Below are positions 1 to 64,000 of a stretch of 64,000 nt of DNA, one piece after another. The stretch's first letter is position 1. Each line of letters starts with the position of its first letter. Where the stretch lies: assembly GCA_039698055.1 (NCBI GenBank), contig JBDKTL010000024.1, positions 1 through 64,000 on the forward strand, in the 5' to 3' direction. Position numbers and translations under genes: made by a program. The DNA is from Methanoregula sp. Its GTDB lineage: Archaea > Halobacteriota > Methanomicrobia > Methanomicrobiales > Methanospirillaceae. Under the pieces are notes generated by a model that was not told the DNA's origin, searched no databases, and saw only the letters and a program-made list of their open reading frames with translations.

Positions 1-350
1 AAGTCGTCAACATCATGGAGAGTGAAGACCTCAACACCATCAAGGCCAAGATCAACGAACTCAAGGCAAAAGACCCCGGCGCCTTTGCCGCTGACCCCAT
101 CGTGGTCGAGGTTAAGGAAGCCGCTGGCGGCGTCGAAGTCGCCGCTGCCGGTGTTAACCCCCAGTTCCTCGAGATTGAGAAGAGACTGGACAAAATCGAG
201 AAGAGAATCGAGTTCGTTGATGCAGAAATTGCACAACGTGTTGGGAGAAAGATCGGGAGAGATATCGGCATACTGTACGGCCTCGTTGCAGGTTTAACCG
301 TATTTGTGATGCTGTTGTTCCTGCTCCAGAAATTGATGACACAGGTGTAA
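1..350 (+). CDS. mtrA: MtrA/MtrG fusion subunit of tetrahydromethanopterin S-methyltransferase (5' truncated by window)
   Basis: Frame is open from the window edge (VVNIMESEDL...DPGAFAADPIVVEV = MtrA C-terminus) into an MtrG-type segment (IEFVDAEIAQRVGRKIGRDIGILYG + TM); precedes mtrH. Confidence 0.85.
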   Translation, partial: VVNIMESEDLNTIKAKINELKAKDPGAFAADPIVVEVKEAAGGVEVAAAGVNPQFLEIEKRLDKIEKRIEFVDAEIAQRVGRKIGRDIGILYGLVAGLTVFVMLLFLLQKLMTQV

Positions 351-366
351 TTGAGAGGTGTAATAG

Positions 367-1404
367 ATGTTCAAATTTGAAAAAGAACAGAAGGTCTGGG
401 ACTTCAACGGCACCATGATTGGTGGACAGCCAGGAGAGTACCCGACTGTATTAGGTGCTTCAATCTTCTACAACAAGCACGAATGCGTGCTTGACGACAA
501 GACAGGGAAGATCGACAAGGCAAAGGCAGAAGCACTCTGGAACCGCTGTCAGGTTCTCTCTGACATGACCGGTATCCCGCACTTCATCCAGATTATTGCG
601 GAATACGGGGAAGCATTCGAGAGCTACTTCAACTGGTTCGACAGTATCGACAACAAGACCGCATTCCTGATGGACTCATCAGTTCCCGCTGCACTTGCCC
701 ATGCATGCAAGTATGTAACGGAAGTCGGACTTGCAAAACGTGCGATCTACAACTCGATCAACGGTTCGATCCTGCCCGAAAGCATTGAAGCACTCAAGAA
801 CAGTGATGTCGATGCAGCAATTGTGCTCGCGTTCAACCCTGCGGATCCATCGGTCGTAGGAAGAGAGAAGGTTCTTGTTGAAGGTGGCGTTGCAGGGCAG
901 ACCAAGGGAATGCTTGAAATCGCAGAGTACTGCGGCATTACCCGCCCGATTCTCGATACCGCAGCAACCCCGCTCGGTCTCGGTTCCGGTGGCTCATACC
1001 GTGAGATTCTTGCCTGTAAAGCAATCCACGGCTACCCAACCGGTGGTGCATACCACAACATGACCGTATCATGGACCTGGCTCAAGCGCTGGAAGGGAAC
1101 AAGCAAGACCCCGTCAGTCCTCGCAGAAGGATACAAGGGCAAGGATGTCCTGCTCGAACAGATGTCCCACCACTACCTCGGCGGTATTGAGGGTATCAAG
1201 CAGGCTGCATGGTCAGCACCCGATATCGGCTGCAACATGATTGCAAGCACCCTCGGTGCAGACCTCATTATGTACGGTCCAATTGAAAACGTCGAAGCAA
1301 TGATCACCGCACAGGCCTACACGGACATCACCGTCCTTGAGGCAACCCGCCAACTCGGGATCGAGTGTAAGGCAGAAAGCCACCCAATCTTTAAATTAAT
1401 CTAA
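367..1404 (+). CDS. mtrH: Tetrahydromethanopterin S-methyltransferase subunit H
   Basis: MFKFEKEQKV...GGQPGEYPTVL N-terminus, YNSIN and GADLIMYGPIENV motifs; GAGGTG RBS. Confidence 0.97.
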   Translation: MFKFEKEQKVWDFNGTMIGGQPGEYPTVLGASIFYNKHECVLDDKTGKIDKAKAEALWNRCQVLSDMTGIPHFIQIIAEYGEAFESYFNWFDSIDNKTAFLMDSSVPAALAHACKYVTEVGLAKRAIYNSINGSILPESIEALKNSDVDAAIVLAFNPADPSVVGREKVLVEGGVAGQTKGMLEIAEYCGITRPILDTAATPLGLGSGGSYREILACKAIHGYPTGGAYHNMTVSWTWLKRWKGTSKTPSVLAEGYKGKDVLLEQMSHHYLGGIEGIKQAAWSAPDIGCNMIASTLGADLIMYGPIENVEAMITAQAYTDITVLEATRQLGIECKAESHPIFKLI

Positions 1405-1409
1405 ATCTA

Positions 1410-1417
1410 TTTTTTTA
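1410..1417 (+). terminator. oligo-T terminator after mtr operon
   Basis: T-run immediately after mtrH stop. Confidence 0.5.
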
Positions 1418-1649
1418 TCGTTCCCGTCTATTTCGTCGGACTGGTGAAATTCGTAATAACCACCCGCAGGAGTCAAACCGTTTGATCGTATATGATGGTC
1501 TACGCGACCCTATTCAAGCAGTTTGCCGTACGATGTGTCCTTACTTCACCACGGGTACGTAATCGGGAAGGGACGTAAGGGAAAAAGACATGTCCCGGTT
1601 TTTGCCCGGTTGATGCACACGAGAGAAGGATAGCGGACTTTTTTTGGGA

Positions 1650-2273
1650 TTATTGTCCCGTGTGTGAGGGAAAATTCGCCCGTTCAAAACTGGCTTGTGC
1701 TTCTTCATGACGTCCAAGATTTTGTAAAGCCTGTGCTTTGTGTTCCCAGACAAATGAATTTATGGAGTTGTACTCCAGTGCCTTGTCAAATAAAACCAGG
1801 GATGCCTCATTTTTACCCAGTTCCCGCAGGGCAATTCCCTTCGCCGTCATTGCCCGGATGTTGTGGGGGCTTGACGCGAGAATTTGGTCAAAACAGGCAA
1901 TTGCCTCTTTGTACCTGCCAATCTGGTTTAATGCATATCCCTTGTTTGCCCAGGCAAGGGTATACTCCGGATCAAGGGCGATGACATGGTCAAAACAGGT
2001 GATCGCTTCAATATACCGTCCGATTTTTCGCAGGGTATATCCTTTCTCGTACCAAACCGTCGTGAGATCCGGACTGAGGCGGAGTGCCTGATCGTAACAG
2101 GCAAGAGCATCATCGTGCCGTCCGAGATAATAATAGACTTTGCCTTTTTCCTCGTATGCTATTATATTGTTGTTGTCCGTTTCAAGAACCGTATCATAAA
2201 GGAGCAGGGCATCATCGTATCGCCCGATTCTTGTCAGGTGATGCGCTTTCTGGAGAAGTTCTGTCGAGTCCAT
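1650..2273 (-). CDS. Tetratricopeptide repeat protein
   Basis: About six 34-aa repeats of the type W..KG..L..IGRY.EAI.CFD..L. Confidence 0.92.
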   Translation of the reverse strand: MDSTELLQKAHHLTRIGRYDDALLLYDTVLETDNNNIIAYEEKGKVYYYLGRHDDALACYDQALRLSPDLTTVWYEKGYTLRKIGRYIEAITCFDHVIALDPEYTLAWANKGYALNQIGRYKEAIACFDQILASSPHNIRAMTAKGIALRELGKNEASLVLFDKALEYNSINSFVWEHKAQALQNLGRHEEAQASFERANFPSHTGQ

Positions 2274-2335
2274 ATCCCCTCATAGATTACATGCACACCC
2301 GCATGATAATACCTTACGGCAAAAAAATGTATTTT

Positions 2336-3019
2336 TTAGCGGGATCGTGTCCTGCAGAATAACAGCCCGAATATACCGATACCGGCGAACACGACAAGCA
2401 CGGATGATGATGCCGTGGGGGTAGTCATCACGGAGGATACAGGCACGGGGAGAGATGTGGATATAGTCGTGACCGCAGGTGTCGGCGTTACAATAGTTGT
2501 TACTGTGGTGGGTGGAAAAGTAACCGTTTCAACGTGCGCTTCCGGGTTCATCGTATACGATGTCCCTCCGGGGAATGCTATCTGCGACGATCCCGAATCC
2601 CTCAGGTATACGGAGAGGGTCTGGTAACTATGCCCGGCGAGATGTGATTTGTCCACCGGTGCGTTAACCACATAGACCGTGTATGTTCCCGGGTCAATCT
2701 GGGATTCGATCCGGGATGTTTTCCACGTCATCGACCATTGCTGGGAACTGTCGACATCGACCATGGTAAATTGACCCTGGTCTGCCCGCTGCGTAACATC
2801 GGTTAAGGTGACGCCATTTTCCGGAAGGCCCGGACCGGTCATAAACAGGTACACCCGGTTGCTGTCATAGGAGTTGGCATGCAGGATAATCGTATCCCCG
2901 AGATAGCCGTCGTAACTGGCATCTGCCCCGGCTACAGATGCAATGAGGAAGCCGGGGATGAGACAGAGAAGGACACAGGAGAGTGCCATGCGGAGGAAAG
3001 AATTGCCAAGTCGGTTCAT
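2336..3019 (-). CDS. Small surface protein with one S-layer-like domain, Thr/Pro linker and C-terminal TM anchor
   Basis: Signal peptide; YLGDTI..VYLFMTGPGL..DPGTYTVYV resembles a domain of the S-layer protein at 37317-40121; TM followed by basic tail. Confidence 0.75.
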   Translation of the reverse strand: MNRLGNSFLRMALSCVLLCLIPGFLIASVAGADASYDGYLGDTIILHANSYDSNRVYLFMTGPGLPENGVTLTDVTQRADQGQFTMVDVDSSQQWSMTWKTSRIESQIDPGTYTVYVVNAPVDKSHLAGHSYQTLSVYLRDSGSSQIAFPGGTSYTMNPEAHVETVTFPPTTVTTIVTPTPAVTTISTSLPVPVSSVMTTPTASSSVLVVFAGIGIFGLLFCRTRSR

Positions 3020-3152
3020 ATGAGTGTCTGATCATCTATAAACTGCCAGCAGGTTTATTTTTTTTGTACGGCACACCGACAGGATCGGCTAGTAGAGACG
3101 ACACGTCTTGGCAGGTAAAACGGATTTCCATGAAATAAAAAAAAACGGTGCA

Positions 3153-3608
3153 TCAATACAGGCGATAAATGAAAAACCCGTCCTGGATATGTTCGCTTTG
3201 ATCGAAATCCGCGAGAAGATTTTTCCGGTTTCCGCAGGAGAGCATCTTGTTTTTGAGCGGTTCAAGTCCGCACGTGTGATAGATCAGGTTTTTGATCTCT
3301 TCATTTGCCTGCCGGATCTCCCGGGTTTTGATTTTCCCGAGGACATCGGCAGGGTATGCATTGATATCAAAATAGGCAAACAGTGTTTCAAGGGAGATAA
3401 ACCAGAGTTTTTCCTGCACCGCATTTGCCGCTGCCAGTGTTGCCTCAGTATCCGTAAGGACGAGATACGCTTCATCATTCCCGTGAAACAGCGCCCTGTA
3501 CCCGTACAGGATTCCTTTTGATTCACGTAAACTGTCAGGACTGACACCAAGGTATCGGGCAAGCGCTTCGCATTTCTGCTGCATTACCGGATCCTGGATT
3601 TTACTCAT
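3153..3608 (-). CDS. Hypothetical protein
   Basis: 151-aa ORF with protein-like composition, co-oriented with neighbours. Confidence 0.65.
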   Translation of the reverse strand: MSKIQDPVMQQKCEALARYLGVSPDSLRESKGILYGYRALFHGNDEAYLVLTDTEATLAAANAVQEKLWFISLETLFAYFDINAYPADVLGKIKTREIRQANEEIKNLIYHTCGLEPLKNKMLSCGNRKNLLADFDQSEHIQDGFFIYRLY

Positions 3609-3898
3609 CTGTTATCCCCGTAAATTCAGCGTACGTAATCATTGATGCGGCTTGTTTACAATCAGCATGGTTGTATGAGATAATAAGTGCGCTCTTTTTA
3701 TGCCGGGTACTCGTCTCACAAGACAATACTCTGACCTTGTTTCCCTGCAGATTATTAAAAAGGGGGAGGTTCTTGTGGCATTAATCCTCCCAGACAGCCG
3801 TGTGCCAGCGAAATGTGCAACCGACTCCATCAACCCGATGAAATCATCAGGGTTGAATGAAAAAATAAAAAAAAGGTTGGATCTTGCAAAAGGGCTCG

Positions 3899-4507
3899 TT
3901 ACAGATTAAGCGGTTCAAAACCCTGTTTGAATACCTTGCCGAACTGGACGTTTATCTTGGGATCAATGGCACATACCGGACAAACATAATCGTCGGGCAG
4001 ATTGTCGAACTTTGTTCCCGGTTTTATGCCACGATGGGGTTCGCCGCGTGCTTCATCATAGATGTACCCGCAGATGGAACAGACATACTTTGTCGGGCTC
4101 CATTCTTCAAATCCCCATTTGCCAATCCTGCCTTTTCCCTGGTAACCACATACCGGGCAGAGATACGATTCCGGCAGATCCTCAAAGGCAGTCCCTTCCG
4201 GAATTCCGTTATGCGGTTCACCCCGCAGCGGGGAGTAAATGTAGCCGCAGATACGACAGCGGTACCGCTGCATCTTCCGGGCAGGTACTTTTTTTGGTTT
4301 TGCACTTTTTTTAATGGGTTTTGCCGTCGTTTTTCCCGCAAAAACCACAGGGGCTTTTTTTAAGGCTGCCTTTTTTGGTTGTGCAGCGACCATTTTTTTA
4401 GCAGGTGCCGCCGTCATTTTCGCTCCGGACACCGGTTTTGCTTTCACAGATACTTTCTTTTTTGTTATCGATCCAGCCATTCTGGACGTTTTTTTGGTTG
4501 TTGCCAT
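3899..4507 (-). CDS. Two-domain rubredoxin with Lys/Ala-rich N-terminal extension
   Basis: Two CxxCGYIY...CPVC rubredoxin domains; GGTGA RBS before ATG at 4507. Confidence 0.9.
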
Positions 4508-4741
4508 CAGAACTTCACCCTTCAGGGCTCATTCGTTCTTTTCTTAAAAATTCTGCTTTACGAACAGCCCGTATAGGAGAAGAATAGCAATTGCCGATTC
4601 TTATATATTATGGATGCAGCAATCCATTCTACAAAAAATTGCAGGACTGGCCTTGTACAAACCTCCGGACTGGGGAGAATGCCACGGCGAAAGACCCCGT
4701 CAATTTATCCGTCAGAACTTCCCATACTGTGAATTATTGAT

Positions 4742-5329
4742 ATGGCAGACATCATTTCAGGAGTAATCTATGCATTTGCGGCACTGTTTGTCATTCTTGA
4801 CCCCATCCTGTCAGTGCCGATCTTTGCTGCAATGACCAAGGGACAGACCGCAGTGGAGGTCCACAAACAGGCGTTCATCGCGGTGGCAGTTGCCGGAAGC
4901 CTGATGTATATTTTCCTTGTTTTTAATACGCTGATCTTTGATATTCTCGGACTGACCCTGCCCAGTTTCCAGATTGCAGGAGGTATTCTGCTCTTTATTT
5001 TAGGTATGCAGATGGCTCTTGGAATTGCTTTAGGAACGTCCAAAGAACGGGCTACATCGGCGGCGGGAGTTGTTATTGGCACACCGCTCCTCTGTGGGCC
5101 GGGTGCCATTACAACGGTGATGCTCCTTTCCCGGGATTACGGAATCCTGATCCCGTTCATAGCCATCACCCTTTCACTCATTGCCACGTGGATCATCCTG
5201 TTTTATGCTTCATCAATCCAGCGTATCCTTGGGGATGTGGTTACCGATATCATGGGAAAGGTGCTCGGAATGCTCGTGGCTGCGATTGCCATCAAGATTA
5301 TCTTTGCCGGTATTCTGGCAATGATTTGA
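4742..5329 (+). CDS. MarC family membrane protein
   Basis: LFVILDP, SFQIAGGILLF and PLLCGPGAITTVMLL MarC motifs; ~6 TM. Confidence 0.92.
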   Translation: MADIISGVIYAFAALFVILDPILSVPIFAAMTKGQTAVEVHKQAFIAVAVAGSLMYIFLVFNTLIFDILGLTLPSFQIAGGILLFILGMQMALGIALGTSKERATSAAGVVIGTPLLCGPGAITTVMLLSRDYGILIPFIAITLSLIATWIILFYASSIQRILGDVVTDIMGKVLGMLVAAIAIKIIFAGILAMI

Positions 5330-5462
5330 TAATTGCATCCAGAAAAAACGCTTAAAAAAATTTTGTGAACGAATAGAGGAATATCCCTTTTTTCCTAAAC
5401 GGTTCTTATGATGTTTTTCCTGAAATGATCGATACCCGGCACAAGCGCCCTGCGGTGCCGTA

Positions 5463-6359
5463 TCAGGAATCGCTCTTCAGGGTATATACTTCCACCATAT
5501 GATGGGGGTGATACCGCATTTTTGCTTCCCGCAGCCCGGGGACGCCAAGATCGCTTTCCCGGTTAATATAAGTGAAGTTTTTTGCCAGCACCGCAGCGGT
5601 CTCCGCGTTGATTGCCTTGTATATTCCCTCACAATCAGGCAACCCTTTTTCAAAATGGACAAGAGCTGTATCAGCATTAAGTGGTTCAAACAGGGAGATG
5701 GCTGCAATACGGTCATCCACCCGGATCATCAGGCCCATGATCGATAGTTCGGTGAAATGCTCGATTGCATAGAATACCGCATCTTTCTCGTGGGCAAGAA
5801 CGGTATCATTCTCACAGCCTTTCCATTCGCACCACTTGATGAGAAAACTCATGACCTCGTCCCGGTTCTCCGGGGTTATCGGTTCAACACGGTGCGAGCA
5901 GTTGTGCCGGAATTTGTGTAACTGGTTGCGGATCTTCAGATAATTCCTGCCCTGCAACTCCGCAAGATCGGTTGCCAGGTACACGTACTCGTAATGGTTC
6001 CGGTCCGGCACAAGCGTCATGTCCGGGCATACGTCTTTTATCCACGCCGCAGTATCAGGATCGATCAGCACAACGGGTCTCTCTGGGTCGCCGACATCGG
6101 ATGCAAGGCGGACGAGCGCACGTAAAAGATCCGGATCGTGCGGTCCAATGGGAGCACGAAACCGGGTGATACCATCAATCGTGCTTGCAAGGATCACGTT
6201 CCCGTTAACATAGGCATACCGGTAATGTGCAAAATGGTTCCAGCAGACCATGTTCGTGAACGTGTTGTCGCTGTGCGTCTGGGGATAGCGTGCATAATGC
6301 TGTGCAAAAAAATCCCGGTCGGCAAGAGTGACGGGGATAAAATCATCCTGTTTTAGCAT
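5463..6359 (-). CDS. DUF2156 / phosphatidylglycerol lysyltransferase C-terminal-like standalone protein
   Basis: EYVY...LAELQG, VHFEKG, YINRESDLGVPGLREAKMRYHP motifs. Confidence 0.85.
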   Translation of the reverse strand: MLKQDDFIPVTLADRDFFAQHYARYPQTHSDNTFTNMVCWNHFAHYRYAYVNGNVILASTIDGITRFRAPIGPHDPDLLRALVRLASDVGDPERPVVLIDPDTAAWIKDVCPDMTLVPDRNHYEYVYLATDLAELQGRNYLKIRNQLHKFRHNCSHRVEPITPENRDEVMSFLIKWCEWKGCENDTVLAHEKDAVFYAIEHFTELSIMGLMIRVDDRIAAISLFEPLNADTALVHFEKGLPDCEGIYKAINAETAAVLAKNFTYINRESDLGVPGLREAKMRYHPHHMVEVYTLKSDS

Positions 6360-6791
6360 TTAATCCTCACCACGGTAAATCATCGGGATATGCCCGGTCA
6401 TCCGCTCAAACCCAAGGGGCAGATAGAACTCTTCAAAGTCAGGTTCGGCAATCAGTCCTATCCATGACAGCCCCGCCTCTTTACAGTGTTTGACCAGCAA
6501 GGAGACAATCTTTTTCCCGATACCCCTGCCACGGAACGCCGGAAGGATAACCAGGTCCTGGATATATGCATCAGATACACCATCAGAAAGCACGCGCCCC
6601 ATGCCAACGGTACAGTTGCTGGTGGTTTCAATGGCAACAGCAAACGCAAAACTACCTTTGATAAGACGGGGGATTTCTGCCGGATCGTATTCATCCTTCC
6701 ACCAGCCGCCAGCCCGGTACAGATCGACTATTGCCGGTATATCGTAATGATCGACAAGAGATACGGTAATCTGGATATCCGGTCCGATCAT
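6360..6791 (-). CDS. GNAT family N-acetyltransferase
   Basis: VGMGRVLSDG..AYIQDLVILPAFRGRGIG (motif A), FYLPLGF; start uncertain (6791 or 6818). Confidence 0.9.
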   Translation of the reverse strand: MIGPDIQITVSLVDHYDIPAIVDLYRAGGWWKDEYDPAEIPRLIKGSFAFAVAIETTSNCTVGMGRVLSDGVSDAYIQDLVILPAFRGRGIGKKIVSLLVKHCKEAGLSWIGLIAEPDFEEFYLPLGFERMTGHIPMIYRGED

Positions 6792-6866
6792 TGCATCGCT
6801 CCCGGTAAAAAAAAACATGGATCACGAAGAGTATCTGAATCGACAGACAATTGGATATACGGATAA

Positions 6867-7412
6867 TTATTCCGGACGTGCATGAGCAGTCAGTTGTTCA
6901 ATCGCGATGTCCACGATCGCCCCGAGATCTTCCACTTTCCATTTTTCAGAGTTCAGGATAATATGGTAGATCGAGAGATCGTCAATATGGATGTCATAAT
7001 ACGCACGATATCGTCCTGCTTCGCAGTGTTCCCGTTCGAGCGTGATTTTTTTTGCTGTTTCTTCATCCGCAATCTGATCGCGGAATACAATCCGTTTCAG
7101 CCTGCAGTCAATCGGGGCATACAGCCAGATTTTCAGGTCTGCGTTATCAACCATCCATCCGGAAAGTCTGCCTTCAACGATTATGTTGTTCTTCTGTGCG
7201 GCGATCTCTTTCTGGCGCTGGTCAATCATCTTGTCGTAAGAGGGGTCTGTTTCTGCAAGATGCCCGAACTCTGCAAGATCCATGTTGTGCTCTTTTGCAC
7301 ACAGCCGGAAAACCTCTCCGGCCGAGATCATCTCAAACCCATGACGCTTGGCAAGGTACCGTGAGAGTGAGGTCGTCCCGCTGCCGGGAAGCCCGCTCAC
7401 GGTGATCCGCAT
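6867..7412 (-). CDS. cmk: Cytidylate kinase (archaeal)
   Basis: ITVSGLPGSGTTS P-loop, EGRLSGW; usual position after DUF106. Confidence 0.93.
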   Translation of the reverse strand: MRITVSGLPGSGTTSLSRYLAKRHGFEMISAGEVFRLCAKEHNMDLAEFGHLAETDPSYDKMIDQRQKEIAAQKNNIIVEGRLSGWMVDNADLKIWLYAPIDCRLKRIVFRDQIADEETAKKITLEREHCEAGRYRAYYDIHIDDLSIYHIILNSEKWKVEDLGAIVDIAIEQLTAHARPE

Positions 7413-8023
7413 CAGATTCCCCCAATATTAAGGGCTTTCCTGATAACCTGGCTCAGCGCAATGGAGCAGATCATGTACCACAGCATCCATGCCGGAACGA
7501 TCCAGAGAACAGGAGCAGTCAGACTCTGGACGCCATAATACGGGAGAGTGATGGTTGTAGTAACTTCACTTAAACGAAAGAGCAGCCAGAAGAAGATCGG
7601 GACGGTGAGAACAAGGATATATGCCATCGGTTTGAACTGCTGCTGCGACATCTCCATCTGTTCCCGCATTACTTTTTGCTGTTTTGCCTCCATCTTCTTG
7701 ATCTTCTTTTCGTCCTGCGACAACTGCACTTCACGGAATTCTTTCTGGAACTCTTTCATCCGCTCCTGTGTTTCTGCCATCCGCTCATAATCGATGGTGT
7801 ATTTCTGGATGATCGAAGAATACAGGCCTGTCAGTGCGGACAGGATCACGATCAGGATAAAGAACGGGATTTTAAACTCAGTCACGAACGGGGAAAACAC
7901 CAGATCGATGCTTCTCCCCACACCAATGCGCAGCCATTCAATGCTGTAGGAAAACATCATCAGCATCATGAAGAGCAGTGCAACGTATAATCCGTATTTG
8001 TCCCAGAATTTTCCAAAATCCAT
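7412..8023 (-). CDS. DUF106 (EMC3/TMCO1/Oxa1 superfamily) membrane protein
   Basis: TM-coiled coil-TM layout, QFKPM and WYMICS motifs; follows adk; GGTGA RBS. Confidence 0.9.
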   Translation of the reverse strand: MDFGKFWDKYGLYVALLFMMLMMFSYSIEWLRIGVGRSIDLVFSPFVTEFKIPFFILIVILSALTGLYSSIIQKYTIDYERMAETQERMKEFQKEFREVQLSQDEKKIKKMEAKQQKVMREQMEMSQQQFKPMAYILVLTVPIFFWLLFRLSEVTTTITLPYYGVQSLTAPVLWIVPAWMLWYMICSIALSQVIRKALNIGGI

Positions 8024-8027
8024 GAAT

Positions 8028-8600
8028 TCACCTAAGGGTTTCAACTAAATTCTGCGATGCCTGCTCCAGCAGGAAATCGGCGTTGGTAATGATTTTAATG
8101 GTGCTTCCCGTCACCATTGCATATGCAGCAGCAATTGACCGGTTGAACTGCTGGTGTTCGGCTATTGAGCGTGAACCTTCTTTGTCCCGCATGCGGGTTT
8201 CATCGGAAAGCCGGCGCATGAGGATCTGGTCATCATCTGTCTCAACAAGGACGATAATATCAGGCATAATCTCGCGCAGCACCCATTCGGGAAGCCCCGC
8301 GAGATAGCCTTTTGGTGTTTTGACAGATGCATGCGTATCGATCAGCACATTGCCCGGAATCTTTGCGATTGCCTGGGCTGCAAACTGCTGCAACCGTTTC
8401 TGGACGGTGCGATCGAGTGCCCGCATCTGGTCGCGATCCTGCACGATTCCTTCAGATTTTGCCACCTCGAACATGAAGGTGCCAAAGTTGATCGGCTGGT
8501 ATTCGACTCCTTCTTCCCTGAGTTTCTTTAATGCCTCGTTGACAACCGTCGTTTTACCAACGCCCGGAACTCCGGTGATAATGACTTTTTTTCCTGCCAT
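8028..8600 (-). CDS. adkA: Adenylate kinase (archaeal)
   Basis: ITGVPGVGKTT, DTHA..KTPKGYLAGLP; follows secY. Confidence 0.95.
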   Translation of the reverse strand: MAGKKVIITGVPGVGKTTVVNEALKKLREEGVEYQPINFGTFMFEVAKSEGIVQDRDQMRALDRTVQKRLQQFAAQAIAKIPGNVLIDTHASVKTPKGYLAGLPEWVLREIMPDIIVLVETDDDQILMRRLSDETRMRDKEGSRSIAEHQQFNRSIAAAYAMVTGSTIKIITNADFLLEQASQNLVETLR

Positions 8601-8619
8601 TCTCGTCCCTTTCCACTTT

Positions 8620-10053
8620 TCATTCTTTGCCAAAGAACGTCCGCATGAACGGGTACATCTCCATGATCTGCTGGCTGGCGATCTCCTCGTAGAGACGGTA
8701 GGTAATACTCACGGTCAGCAATAATCCTGTGCCGCTTACCGCTCCAATCACACCAAACAGGTTCGCTATCACACTGAGCAATCCGATGAATACTCCTCCG
8801 ATAACCGTGACACGCGGAATATACCGGTCAAGGTACTTTTCCAGCACCTGCGGATTTCTCCGGTAGCCGGGAATGGACATGCCTGACATCTGGATCTGGC
8901 GGGCGACATCTTTTGAATCCAGCCCGGCCGTCTTGATCCAGAAGAGTGCAAAGATCGCTCCTCCGACCACCATGAATGTGGTATCGATCCCCAGACGTAA
9001 TAGGATTTCCCATGGCGCATGACCGAGATCAGTCGTCCACCACATCCACTGGGTAGGCCCGTTGATTGGGGCGAGGAAATACATCAGACCCGAAACAGGG
9101 GTCTGGCCATCGAATTTCCCAAGAATGGTAATCCCGATATTTGAAAGGAACATTCCCAGCATCTGGATGTTTGCCTGTAAGACTCTGACGAGAATCATCG
9201 GCAGGACACTTGCATAGATCAGTTTGACCGGGAACCGTGCCCGCGCTCCCCTGACCTGCGCATGTGCAAGGGGGATTTCGATGCGCGTTGATTCAACATA
9301 CACGATGATAAGAAATATCGCAATGGTAGTGACAAATGCGAGCAGTTCCGTCCCGAAATACTGGATGAAGTTCGCGCCATCGAGCACGACAGCAACGAGC
9401 CGGGGGAAAAATCCTACAGGGTACGGATCACTGACCGGCAGCCAGTTGATGAACCCGTTGACGATTGCCTGGGATATCCCGGCAATAATGAACAGTCCGA
9501 CCCCGGAACCGATACCCCATTTGGTCACAACTTCATCCATCAGGAAAACCAGCACACCGCCAATACAGATCTGAATGAATATCAGGAGTGATACAGCAAA
9601 CAGGCTTCCTCCGAAGAATTGCTGCGCGATGACCGGGTCCGGCTGCATAAAGCCCCCAATCAGGTTGGGTGCCGCTTCGATGACGATCATGACAAGGATG
9701 AGGATCTTCTGTAACCCCATGTACATGACCTGTCCACGGGTCTCACTGGTATCGATATGAAGGATATCAGCACCTTTCAGGAGCTGGAGTACAATTGAAG
9801 CTGTAACGATGGGCCCGATACCAAGATGGACGATCGAACCGCTTGCACCGGCAAGCAGTGCCCGCCAGTAAAGGAATACATCCTGTGAGCTCGATGCAAG
9901 CCCGAATACAGGAATATTTGTTAATGCAAAATACAGAACCAGAATTCCAAATGTCCACATCAGTTTGTTTTTGAAGTGGACATGTCCCTCGGGACTCTTG
10001 ACTGCGGGCATCGCAGCAAGCAGGGGTTCCATTCGATCCAGCAGGTCTCCCAT
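8620..10053 (-). CDS. secY: Preprotein translocase subunit SecY
   Basis: LGIGPIVTASIVLQLL, KWGIGSGVGLFI, IPGYRR, GTGLLLTV. Confidence 0.98.
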   Translation of the reverse strand: MGDLLDRMEPLLAAMPAVKSPEGHVHFKNKLMWTFGILVLYFALTNIPVFGLASSSQDVFLYWRALLAGASGSIVHLGIGPIVTASIVLQLLKGADILHIDTSETRGQVMYMGLQKILILVMIVIEAAPNLIGGFMQPDPVIAQQFFGGSLFAVSLLIFIQICIGGVLVFLMDEVVTKWGIGSGVGLFIIAGISQAIVNGFINWLPVSDPYPVGFFPRLVAVVLDGANFIQYFGTELLAFVTTIAIFLIIVYVESTRIEIPLAHAQVRGARARFPVKLIYASVLPMILVRVLQANIQMLGMFLSNIGITILGKFDGQTPVSGLMYFLAPINGPTQWMWWTTDLGHAPWEILLRLGIDTTFMVVGGAIFALFWIKTAGLDSKDVARQIQMSGMSIPGYRRNPQVLEKYLDRYIPRVTVIGGVFIGLLSVIANLFGVIGAVSGTGLLLTVSITYRLYEEIASQQIMEMYPFMRTFFGKE

Positions 10054-10077
10054 TGTTTCACCAAAAAATCAGGTGGG

Positions 10078-10506
10078 TCAGACGACCTGCGCCTTTCCAC
10101 CAAGTTTCTCGATCTTTGCTATTGCCTGTTGAGAGAACGCTTCAGCCGAGATAGTAAGTTTCTTTGTGACTTTTCCGCTGCCCAAAATTTTCTCGATGCC
10201 GAGATCGGCAGCATTCAGCACGACGGTGTCTCCTTCCTTTTTGGCAATTCCCTGTGCAATCAGCGACGGTAAGATCTGATCGATGATACCAACGTCCATC
10301 ACCGCAACAGTGACGGCGGGATTATGGAAGAACCCGTTCTTTCCAAAGACCGGCCCTCCCATCTCCATATACCACTTGACAAAGTGGTGGGCGTTGATAC
10401 CGGCGCGTCCTCTGCCGCCACGGTTTCCTGCCCCACGCCGGTTCTTGTGGGTTCCGCCACCGCATGTCCTCGATCCACGGTATCTTGAGCGTTTGTTTGT
10501 TGGCAT
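10078..10506 (-). CDS. rpl15: 50S ribosomal protein uL15
   Basis: RGSRTCGGG.HKNRRGAGNRGGRG; KILGSG. Confidence 0.96.
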   Translation of the reverse strand: MPTNKRSRYRGSRTCGGGTHKNRRGAGNRGGRGRAGINAHHFVKWYMEMGGPVFGKNGFFHNPAVTVAVMDVGIIDQILPSLIAQGIAKKEGDTVVLNAADLGIEKILGSGKVTKKLTISAEAFSQQAIAKIEKLGGKAQVV

Positions 10507-10511
10507 CCCAT

Positions 10512-10973
10512 TCACCTCATCTTATAAAGGAGTGTATTGATCTCCTGACCATAATAGCCAAGCGATCCGCCCTGAACAAAGGTGCGCTTGGTGGTCTTGT
10601 ATCCCTTGCGCGGCGGGTGCAGCCGGAGAACCGGCTTTAATCCTGCAATATCACGCAGTTTTGATTCGCCATTTGCAAGAGCCTGTGCAAAATCCACAAT
10701 CCCGCTATAGGTTGAGTTTGATTTGATGTACTCATCCGTAAGAGGACCGTCCCCCATGACTCTGCCGCGGGTGCGCAGCAGGGTCTCGATGGTTGGGGCA
10801 TCCACTTCGCCATAGGCAACATAGTCCTTTACTTTACGGATCATCCCGAGATTTTCGGGAGTGTCCGCAATAAGGACGCAGTGGTTGATGTGATGCAGGC
10901 GAAGCATCTTTAAGGTGTCTTTGATATCCTGACGGGTGTTTACTACGCCGCGGACCTGTACAACTGCGTACAT
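10512..10973 (-). CDS. rpl30: 50S ribosomal protein uL30
   Basis: AVVQVRG..TLKMLRL, LRLHPPRKG. Confidence 0.96.
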   Translation of the reverse strand: MYAVVQVRGVVNTRQDIKDTLKMLRLHHINHCVLIADTPENLGMIRKVKDYVAYGEVDAPTIETLLRTRGRVMGDGPLTDEYIKSNSTYSGIVDFAQALANGESKLRDIAGLKPVLRLHPPRKGYKTTKRTFVQGGSLGYYGQEINTLLYKMR

Positions 10974-11590
10974 TACTGTGAGCCCCCGGTCCGGATCATA
11001 TTCGTCCCTTTTAATGCGTTGAACGTTGCCTTTGCAAAGTTGATTGTGGTACGGGTCTGTCCGCGTGCAAAGGTCCAGGCATCCTTGATACCGGCAAGCT
11101 GAAGCACTTTTTTGCTGATGTCACCGGTAACAAGCCCGATGCCCTGCGGTGCCGGTTTGAGGGTAATGCGGACGCTGCCTGCGGTGCCTTCAACCTGCAT
11201 GGGAATTGAGTGCGTGAGATCGCACCCGCATTCCCAGCTGCCGCAGCCGCGGTGGACTTTTACCAGGTTCATCTTTGCTTTTACAATCGCTTTCTTGATT
11301 GCATCGCCGACCTGCACATCTTTACCCTGACCAAACCCGATATAGCCATTCCGGTTACCGACAATGACAACCGCACGGAATTGTACACGGCGGCCTGAGT
11401 CGGTCATTCGCTGCATCATGGCGATATCGAGAACTTCATCTTCCAGATCCGGAAGGAAATAATCGACGATCTCAGGTTCCTTGATGGGTCTGCCGCTCTC
11501 AAGCACCTGGTCGATGCTCTTGATCTCTCCTGATGCGACGAGTTTGCCAAGACCGGTGATCGGGCGCCATTCTACCTTTTCGTATGCCAT
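10973..11590 (-). CDS. rps5: 30S ribosomal protein uS5
   Basis: [26 protein letters not shown]. Confidence 0.97.
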
Positions 11591-12115
11591 TTACACCATC
11601 TCCTTTTTTATGGCGTCTGCCACCTGTTCAACATTCTTGACGATATCAGCGGAGTTTTTGTTGTATGCGGCGATATGTTCACCTTTAACCCGTTCATCGG
11701 GCGGAAGGATTGATTCGCCGTGCGGTATATCAAGTCCTGCCTCGACAGCGCCTTTGAGTGCGGCAAATACCCGTGCACCATGTGTTGCCCGGTTCAGGCC
11801 GATGTCCAGAATGGCACTGTCCTGTTGTGCCTTCTTTGCCTTAACCGCAAAGAGCATGCCGGTAAGGTATGCTGCAGGGGTGTTCGAGGTTGATCCCTTG
11901 TATCCGTATTTTTCCAGTTCCGCAGAGTTTGCTGCTACCAGTGTCCGGTCGCCATCCATCTCGGCGGTGACCAGTTGCACAATGATATGCCGGTTTGTCT
12001 TGCGCACAACCATGCGCGGCACATCTGCGACAACAAGCCGGGTTCTCTGGTAATAATCGGTTTTGCCATCCCTTCGTCTTCGGAAGGGTACAAAATACCG
12101 TGGTCCGGTTGCCAT
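11591..12115 (-). CDS. rpl18: 50S ribosomal protein uL18
   Basis: [29 protein letters not shown]. Confidence 0.97.
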
Positions 12116-12116
12116 G

Positions 12117-12569
12117 TTACTTCATCCTCCCGGCAATAATCTCCATCTGTGCTTTCATGTGTGCAACACTCCGGTACTGCCCACCGGCGGCCTTCCGATA
12201 AATAATACGGTACAAGTGCCTGTCGACCGTACCTGCATCGCGAAGTGCAACGAGAGCTTTGCGGATTGCGCGGATCTTCTGGATCCATGCACGCTTGCTT
12301 GGCGTCCGTGCACCCTTGGCACCTTTCCGTTTCCCGACACCTTTGCGGTGCCCGTACGCACGCTGTGCCGTTCGGATGCGTGCCCTGCCACGGCTCACAC
12401 CTTTCTTCTGGTGCGCTTTTATTGCCCCGTCAGTAATAAGCCCGCGTAAATCTTCGCGTGAGATCGCGTTCTCGATATCCGAGAGACGTTCCGGGTCAAA
12501 CCAGACACGGTTGACACCACATTTCATGATTGAGGCGGCAATGCGCTTCTGGCTCGCGACATCAGTCAT
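12117..12569 (-). CDS. rpl19e: 50S ribosomal protein eL19
   Basis: [28 protein letters not shown]. Confidence 0.97.
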
Positions 12570-13296
12570 TCTTCTTCACCTCGGACCCGGTCTTCTTTTT
12601 CGGTTTTGCTTTTGATTCTGCCGGAGTTTTTGTCTTGGGAGAATCCACGGTTTTTTCAGCAGCCGGTTTTACAGATTTTTTCTCGGGTTTTGCCGCATCC
12701 TTTGAGGGGACTTTTCCAGCCTTCTTTTCAGGTTTTTCCGTTGCTTCCTTTGCAGGTTTCTCTGAAGATTTCACAGCGGCTGCTTTCACCGGTTTTTTCG
12801 CTTCGGACGCTTTTTGAACCTTGGCCTTTACGGGCTCAGCCTTAGCTTTCGGCTTGGCTTCCTTCTTTTTCTCAGGCGCTTTTACTACTTCAGGTGCCTT
12901 TTCCTTTTTTACCGGTTCCTTTGCAACACGGATGTTGAGCACCTTGAGTCCTGATTCAATTGCTTTTTCCTGAAGGGCAATGCGCTTTTTTGTGCCGACC
13001 GTGCCGGAGATCCGGACCGCATGCGTTTTTGGATCGACACCTTCAAGATCCTTTAAGTTGAACACGAGCGTTTCGAAAAATCCGCTGGGATGCATACCGC
13101 GCACCGCAATCGGGCTTCCAAAGCCGGGTTTCGGGAGTGCTCCTTTTGCCTTCTTCTGCTCCCTTTGCTTATTGTGCTGTCCACGGGGCTTTCTCCATGA
13201 ATCGGCAAGCTGCCGTTTTTTGCCAAATCCGTCGCGTTTGAATACAGCACCCTTATCAGTGCGCACGCGGATTAATCGCTTTGTTTCTGTGGTCAT
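12562..13296 (-). CDS. rpl32e: 50S ribosomal protein eL32 with long Lys/Ala/Glu/Pro-rich C-terminal tail
   Basis: SWRKPRG.HNKQR, GFGSP..VRGMHPSG, KVLN; ~120 additional low-complexity residues. Confidence 0.95.
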   Translation of the reverse strand: MTTETKRLIRVRTDKGAVFKRDGFGKKRQLADSWRKPRGQHNKQREQKKAKGALPKPGFGSPIAVRGMHPSGFFETLVFNLKDLEGVDPKTHAVRISGTVGTKKRIALQEKAIESGLKVLNIRVAKEPVKKEKAPEVVKAPEKKKEAKPKAKAEPVKAKVQKASEAKKPVKAAAVKSSEKPAKEATEKPEKKAGKVPSKDAAKPEKKSVKPAAEKTVDSPKTKTPAESKAKPKKKTGSEVKKND

Positions 13297-13301
13297 TCTC
13301 T

Positions 13302-13826
13302 TCAGCCCCTCTGCACAATATATATGCCGTCCTGGAAGACACGGGGATCACGGTCACGAATGTGGGTTGCATGTTCGATGTTTGATGCAGTAGTTCCAAC
13401 GAGTTCACGGTCGATACCGTCGAGCACAACTTCGTCGTTTGCAACCTTTATCTTTACACCCTCTTCGATACGTGCATATCGTGCCTTCTTTTCTCCGAGG
13501 AAGTTGTTGATCTCAAGCCGGTTTCCCTGCGTTTTTAACTGAATCGGGAAATGGCTGTAAACAACTTTCATACGGTACTCGAATCCTTCAGATACGCCCC
13601 GGCACATGTTCTTTGCATGAACCTGAAACGTCCCGACAATCGCAACATTTTCCTTTCGTTTGGATTCTGTGGAGATTGTCACTTCTTTCCCGTCACAGGT
13701 TATGACGACCTGGGGAAAACGCACGTTGCGTGAGATCTGCCCTTTTGGTCCGGTCACACGAAGCTGCGTTCCATCCAGATGGACCTTAACGCCATCGGGA
13801 ATAGTTACTTTCCGTACTGTTGCCAT
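13302..13826 (-). CDS. rpl6: 50S ribosomal protein uL6
   Basis: VYSHFP, NFLGEK, DPRVFQDGIYI. Confidence 0.97.
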   Translation of the reverse strand: MATVRKVTIPDGVKVHLDGTQLRVTGPKGQISRNVRFPQVVITCDGKEVTISTESKRKENVAIVGTFQVHAKNMCRGVSEGFEYRMKVVYSHFPIQLKTQGNRLEINNFLGEKKARYARIEEGVKIKVANDEVVLDGIDRELVGTTASNIEHATHIRDRDPRVFQDGIYIVQRG

Positions 13827-13838
13827 AATTTTCGCACC

Positions 13839-14231
13839 TTAGTAGACGTATCCCAGCAGTTCACCGCCAATACTCTCTTTTCTGGCCTGCACATGTGACA
13901 TAACACCGTGTGAGGTAGAGAGCATGATCAGCCCGAAATTCTTTCCGGGCAGGTAGCGTTTCTCCCAGTACTCCATCTCGTTCTGCTGTACTGAAAAACG
14001 CGGTGTAATTGCACCGCATTTGTTGATCTTTCCGGTGAGATGCACCTTAAGCTGCCCACCACGGCCATCCTCGATAAACTCGAAGCCGCCGATATAACCT
14101 GCATCCTGCATGATGCGAAGCATCGCACCGAGGAGTTTGCTCGCGGGTTCAAGGGTACATTCGGTCTTGCCGGTGTCGCCAGCGTTCTTTAACGCGCTCA
14201 TCCCGTCTGCAATAGTATTCATACGTGTCAT
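13839..14231 (-). CDS. rps8: 30S ribosomal protein uS8
   Basis: [34 protein letters not shown]; start trimmed to MTRMN. Confidence 0.96.
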
Positions 14232-14245
14232 TTTGCAGTCACTCC

Positions 14246-14401
14246 TCAGTTCATCTTCTTGAAGCCTATTTTCCGGGCCCATTCACGGAAGCACTGCCTG
14301 CAGAACATGATGTTATACCGGCGTACAAGACCCTGCTTGCGTCCGCACATCTTGCACTCATTTGCACCGCGTCCGAAAATCTTCTTCTTTTCTCCACCCA
14401 T
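14246..14401 (-). CDS. rps14: 30S ribosomal protein uS14 (Zn-binding; below ORF track cutoff)
   Basis: Hand translation [51 protein letters not shown]. Confidence 0.96.
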
Positions 14402-14907
14402 CAGCGCACCTCCGCCTTGTATTCCTGTTTCAGGAATGCAATTGCATCTTCCTTTTTCACACGCTGCTTTGCAGGGAGCTTCTTCTGCTCCATACGCCGG
14501 CGGGTGATCCGGATGCCATTACGCTCGAGCACCACATTGACATCCATACCGTAAATCCCAATCTGGGGGTCATAGGACATTCCGGGGAAATCCGTGTGCT
14601 CTTCAACACCAAATGAAAAGTTGCCGCTCTTATCAAACTGGCTCTCAAAGAGAGTATTGTTAATAATCCCAAGAGACGTTTTAAAGAAATCCACGGCTGG
14701 TTTTCCACGGAGCGTAACCTTGCAGCCAATCGGGGCGCCTTTCCTGATGGAAAATGCCGGCTGGGTCTGTTTTGCAATGCTCCTGATTGGCGTCTGGCCG
14801 GTGATCGTCTTCATGATATTTTCGGCTTTCACAAGTTTTTCACCGCTCTCGCCAACACCCATGTGGACGACAACCTTGTCGATATGGACATCACGCATTG
14901 AGGTCAT
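14401..14907 (-). CDS. rpl5: 50S ribosomal protein uL5
   Basis: [32 protein letters not shown]. Confidence 0.97.
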
Positions 14908-15629
14908 TGTTCAATCCCCTGGTTGGCAATTGAGTTCTTTTCCTTACCGACAACGTAGATGTACGGCATAATTGTGTCAAACGGGGTCTTGGTCTGCTCG
15001 TCCTCAACAATGATACGGTTCGGCACACTGCCGGAGGTTTTTACAATCTCAAGGATGCGACCGACTTTGCCTGAATGACGTCCACCGATGATCATTGCCA
15101 TATTGCCGACAGCAAAGGGGAAATGATCGAGGATCTTGAACCGGTCCTCGGGTTTGAGGGAGATCAGGATCGAGTCGTTTGATTTGTACGTGTTATCAGC
15201 GATGACATTTGCGCCATACCGCAGGTTCAGCTGGACACGCCCACCGGATATGGTAGTCTTGTTCTGGATCTTGCACAGCCTGCTCTGCGCGGACTCTGCG
15301 TCGATCTCCAGGGTTTTGTGGCGGCCTTTAACGTCACGCAGGATACGGTAGTACTTATCCATTTTCGGAATGGCAATTACATCAAAGATCCCAATGCCCA
15401 TCTTTGGATCCCGACATGGGCGTCCGTTGATAATGACATCGTTCTGGTTGAGGATCTGCTTGACTTCCTTCATGTTGCGGGCAAAACCCATCATATCGCG
15501 GAGCCAGACGGCAATCGGCATCGCGTTTGCATTGTGCGCACCGGGTGCGGTCTTCGTGATGAAGGTATTGGTCTTTTTGGCAATGTGCCATGAATCCGGC
15601 GCATTCAGCCGCTTCAGATGATCTGACAT
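14904..15629 (-). CDS. rps4e: 30S ribosomal protein eS4
   Basis: [20 protein letters not shown]. Confidence 0.97.
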
Positions 15630-15994
15630 TATTTCGTCTCCTCGAGTTTTGCCACGCGCCGCGGGTCATCAAGGTTGAGCTTGGTTATCTGCACCTTGGA
15701 CGCATCAACAGTTCGCGGGACTTCTGTGCCATCTGCCTTGGTGGATGAGACACCGTGGACAACGAGTTTTGTTTTCCGGGTATCGATGGCATCGACAAGT
15801 CCTTCTTCGCCAACATGGTCTCCGCGCATGACCTTGACGGTGTCACCTTTGACAACACGTAACGTCTTTTTCTTGTATTTCTCTTTCAGCGCTTCGGACA
15901 TCGGGGCGCTAAGGAATTTCGATCTCATGTGAGAAGGTGCATTGTAGCGCGCCTTTCTCTGTTTTCTTGGCTGTTTACTCTCAATTCTTACCAT
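15629..15994 (-). CDS. rpl24: 50S ribosomal protein uL24
   Basis: SKQPRKQRKA.YNAP.H, KGDTVKVMRG. Confidence 0.97.
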   Translation of the reverse strand: MVRIESKQPRKQRKARYNAPSHMRSKFLSAPMSEALKEKYKKKTLRVVKGDTVKVMRGDHVGEEGLVDAIDTRKTKLVVHGVSSTKADGTEVPRTVDASKVQITKLNLDDPRRVAKLEETK

Positions 15995-16003
15995 ACAGCC
16001 ACC

Positions 16004-16402
16004 TCACACAATGATAGTTGCCATGGAACCAAGCTTCGGGAAACGTTCTGCCACTTCACGGGCAACCGGTCCCTTGATTTCAGTTCCTTTCGGCTCGTTT
16101 TTCTCATCGACCACGACAACGGCGTTGTCGTCAAAGGACACGCGAATCCCGTTCGGGCGGCGCATCTCCTTCTTTGCTCGGATGACAACAGCCCGCACAA
16201 GCTTTTTACGCATGTCCGGGGTTCCCTTCTTAACGGTCACCGTTGCGATGTCACCAAGACCCATCTTGGGCTGCCGGCGTCGGACACCATGATACCCGAA
16301 GACGGAAACAATCTGAACAATGCGGGCTCCAGTGTTGTCCGCACAGGTTAGTTTTGTTCCGGTCGACAGTGCCCGCGGGGTCTTTGATTGTTTGCCTTTC
16401 AT
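16004..16402 (-). CDS. rpl14: 50S ribosomal protein uL14
   Basis: [26 protein letters not shown]. Confidence 0.97.
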
Positions 16403-16725
16403 GGCTGTGACACCTCGACAACGACAAAGGTCGTACTCTTCGACAACGGTCTGCACTCAGCGATCTTCACCAGGTCGCCAACCTTTGCCTGGATGCAGGG
16501 CGGGTTGTGGGCGTGAAGTTTTGATATACGCTTTTCATACCGGTTGAATTTCCGGACGTAGTGCAGGTAATCCCGTGCAACTACGACCGTTCCCATCATT
16601 CTATCGCTCACGACTTTGCCGGTGATCACCTGGCCGCGCACCGGTAAAGTGCCATGAAACGGACAATTAACGTCCTTGCATTCCTGTGCCGGAGCCGGGA
16701 CGTTTAATCCAATGTTTTGTGCCAT
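16399..16725 (-). CDS. rps17: 30S ribosomal protein uS17
   Basis: [20 protein letters not shown]. Confidence 0.97.
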
Positions 16726-17009
16726 TATGGTATCCTCTTCTTTTCATGCAGGTTGATCCTCTTTTCAGGAGCCAGAATCATTGCGGACCCATTAATCTCA
16801 ACAAGGGTGCCATCCGGGAGCTGTACGCGGAATTTACTGTGCATTTTCTGGATGCGTTTGATTCCCTGTACTGTCTGGATGACGAGCATGTTCCTTGTCT
16901 CATCGATAATGTGTCCACTAACCCCCCAATGAAGAGGGTTTGCGGCTCCTGCTACCAGAACGTCAAGCCCGATCAGTTCGTGCCTGATGACGTTCTGGAA
17001 AGAGATCAT
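16725..17009 (-). CDS. rnp1: Ribonuclease P protein component 1 (Rpp29/Pop4)
   Basis: [22 protein letters not shown]; usual operon position. Confidence 0.93.
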
Positions 17010-17209
17010 GCAGTTCTCCTGCGGTTCTGTTCGGTCAGCATCCGGGCGATGGTGCGCCGGAGTTCGCGGATGTGTCCGGGGTTTTCCGTGGCACCGCCAG
17101 CACTGACTTTCCCGTAGTGCTGGACAAGCTCCATCTGGAGTTTTCCCATCTGTTCCTGCAGTTCGACATCAGAAAGCTGCTGGACATCCCGTGCTCTGAA
17201 TATTGCCAT
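17006..17209 (-). CDS. rpl29: 50S ribosomal protein uL29
   Basis: MAIFRA..V, ENPGHIRELRRTIAR. Confidence 0.95.
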   Translation of the reverse strand: MAIFRARDVQQLSDVELQEQMGKLQMELVQHYGKVSAGGATENPGHIRELRRTIARMLTEQNRRRTA

Positions 17210-17904
17210 TACCGCACCTCGACTGATTCCTCATCAGGAAGGGCAGGCTCTTCAATATCAATGTCACTGATATCAGTAACGGTCGCCTTTGGTTCCACCC
17301 GCTTCTTTTCCTGCTCGATAATCGTAAAGTGGTCAGGCATCTTTGCGTCACCGGGCACGATCTTGACCTGCACGCCAATAACACCAAGTTTCTTGATTGC
17401 AACAGCGTAGCCTTTCACAACAATTGTGTTGCTGGGTTCACCGCAGTGTTTGATGTACCCTTCAGTAAACTTCTGGGTTCTGGCACGTGCACCGGTAAGT
17501 TTGCCGGCGATAATGACCTCACACCCAAGTGCACCGGATTCCATAACACGGCGCATGATGCTCGATCCTGCCTTGCGGAAATACCAGCCACGCTCAAGTG
17601 CATTTGCAAGCCGTTCGGCCATGATCTGGGCATTGAAACTGGGATTGGTAACCTGCTGGACTTCAATCTGCGGTGATTCTACTCCATAGCTTTGTGCAAG
17701 GTCCAGGGTCAACTGGTGAACGAGTTTGCCGCCCTTACCAATCACAATACCGGGTTTCTCCGCAAAGATGGTTACCTGTGTGCCAAGAGGTGTACGGGCA
17801 ATATCCATGCCACCGTATCCTGCACGTTTAAGCTCCTTTGAGAGGTACTTCTCAACGCGGGCTTTGCGTACACCTTCCGATATGAATTTCTTCTCGACGG
17901 CCAT
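17209..17904 (-). CDS. rps3: 30S ribosomal protein uS3
   Basis: KH domain KPGIVIGKGG, GALGCEVIIAGKL. Confidence 0.97.
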   Translation of the reverse strand: MAVEKKFISEGVRKARVEKYLSKELKRAGYGGMDIARTPLGTQVTIFAEKPGIVIGKGGKLVHQLTLDLAQSYGVESPQIEVQQVTNPSFNAQIMAERLANALERGWYFRKAGSSIMRRVMESGALGCEVIIAGKLTGARARTQKFTEGYIKHCGEPSNTIVVKGYAVAIKKLGVIGVQVKIVPGDAKMPDHFTIIEQEKKRVEPKATVTDISDIDIEEPALPDEESVEVR

Positions 17905-18368
17905 TATGCCACCTCACGAACAATAATCTCTATGTTAACGGTTTCCCGGGCTTTCGGTGATGCTCTTCCCATCGCACGGGGGAAGAACGATTTCTGGCTG
18001 CGGCCCCGGTTTGCGGTGACATGGATAATCTCCAGGTTCTCCGGGTCAAGTCCGATGTATTCGGCATTCTTCTTGACCGATTCGAGGATCCGTATGTATG
18101 CTTTTGATGCCTTGACCGGATACCGGCCTGCATCCCAGTTGCCTGGAAGTCCGCGCTTGTGTGCAACATTGCTGTTGAAACGCCGGAACGGGATTGCCTT
18201 TTTAAGGGCAATTACCTGGTTGAGGTATGCAATCGCGTCATTCACGCGCTGGTGGCGGATGAAGTTGGCAATCTCGATAGAGTGCTTGGGAGACTGGGAA
18301 AGCTCATTTGCCTTCCCTTTTGCAATATTGTCTCCTTCAACCTTTTTGGAATAATTAATGCGTGCCAT
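17904..18368 (-). CDS. rpl22: 50S ribosomal protein uL22
   Basis: [23 protein letters not shown]. Confidence 0.97.
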
Positions 18369-18373
18369 TTCCA

Positions 18374-18793
18374 TCACTTCAGCGGAACGTATTTGCTGCC
18401 CCTTGTTGCACCGATACCAGCGGAACCATGGGTGACCTTATGTCTCGTCAATGCAAATTCACCGAGGTAGCGGAAAACCGACTCGGGCTGGAACTCGACT
18501 TTTATGAATTCCTTGCCGTTGTAGATCTCGATTGTTTTACCAATCATCTCCGGCATGACAATCATGTCACGCACATGAGTCCTGACCTTCTCATCACCGG
18601 CACGAATCTTTGCAAGTAACGTCTCTTCACTGCGGTTGAGGCCACGGTTGATTTTGCGGCGTGCTCGGGCTGGCATGAGGGGGAGGAGTTCGCTCATCCC
18701 CATCGCTTTCAGCTCGTCAACCTTATACCCGCGATAGGTGAACTCTTCCCGCCTTCTGGGCATTCTTTTTTGTGTCTTTTTAGGTGCTGCCAT
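18374..18793 (-). CDS. rps19: 30S ribosomal protein uS19
   Basis: [30 protein letters not shown]. Confidence 0.97.
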
Positions 18794-18798
18794 ACCGT

Positions 18799-19515
18799 TC
18801 ACTTCCTGCTCTTACCTGTCCTGCGTGCAGCCACTGATCCAACCGTTCTTCCCGGAGAGGTACCCCGGGCGATGGTCTTTGGCCGACCTGTGTGCTGGTG
18901 ACCGCCGCCACCGAACGGGTGGTCGATGACGTTCATTGCAACACCACGGACACGGGGCCAGTTGGAGGCAGTATTTGCCATCTTGTGGTACTTGTTGCCT
19001 GCTTTCACAAACGGCTTTTCAATCCGTCCGCCCCCGGCAACAATACCGATTGTCGCACGACAGCGTCCGTTGAACCATTTTGTCTTTCCGCTCGGCATCC
19101 TGACACCAACACGCTCTTCAATCTTATCGACAACAACTGCCTGAACCCCGCTTGAGCGGACAAACTTTCCACCGTCGTTCGGGCGGGACTCAATGTTGCA
19201 GATAAACGACCCTGTCGGAATCTTGAGAAGCGGAAGCGTGTTTCCATTCTTCACGGTTGCATCCGCCCCCCATGCGATGGGTTCGCCGATGCCGACACCT
19301 TCTGTGACCAGCATGTAAACCTTGGCCCCGTCTTCAAGTTGTACGAGGGCAATGGGTGCGTTCCGTGCCGGATCATGTTCGATATCGATAATGGATCCGT
19401 TAACGGTCTGGGTATCATTTCCGATATGTTTCAGCTCCGCTTTATACCGGTGGGATGGTGCACGATATGTCGGGCCTCCCCTGCCACGGTTCTGTGTAGT
19501 AATGCGATGTCCCAT
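18799..19515 (-). CDS. rpl2: 50S ribosomal protein uL2
   Basis: HDPARNAP, WPRVRGVAMN..DHPFGGG. Confidence 0.98.
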   Translation of the reverse strand: MGHRITTQNRGRGGPTYRAPSHRYKAELKHIGNDTQTVNGSIIDIEHDPARNAPIALVQLEDGAKVYMLVTEGVGIGEPIAWGADATVKNGNTLPLLKIPTGSFICNIESRPNDGGKFVRSSGVQAVVVDKIEERVGVRMPSGKTKWFNGRCRATIGIVAGGGRIEKPFVKAGNKYHKMANTASNWPRVRGVAMNVIDHPFGGGGHQHTGRPKTIARGTSPGRTVGSVAARRTGKSRK

Positions 19516-19524
19516 GTTCCCCAC

Positions 19525-19776
19525 CTACATAATGCCGAGACGGCTGAGAATTTCCTCTGCGGCTTTTTCATTCTCAAAACTCACGATAGCCTTTTTCTCG
19601 CCGTGCATGGTCATGAGTGTGTAGACCCGTTTCACTTTCTGGTCAAACGCTTTTTCAAGGTCGCGTTTGATCGTCTTTTTGGTTGCTTTGTTGTCAACGA
19701 GGAACTGAAGTTTGTTCTCATTTTCCAAAAGCACCATTGCCTTTTCCGTGACAAACGGGTGTTTCAGCGTTGCCAT
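19525..19776 (-). CDS. rpl23: 50S ribosomal protein uL23
   Basis: HPFVTEKA, NKLQFLVD, GEKKAIV. Confidence 0.96.
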   Translation of the reverse strand: MATLKHPFVTEKAMVLLENENKLQFLVDNKATKKTIKRDLEKAFDQKVKRVYTLMTMHGEKKAIVSFENEKAAEEILSRLGIM

Positions 19777-20523
19777 TTACTTTCCCTCCAAGCGTATCAG
19801 GGCACTTTCAGTCCATACGGTCAAACGCCCTGCCTGCATACCTGGCGCAAGGTGCTCGACATTCAACTGGTCAACCGTGACTACATCAACTCCGGATAGG
19901 TTACGTGCAGCACGAAGTTCCGGACCCGAAGTAACAATCAGCAGACTCTTTCTCTGCTTGTACCTGCGACCCCGCATCTTGCCTCTTCCTGCACGGACCT
20001 TGCGGCTGTCTTTTGCCCGCTCAACATCCTGGTAGACACCGATGGTCGTCAGCGCCGTGATGATGTCCTGGGTGCGCTCGAGTGATTCGAACTTGTCCTC
20101 AAAGACGACCGGTACCGCACCCGTGAAGGTGTGACCCCGTGAGGTCATAAGATCGGCCCGTATGCTTGCTGCAACTGCAGAACGGAATGCTTTTTGTTTT
20201 TCCTTCTGGTTGATCTCTTTAATGAGAATCTTCGCTACAACCGGGGGGTGTGCTTCACGACCGCCTTTTGCCTGCGGGACTTTTGCCGCACGGGAACCGT
20301 TCTTGAGACGGGGCACATGCGATGCGCCGCGACCGCTTCCCCAGCCGACTGCGGACGAACAGATACCCGCAAAGGGGTTGGTTCCGTGGGGCTGACGCCG
20401 GGTGCTCTGAAGAGCCATCACTGCTTTTTTGATCAGATCTGGTCTGTATTCCTCTGAGAACAGGGCCGGAAGTTCAATATCTTTTGAGACTTCGCCTTCA
20501 ATTGTCTTAACCTGTGCTTTCAT
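19777..20523 (-). CDS. rpl4: 50S ribosomal protein uL4
   Basis: RPDLIKKAV, GGREAHPP, RAGRGKMRGR, HLAPG. Confidence 0.97.
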   Translation of the reverse strand: MKAQVKTIEGEVSKDIELPALFSEEYRPDLIKKAVMALQSTRRQPHGTNPFAGICSSAVGWGSGRGASHVPRLKNGSRAAKVPQAKGGREAHPPVVAKILIKEINQKEKQKAFRSAVAASIRADLMTSRGHTFTGAVPVVFEDKFESLERTQDIITALTTIGVYQDVERAKDSRKVRAGRGKMRGRRYKQRKSLLIVTSGPELRAARNLSGVDVVTVDQLNVEHLAPGMQAGRLTVWTESALIRLEGK

Positions 20524-20529
20524 CTCTGA

Positions 20530-21543
20530 TCACCCCTGTTTGCTCTGGACGCTCACAAACTGGATCGCAGGCATCCTGACGACATGCTCACCCTGGCGGA
20601 TTGCCGGGCGGATTCTGATCAGGCGCTTGATCGGCCCGGGGATGGACCCCTTGACAAGGACATACGGGCTTTTAAGAACGCCGTAGTGCAGGAAGCCGCC
20701 TTTCGGGGTGATTTCAGCACCGCTTTCTCCGATCTTTAAAATGCGCTTGTTGAACTCCGTGCGCTGCTGGTATCCCAATTGGCCGCTCTGGGGTACCTGC
20801 CACCGGACGTGGTGTGGGTTCCAGGGTCCAAGCGTACCAATGTGGCGCTCTTTTCCACCGACAGAGTGCTTGCGCTTGCGCAGTGCAGTACCCCAGCGTT
20901 TTGCAGGCCCCTGTGTGCCTTTACCGGTGGTAATTGCAGTGATATCCGCATACGCACCAGACTGGATAATGCTGCTCAGGCTGACTTCTTTTCCAAGCAG
21001 TTCAAGAGCAAACTCGTACTGTTTTGCCATGTTGTCCCCGGAAATTTTAATCTCCATAAGGTCAGGAACTTTTTTGGGAACTCCGCTGATCGTCGCCGGC
21101 TGCGTGTAGGTAAGAGCGTGGATCTCTGCCACATTGCCAGATGCAACTGCATCGGCGAATTTCTTCTTCGCTGACTCCCCATTATAGTCCTTTGGCATGG
21201 TAATCCTGCGGGAAAGCACGGCATCCAGCTGATCTGCCCAGATCTCGGTGAATGCGTGCTTGCCGTAGGTGTCCTTCGCATATGCGCGGATGGCGGCAAC
21301 TTTCATGGTGGGTATTTCTATGACGGTAACTGGCACCATGATTTCCTTGCCTTCAGTTGGACTTTCCTTGTGATCGTCCACCATGATAACATGCGTCATC
21401 CCCACTTTATAGCCTGCGAAACCCTGCAGAACCGGTGTTCCGGTGCTGACGGGCCACGACTGGTATTTCGGTATGGGGCTCTTTGCACGTTTCCGTGGGC
21501 TGAATGCAAGGGAGCCTCGACGTGGTCTGTTTATCTTTGGCAT
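20530..21543 (-). CDS. rpl3: 50S ribosomal protein uL3
   Basis: [34 protein letters not shown]. Confidence 0.98.
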
Positions 21544-22120
21544 GTGTTAATCATTCCTCTGTATTCGTGTAAGGTATTCTTTCTTCGACACGAACTGCGA
21601 TTTATCCGAGACTTTTAGCGATATCGCTGTTTTGTCTGAAAAGTTTACTCGCGGCCGGGCGTATCAGGTCGACTGGAAAACATGCATATCCCGAATAGGG
21701 GATGTATGCTCATTGGATTCCCGACTGATTGAACGCCACGGATAGGGTGTTTGGATGAGAAGTACTCATCGTATGCCATTATGTGCCGGCATTGCCTGTC
21801 TCGCGAAAGAAGACCCTGACATGAATGCATCTTCAGGCTGCTACATGCAACGCGAAGAGCGGGCTCGTTTGTTAAAACGTCCACCCATGCATTATGGTCA
21901 GATCCAACTCTGTCAGCCTTGTTGTGACGAATCACAACTCCTTCTCGGTATCCCCCGCAGATATGCAGGGTTCACCAACCGGGAAATACCCACGGCAGAA
22001 CCTTTTCCCTGTGTCTCCTGGATGAGTTCCGCCGGTATGTTACACGTGATTTGTCGGATCATACCCGTGTACCACGGGGATACCCCCACATCGGCTTCCT
22101 TAAATTTTAGTTAAAAGAAC

Positions 22121-22133
22121 ATATATATTTATG
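22121..22133 (-). promoter_or_regulatory. Candidate TATA box for the ribosomal protein superoperon
   Basis: Minus-strand ATAAATATATAT, the strongest TATA-like element upstream of rpl3 (~580 nt from its ATG). Confidence 0.45.
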
Positions 22134-22176
22134 CCACAATTCGAGAGGTTTCCCGGATTAATATATTAACAACAGG

Positions 22177-22581
22177 TTATCCGAAATATAATTCTCCCCC
22201 CTCAGTAATATAAATCTCAATATCATCACAGATGCACCGGGCTTTGCATGACTGGGGGCGCGTTTCCCGTAGTCGGTTTATCAGCGAGATGGTATCATAT
22301 TGTACTTTTATGGAGTTCTTTTCCGCCTCGGCAAAAATCATACTTGGGACATCAAAAAGATCCGTCCCCGAGGGGATTGTACACAGGTGAATCGCATCAA
22401 GCGTGTAGAGAAATTCAAGTGTTTCTTTTGCCCTTCGGATATTTTCCATTGCCGATTTTTCTATCGTGCAGACATTTGCCTTGGATGTATTGATAATATC
22501 AGCAATTTGTTGCTGGGTGAGGCCTTGTTTACGATACCGGAGCACCTCCATTTGTCTGTCGGTGAGCAGACCGTCTTTCAT
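22177..22581 (-). CDS. Tfx family DNA-binding protein
   Basis: LLTDRQMEVL.YRKQGLTQQQIA..INTSKANVCTIEKSA.ENI..AKETL; GTDLFDVP. Confidence 0.88.
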   Translation of the reverse strand: MKDGLLTDRQMEVLRYRKQGLTQQQIADIINTSKANVCTIEKSAMENIRRAKETLEFLYTLDAIHLCTIPSGTDLFDVPSMIFAEAEKNSIKVQYDTISLINRLRETRPQSCKARCICDDIEIYITEGGELYFG

Positions 22582-22772
22582 ACCTTCCAATTTATCACCG
22601 CAACTTAAACACTTTTCGTTAACTCCCCAATCCAACAGGGCAGTAATTTCTCTAAACACAAGATCTGAATAAATCGATAAAATATCATTTCCGACGAGAA
22701 AAATTGATTTCAAAATCTTTATATGAATACCGGATCATAGTAACGTGTTAAAAAAATAGAGGTGAAATTTCT

Positions 22773-23615
22773 ATGGTTGTTAAAGTAGGAGTTGCGAAAC
22801 TAGGCAATATTGCCAGTGGTGTAATGGCAGAACTGCTTCTCGACGAGAGAGCAGACCGTGAAGACATGCAGACATTCATGGCGACCAGCGGAACAAAACT
22901 TGAGCCCGCTGATGTTGACCGTGTCGTCTCCAACCTTAAGGCATATAAGCCGGACTTCTGCATTGTTGTTTCCCCCAATGGGGTTCTCCCCGGCCCGACC
23001 GGTGCCCGCGAACAGCTTGCAGCAGCAGGTATCCCGGTTGTTATCATCACCGATGATGTAACAACGAAGAAGGAGTGGGAAGGAGTAAAAGCTGACACAA
23101 AATTCGGCTATATCATCATGAAGGCAGACTCCATGATTGGTGCACGCCGCGAATTCCTCGACCCCGTCGAGATGGCTGACTACAACGGCAACCTCGTCAA
23201 AGTATTGGCTCTCACGGGTGCATTCCGTAAGATGCAGCTTGCTCTGGACAAGGTCATTGATCAGGTTAAGGCCGGCAAGAAAGGCACTGAACTCGAGCTC
23301 CCGAAGATCATCATGACCACCGACAAGGCAGTCGATGGTGAATTTACCAACCCCTACGCGCTCGCAAAGGCACGCGCTGCCCACGAGATCGCAATTGCGG
23401 TTGCAGGCCAGAATGTCAAGGGCTGCTTTATGACCAAGGAATGGGAGAAATACATCCCAATCGTTGCAAGTGCTCACGAGATGATGAAGGTCGCAGCACA
23501 ACTCTGTGATCAGGCCCGCGAACTTGAGAAGGCAGGAGACAGTATTCTGCGCAAGCCCCACAAGAAAGATGGCATGCTTGTCTCCAAGAACAAACTCGTT
23601 GCAAAATTCGAGTAA
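22773..23615 (+). CDS. mtd: F420-dependent methylene-H4MPT dehydrogenase
   Basis: [36 protein letters not shown]. Confidence 0.98.
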
Positions 23616-23616
23616 A

Positions 23617-23634
23617 TTTTTTTTTTATTTTTTT
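23617..23634 (+). terminator. oligo-T terminator of mtd
   Basis: T-rich run directly after mtd stop. Confidence 0.55.
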
Positions 23635-23656
23635 AGGGATGGTATATTTCCAGAGA

Positions 23657-24583
23657 TTATGGATATTCTTCCCGGTAATAACGACCGAGTTCTTCTGGCA
23701 GGGTCAATATGACCGGTTCAAAGTGAAGACGTTCCATGAATGCGGTATCGCTTGTCGATAAAGGATTCGGGTTGATCCTTGAGATGATGGAACAGAATGC
23801 AGAGAATGCATGATTGTTGTTCTTATCAAAAACGATCGCCATGTTGAATGCGTGCGTACCTAATTTTTTATAGAGATCCAGGATTTGGAGTATTCCCTTA
23901 GCGAGCATGTCACAGTACGGTTCCAGGTCGTCAAGTGAGGAGATTGGCAGGATACCCCGTACCTCACGTTCACCGACAGGAACGGCATGCGCAGACCAGA
24001 GGATCTCCTCGCCAAAGAGATACCGGTCAGACGATCGTTCCTGTTCTTTTACAGCATCCCAGTACCCTTTACCTTCTTTTTTTCCATACTGTTCTGATGC
24101 TCTAAGATATCGTTCTGCCATCCAGGAAGGGCGCGAATCGGAAATTCCCTGCATATGGGGATGTACAAGACTTGCGCCAGCAGAGGGTAAATAATTCCAG
24201 TTGATACTGTTATATCCACCGAATCGTTTCAGAGATTCTGCCTGAGCAGTCAGGGCATCAACAATCTGCGTTTTTGTAAATGTGTCAACAACGTGATCAT
24301 TGGTGATGACCGTTACCGTATGCCATTGTGCAAAAGGAAAGAGATTGGGAAACGTTACGCTTTCTCCACGAAGGATCCGTTTTCCATCGGCGAATGTTGG
24401 AGTGACTGAAAAAATGTGCTCACGGCAGAATGGACAATCACCTGAATTGTTGGGCATCGCCGACATCTGGTCAATGTGACGGTTGAGTCGCTCCGGGCTG
24501 ATCCTGCACCGAAGACCGGTGAAACGTTCTTCGCGGTATTGTAATATTCCATTTGCCGTGGTAATTTCAGAAGAGGTAAACAT
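23657..24583 (-). CDS. Galactose-1-phosphate uridylyltransferase-like (GalT/HIT) nucleotidyltransferase
   Basis: CPFC, FPNLFPF, NWNY..AGASLVHPHMQ. Confidence 0.85.
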   Translation of the reverse strand: MFTSSEITTANGILQYREERFTGLRCRISPERLNRHIDQMSAMPNNSGDCPFCREHIFSVTPTFADGKRILRGESVTFPNLFPFAQWHTVTVITNDHVVDTFTKTQIVDALTAQAESLKRFGGYNSINWNYLPSAGASLVHPHMQGISDSRPSWMAERYLRASEQYGKKEGKGYWDAVKEQERSSDRYLFGEEILWSAHAVPVGEREVRGILPISSLDDLEPYCDMLAKGILQILDLYKKLGTHAFNMAIVFDKNNNHAFSAFCSIISRINPNPLSTSDTAFMERLHFEPVILTLPEELGRYYREEYP

Positions 24584-24749
24584 TCCCTATCAGATATATA
24601 GTATCAAACGCGATGGCATAGTCGTTTGCATACAATGTGTAACTCTTTATTAATGAAAGAAAACCCGAAAAAATAAAAATTAGATTTTTTTATGCCCCTC
24701 ATCAGTGCCTTATTCAGCAGTATCGTATCAGCGATCACGACGATGCTGG

Positions 24750-25736
24750 TTATACAACGTACTTGCCAAGCAGGCGGATGGATGTGGTCATGTCGGGACC
24801 GAGTGGTGAACCGAAGATAATCTGTGTGACACCGGCCTTTGTCAGGTCTTCACACTTCTGCTTGACCATTTCCGGGGTGCCGGCAATGGTGAATGCATCA
24901 ATCTCTTTGTCTCCAACAAGCTCTCCAACAGTCTTGAAGTCGAACTTGCCGAGTGCTGCCTTAATCTTGGCGACATTGCCGAGGTCAAGTCCATGACGGG
25001 TAAGCAGTGCCTCCGGAGAGCCAGCTGCAATGAATGCTGCAACAATCTTTGCTGCATTGCGTGCCTTCTTCTCACTCCGGTCAATCGACATTGCAGTGTA
25101 TGCACCGACATCAAATGTCTTCTTGCCTGCTGCATCGGATGCCTTCTTGATGATCGGGATAGCAATCTGGAAGTCTTTGGGGTTGGATGCGTTGATCAAT
25201 GCACCGTCACCGATCTTTCCGGCAAGCTCAAGAACCTTGGGGCCCTGTGCACCGATGTAAACCGGGATACCCTTCTTTCCGGGGAGGGTGACACCGGTCA
25301 GCTTTGCTCCGTCATAGTCGAAGAACTGCATGCCGGATTTCTTGATTTCCTCACCGGCACAGAGCTTGCGGATCTGAACAACGGCCTCCTCAAGACGGGC
25401 AACCGGTTTTTCGGGGTTGATTGCCAGTTTCGGGAGCGTTGACAGGTCACCGGGTCCAATACCGAGAACTGCACGGCCGTCGGAAATTTCGTTAAGCGTA
25501 CAGATGAAGGACGCCATCGCAGCTGGTGTGTCGGTAAATGCGTTCATGATACCCGGTCCCATCTTCAGGGTTGTTGTTGCCTGAGCAATGGCGGCGAGTG
25601 TCGGGTAGCAGTGGCGGTTGTTATAGTGGTTCGTGATCCACGCGAAGTCAATATCCTTTGACTCAGCAAGTTTACAGAAGTTGACAACTTGCTTTACATT
25701 GACATTTCCTGGTACAAATTCAATTCCATATGTCAA
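24750..25736 (-). CDS. mer: F420-dependent methylene-H4MPT reductase
   Basis: GIEFVP, WITNHYNNR, LGIGPGD, GAQGPK, GSPLGP; TTG start with GAGGTGA RBS. Confidence 0.97.
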   Translation of the reverse strand: MTYGIEFVPGNVNVKQVVNFCKLAESKDIDFAWITNHYNNRHCYPTLAAIAQATTTLKMGPGIMNAFTDTPAAMASFICTLNEISDGRAVLGIGPGDLSTLPKLAINPEKPVARLEEAVVQIRKLCAGEEIKKSGMQFFDYDGAKLTGVTLPGKKGIPVYIGAQGPKVLELAGKIGDGALINASNPKDFQIAIPIIKKASDAAGKKTFDVGAYTAMSIDRSEKKARNAAKIVAAFIAAGSPEALLTRHGLDLGNVAKIKAALGKFDFKTVGELVGDKEIDAFTIAGTPEMVKQKCEDLTKAGVTQIIFGSPLGPDMTTSIRLLGKYVV

Positions 25737-26343
25737 GGTTTGTTCACCTCAATTGAGTATTCCGTCCACGCATTTAAATAAATTATGATTTAACGTTGGG
25801 CTCGGCGGGCATCCTACAGGATTTAAAGCCCGTTAATCGATTATTTGGTTTTTAGAACCGATCCCGGCCTATGAATCTGGGATGAACGCAGTTAGATCTC
25901 CGCTATCTCACCCAAGTTGGGGCAGTTTTTTCTTTTATCCCGCCATGAGATTTTTTCCGTATGACCTCAGCCATACCGATTCTTTCCAGAGTACACATCA
26001 GGAAAACGGGATTTGGCAGGCACCATCATTCGTGTTAAAAAATATATCACTACATCATCATTCTGCAAAATGAAGGTGGGGGAATTTCTATTCGGGCACA
26101 ATGCCAAAAATAAAAAAAGTCAAAGAAAAGCATTTCACAACGAAGGCTCGATCGTATAAGGAGGCACTGATGTATGATGGCTTTCATCAATCACGTTCGT
26201 TTCCAATGGACAGTTCCACTCAATGGATCCACGAGTTTGTTTTGGGTGGGGTAGCATCCTATAATATAATGTGTTTACACAAGCAATAGTATATATAAAA
26301 GATTTATGGACTCCCATCGTATTTTACAACCACAGGACTGGAT

Positions 26344-28656
26344 ATGCGGATACTGGCAATAGGACTTGGCGGAGCAGGCTGCCGTATCGTCAGCCACCTT
26401 TATTCCACGGATCGGCACAGCAGCAAGGTTGCCTGTGTCAAGGCACTCGCCGTGGACGTGGATAGTGATACTCTGGCCCAGCTTGCAGATCTTCCGGAAA
26501 ACGCGAAGATCTTTTTTCCTGCCCTTGAACCGGAAGTATCGGGTATTTCCACCGGGCTACCCCATACGGCGACTATCGATATAAACGAGATCATTGCGCG
26601 TATCCAGAACATCGAAAGCGGGGAAACAGACGCGATCTTCATCTGCTGCGGGCTTGGTGGGAGCATGGTGGATGTGGCGCCACAGGTTATCACCGCACTC
26701 AGGGCATCGGTTGTCGAACCAATATTCGGATTAATTACCCTGCCATGCCTTTCTGAAGGGGAGAAACGTTCTGCCAAGGCTGCTGATGATATCGACATGC
26801 TTTCACCGCTCCTTGACGGTATGATCCTTTTTGATAACGAGACATGGTCTAAAAAAATGAAAGGTCTGGCCATTCCCCTGATAAAAAAAGACACAGGGTT
26901 TGCAGGATTGTTTGGGGCAAAAAAGTCCCGGAAGACAGTATCACCCATTCATCCCACGTTTGCGGCTTTGAATCTGGCAATCGTCAAACGGATCAGTCTT
27001 ATTCTGAGGGCAGGTGAGTTCAAAGCAGACGGGGGAATTGAACTCGCGGAAGTCGTGATGGATTCCGGCGAAGTGCTCAATACGATGCAGGGCATGGGTT
27101 TTATCACCATCGGGTATGCAGTCGAGCATCTGCCGCACCATCCGCTGGGGTTTCTCTCGCACCTGGGTCCGATCGGCTTTTTTGCTGATGAACATAAAAA
27201 GAGGGATTCGCGTATCGTTGAGCTTGCAAAGCAGGCAATATATAACGAGATTTCAACACCCTGCGATATGACGAGTGCAGCAAAAGCACTCATCCTGATT
27301 GCCGGGCCATCGCGTGAACTCTCGATGAAAGGGTTTATGACGGTCCGTAAATGGATTGATCGCAGCATCGCAGGACTGGAAACACGATCCGGGGATTACC
27401 CGGTCACGAATACAAAGTATGTAGCGATTATTGTCATGCTTGCCGGTCTTGAAAATATCCCCCGTCTTGCAGAACTAAAAGAAATACGGGAGCAGTATAT
27501 CTCCGGCCGAAAACGGCAGGTATTGAGGGAGGCGGGAATCGATCCCGGTGCGGGTCGGTACGCCGATGGACAGGATCGTTTGCCCCCGTATTCCGGGTCC
27601 GGTCAATCCGGTAAACGTGATGAGATGATCGTGCTCCCCGGTAAAAAACAGGGAGATGAACGACGGGTTACCGGTCGGTCACCGGAAGCATTATCGCCAT
27701 CAGATCAAAGGACTGTAAGGCAGGTTCAACCCGTGGTGCCGGATGAGCAGGACAGACTTCCTGAGGATCAGTCTCCAACCGCAACATCACCAAAATATGA
27801 TATTTCTGGTAAAGAGAAATCCACGCAAAAAACAACAGTATCACCACCGGAAGATCGGAGTGTTACCTCATCCGGACAGGAATCACGCACCATCCAGCAA
27901 CCTTTTGACCAGACGAAAATGCCCTCCCGACATATCATTATCCGCCGGGAACATGATCTGGCTGAACGCGAACCGGATTCCCCTTCGGGAAGTATAAAAG
28001 ATACTCCCGGAGTAAAAGATGAAAGTGGAGTCCACAGAGTGTCACCGAAACAGAAACCTGAACTGACAAATGTGTATTCACCACAGGGAAAGGAGGACAT
28101 CCTCAAGACAAAAGATCTCAACCGGCAGCGAATAGAAAACGAACTACAGAGACAGCGGATGATGGCAATTCTGGGAAAACCTCACAAGGCACAGACCGTT
28201 CCCCCGACCCAACCTCAGCCGACTCCATTATCAGTCCAGACAAAAACAATTATCCACCGTGTTTCCCGTTCGGTGGGAAATCAGGAGCCCACGGGACAAA
28301 AAGAGATTGATCACCCGGCCGAAACGCAATCACGAGTGCTGATCAAACCAAAGAAGCATCTTGAGGGGCCTGAAGAGATACCTGATAATAAACAGGATGA
28401 AAAACAACCTGCCGAACCAGAGATCCATCGGAAGACGGTTATGCCACAATCAGATAGAGGAGATACAATTCAGGAAGAATCCCAAATCGAAATGAAACGA
28501 ATGATACAGCGTTCAAAAGATGATATTTTCGATGGAAAAGAGATCGCATCGAAAGACTCATCAAAGGTAAATGACGATGCACTTCTCCATACCCGGTTAA
28601 AATTAAAAAAAAAACAGGTCGATTCTGAAAAATCTCTTGATCATAATGAGCCTTAA
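26344..28656 (+). CDS. Divergent tubulin/FtsZ-family (CetZ-like) protein with long disordered C-terminal tail
   Basis: IGLGGAGCRI (T1), LFDNETW, AEVVMDSGEVLNT (CetZ-like T7), RSGDYP; T4 reduced to GLGGSMV. Confidence 0.85.
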   Translation: MRILAIGLGGAGCRIVSHLYSTDRHSSKVACVKALAVDVDSDTLAQLADLPENAKIFFPALEPEVSGISTGLPHTATIDINEIIARIQNIESGETDAIFICCGLGGSMVDVAPQVITALRASVVEPIFGLITLPCLSEGEKRSAKAADDIDMLSPLLDGMILFDNETWSKKMKGLAIPLIKKDTGFAGLFGAKKSRKTVSPIHPTFAALNLAIVKRISLILRAGEFKADGGIELAEVVMDSGEVLNTMQGMGFITIGYAVEHLPHHPLGFLSHLGPIGFFADEHKKRDSRIVELAKQAIYNEISTPCDMTSAAKALILIAGPSRELSMKGFMTVRKWIDRSIAGLETRSGDYPVTNTKYVAIIVMLAGLENIPRLAELKEIREQYISGRKRQVLREAGIDPGAGRYADGQDRLPPYSGSGQSGKRDEMIVLPGKKQGDERRVTGRSPEALSPSDQRTVRQVQPVVPDEQDRLPEDQSPTATSPKYDISGKEKSTQKTTVSPPEDRSVTSSGQESRTIQQPFDQTKMPSRHIIIRREHDLAEREPDSPSGSIKDTPGVKDESGVHRVSPKQKPELTNVYSPQGKEDILKTKDLNRQRIENELQRQRMMAILGKPHKAQTVPPTQPQPTPLSVQTKTIIHRVSRSVGNQEPTGQKEIDHPAETQSRVLIKPKKHLEGPEEIPDNKQDEKQPAEPEIHRKTVMPQSDRGDTIQEESQIEMKRMIQRSKDDIFDGKEIASKDSSKVNDDALLHTRLKLKKKQVDSEKSLDHNEP

Positions 28657-28742
28657 ATAGCCAAAACAGGAGATAGAGTGGCCCACGGGAGCAGAAAACG
28701 GGAGAACTCTATCGGGGATGATGAAGAGTCCGGGATCTAATT

Positions 28743-29693
28743 TTAATTAATATCCATCACTTTTGAAAATGGGATATTTCCAGCCCCGATTTCTGTCCTG
28801 ATCTCAATGCCCTGTTCTACGCAGTTGCCAATATAATTCATACCGCTGAAGGCGACAATTGAGATACGGTAGGGATTCTCCGGCAGGTTAAAGATATTCG
28901 TTCCCATTGCAACCGGAAAGATGAATCCACAGTCATTCATATGCCGGATCGTTTCTTCCACTGCCTTTTTTGCTGAACCGGGTACTTCACGAACATTTGC
29001 AAGGGCAATTCCGGTTTTTGTCGTTGTGAATGCATGAATAGACGTCAGACCAGAGGAGATGAAGAGTTCAAGAGGATCGATCGTTGTGCCCCGGTATCCT
29101 ATTAAGTCCCTGAACCGTAAGGGCACATTCTCCTCCACTTCGAGTCGTCCGCCATATGCCATTTTTACCGGGATGCCGTTGCGCTGGAATACCCCGTCCA
29201 TCGATATACTGCAGAGGGTGATAACCCCGACCGAGTCAGAGGGAATACGGGGATCGTGATCGACAATCCGGTATGAACCAAAAAAGCCACAGCCTGTATG
29301 TGCAACTGCATCAAATGCCGAAATTGCCTTTTCAAAAGAGTCTTTGGGGATGATGGACAGGTTATATGCGACATCCCCGGTCCCTGTTTCGGGGTTGAAG
29401 GTACTTCGGTATGCAAGTCGTTCCAGTTTCGAGATAATAAAACCGATCCGATCATCGACAAGCGCGTTATCCGTCTCTTCAAGTCCAAGTGGTGTCAGCA
29501 TCCGTCCCTGGTTGCCGATCTTTTCTGTAAACCCCATCGTATCAAGATAACTAAGGTAATACTGGACCGCCCGATCGCTGAGCACAAAACCTCGTTCCGC
29601 CATGAGTTCCGAGAGCCGTTTTGCTCCTACCGGCTCAGGGTGTTCTTTTAGTATCCGCAGGATTTCGATGTATTTTCTCTCGGTTCGTATCAT
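28743..29693 (-). CDS. nrpR: NrpR family nitrogen regulator (wHTH + DUF128/NRD)
   Basis: IEILRIL..PVGAKRLS..ERGF.LSDRAVQYYL; YRGTTIDPLELF; single NRD-length protein. Confidence 0.8.
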   Translation of the reverse strand: MIRTERKYIEILRILKEHPEPVGAKRLSELMAERGFVLSDRAVQYYLSYLDTMGFTEKIGNQGRMLTPLGLEETDNALVDDRIGFIISKLERLAYRSTFNPETGTGDVAYNLSIIPKDSFEKAISAFDAVAHTGCGFFGSYRIVDHDPRIPSDSVGVITLCSISMDGVFQRNGIPVKMAYGGRLEVEENVPLRFRDLIGYRGTTIDPLELFISSGLTSIHAFTTTKTGIALANVREVPGSAKKAVEETIRHMNDCGFIFPVAMGTNIFNLPENPYRISIVAFSGMNYIGNCVEQGIEIRTEIGAGNIPFSKVMDIN

Positions 29694-30133
29694 CCTTTTT
29701 TCGCCTCCACCACTCCTCTGCTGTCCTGATAACTCCCATTATATCGTCTTTTCCCGCCCCTGACTTCGTGCAGGATCATCTGCACAATCCGGTCGTTTTT
29801 TTGCAGGTGGATATCATCATGCCCAAGGTTTGTCATGCACAGTGTCAGCTGCCCACGAAAACCCGGATCGATAAATCCCGCACCCATAACAACGCCTCGC
29901 CGGCCATATGACGACCGGCAGCGGAGGGTTCCGGCAACATCGGGGGGGAGTTCAACCCATTCAAGACTCGGAACAAGCGTACAGGTTCCCCGTGGGAGGA
30001 GAAGCGCGTCGGCAGCGCGGAGATCATAGGATGCAGGCTGCTGGCACTCAGTCCCATAGGGGGTGATAACCAGTTTTTCCTGCGGATTTCCTGTAGTGAA
30101 GCGGCGGGTCATCTCTTCTGCTGACAGAATCAT
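29690..30133 (-). CDS. dcd: dCTP deaminase / dUTPase family
   Basis: QPASYDLR, RSSYGRRG, IDPGFRGQLTL, YNGSYQ. Confidence 0.88.
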   Translation of the reverse strand: MILSAEEMTRRFTTGNPQEKLVITPYGTECQQPASYDLRAADALLLPRGTCTLVPSLEWVELPPDVAGTLRCRSSYGRRGVVMGAGFIDPGFRGQLTLCMTNLGHDDIHLQKNDRIVQMILHEVRGGKRRYNGSYQDSRGVVEAKKG

Positions 30134-30186
30134 TCATTAGTTTATCGGTAGAAAATACTTAATATCTTTTGATGAAAAGATGAAAA

Positions 30187-30258
30187 GGATCCATGGGGTA
30201 GAGGACATCCTCTTGGGCTTCGAACCCAAGGACGCGGGTTCGATTCCCGCTGGGTCCG
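30187..30258 (+). tRNA. tRNA-Arg(TCG)
   Basis: Acceptor GGATCCA/TGGGTCC, anticodon arm TTGGG-CTTCGAA-CCCAA, T arm GCGGG-TTCGATT-CCCGC. Confidence 0.95.
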
Positions 30259-30280
30259 TTTTTAGCGTTCTTTAAAAAAG

Positions 30281-33200
30281 TTATTCAAGTTTGATGTAAG
30301 CCTTTCCTGCGGTCCCAACCTGTGTTGCTGCGCTCGTAATCTTTTCATCGCCAACCGCATCGATGGACTGGGCAAGTACGCGGATGTAATATTCACCCGG
30401 GGGTAAATTCCGGACATCTAAATTTGCAAAGTTTGTTTGTTCTCCCGGAAGGTCAGTTAACGTATTAAACTGGACCCATGATTGCCGGTTATCGTTTGAG
30501 TAATAGATACGCTCGGTGGCAGTGAAGGCACCAGGGTAAGTGGTATTCCATTGGATTGGCATGAAGTCCTTGATCACTCCCGTCTGAATTACCTGAAGAT
30601 TTGAAATCTGGATTGCCTGCATCGTCATTCCGGTATTGTTAAGGTTTCCAACGGAAGTGACGATCGTTTTAGGAGGTTTGAGCGATGATTTGCCATCATT
30701 GAACGTGATCATTGAGCTGTTGCCAAATACATCGATATTACCGGCTATCTTTACTTTAAGCCGGAAGGTTGCTGCCCAGGTTTGATCAAGTTTAATGGTG
30801 CCAATGTTAAAATGCAAATTTTGATCGTCGTTCCAGTCAGAAGTTTGATCGGTAACATTTGTCACCCCATCCTGCCAGGTGATTTTTGTGGAGACTACAG
30901 GATTATAAATATAATCATACGCATCTGCTCCGGGAACCGATACACCGGTAATATTAACGTTATGGAATATCAGATCCATCGAAGTATTTACGCCTGCATC
31001 TTTCTGGATTTTACTTTGGATTAACAAAAATTTTTGTGTTAAGCCATTCACATCCGTGCGGAAATAGTAATCTGCCGATCCCGGCTGTTCGGGTGAACCC
31101 GCCATCCTTGTGAGCGCAACTTCATCAATCTGGTTATTCAAGGGTAAACCAACGGCATACACGGTAATTCCCTGTGCTCGCGCCCGGTTTGCTGCGTCAA
31201 CCGCCGCATTTATTGCCGTGTCACTCTCATCTTCCCAGCCAAGGTTTGACCGGGGATACCAGTCGGAAGGCCAGTAGGATTCAAGGGATCCGGGTGAAAT
31301 CGGGGCTACCATGGGGATGCCGTCACCCATTATGATGATCGACTGGCTATGACTTGGATTTGGATTCGCATTAAATACCTGAAGTGCTGCGTTGATACCT
31401 GCTGCATAATTCGTACCTCCAACCCCGTTATATTTTGAAATTGCGGTCTGGAGGGGGTGTGTACTCATTTCCTGCTGGTGAGAGGTTAAATTCTGATCTA
31501 TTGTCGCATCTGAGTTTGAATTATAATAGGTATATCCGGTAGAAATGTTCCATGGGTAATGTGCAGATCCATTAATAATGATGGCTGACGGAGATTGCGC
31601 GTGTGCGATATCCCATTTCAAGGGGTCAACCAGACACCAGTCCCAGTAGTCGCCATAAGGATTAAACAATTTCAATGACGGGGGAGCGCCCCCTCCCTGG
31701 GCAGTGTAAAGTGTTTTTGCATTATTACTGTAGGCTACGGGACTGTTCCCGAAAGATACCAGGCCAATATACGTAATATTATTCGCGTTTTGGACAAATG
31801 CCGTATCTGCGGCTTTTGTAGCGGTCAATAATGCCCCACCACCAACACCCCCGGCAAGGTCAGTGACTATCACGACATCTGCGGGTTGCCCCTGTAACGC
31901 CCACCCGTCACCTTTCATGGAAATAGTAACATCAATGGTATCATTCACCGCGATAGTAGTGGGATTTACGCTCGTCTGGACTTTTAAATACGGATAGTTT
32001 TTCCAGGACACCTGAATAGATTCTGAAACACCATTCCATGTTGCAGTAACATAACACTTCCCGGTAACGGTAGGATTGTAGTGCAGATTTGACTGATTTG
32101 TGGTAAAACCACCGGGAATGAAATTGACGGTGGCAAAACCATCTGCATCGGTAAGGGCCGAGGTATTCTCAAGGGCAGGCCCCGAGGTTATTATAGCATA
32201 CGGATCGTCGTAAATTGCAGTACCGATGCTGAATAAAACCGATTGGTTACTGACGGGGTTGCCTTTCACATCCATTACTTTTGCCCTTACTTTAGCCCTG
32301 CTGGTACCGTTTACATCAAGGCTCGGCATGGTCTCAGGGTTTACCGAGAGCACTGAACTTACGGGGGCCGTACTATAAAATTCGACATCTTTTGTGCAGG
32401 TGACAGAAGAGTTTGTAACCGATGATGCGGTTAGCGTAATAACCCCGGCAGTGCCGCGTGGACCGTAATTAAACCATACCTGGCCAAAAACATTGGAAGT
32501 CAAATACTGATCTTCACCAACAACACTGGTACGAACCCATACGGTCTGGTTGGATGCAACATTGCCATATTTATCATGGAGGGTATAGATAAACGTGAAT
32601 TTGTGATTACTTGCCATATCTGCGGGGAGAGATGCAGGACTGTCGGGTTGGATTACCTGGGTGATGGAAAAGGGGACTGCATCGGTCACACCGACAATTG
32701 ATTTATACTTGTCTGTTATTGCACCGAATGCTTTCATCCAGATAATATTTTCACCGGATACTGTATCGGTTTTCACAAGAACAGATACATTTCCCTGTGG
32801 GTCCAGTATAGGTGTGACATCTTTGACACCCCCGGTAAATACCGCGTTACCATTAACCGAACCGATATGAAGCGCAATTACATGAATTTCATTTGGATTT
32901 TTATTATCAATGGGATTGCCCCAGGCGTCGCTAAAAGATATGGCAAACGGCGTCCAGGTATCTACGGTCACTTCATTACGATAAGTGAAAACAGCAGTAT
33001 AGGGGGTGTCGTGATCGATTTTTTGGAGATATACTTTTTGAACCGAATTCACGACGCTTCCATCAAGATAGGTGAACGTTGCGGTAATATTTGCCGTGCC
33101 GCTTTTTTTCTTCGCTGTAAACGTCGTTGTTGCAAGGCCGGATCCATCTGTAAGGATAACTGACGGGGTTATGGTCCCAAAAGTGCTATTATCAACGGAA

Positions 33201-33388
33201 AAACTGACCATGACCCCGGACATTGTAGTTGATGTATTCTGGACAATGACGGTTATGGTAGAATGATCAACACCATTTGCAACAATCCAGTCTGAACTGC
33301 TGCTGATAATTGAATTGTCCGCTGCTGCCACCACCCCAGCCAGCAGGAAAAAACCGATACTTATGATAACTAATTGATGAATCTGCAT
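30281..33388 (-). CDS. Secreted Ig-like (invasin/Big-type) repeat + vWA domain protein
   Basis: Signal peptide; VANG..STITV..TDGSGLAT Ig repeats; vWA elements IGLVSF, GGTNY..GI, IIIMGDG, GITVYAVG. Confidence 0.85.
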   Translation of the reverse strand: MQIHQLVIISIGFFLLAGVVAAADNSIISSSSDWIVANGVDHSTITVIVQNTSTTMSGVMVSFSVDNSTFGTITPSVILTDGSGLATTTFTAKKKSGTANITATFTYLDGSVVNSVQKVYLQKIDHDTPYTAVFTYRNEVTVDTWTPFAISFSDAWGNPIDNKNPNEIHVIALHIGSVNGNAVFTGGVKDVTPILDPQGNVSVLVKTDTVSGENIIWMKAFGAITDKYKSIVGVTDAVPFSITQVIQPDSPASLPADMASNHKFTFIYTLHDKYGNVASNQTVWVRTSVVGEDQYLTSNVFGQVWFNYGPRGTAGVITLTASSVTNSSVTCTKDVEFYSTAPVSSVLSVNPETMPSLDVNGTSRAKVRAKVMDVKGNPVSNQSVLFSIGTAIYDDPYAIITSGPALENTSALTDADGFATVNFIPGGFTTNQSNLHYNPTVTGKCYVTATWNGVSESIQVSWKNYPYLKVQTSVNPTTIAVNDTIDVTISMKGDGWALQGQPADVVIVTDLAGGVGGGALLTATKAADTAFVQNANNITYIGLVSFGNSPVAYSNNAKTLYTAQGGGAPPSLKLFNPYGDYWDWCLVDPLKWDIAHAQSPSAIIINGSAHYPWNISTGYTYYNSNSDATIDQNLTSHQQEMSTHPLQTAISKYNGVGGTNYAAGINAALQVFNANPNPSHSQSIIIMGDGIPMVAPISPGSLESYWPSDWYPRSNLGWEDESDTAINAAVDAANRARAQGITVYAVGLPLNNQIDEVALTRMAGSPEQPGSADYYFRTDVNGLTQKFLLIQSKIQKDAGVNTSMDLIFHNVNITGVSVPGADAYDYIYNPVVSTKITWQDGVTNVTDQTSDWNDDQNLHFNIGTIKLDQTWAATFRLKVKIAGNIDVFGNSSMITFNDGKSSLKPPKTIVTSVGNLNNTGMTMQAIQISNLQVIQTGVIKDFMPIQWNTTYPGAFTATERIYYSNDNRQSWVQFNTLTDLPGEQTNFANLDVRNLPPGEYYIRVLAQSIDAVGDEKITSAATQVGTAGKAYIKLE

Positions 33389-33512
33389 ACCCCAACACCA
33401 TTATGATTGATTGCACAATCAAATATATATTGTTTTGTATTTTTTAAAAGCACTGTATTACGGCCATTTTTTAAAAATATCAGGTTTTTTAAGACAAAAA
33501 TAGGAGGATGAC

Positions 33513-34913
33513 CTAGATTTCGTTCCTTTTCATTACATGTCGTCGCCGATTCCGGTGGCCAATAATTCTGATAATGATAAACAGGAGGAGAACACCCACA
33601 ACGCCAAGTGCAATCAGCATAATAAGTCCCCAGTCAAGGTTCTTCTCAAGAGTGAGAGTAACAAGGGGCGTTGTATTTCCAAGAGAGACCTGTGTCTCAA
33701 TCGATGCCGATTGATAGCCGTCTTTGGATGCAGAAATGTTATAGGAGGTTGCATATTTTACCGGAGTAATAAACTGTCCATGAACATCGGTAATACCGAT
33801 GGTTATGCCATCCATGAAGAGGGTCGCATTCGATAGATTCTTTTGATCCTTGTCCTGCACAAAGATCGTCAGATCTACTTTCTCATACGGCAGGACAACG
33901 GAAAAATCACTGGAATCTTTCGACACCGCGATCTGCCGGGTGGTCGTTGTATATCCATCTTTTTTCACCGATATCTGATAACTGCCGGCAACGAGGTTCT
34001 GGAGACTGGCACGCCCAAACGGGTTGGTACTCGCAACTACCGTGCCATTTATCGACACATCTGCTCCATTTAAAGGCGCATTATTTTCATCGGATACAAA
34101 GACAAACGCACCAACCGGTACTTTTGTCAGCGAAATGGTAGACAATGCTTCAGTATCGCTGATCGTTTTTGATTCAGAAATTGCCTGGTACCCGTCCTTT
34201 TTAATATCAAGGGTCACCACTTTTCCACGAGTTATCGGAACGATCAGAATGCCGCGTGAATCTGTTTTTCCAACAGGAACAGAATCGATACTCACGAGAG
34301 CATCGGCCAAGGGCAACTGGGTGTCCTTATCCTTAACAATAAACGAATACCGGTTCCCTGACAGCAACCATAATTGTACGTCCTGGTTTTCATACCCGAT
34401 ATCCACGGTTCCGCTGCGAGACTGATAGTTGGGGGCGGTGATATCATAGGAATATAGAGTGGATGAGATTACCCCGAATGTTGCAGAGCCATAAGCATCG
34501 GTCTGTTTTGTCTGGGTGGTATTGTCAGCAGTTAAGTCGATGGTTGCCCCGGTTACCGGTTGAAGGGTATCTGAATCGTACAGGTTGACATTCAGGGCCA
34601 GGGTTTTTCGGGTCAGGTTCACTAAGAGGGATGTTGCATTTCGATTTACCGTCTGTGTCCAGTCATCATAACCATCCATGGTAATCCGCAGGTTGAGATC
34701 ATAGAGCCCGGAATGGGTGATTGCGAACTGGCCGTCAGCAGTTGTCCTGCCAAGGTTGGATCCGCCAAGGAATACTGTGGCATGAGAAACTGAGGTATTG
34801 TCAAGATTGTCCACTACCGTTATCTGCAGGTTCGTTGCCTGTACTGCGCTGCAGAGAAGGGTAATGCAGAGCAACGCAAAAAGGAAACGAATATAACGTT
34901 TATACATACTCAA
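33513..34913 (-). CDS. Membrane-anchored PEGA / carboxypeptidase-regulatory-like repeat protein
   Basis: Signal peptide, about five ~80-aa beta repeats (A.V.I.G..VG.TD..G..KDGY), C-terminal TM + basic tail. Confidence 0.85.
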   Translation of the reverse strand: MSMYKRYIRFLFALLCITLLCSAVQATNLQITVVDNLDNTSVSHATVFLGGSNLGRTTADGQFAITHSGLYDLNLRITMDGYDDWTQTVNRNATSLLVNLTRKTLALNVNLYDSDTLQPVTGATIDLTADNTTQTKQTDAYGSATFGVISSTLYSYDITAPNYQSRSGTVDIGYENQDVQLWLLSGNRYSFIVKDKDTQLPLADALVSIDSVPVGKTDSRGILIVPITRGKVVTLDIKKDGYQAISESKTISDTEALSTISLTKVPVGAFVFVSDENNAPLNGADVSINGTVVASTNPFGRASLQNLVAGSYQISVKKDGYTTTTRQIAVSKDSSDFSVVLPYEKVDLTIFVQDKDQKNLSNATLFMDGITIGITDVHGQFITPVKYATSYNISASKDGYQSASIETQVSLGNTTPLVTLTLEKNLDWGLIMLIALGVVGVLLLFIIIRIIGHRNRRRHVMKRNEI

Positions 34914-34947
34914 TTATCCCATCCTGTTCATATTTTAGCCCATCGGT

Positions 34948-36471
34948 TCAAATCCCATAGGTTGTGGGAACACGGTCGAGCAGCATCCCTTCAACAACTA
35001 CCGGCATGAGGCGCCGGCCTTCTTCAACGGCTTTCTGGAGCCGCCAGCTTCGTTCTGCATAAATAGTAAAGAGGGGTTCTCCTGCCCGGATGAGTTTTCC
35101 TTTCTTGGCATGAAGAAGAATACCGGCACCCCGTTCATGGGGAGCTCCTGCCAGCCGCGCAAGGGTAATAAGCGATGTGTTGTTCATCTCTATGACATAG
35201 CCGGACGCCGGTGAATTGACAACAAATTCATGATCGCCCGGATGGATGTCATCGGATTTGATATTTGGATCTCCACCTTGTATTGCGATGATCTCCCTGA
35301 ATTTTTCGAGGGCTTTTCCCTTTGTAAGAATCTCCTGGGCCAGCTGGGCACCGGTATCGCGTGCGGCTTTCCCGGACATTTCAAGGGCAATGCCGGCAAG
35401 TGAGATGCTTTTCTGGATGAACGAATTTGGTTCTGGAGAGCCTTCAAGAACCCGGAGAGCTTCACGGACTTCAAGGTTTGGCCCGATACTATGCCCCACA
35501 GGTATATCCCCATAGGTCAGCGCACATTCGACTTTGATATTAAGCCGGCCGCCCAGTTCGATGAACTCCCGGGCCAGCTTACGCCCTTCCTGCATCGACG
35601 GCACTTTTGTGTGCAGGCCAACAGGGATATCGATTACGACGAGATTGGCACCAACGGCAAATTTTTTTGCCATGACACTGGCAAGCATCTGGCCGCGGGC
35701 GTCAATCTTGAAGGGATATTCCTGGATGATGATCCGGTCGTCTGCGGGGGCAATGTTTGTCGCACCGCCCCAGACAATCACGCCGCCAATTTTTTCAGTC
35801 ATTCTCTGCACTTCGCTTGCAGAGAATTCAACTCCTGCAAGAACTTCCATAAGGTCTGCGGTTCCCCCGGCACCCGTAATGGCACGCGAGCTTGTTTTAG
35901 GTATTTTTAATCCACTTGCTGCGATGATGGGAACGACAAGGAGGGAAATTTTGTTACCGGGAACGCCACCGATGGAGTGTTTATCGACAATGGGCCGTGA
36001 AGCGAATTTGATCTGTTCGCCGGTTTCAACCATGGCGCGGGTGAGATGTTCCACTTCATCCATGTCGAGGGGATTAATATATGAGGCAGTAATAAAGGCA
36101 GTGAGTTCGGCAGGAGAAATGTCATCGTTGACGACGTCTTTGATGATGGTCAGCGTCTCATCCTTGGATAACCTGCCGCCATCCATCTTCTTTTTGATAA
36201 AATCCAGTGATGCCGGGCGCCCTGCTTCCCGCACTTCAATTCCGGCTCCATCTGCAAGGTTCAGGCGCTCGTTTGTAATCCGGTACAGTCCTGCAGTGCC
36301 CTGCCCGGCAAGAGTTGTTGTGGTGTCCACAAATGCGGTGACGGATACCCCGTTTTGCGGATTGATCACCTGCACACGGTCTCCATCCAGCACTCCAAGG
36401 TTCCGGGCGTCAAGCCGGTTGAGTAAAACACCCCGCTTTGCAATATCAAGGATTTTTGTGATGAACTTCAT
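34948..36471 (-). CDS. AMP phosphorylase
   Basis: [29 protein letters not shown]-terminal beta-barrel extension. Confidence 0.94.
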
Positions 36472-36869
36472 TTATCCTGCCTCCTGTTGGGACTCGGACT
36501 CTCGCACAAAGGCCTATCCTGATTATATCTACGTAGGTTGCACCATCATAAAAACCGCACCTGCGTGTGGCAATGAACAGTAAAGTAATTTTTCTCACGT
36601 GCAGGTGGAGACGGTGAGGGTGAACTTTTGCCGTACATGATCAGAGTTCCCCTGCCGGTAGTAAGCAGGAGCTCCGGTATGAAAACCGGGATGTGAGCAG
36701 GGTCATTGTTTAACCGGATTCGCCGTGAAGAGAATTTGCTGGCAGGTTCGATCCTGCAATGACCCGTGGGGGTATCCCATAAAATCCTGATGGGAGGGGG
36801 AGGGGGTACGTCCTTTTATGTTGTCAAATCACCGATCCCCACACAGGTATCAAGAGGGATCTCTCCCTG

Positions 36870-37255
36870 CCCCCCGCCAGAAATAGTTTTGGCTCAAACC
36901 CAGTGCGCCCCAAAAATATTTTTGCCTCATCACCCATCGCGACAAAAAAATTTCCGACCCAACTCAGATCGCGTCAAAAATAATTTTGTCGCAACTAAGA
37001 TCGCGCCAGAAAAAAATCCGGCGCGTGCCCGATCGGCCCGGAAAAATCTCTGTGACCCTCCAACAGACAATTGTTTACCGTCGAAACCAGCCCCCGGGAC
37101 GAGGGGGCCAACCGGGCGCCGGAAATATTTTTGCCTCACCAGCGATCGCGTCAAAAATAATTTTGTCGCAACTGAGATCGGCCCGAAAATATTTTTGGCA
37201 CGTACCGGATCGCGCCGGAAAAAAATCTGCCGCGATTGCGATCGGCCCGGATTGC
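36870..37255. repeat. Degenerate 32-bp tandem array (two blocks) of imperfect palindromes with GATCG anchors and central A/T tracts
   Basis: Unit starts 36903, 36935, 36967, 36999, 37031 and 37112, 37144, 37176, 37208, 37240; units 36967 and 37144 identical at 31/32 nt. Confidence 0.9.
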
Positions 37256-37290
37256 CGGTTAAGAGAACCTTTCCCTGCGAAAGTTACTGC

Positions 37291-37298
37291 AAAAAAAA
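37291..37298 (-). terminator. oligo-T terminator of S-layer gene
   Basis: T8 on minus strand ~20 nt past stop. Confidence 0.5.
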
Positions 37299-37316
37299 GA
37301 GAGTTTAGATTTTAGT

Positions 37317-40121
37317 TCAGTGCCTGCGCACGACAAGGAGTGCAACTGCACCAAGACCGATCAATGCAATCAGTGCACCAAAGCCCGGCTGTGTGGGGGT
37401 CTGGGTTGGGGTTGCAACGGTGGTCGGAACGGTTGTCACTACAGTGACCGGTGCAGTTGTTGTAACGGTTGTCGGAACTGCGGTTGGGGCAGTGCCTTCA
37501 AGAACGTTGAACAGTGCAGTACCGCTTGCTTCCTGGAGGACTGCAGTTGCCTTGACAATGTACTCGTCGGGTTTGTACGTGGATGCGTCAACATCGAACG
37601 AGATCTTGTTCAGGCCGCTGTCACCCTTGGTAACCTTGACGGTTCCGGTTGAGCCGCTGAACCCACTGCTCATGCTCTTGTCAGTCGGCTTGAATGATGA
37701 TGAGTAGATCTCCATGAGGACGTCATCGTCTACCGCGAGGTTGGTGGTTCCTGTGACGGTGAACTTATCACCGACATGGCGGTCGCCAACGGGGTCGACA
37801 TTGATAACGGGTACCTCGACGAGGAACTGGAGCTTGGTGTAGGTATCATCGACATTTGCGCTGTTGATACCATCGATAAGTGCCTGAGCTGCGTTAGATC
37901 CCTGAAGGCTGCTGCTTCCGGTCAACTTGAACAGCTGAAGAGGCGTGGTCGTGATGAGCTCGTTCCAGACATATCCTGCAACTTGCGGGGCTGGACCATA
38001 TGCGTTGGGCTCGTACTGGATGTCGAACTTGTTGTTCTGCATCGGGTGCTGGGCAACAACGAAGTACTGTCCGGCAGAAAGAGACTTTGTGTCTTCCTTC
38101 TTAACCTCGTAGGAGAATGAAGCGTCGGAGTTTACAGACTGCGACTTGACAACTGCATAGTTCTTCCCGAGGATCCAGATCTGGACACCGGCGCTGGGCT
38201 GACCCTGTGCGGTACCGGTGATGAATACTGAGTCACCCTGTGCCACGGTCGACTGTGAGGCAGTTGCGCTGATGAACGGTGCCTTGATGATGATTGAGCA
38301 CGTGCCATAGGCAACATTTGCAAGCTGAGTGTTCAGACTGGTGGACTTCTGGCTTGTTGCAAAGATCGTGTAGGTTCCCTGATCGAGTGCAACGGTTGAA
38401 GTTCCCCATTTGTAGGACCAGGTGTTGTCAGCCAGAACTGATGCCTGGATCCAGTCGCCGTCATTGATAGCGGGGGTTGCCGCCGTGTCTGACAGGTCTC
38501 TGCTGCGTGGATCGAGGCTGGTCATGGATGAACCATATGCACCGAGGTTGGGCCCGGTGATAAACAGCCAGGTGGTCTGGGTCTCGGTGTTGGTACCGGA
38601 GAACTGGATCTCTTCACCCAGGTAGTAGCTCTGGTCGCCGGCGGCCACAATGGTGACTGCGCCCTTTGCAACCTGCACATTGACTTCATCGCTCTTGAAC
38701 TGGCCGGTGAAGTTCTGCTCTACACGGATCGTGTATTGCTGTGCCTTCGTCCAGTTGGTGGTAAGGAACTGAACAGTCCGGGTACCAGAGTCACTGAGCA
38801 AGACGTTTGCATACTCGTATGTACCGTTGCCGAGTTGCATGGATTGTATTTGCGCCTTGGTTAACGGTGCCCATGCGGCTGCGGGAGACCAGTTCTTTGT
38901 GTTAGGCGCTACGTCACTAAGGATTGTAGCCTGAGCCCCGTTCTGGTACTGGTAGTTACCGTTTTCTCCTGCGGCGAACGATGGAACAATTCCTGCTGCA
39001 CCGAGAAGACCGACGTTAGCTTCATTATCCAGAGTCACACCGGCCTGGTACGGCGCAATCATCGGGGGCTGGTCATCGTAAGCACCGCTCATGGTGCTTG
39101 TTCCCTTAACCCACAGGTGGTAGACCGTGTTTGCCCTACCGGTAATGGTAACGGAGAACGCCTTGCTGCGAACAACTGAGTCCTTGTTTGCCGAGAGCGA
39201 CACCGTGTTTGAAGCAATGGTGACGGTCTGTGCACTGGACACTGTCTTCGTGGTGTAGCTTGCACCGCCATTCAGGTAGTTGTTCAGCATGTTGTTCATC
39301 TTGGACTCAACGGTAACCGTGTAGGTACCTGCCGGGTATGCATTTGCACCGGTTGAACCAAGAACACCAGTTGACCAGTTCCCAAGAGCGGGAGTGCTCC
39401 AGTACCATGAGGGCGCATTAACTTTCTGCGAGGTAATAGATAATGGAACTTTTGCATCGTTAAGCAGTGAGGTCAGGGTGTTACCGGAGTCGGTCTTCAC
39501 CTTGATTTCTGCCCAGCCCTGTTGATCTACAGGCGTGTAGCCAGTGACCAATGCGGTCTGGTTTTGACGCAGGAGCGGCTGGTTAATTGCCGCGTCCATG
39601 TTGGTTCCAATCTTGAACGTAAGGTGATCTCCCTGGATAACGGAACCGCCGCTTACAGCTATTCCGCCCTGAGTACCCTGGTCAAGATCCCAGATGTCAA
39701 CGGAAAGTTGCGGGTCTTTGACATTGATATACATGCTGGAGTTGGCAAATCCGGTAACTGGATCAATCACATACCATGCAGATCCAGCGCCCATACCAAA
39801 CGCAGAGCTGGAAATCGTGGTAATGCCATCAGCAGTCAATGGATAGGTCGCTGTTGCGGTAGTGGACCCAATGTTAGCTGCTGATGCCCACCAGCCGAGG
39901 GCTGTCGCGGTCTTCCCCGTATATGCTCCTCCTGATGCTGCCATCGCTGCATTCCATGTGGTTACAGCGGGGGTAAGGTTTAACCCCTGTTCACCAATAA
40001 ACACACTTGCGCCCTGGTTGATGCTCGTGTTAATGTAGTTGAACGATGCCGATGCCGGCATAATTGCTACGAGAACGAACATCGCGAGTGCAACAAGTGC
40101 AATAGTTAATCGCTTAGTCAT
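37317..40121 (-). CDS. Major S-layer glycoprotein (Methanomicrobiales type) with PGF-CTERM sorting signal
   Basis: Signal peptide, VFIGEQGL (DUF3821-like), QHPMQN, VDDTYTKL, Thr-rich linker, QPGFGALIALIGLGAVALLVVRRH; GGAGGA RBS; strongly biased codons. Confidence 0.93.
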   Translation of the reverse strand: MTKRLTIALVALAMFVLVAIMPASASFNYINTSINQGASVFIGEQGLNLTPAVTTWNAAMAASGGAYTGKTATALGWWASAANIGSTTATATYPLTADGITTISSSAFGMGAGSAWYVIDPVTGFANSSMYINVKDPQLSVDIWDLDQGTQGGIAVSGGSVIQGDHLTFKIGTNMDAAINQPLLRQNQTALVTGYTPVDQQGWAEIKVKTDSGNTLTSLLNDAKVPLSITSQKVNAPSWYWSTPALGNWSTGVLGSTGANAYPAGTYTVTVESKMNNMLNNYLNGGASYTTKTVSSAQTVTIASNTVSLSANKDSVVRSKAFSVTITGRANTVYHLWVKGTSTMSGAYDDQPPMIAPYQAGVTLDNEANVGLLGAAGIVPSFAAGENGNYQYQNGAQATILSDVAPNTKNWSPAAAWAPLTKAQIQSMQLGNGTYEYANVLLSDSGTRTVQFLTTNWTKAQQYTIRVEQNFTGQFKSDEVNVQVAKGAVTIVAAGDQSYYLGEEIQFSGTNTETQTTWLFITGPNLGAYGSSMTSLDPRSRDLSDTAATPAINDGDWIQASVLADNTWSYKWGTSTVALDQGTYTIFATSQKSTSLNTQLANVAYGTCSIIIKAPFISATASQSTVAQGDSVFITGTAQGQPSAGVQIWILGKNYAVVKSQSVNSDASFSYEVKKEDTKSLSAGQYFVVAQHPMQNNKFDIQYEPNAYGPAPQVAGYVWNELITTTPLQLFKLTGSSSLQGSNAAQALIDGINSANVDDTYTKLQFLVEVPVINVDPVGDRHVGDKFTVTGTTNLAVDDDVLMEIYSSSFKPTDKSMSSGFSGSTGTVKVTKGDSGLNKISFDVDASTYKPDEYIVKATAVLQEASGTALFNVLEGTAPTAVPTTVTTTAPVTVVTTVPTTVATPTQTPTQPGFGALIALIGLGAVALLVVRRH

Positions 40122-40678
40122 TCGTTTTCCTCCAAAGTTTACATCATACAATTCAAGCCAGAGAATCGTTTCGACAGATGCCGAACAACGCTTCTACGAG
40201 CCCCATACTCCGTTTAGACGGAATATGAAAGAGTATTTGTTAAAGAGCTAATATATCCTTTGTGGTTGTTTTTGATGGCAATTCTGGGCTCAAAATGCCA
40301 TCAGTTTTTGATTCTGGTTGTTATTTGAAGGATTTGTAACATCTTTGGAACCCACTTTCATCACGCGTTGCGGATTGCAGATATATTATAGCCTCTTTGG
40401 ATTTCGCGCACCAATATAGATCGGTGTGTTAATATTAATATTAAATTATATTACAAACGTGATTGTCAAAATCTAATTACCCGTTCAATTATACGATAAT
40501 ACATCGCATTCCTCATTATGTTTTTGTAAATACTGTATTAATTGTATATGGTACAATGAAATTATGTTGAAATGAAATTGTATTCTGGACGAATCCATCA
40601 ATACGCAATTTCGTGAACCCACGTGTCCCCACATTCATTCCGACACATTATACATCATACAGGTACCAACTATTTTCC

Positions 40679-41404
40679 ATGAGAATCATCCGGGCTCCCA
40701 GCATCGGACGGGCACACGAGCAAATCGTGAAGATGATCCTTGAAAAAGGCTGGGTACTCCAAACCGAAGATAACGAAGCCACCATAGAATTCGAAGAAAT
40801 AGCAATGCAGGTCGACACCCCGCTTGCAGAACCCGCAGTCAGCGTACATTCCCGGTTCCAGCAGAGATTTGTCGACCAGTATGCCCATGATCTGCTGCAT
40901 GGTTCCAAAGCTGCCTTTGAATACGATTACCACGGGCGGCTCTTTGACTGGGGTGAACGCCTCGTTGCGGACGGGCAGCCTGTTCACATCGACCAGATTT
41001 CCTATATTGTCGATAAACTGAAAAAATCGACGGAAACCCGCCGTGCAATTGCTATCACGTGGAACCCGCTCATCGATGAAAAACTTGACGACTGCCCCTG
41101 CCTGCAACTGATCCAGTGCACCCTCCGCGAAGGAAAACTTCACCTGCGGGTCGTCTTCCGGAGCAATGACATGCTCACCGCTGCCGGTGCGAATATGTAC
41201 GCACTGGTGCAGCTCCAGAAGTCCATTGCAGAACAGCTGGGTGTGTCCTGTGGTACCTATACCCACATCTCCCTTGTTCCGCACATATATTATAAGAGAG
41301 ACGTTCACGACATCGAACCCTTCTGCGGGAAAGGAAATTTTATCCAGCCGGTAAAAGAAGTCTGTAGTACCTGCCAGCGCTGCGATCGGGCAAAACTAAG
41401 ATAA
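40679..41404 (+). CDS. thyA: Thymidylate synthase (archaeal ThyA type)
   Basis: FEYDYHGRL, TRRAIAITW, PCLQ (catalytic Cys), FRSND, HIY. Confidence 0.9.
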   Translation: MRIIRAPSIGRAHEQIVKMILEKGWVLQTEDNEATIEFEEIAMQVDTPLAEPAVSVHSRFQQRFVDQYAHDLLHGSKAAFEYDYHGRLFDWGERLVADGQPVHIDQISYIVDKLKKSTETRRAIAITWNPLIDEKLDDCPCLQLIQCTLREGKLHLRVVFRSNDMLTAAGANMYALVQLQKSIAEQLGVSCGTYTHISLVPHIYYKRDVHDIEPFCGKGNFIQPVKEVCSTCQRCDRAKLR

Positions 41405-41458
41405 CCGTAATGTCCGTCACTTTAATTAGGCAACAGCGGTAAAAAATAAGAGGCACAT

Positions 41459-41531
<73 letters not shown>

Positions 41532-41586
41532 CTTCTTTTCCGTTTTGCTTTTTTAAGAGCCGTTGCCCTGTACGATGCTGGAAACA

Positions 41587-42306
41587 TCATGCAATCAGCG
41601 CAGACAGGATACAGCTGATAAACACCGCACCGAATGTTCCTGCACCGCCTATACTGATCTGCGGCACTTCAAGTTTTTTTGCAGCAGGAAGATGCGCGAT
41701 ATTTGCACCAAGCAGGGTGCCAAACACGCCGCTGACAAATGCAATCACTCCCGCAGACAATCCTATCTGCCCGGACAGGAAAAATCCAACAAGGAGCGCG
41801 GTAAGTCCCGGAATAAACAACGATGTTCGTATCCCCACACCGGTGAGAGGACGTGTGGTCACATACGCAACTGCGGCAACTATCAGGATACCAGCGATCA
41901 CATACTCCGCCAGTGATGAATTTGAAACAAGAAGAGCGCGGTACAGGAAATACAGCGATAGCGTAACGGGTATGACAGCCCCCCCAAAATTCAGCGAGAT
42001 AATTGTGTCCCAGACAGGGGTGTCTGCCCATGCGGTATCAACATTGGTCATCGACATCCCCTCTTCATGCGAAATCCTTACAGTATCACGGCGAATCTTC
42101 CAGAGCGGGATATTGATGAAGCTCCCAAGGAGCATCAACAGGACAACCGCAACCGCGGCAATCCATGAAAACCCCAGACGGGTGAATGCTTCACCGATCA
42201 ACCCGAGGAACAGAAGTGGTATGATCAGAACGATAAGCCCTATGACGATGATAATACCGAGAACAGACAACGGGCCGGCAGAGTAAAAATGGACTCCATC
42301 ACTCAT
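41587..42306 (-). CDS. DUF1614 family membrane protein
   Basis: LLGSFINIP, LNFGGAVIP, GTLLGAN, SIGGAGTFGAVF. Confidence 0.88.
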   Translation of the reverse strand: MSDGVHFYSAGPLSVLGIIIVIGLIVLIIPLLFLGLIGEAFTRLGFSWIAAVAVVLLMLLGSFINIPLWKIRRDTVRISHEEGMSMTNVDTAWADTPVWDTIISLNFGGAVIPVTLSLYFLYRALLVSNSSLAEYVIAGILIVAAVAYVTTRPLTGVGIRTSLFIPGLTALLVGFFLSGQIGLSAGVIAFVSGVFGTLLGANIAHLPAAKKLEVPQISIGGAGTFGAVFISCILSALIA

Positions 42307-42923
42307 AGGTAGTATTCACCTTCCGCTATTTTACCAATGATCGCTGCATGGTCCCGGTGGTACGGCGCAAGCCAGACACTTTCTGTGATGACCACTCCTG
42401 CCGCCTCCAGAATCTCCAGTGTGTCATGGAAAACTTCGGCAGGCTCCTTTCTTACGTCCACGCTCCGGGTCTTGAGCATAAGGATAAGACTGCCGCCACG
42501 TTTCAGGAACGGACAATTCTTAAGCGCAATCGCAGCCTGATCTGGTTGCGCCACATCCTGATACAGCAGATCAACCGGTTCAACCAACGGGGTGTATTGC
42601 TCCGGGCGGGAGGCATCTGCCATGATTGGCATCACATTTTTCCGGCGCCGCGCCACTTCGAGAAGGTCCTGCATCGGGCGGGGGGCAAACTCTACACTGT
42701 AAACAACTTCCACGTAGTCGGCAACATGAGATACCGTAGTCCCGTTTGCCGCACCAAGATAGAGCACCCGCATACCGGGCGTGAGTTCGATTCCGGTCCC
42801 GACATGGTACAAGGCAGATAACTTGCTCCGGTAGGGGTCCCACACCCGTGAACCGCCGAGCATCCGCTCATTATAGACGCCCCCCTCGCCGGGAGAAACG
42901 AGCACATCGCCAATCCATATCAT
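42303..42923 (-). CDS. flpA: Fibrillarin-like rRNA/tRNA 2'-O-methyltransferase
   Basis: WDPYRSKL, VLYLGAANGTTVSHV, YQDVAQPDQ. Confidence 0.96.
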   Translation of the reverse strand: MIWIGDVLVSPGEGGVYNERMLGGSRVWDPYRSKLSALYHVGTGIELTPGMRVLYLGAANGTTVSHVADYVEVVYSVEFAPRPMQDLLEVARRRKNVMPIMADASRPEQYTPLVEPVDLLYQDVAQPDQAAIALKNCPFLKRGGSLILMLKTRSVDVRKEPAEVFHDTLEILEAAGVVITESVWLAPYHRDHAAIIGKIAEGEYYL

Positions 42924-43804
42924 TGCGATTCGTTCTCCTTTCCTACAGGTTCAGCCCCGATCCGGTCAATACAAACCTGGGCGTTGTCAATAAATGCCGG
43001 TGCAAGGCTCCCCCGGTAGTAATCCAGCCGTGCCGCAATTGCAAGTTTCCCGGCAAGCACCCGTGCAACTTTTCCACGAACCGCACGAGGAGCGTTATGC
43101 ACCCTCCGGTGCTGGAAAATAATCCCGTGCTTTGGAGAGGGTGCATGTGTCCGCAGGTGTGCAAAAAGTGCGGTCCGGGCACCAAGCACCTGTATCGCGC
43201 TTCCCGGCATGCGGGAGAGATCTTTAAGCCCGCCGGCATGCGACAGGAGCCGGGCGGCAACAAGTCCACCGATCAATGCACTCGTGTTGGGCATTACGGC
43301 ACATGCACGCCCGGATACTTCGCGGGCAAGCGCAGTCCGCGTGTCAGCGAGATGGGTAATTTCACCTGCCACTTTTCCCAGTGCCCCACCCCGGTTCCGG
43401 TCAGCGATGCTCTTTACAAGCACGTGAGCCGGTGTCCTGCGGTATTTGCGGGAAAATGACGGGTGCCGGATCTGGTGCCAGTCGGCCACCCGCTCAGAAA
43501 GCAGGTTGATGACCGTATCCATTTCATCAAGCGTCCTTACCATCTGGAGCAGTTCCACATCTTTACCTGCATACTGCTCCCGCACTGCCAGTTCTGAACC
43601 TGCGATACAGACATCCTGGAGTTTTATGAGGTAATCCGCCCGGTCAGCGCAGGTTCCGCATGCCACCGCCAGTTGCCAGTCAGGGGGGACAAATCCATCC
43701 ATACTGCCGCGAAGAGTGCGGACGCGGGCAGCAACTGCACTCAAATCGCCGTTGAAAGGTGTGCACTGCCCGTCATCTACATCTCCAAACCAGTAGGACT
43801 GCAT
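42920..43804 (-). CDS. nop5: Nop5 (Nop56/58) C/D box sRNP protein
   Basis: LSERVADW, IQVLGA..ALF.HL..PKHGIIFQH, GKVAR.LAGKLAIAARLD; adjacent to flpA. Confidence 0.93.
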   Translation of the reverse strand: MQSYWFGDVDDGQCTPFNGDLSAVAARVRTLRGSMDGFVPPDWQLAVACGTCADRADYLIKLQDVCIAGSELAVREQYAGKDVELLQMVRTLDEMDTVINLLSERVADWHQIRHPSFSRKYRRTPAHVLVKSIADRNRGGALGKVAGEITHLADTRTALAREVSGRACAVMPNTSALIGGLVAARLLSHAGGLKDLSRMPGSAIQVLGARTALFAHLRTHAPSPKHGIIFQHRRVHNAPRAVRGKVARVLAGKLAIAARLDYYRGSLAPAFIDNAQVCIDRIGAEPVGKENESQ

Positions 43805-43859
43805 GATAGAAACGTAAGGGAGCCCGGGTAAAAAAACAATGTATCCCCGGCACCTCTGG

Positions 43860-45074
43860 TCAGATCCACCCGATACCAAATGAGTACAGCATCACCGGCA
43901 CCATGATTGCGCCCATACAATACATCCTTGACACATTGACAAGATGGGGGACAAGACCCACAATCACGGCAAGAAGGAGAATGAACATGCCAAATGGACC
44001 GGTGATGATAAGACATAAGGCCACAACGAACAGGATCACGACCCGGTTTAATGTCCGGCCATTAATCCCGTTAAGCCGTGTCGCAGAGCGGGAAAGCCCC
44101 ACGGTGATGCAATATGCGGCACAAGCGGCAAGCACTCCGACAACCATGAGCTCGCTCATGGAAGGAAGCGGCAGTTCAGACAATGCTACCATCACCCCGT
44201 TACGCATCCGGGAAAGTGCGAACAATGCCGCAAGACCGATAAATGCATTTGCCGTATTTGCCGCACTCGTTGCAAGGATATAAGCCCGGCGATCCTTGTC
44301 ATAGCCGGAGACAGAGGCCAGAACACCGTTTGCCGTCGCATTCGAAAGCCCGGGTAGCCAGCCTACCGCGATTCCTGCGAGCGTCCCAAGAATTGAACTC
44401 TTCACGACCGTTTTATTATCAATCCGTAAACCCCGGAAATACTGGTCAGGTATCGCGCCCTGCGAAGCCGTTAGCAGCACGGAAATCCCAAAAAGTCCGG
44501 TGAGCAGGGGCATAAGTAATGCGCTGTCACCGGCCAAGGTATGCCAGCTGAGATACGCGTAGCGAAGGGTAAAAATTCCAAGAATGCCGGATACTGCGAA
44601 GATCCCCCATGCCCAGCCGGGGGCTTCACTCATCACGATCATATACCCCACGACAGCAATGAGGAGAATGCCAATACCCCAGTCAAAGTATGGTTGCAGG
44701 GCAGGGAGAAAAATAAAACAGAGCACGGACAGCGGGACAGCGATGATGATCGCACACGCACTCCCAAGGGCAGCGATGCGCACAGCTTCCTCACCGTTTC
44801 CCTCAAGACAAAGGGCGTGCGCCGGGAGCACCGACAGGGACGTGTCCGCATCCGGAACACCAAGAAATGTACTCGGAATGCAATCCACAAATGTATGGGT
44901 TATGAGCGCGGCAAACATCGCCCCTGCGAGAGCGAGCGGGCCAAACACGGATACTAAGAAAACCTGGAGACTCAACAGGACGCCCGCCAGTGTATTTGCA
45001 TGCACACCGGGGATAAGGCCGCTTATCGTGCCAAGAACCACGCCAAGAAGCGTCCCGATCAGGATCTCAATCAT
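43860..45074 (-). CDS. Tripartite tricarboxylate transporter permease (TctA/DUF112 family)
   Basis: GLIPGVHAN, HTFVD.IPS.FLGVPD, PLLTGLFG; polytopic. Confidence 0.88.
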   Translation of the reverse strand: MIEILIGTLLGVVLGTISGLIPGVHANTLAGVLLSLQVFLVSVFGPLALAGAMFAALITHTFVDCIPSTFLGVPDADTSLSVLPAHALCLEGNGEEAVRIAALGSACAIIIAVPLSVLCFIFLPALQPYFDWGIGILLIAVVGYMIVMSEAPGWAWGIFAVSGILGIFTLRYAYLSWHTLAGDSALLMPLLTGLFGISVLLTASQGAIPDQYFRGLRIDNKTVVKSSILGTLAGIAVGWLPGLSNATANGVLASVSGYDKDRRAYILATSAANTANAFIGLAALFALSRMRNGVMVALSELPLPSMSELMVVGVLAACAAYCITVGLSRSATRLNGINGRTLNRVVILFVVALCLIITGPFGMFILLLAVIVGLVPHLVNVSRMYCMGAIMVPVMLYSFGIGWI

Positions 45075-45152
45075 TACTTAAACGTGCAGGAGAAGGGACA
45101 TAAATGAACCGAAATGCATACCATATTATCGTAACGAGGCGATGAATCCGTA

Positions 45153-45839
45153 ATGATTATTGCAGTCACCCGCCTTGCGGGAAAAGAGGAGAGTGATGCA
45201 AGCCGGTGCGCACAGTTCGGGCATTCCTGTTACAGCGTGCACCCGCTCCATTCAGAAATCAAGCAGGATGTCATCTCATCATTTGTCACCGCGGTTGATC
45301 GGGGGGAGTTTGACTGCCTGTTTTTTACCAGTGCCCTTCCGGCAAAACTCATCGCCCCCCATCTCAACCGGTTCCCCCGCGTGATTGCTATTGGCCCGCA
45401 GACCGCAAAAGAACTGCAACGGTTTGAAGTGGAATGCGAAACACTCCCCGGTTTCTACTCACGCGACTTTGTACCGTATCTTGGGGACTGGATCAAAGAC
45501 AAAAATATTGGCATACCGCGGGCAGATGTGCCAAACTCCGCACTCATCGATGCCATCACCAACGCCGGTGGCATCGCACACGAATTCCGCTGCTACCAGC
45601 TGACACCCACCGGGGAATCACTGAACCTTGATGATGCAGACGCAATTCTCTTTACCAGTGCAATGTCATTTAAAAAAGCCATATGGACTGCACGCCCCAA
45701 CATTCTTGTGATGGCAATCGGGGATATCACCGCCTCCGATATGCGCAAAGCGGGAACGAACCCTGTTGTTGTCGGGGACGGATCTCTTGAAGGGACGCTC
45801 ACAGCGCTGAATGCCTACATCAAGCAAAAGGAACAATGA
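45153..45839 (+). CDS. hemD: Uroporphyrinogen-III synthase
   Basis: IAVTR, FFTSA, AIGPQTA, PRADVP, LFTSA, AIG.ITA. Confidence 0.88.
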   Translation: MIIAVTRLAGKEESDASRCAQFGHSCYSVHPLHSEIKQDVISSFVTAVDRGEFDCLFFTSALPAKLIAPHLNRFPRVIAIGPQTAKELQRFEVECETLPGFYSRDFVPYLGDWIKDKNIGIPRADVPNSALIDAITNAGGIAHEFRCYQLTPTGESLNLDDADAILFTSAMSFKKAIWTARPNILVMAIGDITASDMRKAGTNPVVVGDGSLEGTLTALNAYIKQKEQ

Positions 45840-46792
45840 ATATGACCGCCTCTACCGAATCTGCCATCACATCCTTGGATATCCCCCTCTGGCATGGTGC
45901 CGGGATCATTTTAATCGATAAACCACGCGGCCCATCAAGCCATGAAGTTGCAGCATGGGTAGGAAAAATGCTCGGTTGCCAGGTGGGTCATGCCGGCACG
46001 CTCGACCCACAGGTTTCCGGTGTCCTTCTTGTCATGCTCGGTAATGCGGTACGCCTCGCACCGCTCCTGCTTAAACACAATAAAGAATATGTCTGCCTGA
46101 TGCGTTTGCACGGAGATGTGGATAGTGAACGGATTATGCAGGCTGGCGCAGAGTTCACGGGCAGGATTTACCAGCGCCCGCCACGGAGAAGCGCGGTTAA
46201 ACGCAATCTCCGAATCCGTGCAATCTACAATCTTGAGATTCGAAGCATTGAAGGCCGCCTGGTACTTTTCCGTGCTGAATGTGAGGCTGGGACATACATT
46301 CGCTCACTCTGCCACCACATGGGTCTCGCCCTTGGCGTTGGGGCACACATGCAGGAGCTGCGCCGGACAAAATCAGGTGCATTCACAGAACAAATGTCAC
46401 ATTCACTTCATGCACTTCAGGATGCCTGTTATGCGGCTGCAAAAGGAGACCGGGCATCACTTCAATCCATGATCATTTCCGTAGATGCAGCAGTGCCGGA
46501 CCTTCCCAAAGTAATTGTCAGAGATTTAGCAATTGATGCACTCTGTCGCGGGGCCGTGCTTGCCGGTGTGGGCGTTATACGCTGTGATGAATTTAAAAAA
46601 GCCCAGACCGTTGCAGTCCTCTCACAGAAGAATGAGTTTGTCGGTCTTGGAAGATCACTGGTACCGTCTTCATCATTTAAGCCGGGCCAGACAGGGCTTG
46701 TAGTTGCCATGACCTCGGTATTCCTTCCACCAGGCACCTATCCCCGGGGCTGGAAAAAATCTGCCAAACCTGAAAAACCGGCAAAAAAGTGA
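45836..46792 (+). CDS. truB: H/ACA RNA-guided pseudouridine synthase Cbf5
   Basis: IDKPRGPSSHEV, GHAGTLDP, CEAGTYIR, MQELRRTKSG, PUA domain. Confidence 0.95.
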   Translation: MNMTASTESAITSLDIPLWHGAGIILIDKPRGPSSHEVAAWVGKMLGCQVGHAGTLDPQVSGVLLVMLGNAVRLAPLLLKHNKEYVCLMRLHGDVDSERIMQAGAEFTGRIYQRPPRRSAVKRNLRIRAIYNLEIRSIEGRLVLFRAECEAGTYIRSLCHHMGLALGVGAHMQELRRTKSGAFTEQMSHSLHALQDACYAAAKGDRASLQSMIISVDAAVPDLPKVIVRDLAIDALCRGAVLAGVGVIRCDEFKKAQTVAVLSQKNEFVGLGRSLVPSSSFKPGQTGLVVAMTSVFLPPGTYPRGWKKSAKPEKPAKK

Positions 46793-46849
46793 TCGAATAA
46801 AGGGATACCATTAAAAAAATACCCGGCAAATATATGGGATACGCCTTTT

Positions 46850-46933
46850 GCTGAGGTAGTCTAGCGGTAGGGCGCAGGCCTGGAAAGCCTGTGGTGCGAA
46901 AGTGCCTCGGGGGTTCAATTCCCCCCCTCAGCG
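46850..46933 (+). tRNA. tRNA-Ser(GGA)
   Basis: GCTGAGG/CCTCAGC acceptor, CAGGC-CTGGAAA-GCCTG, long variable arm. Confidence 0.95.
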
Positions 46934-47094
46934 TAGTATCATTTTGATTATGATTTTTTTGTTGAATCCCCCGTTTCCGGCAACAAAGAGAATCGTTCGG
47001 AGATTGCGAGGTAATTGCGGGTCTTGATTCCCTCGTTCTGCGATATAAACCACCAAAAAAAAGAAAATTTAAAACTTATCTGTTGTGATCGGCA

Positions 47095-47679
47095 TCAGCA
47101 GGTCCCGCCAAACTCCCTGCCAAGATCAAAGGCTTTCATATTGATCTCAACTGTTTTTTGGGGCACGAGTTTTTTGACTGCCTCCCGTAGTGACTCAGGC
47201 TTGAGCGGGAGGTCATGCGACGCCGCTCCCAGGATGACCACGTTCTGGGTCAGCGGGCTTCCTGCCTTAAGCGCAATCTGGTCTGCGTCGATCAGGCAGA
47301 GATTGAACTTCTTCAGCTGCGCGATGATCTCATCCTCATTAGGTGCTGGGATTTTTTGGGTGAACACTGAGGTAGGTATGACAAGATGCCGGTTAACCAC
47401 CATCTTCCCGCCTTCTTTGAGATAATGCGAATAGCGGAGTGCCTCCAGCAGATCAAAAGAAATTAAAAGTTCCGCGTGACCCGGTTCAATCAGCGGTCCG
47501 AATTCGCCATCGATCCGGATCTGGCTCTCCACTGATCCCCCGCGCTGCGCCATCCCATGAGTCTCAGCGCCTTTGATATGCCTTCCTTCAATCAGGCATG
47601 CTTCTCCCAGGATATTTGAGGCAAGAATTGTTCCCTGGCCGCCAATACCAACAATCATCACGTCATAGCTACGGGTCAT
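47095..47679 (-). CDS. iorB: Indolepyruvate ferredoxin oxidoreductase subunit beta
   Basis: VGIGGQG, ETHGMAQRGGSV, N.KAF.LG. Confidence 0.94.
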   Translation of the reverse strand: MTRSYDVMIVGIGGQGTILASNILGEACLIEGRHIKGAETHGMAQRGGSVESQIRIDGEFGPLIEPGHAELLISFDLLEALRYSHYLKEGGKMVVNRHLVIPTSVFTQKIPAPNEDEIIAQLKKFNLCLIDADQIALKAGSPLTQNVVILGAASHDLPLKPESLREAVKKLVPQKTVEINMKAFDLGREFGGTC

Positions 47680-49445
47680 CGATTTCCCTCCCGGACAATC
47701 GCGCCAACCGGACAAATCTGGACACAGACGGCACAACCGCTGCACAAATCATTGATCAGCGCTTTTTCTTCGACAAGCTCAATTGCGGGGCAACCGAACC
47801 GTACACAGGTTCCACATCCCGTGCAGATCTCTGGATCAACCATATAATGTGCCCGTTTGACTCCACAACGGCGCGCCATTATCACGCACATCTGCTTGGC
47901 GATGATAACCTTGACTCCATCTCTCTTTTTGGCGTCCTCCAGCACCCGTAGCATGCCGGTAAGATCATAAGGGTCGATTGTCTCAACAAAATTCACACCG
48001 CTGGCCCGGCACAGCGCATCAAGAGAAACCGGTGGAGTTGCCACCCCAGTGGCTGTAACACCAGTATTCGGGTTTGGCTGGTGCCCGGTCATCGCCGTGA
48101 TACGGTTGTCGAGGATAACAACCGTCATATTTGCGCCATTGTACACCGCGTTTATAAGGCCCTGAATGCCGGTGTGCAGGAACGTAGAATCTCCAATCGT
48201 ACAGACAATATCGTGTGGATCTCCGGAATGGGCGATACCGCTTCCCACCGTGATCGACGCGCCCATGCAGATCGTGGTGTCAACCACACCAAGCTGAATA
48301 CCGAGGGTATAACACCCGATATCGCTGGGATAAATCGCGTCCTTGAACACTTTTTTTATGGCATAGAACGCCGCACGGTGGTGGCAGCCGGCACAAAGGA
48401 TGGGAGGACGCAACGGAAGATTCTGTATGGGTTCGGGAATCATGTCCATTGATGCCGGTAGAAATCCCGCTTTTCTCATAATCCCGGCAACCACCTGAGG
48501 GGATAGTTCCCCTTCATACGGGGCATACCCGTTCTTCTTGCCAAAAACCGGAACACACTTGGCAACCTGTCGCACAATCTCTTCCACAACCGGTGCCAGT
48601 TCTTCAATAACGAGAATTTTTTCGTGTTTTTGTATGAATTCCTCCAGCCATTCTTCATCAATCGGGTATGCTCCGATTTTTAAGAACGAAACATCGGACG
48701 GCAGAAGTTCCTGTACATACGTGGCACCAATCCCGCTTGCAATAATTGCAGTTTTCCCGCCATACGTGAACCAGTTATATCCACGTTCTACGAGTCGTTT
48801 TCTGATGGCGGGCTGTTTTTCATTGAGTTTTTTATGGAGAATCCGGGTATGGGCAGGGATTACAACGTATTGACGCGGATCTTTATGGAATTCGCCCTTT
48901 CCCGAGCCCGCAACCGGATCACCCAATTGAACGTCACCTTTAGAGTGACAGATGCGTGTAGTGGGGCGGAACAATACCGGAAGCCCGAACTCCTCAGAGA
49001 GCGAAAATGCATCACGCGCCATATCGTGCGCCTCCTGCACACTTGCCGGATCAAGGCAGGGAACGCGGGCAAAGTGCGCATAGCACCGGGTATCCTGTTC
49101 ATTCTGGGAACTGTGCGCGAACGGATCATCTGCGCTCATAATCACTAAACCACCGGTCACGCCGGTATATGCACTGGTCATCAGCGGATCTGCAGCAACG
49201 TTCAGGCCCACATGTTTCATCGTGCAGAGCGCCCGTATGCCGCACCATGCAGCTGCAAGAGCATTCTCCAGTGCCACTTTTTCATTTACCGACCATTCAA
49301 TATGGTAAGACGGTTCTTTTTGCGCACGGAGGACATCGATCACTTCTGATGACGGCGTCCCCGGGTAACCGCTCACGAAATCAACACCCGATTCAAGACA
49401 GGCATGGGCAATTGCTTCGTTTCCGAGGAGATATTTTTGTTCCAT
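47676..49445 (-). CDS. iorA: Indolepyruvate ferredoxin oxidoreductase subunit alpha
   Basis: LLGNEAIA, YPGTPSSE, MKHVGLNVAAD, SSQNEQD, IGDSTF.H, two ferredoxin motifs. Confidence 0.96.
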   Translation of the reverse strand: MEQKYLLGNEAIAHACLESGVDFVSGYPGTPSSEVIDVLRAQKEPSYHIEWSVNEKVALENALAAAWCGIRALCTMKHVGLNVAADPLMTSAYTGVTGGLVIMSADDPFAHSSQNEQDTRCYAHFARVPCLDPASVQEAHDMARDAFSLSEEFGLPVLFRPTTRICHSKGDVQLGDPVAGSGKGEFHKDPRQYVVIPAHTRILHKKLNEKQPAIRKRLVERGYNWFTYGGKTAIIASGIGATYVQELLPSDVSFLKIGAYPIDEEWLEEFIQKHEKILVIEELAPVVEEIVRQVAKCVPVFGKKNGYAPYEGELSPQVVAGIMRKAGFLPASMDMIPEPIQNLPLRPPILCAGCHHRAAFYAIKKVFKDAIYPSDIGCYTLGIQLGVVDTTICMGASITVGSGIAHSGDPHDIVCTIGDSTFLHTGIQGLINAVYNGANMTVVILDNRITAMTGHQPNPNTGVTATGVATPPVSLDALCRASGVNFVETIDPYDLTGMLRVLEDAKKRDGVKVIIAKQMCVIMARRCGVKRAHYMVDPEICTGCGTCVRFGCPAIELVEEKALINDLCSGCAVCVQICPVGAIVREGNR

Positions 49446-49585
49446 AATCCCAGATCCGTATGAGATACGTGTTTTTTTAAGGCACATATCCCTATCTAAT
49501 TATTCACTAGCTGTGCATTTTCGGATTCACAACCTATAAAAACTCTGGTGGAGTAGTTATTAGGGTAAATTTCCATTGTCATTTT

Positions 49586-49659
49586 GGGCCCGTAGCATAG
49601 CTCGGTGGTGCGCCCGGCTGATAACCGGGAGGTCATGCGTTCAAATCGCATCGGGCCCA
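49586..49659 (+). tRNA. tRNA-Ile(GAT)
   Basis: GGGCCCG/CGGGCCC acceptor, CCCGG-CTGATAA-CCGGG. Confidence 0.96.
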
Positions 49660-49700
49660 TTTCTGTTGTTTTATTATAGTTTTTATGCGTACAGGATGTC

Positions 49701-50156
49701 ATGGAGAAAAACCATTCAATTATTCTTCTGGCCGGAATTCTTGTCTGCGCAACCTGTTTTTTTATCAATATTTACCTTGGCGGAATAGCGGCAATCATTC
49801 TGGTGGCATTGGCGATGTCATTTTTTATCTTTGAAGATGCGAAGGTTCTGCCGGAAATTTCGGTGCGACTCCATGCAGATGCAAAACAGGTTATCGTTTC
49901 CAATGGGGGGACCGCAACCGCATATAAAATCCATGTCGCGATTGTTCCGCATGATATTGAATATGATATTGCTGGTCTTGAACCGGATAAAAGCCACGGG
50001 CACCCGCTTGACCATATGATTAATGAGGCAAAATCAGTCATCAGTTACGAAGACGCAGAGGGCAATCACTATACCAAAACATCGAAACTTTCTGCATTGG
50101 GCGATAGCGAGGACGACCTCCTCAAACCAATGTTTCCGCTTTTTAACTGGAAATAA
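49701..50156 (+). CDS. Hypothetical membrane protein
   Basis: Two N-terminal TM helices plus small beta domain. Confidence 0.75.
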   Translation: MEKNHSIILLAGILVCATCFFINIYLGGIAAIILVALAMSFFIFEDAKVLPEISVRLHADAKQVIVSNGGTATAYKIHVAIVPHDIEYDIAGLEPDKSHGHPLDHMINEAKSVISYEDAEGNHYTKTSKLSALGDSEDDLLKPMFPLFNWK

Positions 50157-50170
50157 ATAAATAAATAATA

Positions 50171-50701
50171 TTACTGTTTGCGGGCAAAAATATACCCGAT
50201 AACCTTGTCAAGCGCTTCAATAAGTTCTTTTTCCGCTTTCAGGTAGTCATGCATTGCCTGGTAGAGCATAATCATAACATCGTAGCCGTATATCTCAATT
50301 GCTGACTCCGGGTCGATGGGATTGAGATATGAATCAGTGATAAACCCATCGGAGCTGTACATCAACTCAAAGAATTTTCCTTCCTCAGAAAGTACACAAA
50401 ACTGGTCGGTGATTTTTTTTGCAGGATTGTCAGGACGGAAATCCGCGGGGTCGGTTTTCCCGAGGATGATCATTTTTGAGGTATGATAACTGGCATCGTA
50501 AAGCTCGTTTTTGGTATCCTGCTTGCCAATCTTGAGCAGGTTTAACCCGACGGATTTCACCACAGGCAATGCTGAAATCCCCATGCGCCCCAGAAGTTTT
50601 CCGTCATGGGTTTTAATCTCTTCAGAAAGGTTTGCCTCCTTCTTTTTCATCTCGTCAATTTTCTTCAATATTGCGTTAAAACCAGTTTCAATTGCATCCA
50701 T
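50171..50701 (-). CDS. Hypothetical protein
   Basis: 176-aa ORF with terminal coiled-coil-like segments; GGTGA RBS. Confidence 0.75.
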   Translation of the reverse strand: MDAIETGFNAILKKIDEMKKKEANLSEEIKTHDGKLLGRMGISALPVVKSVGLNLLKIGKQDTKNELYDASYHTSKMIILGKTDPADFRPDNPAKKITDQFCVLSEEGKFFELMYSSDGFITDSYLNPIDPESAIEIYGYDVMIMLYQAMHDYLKAEKELIEALDKVIGYIFARKQ

Positions 50702-50814
50702 ATCATATCACCATTATCAGACATGTATCACGAAGGACATGAATAATTACCGTTCCGGCTAATAAATCGCTCGGATTTTATACCATCTCCACCGTTCAAC
50801 AACGGGGAAGACTA

Positions 50815-52080
50815 TCAGGAGACACGTTCACCGGTAAAAAAATAGTGTCGGTCATGCGTAATCCGGACATTTCCGGTGAAACCGAGGGGGAGATCTTCTT
50901 TGATCACTACACCCTGGTACGTTGGCGTTCTGGCCATTACGGAACCTTTCCGGAGTTTCTCTGTAACTATAACAGGCTGTATTGTCTCAAGAAGTGGTGC
51001 GTTAAGTGCTGTATATATTTTTTTAGCACAAGTGTTCAGGATTCGGGACCGGTCTTTTTTCACGAAATCCGGGAAGTCTTTTTCCAAAAAGGGACCGGTG
51101 AACGGGCGGGCAGAATACCGCGTAATGTTTACTTTGTTGAGGCGCATCCGGTTGAGAAGCGCAAGGGACTGGTTGAAGTCATCAGGAGTTTCCCCGGGAA
51201 ATCCCACTATCATATCAGTAACAAGACTGATATCCGGGTATCGGTTCCTGAAAGTTGATACAATCTTTTTAAAATCCTGAACCGAATATCCCCGTTTCAT
51301 CTGCGAAAGAACAGTGTCCGAGCCCGATTGAACAGGGAGATGAATAAACCGGAAAAGGTGATCGCCCCCTAAAACTTCGACCAGTTCCGGAAGGATAGGT
51401 TTTACTGTTGCAGGGTTTATCATGCCAATCCGGATTCGATAATTTCCGGGGATTGCAGTTAGTTTTTCCAGTAATGAGGGGAGTGTTCTTCCGAGATCCA
51501 GCCCCCATGAACTCAGGTCCTGCGCGGTAAGCTGGATTTCAGGGGCCCCGGCCCGGATAAATGCGCGGGTTTTATCGATGATCTCATCTTCAGAAAAACT
51601 TTTCAAAGGTCCGCGGGCGGTTCGCGTAATGCAGTAGGAACAGTTCCCCACGCACCCTTGTGCTACCTGAACAATACCTGCACCTCCGCATGATACGGTT
51701 TTTATACGGCTGTACACATCACGGATCATCTGTGGAGGGATGATCACCGGGGAACATACAGCAAAAATTGCCTCACGCTGCACCATGGACATGCACCCGG
51801 TCACAAAAAGAGGTTTGTCATCGAATTGTATGAGACGCCGAAGCATGCGTCTCTCGGTGGGCCCCACAACCGTGCAGGTATTAATAATAACAACATCTGA
51901 CTTTTCTGGTGTCTCAACGATACTTGCGCCTATCTTTTTGAGAATTTCTACAAGGTTTGCAGTATCGCCGAAATTATAAGTACACCCATATGTTTCGACA
52001 TACACACGCTTTCCGGCAAGCGCCTGGAGTTCTGAGGGAATCTTAAGAGGAATGAGGTCTTTTTGGTCAATATCTGCCAT
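50815..52080 (-). CDS. tRNA t6A37 methylthiotransferase (e-MtaB / MiaB-like radical SAM)
   Basis: ETYGC..N, INTCTV, CVGNCSYC, HLPVQSGSD, IVGFPGET, TRAM-like C-terminus. Confidence 0.9.
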   Translation of the reverse strand: MADIDQKDLIPLKIPSELQALAGKRVYVETYGCTYNFGDTANLVEILKKIGASIVETPEKSDVVIINTCTVVGPTERRMLRRLIQFDDKPLFVTGCMSMVQREAIFAVCSPVIIPPQMIRDVYSRIKTVSCGGAGIVQVAQGCVGNCSYCITRTARGPLKSFSEDEIIDKTRAFIRAGAPEIQLTAQDLSSWGLDLGRTLPSLLEKLTAIPGNYRIRIGMINPATVKPILPELVEVLGGDHLFRFIHLPVQSGSDTVLSQMKRGYSVQDFKKIVSTFRNRYPDISLVTDMIVGFPGETPDDFNQSLALLNRMRLNKVNITRYSARPFTGPFLEKDFPDFVKKDRSRILNTCAKKIYTALNAPLLETIQPVIVTEKLRKGSVMARTPTYQGVVIKEDLPLGFTGNVRITHDRHYFFTGERVS

Positions 52081-52193
52081 AATCGCACTATATTTTTCAT
52101 TAGAGCGCCAACCAATAAAATATTCATAATTCCCCGGATGAAAAACCGGAATAAACACAACAATTAACCAATGAAACCCATAATCTGTTTACC

Positions 52194-52952
52194 ATGATGA
52201 GAATCGGGCTGCTCGGCTGCGGTAATATCGGGCATATTATTGCACTGCATGCAGAGGGTTTCGAAGTCTCAGCGGTCTATGATAAAGTCTATCTGCGGGC
52301 GCAAGAGATCGCAGAACTTTCCCATGGACAAGCATACGAGAATTTTGAATCGTTCCTGAATGCAGATATCGATATCGTTGTAGAAGCAGCTTCTGTCAGT
52401 GCGGTAAAAGTGTATGCAAAAATGGTTTTATCCCACCGTAAAAATCTGGTCATCATGAGCGTCGGCGCACTTGCAGATCCGGCTTTCAGGAAAGACATCC
52501 ACGATACAGCTAAAAAATTCGGACAAAAGGTCTATTTCCCGAGCGGTGCCATTTTCGGACTTGACAATCTCAAGGTCGGCAGGATTTCCCCCATGAAGAA
52601 ACTTCTCCTCCGTACAACAAAAAGCCCGAAATCGCTCGGGATTACTGCTGATTCGCGACAGATCATTTTTTCCGGGAAAGCCAATGAATGTATCAAAGCA
52701 TACCCAAAAAATGTCAATGTGTCAGTAGCGATGAGTCTTGCTGCCGGGCAGGAAGCCGATGTCGAACTCTGGGCGGATCCTCTTGTGGACAGGAACATCC
52801 ATGAACTGTTTATTGAGGGGGATTTTGGGGAGACCTATATTAAAGTGACAAATGTCCCAAGCCCGGACAATCCTGCGACAAGTTACCTTGCGGCTCTTTC
52901 CATCCTCTCGCTGTTAAAAAATCTGGATGACCCGTTTGTGGTAGGAACATGA
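52194..52952 (+). CDS. nadX: L-aspartate dehydrogenase
   Basis: GCGNIG, VEAAS, SVGAL, PSGAI.GLD, P.NVNV, NP.TS.LA. Confidence 0.93.
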   Translation: MMRIGLLGCGNIGHIIALHAEGFEVSAVYDKVYLRAQEIAELSHGQAYENFESFLNADIDIVVEAASVSAVKVYAKMVLSHRKNLVIMSVGALADPAFRKDIHDTAKKFGQKVYFPSGAIFGLDNLKVGRISPMKKLLLRTTKSPKSLGITADSRQIIFSGKANECIKAYPKNVNVSVAMSLAAGQEADVELWADPLVDRNIHELFIEGDFGETYIKVTNVPSPDNPATSYLAALSILSLLKNLDDPFVVGT

Positions 52953-52975
52953 GGATTATTCCGGGGTAGCCCTGT

Positions 52976-53806
52976 ATGGTTCCGATTGAATACCTGTTGC
53001 ATTTTATTGAAGAAGACGCACCGTTTGGCGATGCAACATCAGATGCCATCATACCAGATATTACCTGCAATGCTGTGATCCGGTCTGAGGAGCCTGGTAT
53101 TATTGCAGGTCTTGAAGAGGCATCCGCGCTTTTTGCCCATTATGGCATTCAGATTAAAAGCGATGTTGTCGATGGTGTTCTGGTAAAACGGGGAGACTTG
53201 CTCCTGTCACTCTGCGGGAATGCCAAAAAAATTCTGCTTGTTGAACGCACTGCTCTTAATATTATCGGGAGGATGAGCGGCATCGCAACCCGAACACACC
53301 AGATGGCCAGTGTTATCAGAGAGGTCAACCCCCGTTGCCGGGTGGCGGGGACACGAAAAACCTGCCCGGGTTTTCGGGCGCTCGATAAAAAGGCAGTTGT
53401 TCTTGGAGGCGGCGAATCACACCGTTCCAGTCTCAGTGATGGAATCCTCATAAAAGACAATCATCTCGTTCTGGTGCCGTTCGCAGATGCGGTCCGGGCT
53501 GCAAAAAACGCCACCTGGTATAAGAAAATTGAAATTGAAGTTGAAACCTGTAAAGACGCACTGGTTGCTGCAAAAGCTGGTGCAGACATCATAATGCTCG
53601 ATAATATGAGTCCTGATCATATCAGGAAAACACTTGCCGCATTAACGAACGAAGGGCTCCGGGACGTAGTTACAATTGAACTTTCCGGTGGTATCAATGG
53701 GGAAAATATCAAGGACTATGCGGCGCTGGGTGCAGATGTGATAAGTCTTGGTGCCCTCACCCATACGGTCAGGAATTTTTCAGTAAATCTTGAAATTCTT
53801 ACCTGA
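52976..53806 (+). CDS. nadC: Nicotinate-nucleotide pyrophosphorylase
   Basis: ERTALN, TRKT.PG, HR..LSD.ILIKDNH, EIEVE, IMLDN, SGGI. Confidence 0.95.
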   Translation: MVPIEYLLHFIEEDAPFGDATSDAIIPDITCNAVIRSEEPGIIAGLEEASALFAHYGIQIKSDVVDGVLVKRGDLLLSLCGNAKKILLVERTALNIIGRMSGIATRTHQMASVIREVNPRCRVAGTRKTCPGFRALDKKAVVLGGGESHRSSLSDGILIKDNHLVLVPFADAVRAAKNATWYKKIEIEVETCKDALVAAKAGADIIMLDNMSPDHIRKTLAALTNEGLRDVVTIELSGGINGENIKDYAALGADVISLGALTHTVRNFSVNLEILT

Positions 53807-53958
53807 TTTCCATTTTTTGTGGTGTACCCGATCATTGGAGTTACGGGTGGTTTTGCTGGTTATGAGTAAGAAACGGGATCTCCTGCACCACTCAACAATA
53901 AAGGGATGGGATAAGCTTATCATTTTTCGTTTTAAAAAGGTGGTTGAAGGGATAAAAG

Positions 53959-54549
53959 ATGGTCGTTTCACAACCCCCCGAACCTGGGACTGATTTGGGA
54001 TTGGTTCAAACACCGGATGTAGAAGCAACATTGAAGATAAATCGTAAAAGAAGAGTGAGGGGACTTATCGATTTACTGAAAAGCGAGTACCTTGATTCCC
54101 GGTGGAAAGCAGCAGAGGCATTAGGAGAGGTGGGCGATCCGGAAGCCGTTGAACCATTGATTGCCGCATTAAAGGACCCCTATGTCGAGGTCCAGTGGCT
54201 GGCGGCAAAATCTCTTGGTATGATTGGTGACCGCCGTGCGGTGGAACCACTTATCTCGTCGCTCTCATCCCCCGATAAATGGCTCCGTACCGGTGCCGCA
54301 TGGGGTTTAGGAAGACTTCACGAGAGGCGTGCGGTAGAACCGCTCATACTGCGCTTAAAAGATCCTAAACACAAGGTTCGATCTACTGCTGCGGTGGCGC
54401 TCGGTATGATTGGCGATGCGCGGGCAGTCGCCCCACTCACCCTTGCCATCCAGGATCCCGATGCAGATGTCCGGAACGCTGCACAAGAAGCACTTGCCAC
54501 AATCACAAGACAAGGATCAAACAGAGAGGCCGATACATTAACTTCCTGA
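53959..54549 (+). CDS. HEAT/PBS-lyase repeat protein
   Basis: ~31-aa repeats AA.ALG.IGD.RAVEPLI..L.D. Confidence 0.92.
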   Translation: MVVSQPPEPGTDLGLVQTPDVEATLKINRKRRVRGLIDLLKSEYLDSRWKAAEALGEVGDPEAVEPLIAALKDPYVEVQWLAAKSLGMIGDRRAVEPLISSLSSPDKWLRTGAAWGLGRLHERRAVEPLILRLKDPKHKVRSTAAVALGMIGDARAVAPLTLAIQDPDADVRNAAQEALATITRQGSNREADTLTS

Positions 54550-54623
54550 TTTTTTATTCTTGATACGATATCAGGACAACGTTTGGTAGTGGAAACGGAA
54601 ACATCCGCAAATATCAAAAAAAG

Positions 54624-55214
54624 TTAGAGTTTTATTACTTTCACTTCGGTATTGACTGCATCGTGTTGGGTGCCTCTCCAGCCTTCCTGTGAACTGGAAA
54701 AACGCGGGTCAATAATGAGGAAATACATGCTTTTGTCTTTGATGGTAAATGTCATATCACTCCGTAAAACATTGCTCTGGGAGAATGCCGGCACAAGAGG
54801 ACTGTAATCCCATTGATCTTTTTTAAGAATTGTGCTCCATTCCGGATCTGCCGTGATAAATTTGATCTCGTCATTTTTATCAATAACCAGTACATTCACC
54901 GGTTTGTCAGAATTTATTGATACTTTGAAAGAATCACCAGGGTAAAGATACTGGAAGCCGTAGTCTTCAAATGCATACTTCTGGAAGGTGGTCTTGTATC
55001 CGGACATCTGGTTAATTTTCTCATTGATAATGATCCGTTCAGAAGCGACGGTTGTGAGAGATGGAGATGCAACAGTCCCCGATGCTGATGGTGTCTGCGT
55101 TGCCAGAGGTGCCTTCGTTGCTGCTTGCCCAGCAGGAGTCGTACCTGTACATCCACACATACATGCTAGGGTAATAAGGATGCACAGTACTAAAAGCCCA
55201 AAAATTCGGTTCAT
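54624..55214 (-). CDS. Hypothetical lipoprotein
   Basis: Signal peptide with MCGC lipobox-like motif, Thr/Ser linker. Confidence 0.75.
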   Translation of the reverse strand: MNRIFGLLVLCILITLACMCGCTGTTPAGQAATKAPLATQTPSASGTVASPSLTTVASERIIINEKINQMSGYKTTFQKYAFEDYGFQYLYPGDSFKVSINSDKPVNVLVIDKNDEIKFITADPEWSTILKKDQWDYSPLVPAFSQSNVLRSDMTFTIKDKSMYFLIIDPRFSSSQEGWRGTQHDAVNTEVKVIKL

Positions 55215-55326
55215 ACGTTTACATTGCTTACCGGTTTTAATAATTTTTTTAAATATATTATTCCGGGAAATGCCTTAAAAAGAAATCATCAATATTCCAA
55301 CACGAATCAGCTGGTTCACATTTGGA

Positions 55327-55692
55327 TTACGAAATAATCCGTATATCCTCCGCCGCAGCTACCTGAATCTCCTTTTTACCCTGATAGGTGTGGACGGTAC
55401 CATACAATGAACAGTTCATTCCCTTAAAAAAAGAGCGATCTCTGGCTACCTGTGCTGGGATAAAAATGGTGACATTATTCATCTCGAGGATCAAATGCCC
55501 CCCGTTTTTAAGAACCGTTGCCTGATCCACGGTTCCGGTAAGAACAACCAGTTCACCCTCTGACGACTGGTTGGTGAATACCGACGCAAATGGTTGTTTT
55601 CCAAGAGTGTTAAGCACAAGATGCGCTGCAAGAACTGCAACAGCGATGCTGATCAATAAAATGAGCGCAATCCGTTCCTGGTACCCGAACAT
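55327..55692 (-). CDS. Membrane-anchored OB-fold hypothetical protein
   Basis: N-terminal TM; V.LTGTV...GGHLIL...LYGTV..YQGKKEI. Confidence 0.7.
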   Translation of the reverse strand: MFGYQERIALILLISIAVAVLAAHLVLNTLGKQPFASVFTNQSSEGELVVLTGTVDQATVLKNGGHLILEMNNVTIFIPAQVARDRSFFKGMNCSLYGTVHTYQGKKEIQVAAAEDIRIIS

Positions 55693-55739
55693 AAAAGAAA
55701 TCTATGAGTCCCCGGTTTAAATGCCCGATAGGTTGATAT

Positions 55740-55754
55740 GTTAACACTGTTAAC
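55740..55754. promoter_or_regulatory. Palindromic operator GTTAACA-C-TGTTAAC
   Basis: Perfect 7-1-7 inverted repeat between a TTTAAAT box (~55716) and ATG 55764 of a wHTH gene. Confidence 0.6.
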
Positions 55755-55763
55755 TTATCTGTC

Positions 55764-56009
55764 ATGTATAACACAACATTACCCCCATCATCGAAAACGG
55801 TGCTCGGGATCCTTGACAAGGGTGGTGCCATGACCCACAAAGACATTGTTTTGAAAAGCCAGCTGGCGCCCCGAACAGTTCGCTATGCATTAAAAAAACT
55901 CAAAGAGCGGCATCTCATCATTGAGAAATTCAACTTCCGGGATGCACGACAGATCATCTACCAGAACCGTCCTGTGTCTGCTCTCGAAGCAATGTCTGTG
56001 GTTGTATGA
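55764..56009 (+). CDS. Small winged-helix transcriptional regulator
   Basis: LPPSSKTVL..L...MTHKDI...LAPRTVRYALKKL...NFRDARQ. Confidence 0.88.
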   Translation: MYNTTLPPSSKTVLGILDKGGAMTHKDIVLKSQLAPRTVRYALKKLKERHLIIEKFNFRDARQIIYQNRPVSALEAMSVVV

Positions 56010-56314
56010 TAAAACATACCTGCACACTCATGCACTGTGATATGATGGTAAGAACACTTCTGCCACCTATGAGAGCAGAGATGGTGTACAGGTTGGTACA
56101 TAATCAGGGAATCAGTCAGAGCGATGCAGCTATCCGACTTGGTGTCACACGAGCGGCTGTGTCTCAGTATATGAGTAAAAAAAGGGGTGCTGGTGCTGTT
56201 GAAATCTCAACAGAACTCGACGCAATGATCGATCGCTGGGCACTTGCTGTTGTCACTGGAGAAAGTGACATGAATCTCTGCGACGTCTGCCAGTGTGCAT
56301 TAAAAAAGTTTTAA
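56006..56314 (+). CDS. HTH (XRE/COG2522-like) transcriptional regulator with Cys cluster
   Basis: LLP.MRA, SQSDAA.RLGVTRAAVSQY.SKKRG, CDVCQC; ATGA overlap with upstream gene. Confidence 0.85.
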   Translation: MIKHTCTLMHCDMMVRTLLPPMRAEMVYRLVHNQGISQSDAAIRLGVTRAAVSQYMSKKRGAGAVEISTELDAMIDRWALAVVTGESDMNLCDVCQCALKKF

Positions 56315-56412
56315 ATCGCAGATTGTTTATCGTAACGCGTTGTTTTTGAATTTCTCTTTTCTCATAGCCCTTGTTCCCGGCAGTATATTTTTGCAACAGA
56401 AAAATCATATAC

Positions 56413-58077
56413 TTATCGACGATTCTTTCGATAATACAGGATACATAGCAGGCAAAAAACTGCAATTACTGCAGCAATTTTCAGATAATCAACCTGTTGG
56501 CGGGGCGATTTAACCGCGGGGTTCCAGTCATCCATAAAGACTTCATGGAAATAACTGGCAACACCGGGGTGCTCAATGATTACACCAGCCTCCCTGTTAA
56601 AAGTTGGTGAATTGCTGTTCCAGTTAATACTGCTGACAAGTACTTTTCGGTCATCAACTATCACTCCTTTGTTATGGATCTTCTCGATGCCGTTTGTCTC
56701 CAAATTTGCACACCGCGCTTCAAGAGGGAGATGCTCGTTTACGGCAATGCGATTGATCAGTGCAACCATTTCGTCGTTATCTTTTGTGTCTTCGACATTA
56801 TACCAATAGGAATCCAGAAGCACCTGTACCTGCACTCCCCGCCGCGAGGCATTAATTGCAGCAGCAAGATACGGATTGAGTTCTGTGGCCGATTCATTGG
56901 TGATATATGCCTGTTCAATCTCAACACTTATCGTTGCAGAGTCCACAAGCACGGTTATCTGGTTACTGGTATCCGGCGCAAGTACTGGTGTTACAACCGC
57001 GTTATTAAATGTTGCCGGGGAAAAATCAGCCTCATATTCCGTTGAAGATGCGGATTCCGATGGCCCGGGGGATCCATATATGGGCACTATTGTATAACCG
57101 CCCGCATCCGTGTGGAAAACACCAGAGAAATACCCGGCAAGATCGGTATTCTCAAGATAGACGCCCCAGCCCCGGTTTGCAGATTTGCCGCCGGGAGGAA
57201 ACCCGCTGGCTTTGAAATTCTCACTCGTCAGGAGAACTGCACGGTTATCTACGACAAGATACTTCGCATGATCATACCGGTAGGGAGCGTGCCCGCCCGT
57301 TGGAGCGGCCATCTCAAAAACCGGAATACCGCTCTGGTTCATCCGGAAAATCTCCATCTTTTCTTCCGGGCTTATACCGCCTACAGGACCACCTTCGACC
57401 AGCACTACCACATCGACGCCCCGCTTGCGTGCTTCAATAAGTGAAGTGGACAGGTTTGAACTGGAAAATTCGTAAACATTGACAAGAAGTTCATCACTGG
57501 CCCGGTCAACCACTGATGAGAACACCTCAAGAGAACAATCCGGGGAAACAAACGTGGTAACGGTTACATTTTGAAACGTTGACGGTTGTAACCGTGACTG
57601 CCCGAGCATAAGCACGCGCCGGTCCCAGATACCATTATCAAGATAATGCACCTGACCATCACGGGCGATGACATCGTCGGGCCAAGCCACAGACTGGACA
57701 AGTTTCCCGTTCTCGTAGAGCATGAGAACATCCCGTCCGTTTGCCATACGAAGCGTATTCCCGTTTATCACATTCGGAACAGTGGGGGAATTATCAATCC
57801 ATTCAAAATCCGGGCGTTTCCCATGAGTTTTTTCAAACGATTTGGCATTACGGGTAATGGTGATTTGTCCCTGAACCGAGGCACCCGGGGGAAACCGGAA
57901 CCCGCTTTTTCCATCGGAAACGGTAAAACCATCGAGCGGTCCGCTGCCGGAAAGCACTATGTATTCATCCTCGTCATTATAGGTATACGGATCCGGACAG
58001 AACTCCGTGATCAGCACCGCATTGCACGAAACCACGCACAAGCAGAAGAAGAGAATAAGTGCTATGATACCGCGCAT
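56413..58077 (-). CDS. Phospholipase D family protein (two HKD motifs), probable archaeal cardiolipin synthase-type
   Basis: HAKYLVVD and HNKGVIVD; signal peptide, lamin-tail-like N-domain, C-terminal TM. Confidence 0.85.
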   Translation of the reverse strand: MRGIIALILFFCLCVVSCNAVLITEFCPDPYTYNDEDEYIVLSGSGPLDGFTVSDGKSGFRFPPGASVQGQITITRNAKSFEKTHGKRPDFEWIDNSPTVPNVINGNTLRMANGRDVLMLYENGKLVQSVAWPDDVIARDGQVHYLDNGIWDRRVLMLGQSRLQPSTFQNVTVTTFVSPDCSLEVFSSVVDRASDELLVNVYEFSSSNLSTSLIEARKRGVDVVVLVEGGPVGGISPEEKMEIFRMNQSGIPVFEMAAPTGGHAPYRYDHAKYLVVDNRAVLLTSENFKASGFPPGGKSANRGWGVYLENTDLAGYFSGVFHTDAGGYTIVPIYGSPGPSESASSTEYEADFSPATFNNAVVTPVLAPDTSNQITVLVDSATISVEIEQAYITNESATELNPYLAAAINASRRGVQVQVLLDSYWYNVEDTKDNDEMVALINRIAVNEHLPLEARCANLETNGIEKIHNKGVIVDDRKVLVSSINWNSNSPTFNREAGVIIEHPGVASYFHEVFMDDWNPAVKSPRQQVDYLKIAAVIAVFCLLCILYYRKNRR

Positions 58078-58129
58078 AGAGAATCACATTCTCTATGCTT
58101 CTTTTATAATCTAACGATATACATTTCCC

Positions 58130-58759
58130 ATGACGATGACACCAGATAATAACCGGCAGCAGCACGTTCCCTCATCACCGCTTGTCGTAAAAGTCGGGGG
58201 CAGTCTCTCCTTGAATATCCGGGAGATCATACCAGCCCTGCTTGCCAGTCCGCGAACACTGCTTATCGTGCCTGGAGGGGGAAAATTTGCAGATGCAATT
58301 CGCCGGCTTGCAGTGCACGATGATCCGGCTCACTGGATGGCGATCGCTGCGATGGAGCAGTATGGGTGGATGCTGGCGTCGTACGGGGTGCCAACCACAG
58401 ACATTCTCGCAAATCCAGAAATGACATCAGTATTCTTACCCTATTCAACCATGCGGCAATCAGATCCTCTCCCACATTCGTGGAATGTAACATCAGATAC
58501 TATTGCTGCGTGGGTGGCAAAAACGCTGGACACCGATCTCCTCATACTTAAGTCCGTGGATGGCATCATGGTTCGCGGAATCTTCCAAGATCATCTTACC
58601 GGCCCGGTTGAATCAGACAGCGTGGATTCCTGCTTTATACCGTTTGTCCTAAAAAGCAACGTTTCGACGATGATCCTCAATGGAACACATAGAGAACGGG
58701 TGGAACGATTCCTCGCAGGGGAACAAGTTTTAGGCACCCGCATTGGTACAACATTTTAA
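58130..58759 (+). CDS. Amino-acid-kinase family protein, probable methanofuran pathway kinase MfnE
   Basis: VVKVGGSL, VPGGG.FAD, HWMAI, LPHSW.VTSD.IAAW. Confidence 0.8.
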   Translation: MTMTPDNNRQQHVPSSPLVVKVGGSLSLNIREIIPALLASPRTLLIVPGGGKFADAIRRLAVHDDPAHWMAIAAMEQYGWMLASYGVPTTDILANPEMTSVFLPYSTMRQSDPLPHSWNVTSDTIAAWVAKTLDTDLLILKSVDGIMVRGIFQDHLTGPVESDSVDSCFIPFVLKSNVSTMILNGTHRERVERFLAGEQVLGTRIGTTF

Positions 58760-58804
58760 AGGTTCTAAAAGAGATACTATAGGAATCCTTGGAGGAGCAA
58801 ACAA

Positions 58805-58966
58805 ATGTCAGATAAAAAATGTACATCCTGCAACGCTCCGCTTGCAGAAGAGGGTGCAACAGAGTTTGGGTGCCCCGCGTGCGGTGTCGAGATTACCCGG
58901 TGCTACCGGTGCAGGGAGCAGAGTATTCCCTACGTCTGCCCGAAATGTGGATTCGGGGGACCGTGA
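58805..58966 (+). CDS. Small Zn-ribbon protein (DUF1610-like; below ORF track cutoff)
   Basis: Hand translation MSDKKCTSCNAPLAEEGATEFGCPACGVEITRCYRCREQSIPYVCPKCGFGGP; GGAGG RBS; usual position before EF-1beta. Confidence 0.92.
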   Translation: MSDKKCTSCNAPLAEEGATEFGCPACGVEITRCYRCREQSIPYVCPKCGFGGP

Positions 58967-58969
58967 GGT

Positions 58970-59227
58970 ATGGGTAGCGTCGCAGCCATTATGAGGGTTA
59001 TGCCGGAATCCCCGGAAGTAAACCTCGAAGAGCTTAAAAAAGCACTCAAAGAAAAACTCCCGGGCATACAGGACATCCGGGAAGAGCCAATCGGCTTTGG
59101 ACTTAAAGCGCTCAAATTTGCGGCCATCGTAAACGATGCCGGTGGGCAAACCGATGAAATTGAGAAGAGTCTCAGCCAGATCCCCGGCGTCGAGCGGGTA
59201 GAGACTATTGAAGTAACCCTTACGTAA
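58970..59227 (+). CDS. ef1b: Elongation factor 1-beta
   Basis: RVMPESPEV, EEPIGFGLKAL. Confidence 0.95.
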   Translation: MGSVAAIMRVMPESPEVNLEELKKALKEKLPGIQDIREEPIGFGLKALKFAAIVNDAGGQTDEIEKSLSQIPGVERVETIEVTLT

Positions 59228-59237
59228 AAACAGAGCT

Positions 59238-59286
59238 GCGCCAGCATCCTTATCAGAAAAAGATAAGCTGACGGTGCACTTTTTTT
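59238..59286 (+). terminator. Hairpin + T-run terminator after EF-1beta
   Basis: GCGCC..CAGC..CTTATC / GATAAG-CTG..GGTGC stem followed by T7. Confidence 0.55.
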
Positions 59287-59399
59287 AAACTCTTCTGATA
59301 GTAAGTGCATAACTCTTTTTGATCTGACGGGTCCTGGCGATCCAAAACGGCATTAATTCGGATAAATTTCGTCCTGTGGCGGGATTATATTAAAATCGT

Positions 59400-60347
59400 T
59401 CAGATTCCGAGTTTTTCAAAAACAGTCTGCGTACTCGCGCGTATCTTTTCGACCGATTCACGATAAGCGATGACTTCTGATTCATCAATCCTGATCGTTA
59501 CAGGAAATGCACCGTTGTGGTTTATCCGTGCGGGCACACCTATACAGACATCCCCGATACCATGCACTTCACTTTTCACATATGCAGAAACGGTTAGGAT
59601 CCGGTTTTCATCGCCAAGAACGGTCTTAACCAGCGACGCGATCGCTTCACCTGGCCCGTAAATGGTTGATCCTTTGTTTTTTATGATCTGTTCGCCGGTG
59701 CATTTTACCGTATCGATAAATTCACTCACCGGCAGGTGTGAGAACGCCGGCAGGTTGGATATTTTGATCCCGCCAATCGTTGTAGCAGACCAGAGCGGCA
59801 CCATACTATCGCCATGTTCACCAATAATGCGCGTGTGAACTTCACTTACATGCACTTTAAAATACGTCGCAATAAGGGATTTCAACCGCATCGAATCAAG
59901 ATGCGTCCCCAGACCAAATACCTGGTTTGGTTTTAAACCGGAATATTTCAGAGCGATACATGTCATCACATCGACCGGGTTAGTTACCATAATTATTTTG
60001 GTATCTGGTGCAACCGTGCCCAGTGTTTTAGCAATCGGCGCGATAATCCTGGCATTGCCGAGTGCAAGATCGAGGCGATCCTGGCCAGGTTCCCGGGGAG
60101 TTCCTGCAGTAATTACCACAATCTCCGAGCCGGCTGCATCTTTGAGGTTCGTTGTCCAATTTACACGTATATTGGTGCCCCGTGCGGCAAAAGAATCGAT
60201 AAAATCCTGAGTAATACCTTTTAAGAGTGCTTCGCGGCCTTCCCTTCCGTAGAGAAGGATCTCGTGCACATGCGGATTTGCAGAAATTGCATAAGCGGCA
60301 AACATGCCGACATTACCAGTTGCTCCGATAATGGTAACTTTTGACAT
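59400..60347 (-). CDS. mdh: Malate dehydrogenase (LDH/MDH family)
   Basis: IGATGNVG, ITAGTPREPGQDRLDL, VTNPVD, LDSMR, GEHGDS. Confidence 0.88.
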   Translation of the reverse strand: MSKVTIIGATGNVGMFAAYAISANPHVHEILLYGREGREALLKGITQDFIDSFAARGTNIRVNWTTNLKDAAGSEIVVITAGTPREPGQDRLDLALGNARIIAPIAKTLGTVAPDTKIIMVTNPVDVMTCIALKYSGLKPNQVFGLGTHLDSMRLKSLIATYFKVHVSEVHTRIIGEHGDSMVPLWSATTIGGIKISNLPAFSHLPVSEFIDTVKCTGEQIIKNKGSTIYGPGEAIASLVKTVLGDENRILTVSAYVKSEVHGIGDVCIGVPARINHNGAFPVTIRIDESEVIAYRESVEKIRASTQTVFEKLGI

Positions 60348-60357
60348 GATATCATCA

Positions 60358-60669
60358 ATGGGGACGTGTTATCGGTCGAATGTACGTTACTACTTTTGCC
60401 AAAGTATCCATCCTCCACCCCGTTACCCCATGGGCGCCGGATGCCTACGGTAAGTCTGCTCCCTTCCGGGCCTGAACCGGTTCCCGTAGCAACAGGTCGC
60501 CATTCCCTCCGGAATTTTGATACCTGTCCATCGACCTCATGGGACGAGGTTTCACCGTCAGAACACGCAAAGCTCCAGCAGGTCGTTGCAGCCTTCCTCA
60601 AACTTCGCCCCCCGCGTACCGACGGTTTCAGGTTACAGGTGACGCCGAACCACCCGGGCTAGTCCCCAT
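60358..60669 (-). ncRNA. ffs: Archaeal SRP (7S) RNA
   Basis: Alu-like 5' GGACTAGCCCGGGTGGTTCGGCGTCACCTGTAACC, helix 8 TCAGGCCCGGAAGGGAGCAG, terminal helix 1 ATGGGGAC/GTCCCCAT. Confidence 0.95.
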
Positions 60670-60810
60670 ATACCTTTGTGCCCCGGTCAATAAATGCTTT
60701 TTATGATCCCCGGGAATCTATCCCCGGGAACATTTGACATGATAACAATATTCCTAACAAGGAAAAGCAAAAAAAATCTGTATCAAATCTCTTTATAGAT
60801 TTACAAGAGA

Positions 60811-61842
60811 TCAGGGAATAAAAGGATCCCCACCGATACGATTCTGCCAGTTGCTGATGATATCTGAAACGGTGGAAGGTTTATTCTTTTCAAAAATATC
60901 AAGGGCTGTCACAGGCTCTGCGCCCTTTGGGAGGATATGACCCAGCAAGCGGAAATCCCCCTGGTAAACTTCAATAACCTGTTTTCCACTTGTTTCTGCA
61001 ATTTTCACGGGCTCCCGTGTCACCGGGTGGCGTGCCATATCCTCCAGTTGTTCGAAAAGTCTCACCAGTTCGATAGTTAGGTACTGCCGGTTTACCTCAA
61101 GATTGAACGCAGACCAGAATGCGGACGCATACCATGCATCATTCATGATAACATGTGGCACACCAAGGCACGCTGCAGCAAGACCAAGTGTCCCGGCTCC
61201 ACAACAGGCGTCCACGAAGAGCGGTACCGGGGGCGTTCCCACATGCCGGGTAACGGACTGGATCTTCGGGTATCCTCCGCGCGGAAATTCAACATGTACC
61301 AGTGATTGTTGTTTGTAAACCACCAGCGGCCCGGTAACCAGTGGAAAAATATCTGCCCGCACGTCACACCCGGCGAGTAACTCATAAACCTTAGGGACGG
61401 CATCCGGATCAACGGTTGCCAGTCCGGGAATGAAAGGTGCAGTTTTTACGACACCCCGCACTTCGGGTACTTCTGCATGTATCCGCACCGCTGCCTTTTT
61501 TGATACCCGACCAGACATAAGGACAAGGGATTTCTTAGGGAGAAACGGAGGTTTATCCATCGCAAACCCGGGATGGATAAGAGGGGCCCCTACAGTAATG
61601 AGAGGATCAGAGGAGGTGAGATTTCCTTCTTCCTGCATGATGACGTACATATGGGCAAAAACATCATCGATAAACCGTTTTCCGCAGGAGCAGGGTTCGG
61701 CAATAACCGGATTTTTTAGGGGGACGCGTTTATCAAGAACCCGTATACTGCACTCAGCACACGGAAGAAAGATAGTCGGCAGTGTTGAGAGAATGTCTGT
61801 TGCTGAGCGTACGCAGTCCATCCCGCACACCGGACATTTCAT
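60811..61842 (-). CDS. Hypothetical protein with Cys-rich N-terminus and class I SAM-methyltransferase-like domain
   Basis: CPVC..C, CAEC, CSCG; FVDACCGAGTLG motif I; NDAW. Confidence 0.75.
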   Translation of the reverse strand: MKCPVCGMDCVRSATDILSTLPTIFLPCAECSIRVLDKRVPLKNPVIAEPCSCGKRFIDDVFAHMYVIMQEEGNLTSSDPLITVGAPLIHPGFAMDKPPFLPKKSLVLMSGRVSKKAAVRIHAEVPEVRGVVKTAPFIPGLATVDPDAVPKVYELLAGCDVRADIFPLVTGPLVVYKQQSLVHVEFPRGGYPKIQSVTRHVGTPPVPLFVDACCGAGTLGLAAACLGVPHVIMNDAWYASAFWSAFNLEVNRQYLTIELVRLFEQLEDMARHPVTREPVKIAETSGKQVIEVYQGDFRLLGHILPKGAEPVTALDIFEKNKPSTVSDIISNWQNRIGGDPFIP

Positions 61843-61955
61843 TCTGCTTCCTAAGATGTTCCATAATAGATACTTTGTTAATTATTTTTTATGGGTATGA
61901 TGAAAATCCTGTTTGGCGATAAAAAAACAAAAAATCAAATTTTAATAATCTAAAA

Positions 61956-62030
61956 TGGGCCTGATGCGATTCGAACGCATGACCGCCCGGTTATGAGCCG
62001 GGCGCTCTAACCGGACTGAGCTACAGGCCC
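61956..62030 (-). tRNA. tRNA-Ile2(CAT) (agmatidine type)
   Basis: CAT anticodon, but acceptor, anticodon stem and T arm are nearly identical to tRNA-Ile(GAT) at 49586; tandem with tRNA-Asn. Confidence 0.88.
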
Positions 62031-62035
62031 AAAAA

Positions 62036-62108
62036 CGCCGCCAACAGGGCTCGAACCTGTGACATTCGGATTAACAGTCCGACACTCTACCAACTGAGTT
62101 ATGGCGGC
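62036..62108 (-). tRNA. tRNA-Asn(GTT)
   Basis: GCCGCCA/TGGCGGC acceptor, TCGGA-CTGTTAA-TCCGA. Confidence 0.96.
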
Positions 62109-62238
62109 AAATTCCCTGTGCCTTAATAGATTCTTTGTGAGTCTTTTTAAAGGTAACCTATGGATGTGGCAGAGAACAAAGGACAAATGTGCTCTCCGCA
62201 TCCAGGATGTTTTATACAAAATGCGGGTATGGGTCATA

Positions 62239-62523
62239 TCAGGATTTTTTCATCGCATCAAGGAGATTGATGAGATCATCAAGATCCTCGTTGAGATGTG
62301 CAAACAACTCCACCGTGCGTTTTGTTGCTACCGCACCATCCGTTGAAGCGCGGATATACCCCAGCTGCTCCAGCACATGAAGCGAGTACCGTATCCGGTG
62401 AGAGGGTAGATCAAGAAGCTCGGATAGTTTCATGATCCCAATCGGCTGGTGTTCTGTCACAGCCCGTGCTACGTCAAGATGTCGGCTCAATAGTTCGATC
62501 TCCTCCTTCATCTTGTCAAGCAT
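62239..62523 (-). CDS. Small wHTH protein (COG3388-like)
   Basis: RHL.V..V.EHQPIGI.KLS...HRIRYSL.VLE..GYI..S..GA. Confidence 0.85.
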   Translation of the reverse strand: MLDKMKEEIELLSRHLDVARAVTEHQPIGIMKLSELLDLPSHRIRYSLHVLEQLGYIRASTDGAVATKRTVELFAHLNEDLDDLINLLDAMKKS

Positions 62524-62545
62524 GATCTCTCACCGAAGTCCGGCA

Positions 62546-62794
62546 TTACGTATTTTTAGATTTACTTCCATGCTCTTCAAGCCATGCTTTTACCGCGTAG
62601 TATTTTTCCCTGAAATTCCACGTAAGAACTGCTGCAAGGATCAGCATCACGACAATTGCGGCAATGCGATACGGATTTGGCATGAGAAAAAATGCGATGA
62701 CCGAGAGGGCTACCAGCATAATGATGATGTTAAGCTGAACGGCGAGTCGGTAAAACGTCCACTTGAACTGGTTTTTGGCAGTATCATCCATCAC
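62546..62794 (-). CDS. Small two-TM hypothetical protein
   Basis: Two hydrophobic helices; GAGGT RBS. Confidence 0.7.
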   Translation of the reverse strand: MMDDTAKNQFKWTFYRLAVQLNIIIMLVALSVIAFFLMPNPYRIAAIVVMLILAAVLTWNFREKYYAVKAWLEEHGSKSKNT

Positions 62795-62850
62795 TCGTAC
62801 CTCAACTTTGGAATAAAAGTACTTGACGTTTCACGTACATATGATGATGA

Positions 62851-63978
62851 ATGGATGCACTTGACGCTGCGATAAAAAAATGCGGTGCGGATGCGTTTGT
62901 CCTTTACGCCTCATCAGATGAGGCTGATATGCGCTATCTCACCCGGGTAATTATGCATGATCCGTTCGTCTTTTTCAAACGGGTAAAGCAGCCCGCGACC
63001 ATTATCACCTCTCAGATGGAGGCCGAGCGCGCCTCCCACGAATCACCGGTTGCGGTCATAACAAGAACACAGGCAGGTCTTCTGGATATTATCAAAAAGG
63101 AAAAAAATCCATGGAGAGCAACAGCACACATGATCGCGGGGCAGACCGGGAAAAAAATACTGGTATCACCGACATTTCCCGCGGCGCTTGTCCGTGCGCT
63201 TGAAGAAATAGCCACCGTTTTTGTTGATGACGGCACGATAGAAAAGATGCGGGCAATAAAAACAAAAGACGAGATCCATTTGATAAAAAACGTTCAGAAA
63301 AACACGGAACGCGCGATGGCACTGGGCGTCACCCTTATCCGTAAGGCACAGGTCAAAAAAGGCATTCTTTACCGGGATGGCAAACCTCTCACTTCAGAAT
63401 CCGTGAGAACGGCGATGCAAACACAACTCATGGGCGCCGGGTGCCGGGCCGCCGAGACAATTGTATCCTGCGGCATGGATACGGCACTTCCCCATGTAAT
63501 CGGTACCGGACACCTTCTGGCAAATGAACCAATCGTCATCGATATGTTCCCCAAAGATGAAGGGACTGGGTATTTTGCCGACATGACACGTACAGTTTCG
63601 AAAGGAGCACCGGACCAGAAGCTTATTGAGATGTACGCGGCAGTCCGGGATGCACAGGCACTGGCGATCTCCCGAATCCATGCGGGCGTGCCCGGTTCAG
63701 AGATCCACCAGTCTGTTGTAGACCTGTTCAAAGACAGGGGATACGAGAGCAACACGACAGGATTTGTCCACAATCTCGGGCACGGCGTCGGGCTGCAGGT
63801 CCATGAACTCCCCACAGTCGGCCTGACTGGGCCCACTCTCAAAGCGGGTCACGTCATTACCGTCGAACCCGGACTCTATTATCCCGGAATTGGGGGCGTC
63901 CGGCTTGAAGATATGGGTGCAGTTACCGCAAGAGGATTCTCCAATTTCACCACGTTTCCCGAGGAATTAATTATATGA
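62851..63978 (+). CDS. Xaa-Pro peptidase (M24B)
   Basis: PH, ID.FP, GYFADMTRT, HNLGHGVGLQVHE, TVEPGLY, GGVRLED. Confidence 0.93.
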   Translation: MDALDAAIKKCGADAFVLYASSDEADMRYLTRVIMHDPFVFFKRVKQPATIITSQMEAERASHESPVAVITRTQAGLLDIIKKEKNPWRATAHMIAGQTGKKILVSPTFPAALVRALEEIATVFVDDGTIEKMRAIKTKDEIHLIKNVQKNTERAMALGVTLIRKAQVKKGILYRDGKPLTSESVRTAMQTQLMGAGCRAAETIVSCGMDTALPHVIGTGHLLANEPIVIDMFPKDEGTGYFADMTRTVSKGAPDQKLIEMYAAVRDAQALAISRIHAGVPGSEIHQSVVDLFKDRGYESNTTGFVHNLGHGVGLQVHELPTVGLTGPTLKAGHVITVEPGLYYPGIGGVRLEDMGAVTARGFSNFTTFPEELII

Positions 63979-64000
63979 ATGAAGATATCTTTGAAAAATA
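63975..64000 (+). CDS. Start of next gene (MNEDIFEK..., truncated); possibly type II methionine aminopeptidase
   Basis: ATGA overlap with peptidase stop; identity guessed from context only. Confidence 0.35.

Follow-up and report, generated by a model that had tools for sequence, protein, structure and literature searches.

The array at positions 36870-37255 of the analysed DNA, a stretch of 64,000 nucleotides to which we refer as the window, appears to be one copy of a non-coding, modular and dispersed intergenic repeat of Methanoregula and related genera, whose units are putative phased docking sites on double-stranded DNA; we hold this reading to be somewhat better than an even bet. Since the genome contains at least five copies, which are gained and lost between genes, the element presents itself as a portable row of probable docking sites and not as a unique landmark of the chromosome. 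It is a portable accessory module, and neither a chromosome origin nor a centromere, nor does it belong to the regulatory equipment of the S-layer gene in whose vicinity it resides.

Anatomy of the array and its S-layer locus

Two blocks of quasi-palindromic 32-bp units make up the segment 36870-37255, and the array is situated in the spacer between two genes of the minus strand. The features of this region are the following:

34948..36471, minus strand: thymidine/AMP-phosphorylase-family gene (Pfam Glycos_transf_3, Glycos_trans_3N and PYNP_C)
36870..37062, plus strand: block 1, six head-to-tail units, seen from the register, unit-profile matches and a lag-32 autocorrelation of 0.594
36870-36902, plus strand: first unit of block 1, C-rich and leader-type, loose, 33 bp
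36903, 36935, 36967, 36999 and 37031, plus strand: starts of the other units of block 1
37063..37111, plus strand: spacer between the blocks, 49 bp, read from the sequence
37078-37088, plus strand: conserved word CCGTCGAAACC in the spacer
37090-37095, pairing with 37103-37108: GC hairpin in the spacer
37112..37255, plus strand: block 2, four full units (starts at 37112, 37144, 37176 and 37208) and a partial unit from 37240
37291..37298, minus strand: T8 run, 19-26 nt past the S-layer stop codon
37317..40151, minus strand: S-layer-type surface protein gene with DUF3821 and PGF-CTERM (Pfam E 4.7e-33 and 2.6e-6)

The units are found where the sequence-only reading of this DNA had placed them, and their gapless alignment could be confirmed. 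Its notion of an exact 32-bp period holds in part. The lag-32 autocorrelation of 36871-37255 is 0.507 (z 11.2; mean of 0.256 and sd of 0.023 in 2000 shuffles), the maximum reached by any shuffle at lags 10 to 100 is 0.376, the values for the individual blocks are 0.594 and 0.589, and TRF detects a 32-bp period at 36936-37015. However, the first unit comprises 33 bp, and the two blocks are mutually 17 bp out of phase because the step from 37031 to 37112 measures 81 bp; consequently, no single continuous phased array exists at 36870-37255. Block 2 is a direct duplicate of block 1 (72% direct versus 52% inverted identity), the duplication being visible at lag 209 with an identity of 0.62, and a fold-back element was rejected on these grounds. 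The outer flanks that are present in some other copies are missing from this one. The invariance of C9, G22 and C26, asserted previously for the full units, extends to all ten units of the copy in the window, and A12, A13, A14, A16 and T19 are likewise found in 10 of 10; GATCG stands at the start of seven.

A DNA contig from another study (X5; 36128-36973, 11 differences) contains the start of the array at the S-layer locus and ends inside it, and such arrays are therefore likely break points of short-read Methanoregula assemblies. A coding sequence was rejected: the three open reading frames that overlap the array have no match in Pfam, and indels of 32 bp between copies and orthologues break any frame. 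The array is also not a CRISPR, as had been stated before, since its units abut without spacers and recur as the same units in the same order at other loci.

The S-layer-type gene has its probable ATG at 40121, preceded by GGAGG, and ~400 bp lie between the left end of the array and the start of the phosphorylase-family gene. The S-layer gene's own oligo-T terminator-like signal is the T8 run at 37291-37298, which is distinct from the repeat. The same A/T run, followed by ...GAGNTTTAGAT(T/G)TTAGT, adjoins the S-layer gene in G009, G004, G021, G020 and G019, and all five are devoid of the array. We therefore rejected the array as the oligo-T terminator of the S-layer gene: this role suits the T8 run, and the array lies beyond it and is missing from five congeners that keep the T8 run. 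RNA contigs with the S-layer gene stop at 37301 (X3) and 37314 (X4), which provides a weak hint that its message stops at the T8 run, given that these data are Logan contigs from two runs of one sample and that contigs cannot show ends, strand, level or absence of transcription.

Dyad symmetry and column conservation of the unit

Among 46 distinct units, the variance of the column identity amounts to 0.038, whereas 5000 null simulations average 0.0044 and never exceed 0.0088. The conserved columns are dyad-symmetric (G5/C26, G7/C24, C9/G22 and A12/T19) and extend over 22 bp; the dyad centre falls between columns 15 and 16, and 63% of the cells pair in this register versus 25-48% when the partner is slid. 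The imperfect dyad that had been ascribed to each unit is a property of the unit consensus. Covariation is absent: the pairing of 63.0% compares with 61.9% in column-preserving shuffles, 93 of 500 of which reach it, and of the 46 units, 21 fail to pair at the variable stem columns 6/25 and 27 at 8/23. Columns 12-19 consist to 90-100% of A/T. Within the GATCG word, C4 and G5 are conserved to 93% and G1, A2 and T3 to 67-76%. Of the 18 genomic occurrences of the 14-bp core CRRAAAWAWTTYYG, 12 fall in four elements, two in the partial copy on contig C8 and four elsewhere.

Further copies in the genome

The composite of a C-rich leader, four to six units, a spacer of ~50 bp and three to five more units is present on four contigs (C24, C32, C43 and C27) with 71-79% identity and a length of about 0.31-0.39 kb. 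Matches by blastn and unit profile on C32, C43 and C27 have identities of 79.4% over 315 bp, 71.3% over 307 bp and 71.9% over 302 bp, respectively, and a fifth, partial copy is located at C8:48064-48160. From copy to copy, the order of the units agrees and the CCGTCGAA-type word of the spacer is retained; the best conserved part is block 2 with a mean column identity of 85%. The offset between the blocks varies from 76 to 81 bp because the spacer has small indels. Block 1 counts six units in the C24 copy, five in those of C27 and of G009, and four in those of C32 and C43, and the C43 copy is short by exactly 32 columns. The genes that flank different copies are unrelated to one another:

C24 copy (the one in the window): between S-layer and phosphorylase genes, tandem
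C32 copy: between radical-SAM and Fic genes, convergent
C43 copy: between LigB and MNT/HEPN genes, divergent
C27 copy: between an acyl-CoA synthetase gene and a PIN gene
Metagenome copy L085: between surface-protein and zf-AN1 genes, convergent

Several of the copies reside near defence, toxin-antitoxin and IS genes (Fic, Schlafen/AlbA_2, IS110, DndB, MNT/HEPN and PIN). With at least five loci in the genome, the array is not unique per chromosome, a point that the sequence-only reading had raised; as to its remark that no cognate protein is obvious nearby, no cognate DNA-binding gene adjoins any copy. DNA contigs (X7) considered as variants in unit number have loose ends that match the C32 copy; they consequently represent paralogues and were set aside.

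Gain, loss and distribution among relatives

Synteny with the S-layer gene, about which the sequence-only reading had asked, does not hold. In four of five congeners, the orthologous spacer between the S-layer and AMP-phosphorylase genes is short and free of the array (~172 bp in G004, ~175 bp in G021, ~219 bp in G020 and ~189 bp in G019), and the spacer of the fifth, G009, holds a leader-type unit only, followed by a different insert of 1.2 kb with a 285-aa gene. This gene belongs to a multi-copy winged-helix family found in 40 of the 61 genomes of the genus; a link with the array was rejected (0 of 12 loci with the array; best unit match E 0.042). The genome studied here (G000) lacks, at the corresponding site, a short array that adjoins a methyltransferase segment in G182, G185, G150, G110 and G079, and the G009 orthologue of the C32 copy carries one additional 32-bp unit.

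A sequence-only model of block 2 had matches in 19 of 151 family genomes (E<=0.01), among them 11 of the 30 that the genus counts apart from G000 and seven from five other genera; those with E 1e-3 to 1e-2 are weak and may include chance matches, and a model at the level of the block misses diverged arrays. Individually inspected loci were those of G130, G004, G143, G019, G184, G168, G182, G185, G150, G110 and G079. An exact-pattern scan of genome contigs returned three records only, all from Methanoregula/Methanoregulaceae; of two such scans of metagenomes, the first returned none and the second one contig, and no match was found in viral contigs, 50,697 phage records or 72,556 plasmid records.

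The period of the arrays in relatives is sometimes 31 bp or an irregular 29-35 bp. Together with the variable offset between the blocks and two 1-bp indels in linkers between orthologues, this speaks against the strict conservation of the period proposed at the outset. Two observations that the sequence-only reading had itself listed as adverse to its proposal were thus made: relatives do not keep the position, and the array is part of a dispersed, probably mobile repeat.

Conservation of an orthologous copy

The C32-type copies of G000 and G009 are identical at 301 of 338 positions (89%). The 4-fold sites of the flanking genes are identical at 119 of 156 and 97 of 132 positions (73-76%) and the flanking non-coding DNA at 575 of 699 (Fisher p 3.7e-4 and 4.5e-3). 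In three C32-type orthologues, all three pairs are 0.89 identical, and invariant cells number 139 of 154 in the core columns 5-26 versus 55 of 69 in the linkers. Per ~37 substitutions, the G000/G009 pair has the two linker indels mentioned above. These data from one orthologous locus in three genomes, in one pair of which the flanking non-coding DNA is 0.89 identical as well, are weakly suggestive of purifying selection, itself weak, on the symmetric core columns.

Ends of the element and candidate mobility genes

Terminal inverted repeats of at least 15 nt (seed 10) outside the units were found in none of six copies, the only pairs being those of internal units; a 17-nt inverted match noticed by eye at the C32 copy decays in the orthologues. 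At the sites of G009 that are orthologous to the C43 and C27 copies, we met a contig end or complete divergence/replacement by other DNA. The 93%-complete genome has no gene of the Y1 transposase/RAYT type (PF01797), for which control genomes matched. An IS110 gene 4.4 kb from the C32 copy has no sequence in common with it, nor do three TnpB-like genes, none of which is near any copy and whose loci carry no units; a link with IS200/IS605 was rejected given the missing Y1 transposase and these unit-free TnpB loci. The genome yielded no candidate for a mobilising gene. The element may have spread through segmental recombination instead of transposition.

Interpretation of the repeat and alternative explanations

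Copying of the entire composite has placed it at no fewer than four further loci of the genome, its presence changes between close relatives through gain and loss, and its length changes by 32-bp units. For these reasons, we attribute the 32-bp period primarily to tandem duplication and unit slippage, and it provides no evidence for selection on helical phase. What holds of the sequence-only reading is the view of the units as recognition sites on double-stranded DNA, which is supported by the uneven column conservation, by the symmetry of the conserved columns, by the lack of hairpin-like covariation and by orthologous copies that surpass the 4-fold sites in identity. The units would act as dyad-symmetric docking sites spaced by about three helical turns, with the putative site pattern G-N-G-N-C-N2-AAA-N4-T-N2-G-N-C-N-C, in the centre of which an A-run is followed by a T-run. 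A putative dimeric or oligomeric DNA-binding protein would bind to them, be it the factor responsible for moving or maintaining the element, or a chromatin or regulatory protein of the host.

A rather unlikely alternative, in our estimation, makes the array a cooperative loading platform selected by the host: an oligomeric Lrp/FFRP-type octamer, a histone or another nucleoid protein would wrap or coat each block, which would be kept for its function as chromatin organiser, insulator or SMC roadblock. Its anatomy fits the description of archaeal Lrp sites given in the pertinent part of PMC2995911, the units combine symmetry and position-specific conservation with a lack of covariation, the orthologous copy surpasses the 4-fold sites in conservation, and the genome encodes one histone. 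Moreover, A-tract-rich intergenic DNA and TrmBL2 position Smc-ScpAB at domain boundaries in Thermococcus, as stated in the section of PMC11840125 that concerns them. Nevertheless, close relatives differ in the copies that they have acquired or lost, and four of five congeners have no array at the S-layer site, which makes the element dispensable; the core motif is nearly restricted to the repeat, and its mere four of 18 occurrences elsewhere do not constitute a regulon of promoter sites. The sole Lrp/AsnC gene of the genome (C5:1928-2425) is encoded on a contig without the array and is not preceded by any such motif, the search for an MC1 gene came up empty, the 22-bp span of the symmetric columns exceeds the 13-17 bp of Lrp sites, and the arrays of relatives have a period of 31 bp or an irregular one.

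We assign a low probability to the bolder proposition of a portable chromatin module, in which the four to six phased A-run/T-run palindromes of each block would form an intrinsically curved platform that a putative oligomeric archaeal protein coats or wraps, with three helical turns per subunit pair, and the spread of which would set insulators, roadblocks or nucleation sites into further intergenic spaces. If true, the element would be an archaeal counterpart of the boundary sites borne by mobile elements in eukaryotes, and host use of the sites would explain why the symmetric core columns are under weak purifying selection.

It is quite unlikely that the element acts as RNA or single-stranded DNA, be it as a row of regulatory or stabilising RNA hairpins, as a back-up bidirectional terminator, or as a REP-like target of a single-strand transposase. 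Both strands do fold far better than shuffles (-174.3 kcal/mol, z -5.7, for the minus strand; -134.8 kcal/mol, z -4.6, for the plus strand), units such as GCGCCGG-N8-CCGGCGC possess 7-bp GC stems, T4-T7 runs follow GC stems on both strands, and one contig of the X3 RNA library covers 36813-37203, with no X4 contig over the array among the matches listed. The lack of covariation and the frequently unpaired columns 6/25 and 8/23 argue against this reading, however, and the two terminator-like sites that a bacterial-type promoter and terminator scan detected on the minus strand stay within the shuffle expectation (1.2, sd 0.9). Rfam recognised no family at the array or at 11 related loci, one unrelated tRNA excepted; the S-layer gene's own conserved T8 run precedes the array, no Y1/RAYT-type gene was found, and the copies lie in convergent, tandem and divergent spacers alike.

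Neutral, decaying satellite-like DNA without a sequence-specific role is a very improbable explanation as well. A palindromic unit would have been amplified once, the block duplicated, and the copies scattered by recombination in variable regions; whole-unit indels and variable copy number, the residence of several copies among defence, toxin-antitoxin and IS genes, the ordinary-looking ratio of small indels to substitutions and the drift of the period in relatives are all in line with such a history. Uniform decay should not, however, leave a column conservation that is strongly uneven and symmetric, an orthologous copy that is better conserved than 4-fold sites and pooled flanking non-coding DNA, or a unit order retained in copies that are merely 71-79% identical.

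The options of a unique origin or iteron set, a partition site or a GATC-sensitive switch tied to the S-layer gene, suggested by regularly spaced repeats with an A/T core and by the GATCG that starts seven of ten units, are already refuted on position and copy number and hardly credible: Cdc6_C matches occur only at C5:1556-1834 and C10:26614-26862, away from the copies on C24, C32, C43, C27 and C8, no Orc1/Cdc6, ParA, ParB-type or rep domain was present among 33 neighbour proteins scanned, the GC skew does not turn at the array site, plasmid and phage collections gave no match, four of five congeners do without the array at the S-layer site, at least five loci exist per genome, and GATC, of whose letters G1, A2 and T3 are conserved to just 67-76% in the units, is common throughout the genome (16810 sites; observed/expected 1.9).

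Returning to the dispersed repeat with putative docking sites that we favour, a 22-bp symmetric site every 32 bp offers a ready bait for finding its putative binding protein. If the binder proved to be a chromatin factor of the host, the elements would be natural portable loading sites for studies of archaeal genome organisation. That a period which looks designed can arise from unit duplication alone calls for caution in genome scans. Catalogues of small dispersed repeats are poor for archaea, above all for methanogens, and we found no published description of this repeat family in the literature.

Comparison with known repeat and operator systems

The BOX elements of Streptococcus pneumoniae have a modular boxA-boxB(n)-boxC architecture with a tandem internal unit of about 45 bp. 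Like BOX, the repeat described here is small, non-coding, dispersed and modular, with a tandem internal unit in variable number, unique end/spacer modules, strong predicted secondary structure and no transposase of its own. Unlike BOX, it is archaeal, its unit measures 32 bp instead of about 45 bp, each unit is a dyad with a core of an A-run and then a T-run, two duplicated blocks enclose a spacer, the genome contains about five copies, no terminal inverted repeats were seen, and there is no sequence relationship. BOX is described as a pneumococcal MITE-like intergenic element in the part of PMC10969869 devoted to it, and the same source, where it deals with archaea, names MITEs from Sulfolobus, Halobacterium and Haloquadratum, only a handful of cases. 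With these archaeal MITEs, our element has in common that it is short, non-coding, intergenic and multi-copy (five loci in G000), that it is present or absent between relatives and that it lacks a gene of its own; it departs from them in that none of six copies had terminal inverted repeats, that no parent insertion sequence was identified and that internal tandem units are atypical for this class.

REPs usually exceed 100 copies per genome, BIMEs are regularly spaced REPs in alternating orientation, and RAYT tyrosine transposases are linked to them (PMC2817692, in its account of these elements). The repeat resembles REPs and BIMEs in its extragenic imperfect palindromes of 20-40 bp, in their regular spacing (dyad 63% paired, period 32 bp), in its composite intergenic clusters and as a candidate set of protein-binding sites. 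Its units are all direct and do not alternate in orientation, its copies are few, the genome yielded no Y1/RAYT gene, and its clusters move as one fixed composite and not as assortments of REPs.

The archaeal Lrp sites covered in PMC2995911 are, as far as this source treats them, 13-17-bp inverted repeats, imperfect and AT-rich at the centre, that form degenerate clusters with centre-to-centre distances of two to three helical turns and wrap DNA. In contrast to such Lrp/FFRP operator clusters, the units have a symmetric span of 22 bp and lie as four to six plus three to five sites in a dispersed repeat, away from control regions, be it of a regulator or of a defined target gene, and in some copies between convergent genes, and the only Lrp/AsnC gene is unlinked. 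At the same time, they share with these operators the degenerate imperfect inverted repeats with an AT-rich centre (core CRRAAAWAWTTYYG), the placement on one face of the helix at a spacing of 32 bp, or approximately three turns, and the wrapping of DNA that would be expected from such an arrangement.

An array of 32-bp units next to the S-layer gene

The quasi-palindromic 32-bp units proposed for positions 36870-37255 by a sequence-only reading are present in the sequence as described. The lag-32 autocorrelation of the array is 0.507, compared with a mean of 0.256 (sd 0.023) in 2000 shuffles (z 11.2) whose maximum over all lags 10-100 was 0.376; inside the two blocks it reaches 0.594 and 0.589, and TRF assigns a period of 32 to the core of block 1. 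The rest of the 64-kb window contains no autocorrelation above 0.41 at lags 20-60. The top lag of the array is 209 (0.62), not 32. Block 2 directly duplicates block 1 (identity 72% direct, 52% inverted), which excludes a fold-back element, and the blocks are mutually 17 bp out of phase. The array is flanked by two minus-strand genes.

Layout of the array and its surroundings (window coordinates; unit starts read from the sequence)
34948-36471, minus: thymidine/AMP-phosphorylase-family gene, start facing the array
36870, 36903, 36935, 36967, 36999, 37031: starts of the six units of block 1
36870: first unit of block 1, looser, C-rich, 33 bp (leader-type)
37063-37111: inter-block spacer, 49 bp
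37112, 37144, 37176, 37208: starts of the four full units of block 2
37240: start of the partial unit ending block 2
37291-37298: T8 run, 19-26 nt past the S-layer stop codon, conserved in five congeners
37317-40151, minus: S-layer-type gene (DUF3821, PGF-CTERM), 3' end facing the array

Several identities can be dismissed. Because 32-bp indels break any frame, the array is non-coding, and its three overlapping ORFs have no Pfam match. There is no Rfam match that would indicate a known RNA family, and a CRISPR, already rejected in the sequence-only reading, is excluded by the lack of spacers between units. A role as S-layer terminator is disfavored by the position of the conserved T8 run between stop codon and array; RNA-library contigs with the S-layer gene stop at 37301 and 37314, a weak hint from one sample. 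In two metatranscriptome runs from one sample, contigs span the S-layer gene from end to end. GGAGG precedes its likely ATG at 40121, with a TATA-like GGATATATTAG upstream (window 40100-40270), and the AT-rich divergent spacer between the S-layer gene and a thymidylate-synthase-like gene carries 4.5 copies of a TTAATA repeat (40429-40453).

A composite dispersed in the genome and among relatives

The sequence-only reading asked whether the array is unique per chromosome. Scanning the full source assembly (2.26 Mb in 49 contigs, completeness 93%) with a ten-unit profile reveals tandem clusters on four contigs, and blastn with the 0.8-kb region as query gives identical places.

Copies in the source genome (contig:positions)
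C24:36870-37255: the window array
C32:58932-59247, minus: 79.4% identity over 315 bp
C43:60904-61174: 71.3% identity over 307 bp
C27:28737-29050: 71.9% identity over 302 bp
C8:48064-48160: partial fifth copy; leader with CTGCACCAC, then three C-rich units (CCCCCC..CCAAAAATATTT.CGG), spacing ~33 bp

The copies align unit for unit and share a CCGTCGAA-type spacer word between the blocks. The genome contains 18 instances of the 14-bp core CRRAAAWAWTTYYG, of which 12 fall in the four elements, two in the C8 copy and four elsewhere. Terminal inverted repeats were not found on the copies.

No neighbour is common to the copies. Convergent radical-SAM and Fic genes lie on either side of the C32 copy, divergent LigB and MNT/HEPN genes on either side of the C43 copy, and an acyl-CoA synthetase or small ORF on one side and a PIN gene on the other side of the C27 copy; a copy from a metagenome (L085) has a surface-protein gene and a zf-AN1 gene converging on it. 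An origin, partition or centromere function, also suggested earlier, does not fit the genomic setting, as a domain scan of 33 neighbour proteins gave no Orc1/Cdc6, Par or Rep match and the Orc1/Cdc6 genes reside on contigs C5 and C10. On C5, a contig of 12.7 kb, the main Orc1/Cdc6 gene is directly followed by the sole AsnC/Lrp-type gene; this pair (C5:1556-2425), close to the contig start, marks a candidate origin region. On C43, a ~1-kb segment (L002:11597-12637, C43:63596-64636) encodes a methyltransferase of 248 aa and has an ORF of 141 aa; similar direct repeats, each ~75 bp long, bound it. Its counterparts in G182, G185, G150 and G079, two of these genomes being from other genera, share 90-92% identity with it, and it looks like a recently exchanged cassette.

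Synteny with the S-layer gene, which the sequence-only reading also put up for checking, is not supported. The S-layer/phosphorylase spacer, 845 bp in the source genome, measures ~172, 175, 219 and 189 bp in G004, G021, G020 and G019, where no array was found in it and the A run (T on the gene strand) right past the S-layer stop is kept. At the S-layer site of the related genome G009, the left 400 bp and a leader-type unit are kept, and the remainder is 1.2 kb with a gene for a 285-aa winged-helix protein. BLAST with the 401-bp element gave matches in six of 41 related genomes, the source included; the only other full-length copy among them is that of G009, which is orthologous to the one on C32.

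A covariance model built for block 2 from sequence only matched 19 of 151 family genomes at E<=0.01: besides the source, 11 of 30 within the genus and seven outside it, in five of 18 other genera. Matches with E < ~1e-5 occur in G130 (five loci), G019, G182, G185, G168, G150, G110 and G014, and the full two-block composite is present in G130:C5 and L085. An exact-pattern scan of 185,579 species genomes retrieved three records, all Methanoregula/Methanoregulaceae, and that of metagenomes one contig; viral contigs, phages and plasmids held no match to the array. In five genomes a short array follows a conserved methyltransferase segment, and it is absent at the same site of the source genome. 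Short arrays in G182, G019, G168 and G184 (L027, L029, L031, L038) adjoin a G-rich module, GTGGGGCGGGGCCGG ... GAGCGGGCGGACCC, without Rfam match. The analysis shows a modular non-coding composite that is copied in its entirety, comes and goes between species, and grows and shrinks by units.

The period reflects descent of tandem units

The copies differ in length by whole units. Block 1 has six units in the window copy, five in those of C27 and G009, and four in those of C32 and C43. The G009 orthologue exceeds the C32 copy by one unit of 32 bp; the C43 copy is short by exactly 32 columns. Steps within blocks are nearly all 32 bp, with a few of 33, and the last block-1 unit and the first block-2 unit are 81, 79, 79, 79 and 76 bp apart in five copies. 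Between the G000 (source) and G009 orthologues, two 1-bp indels, both in linkers, accompany ~37 substitutions, an ordinary ratio. Relatives depart from the period: in G004 and G143 the best lag is 31 (0.41 and 0.38, versus 0.35 at lag 32), and unit length varies from 29 to 35 bp in G019 and G184. The 31-bp arrays (L037, G004:C1:4786-4944; L036, G143:C1:106734-106880) are related but distinct, with units like AACTTTCGCGCC-A7-..CCGG and flanking sequence common to both genomes. Given the ordinary indel ratio and these 31-bp and irregular relatives, there is no sign of the presumed selection for exact spacing; common descent of tandem units with whole-unit slippage accounts for the strictness of the period within this subfamily.

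Symmetry of the units and possible constraint

When 48 units taken from seven loci, 46 of them distinct, are aligned, 63.0% of the cells in dyad columns 2-12 pair with columns 19-29; sliding the partner lowers this to 25-48%. Shuffles that preserve the columns pair at 61.9% and attained the observed value in 93 of 500 cases; covariation measures across the 46 distinct units from the seven loci lie at the shuffle mean. The palindrome thus sits in the consensus and is not kept by compensatory change; stem columns 6/25 fail to pair in 21 of 46 units and columns 8/23 in 27. Conservation is strikingly uneven, with a column variance of 0.038, whereas the null averages 0.0044 and never exceeds 0.0088. 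C4, G5, C9, A12-A14, A16, G22, C24 and C26 are 91-100% conserved and T19 87%, compared with 37-46% in the weakest columns (23, 25, 28, 30, 32); conserved columns form the mirror pairs 5/26, 7/24, 9/22 and 12/19. Such mirrored conservation is expected if a symmetric protein recognises the double-stranded DNA, and is not expected of a hairpin.

The C32-type copy is 89% identical between G000 and G009 (301/338). For comparison, the two genes beside it agree at 119/156 and 97/132 of their 4-fold sites, and the non-coding DNA around it at 575/699 positions (Fisher p 3.7e-4 and 4.5e-3). With a third orthologue (L055), every pair stands at 0.89 in the copy and at 0.79-0.89 in the flanks, and invariant cells number 139/154 in core columns 5-26 and 55/69 in linkers. 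These comparisons modestly suggest constraint on the C32-type copy, at this one locus.

A plausible docking array

Of the protein-loading platform envisaged initially, a docking array remains plausible; uniqueness, S-layer synteny, spacing selection, an origin or centromere and a GATC-methylation-sensitive switch find no support, the last since GATC is frequent in the genome (16810 sites, 1.9 times the expectation) and strong conservation within GATCG is confined to its CG. CTAG is nearly absent, with 391 sites where base composition predicts ~8816 (observed/expected 0.04, or 0.45 under a Markov expectation), and CCGG is 2.8-fold over-represented.

The units may serve as phased docking sites on double-stranded DNA. 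As 32 bp correspond to ~3.05 turns at 10.5 bp per turn, successive sites would face the same helix side, and their centres, an A-run followed by a T-run, should bend the DNA in phase. The docking protein would work either for the element, in its mobilisation or upkeep, or for the host. No candidate for it was found: the sole Lrp/AsnC gene of the source genome is unlinked to the copies and has no such sites upstream, and the search for chromatin proteins gave one histone gene and no MC1 gene. The 285-aa protein that replaces the array in G009 (L015:2850-3707) has a weak C-terminal PadR-like winged helix and no Pfam family above cut-off. Its family is multi-copy (40 of 61 genomes of the genus, <=7 matches per genome), and it is not associated with the arrays, which are missing from all 12 of its loci examined.

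Comparison with known repeat systems

Pneumococcal BOX elements, which combine end modules with internal boxes in tandem whose number varies, are closest to this element in architecture. PMC10969869 mentions BOX elements in passing. REP/BIME clusters, as far as portions of PMC2817692 describe them, are closest in unit type, but the element lacks the alternating orientation, copy number and RAYT of BIMEs; its units are direct, and PF01797 was not found in the 93%-complete G000, against a REP/RAYT system. Archaeal Lrp-type operator clusters, judged from sections of PMC2995911, come closest in site anatomy, but the linkage to a regulator is missing here, as are the terminal repeats of MITEs. According to part of PMC11840125, A-tract-rich intergenic DNA and TrmBL2 form an SMC roadblock in Thermococcus, a precedent for the boldest reading, a portable chromatin module. 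A description of this repeat family was not found in open-access papers and bioRxiv. The element belongs to a known kind, the dispersed modular intergenic repeat, and its host group is one for which this literature describes no such repeats.
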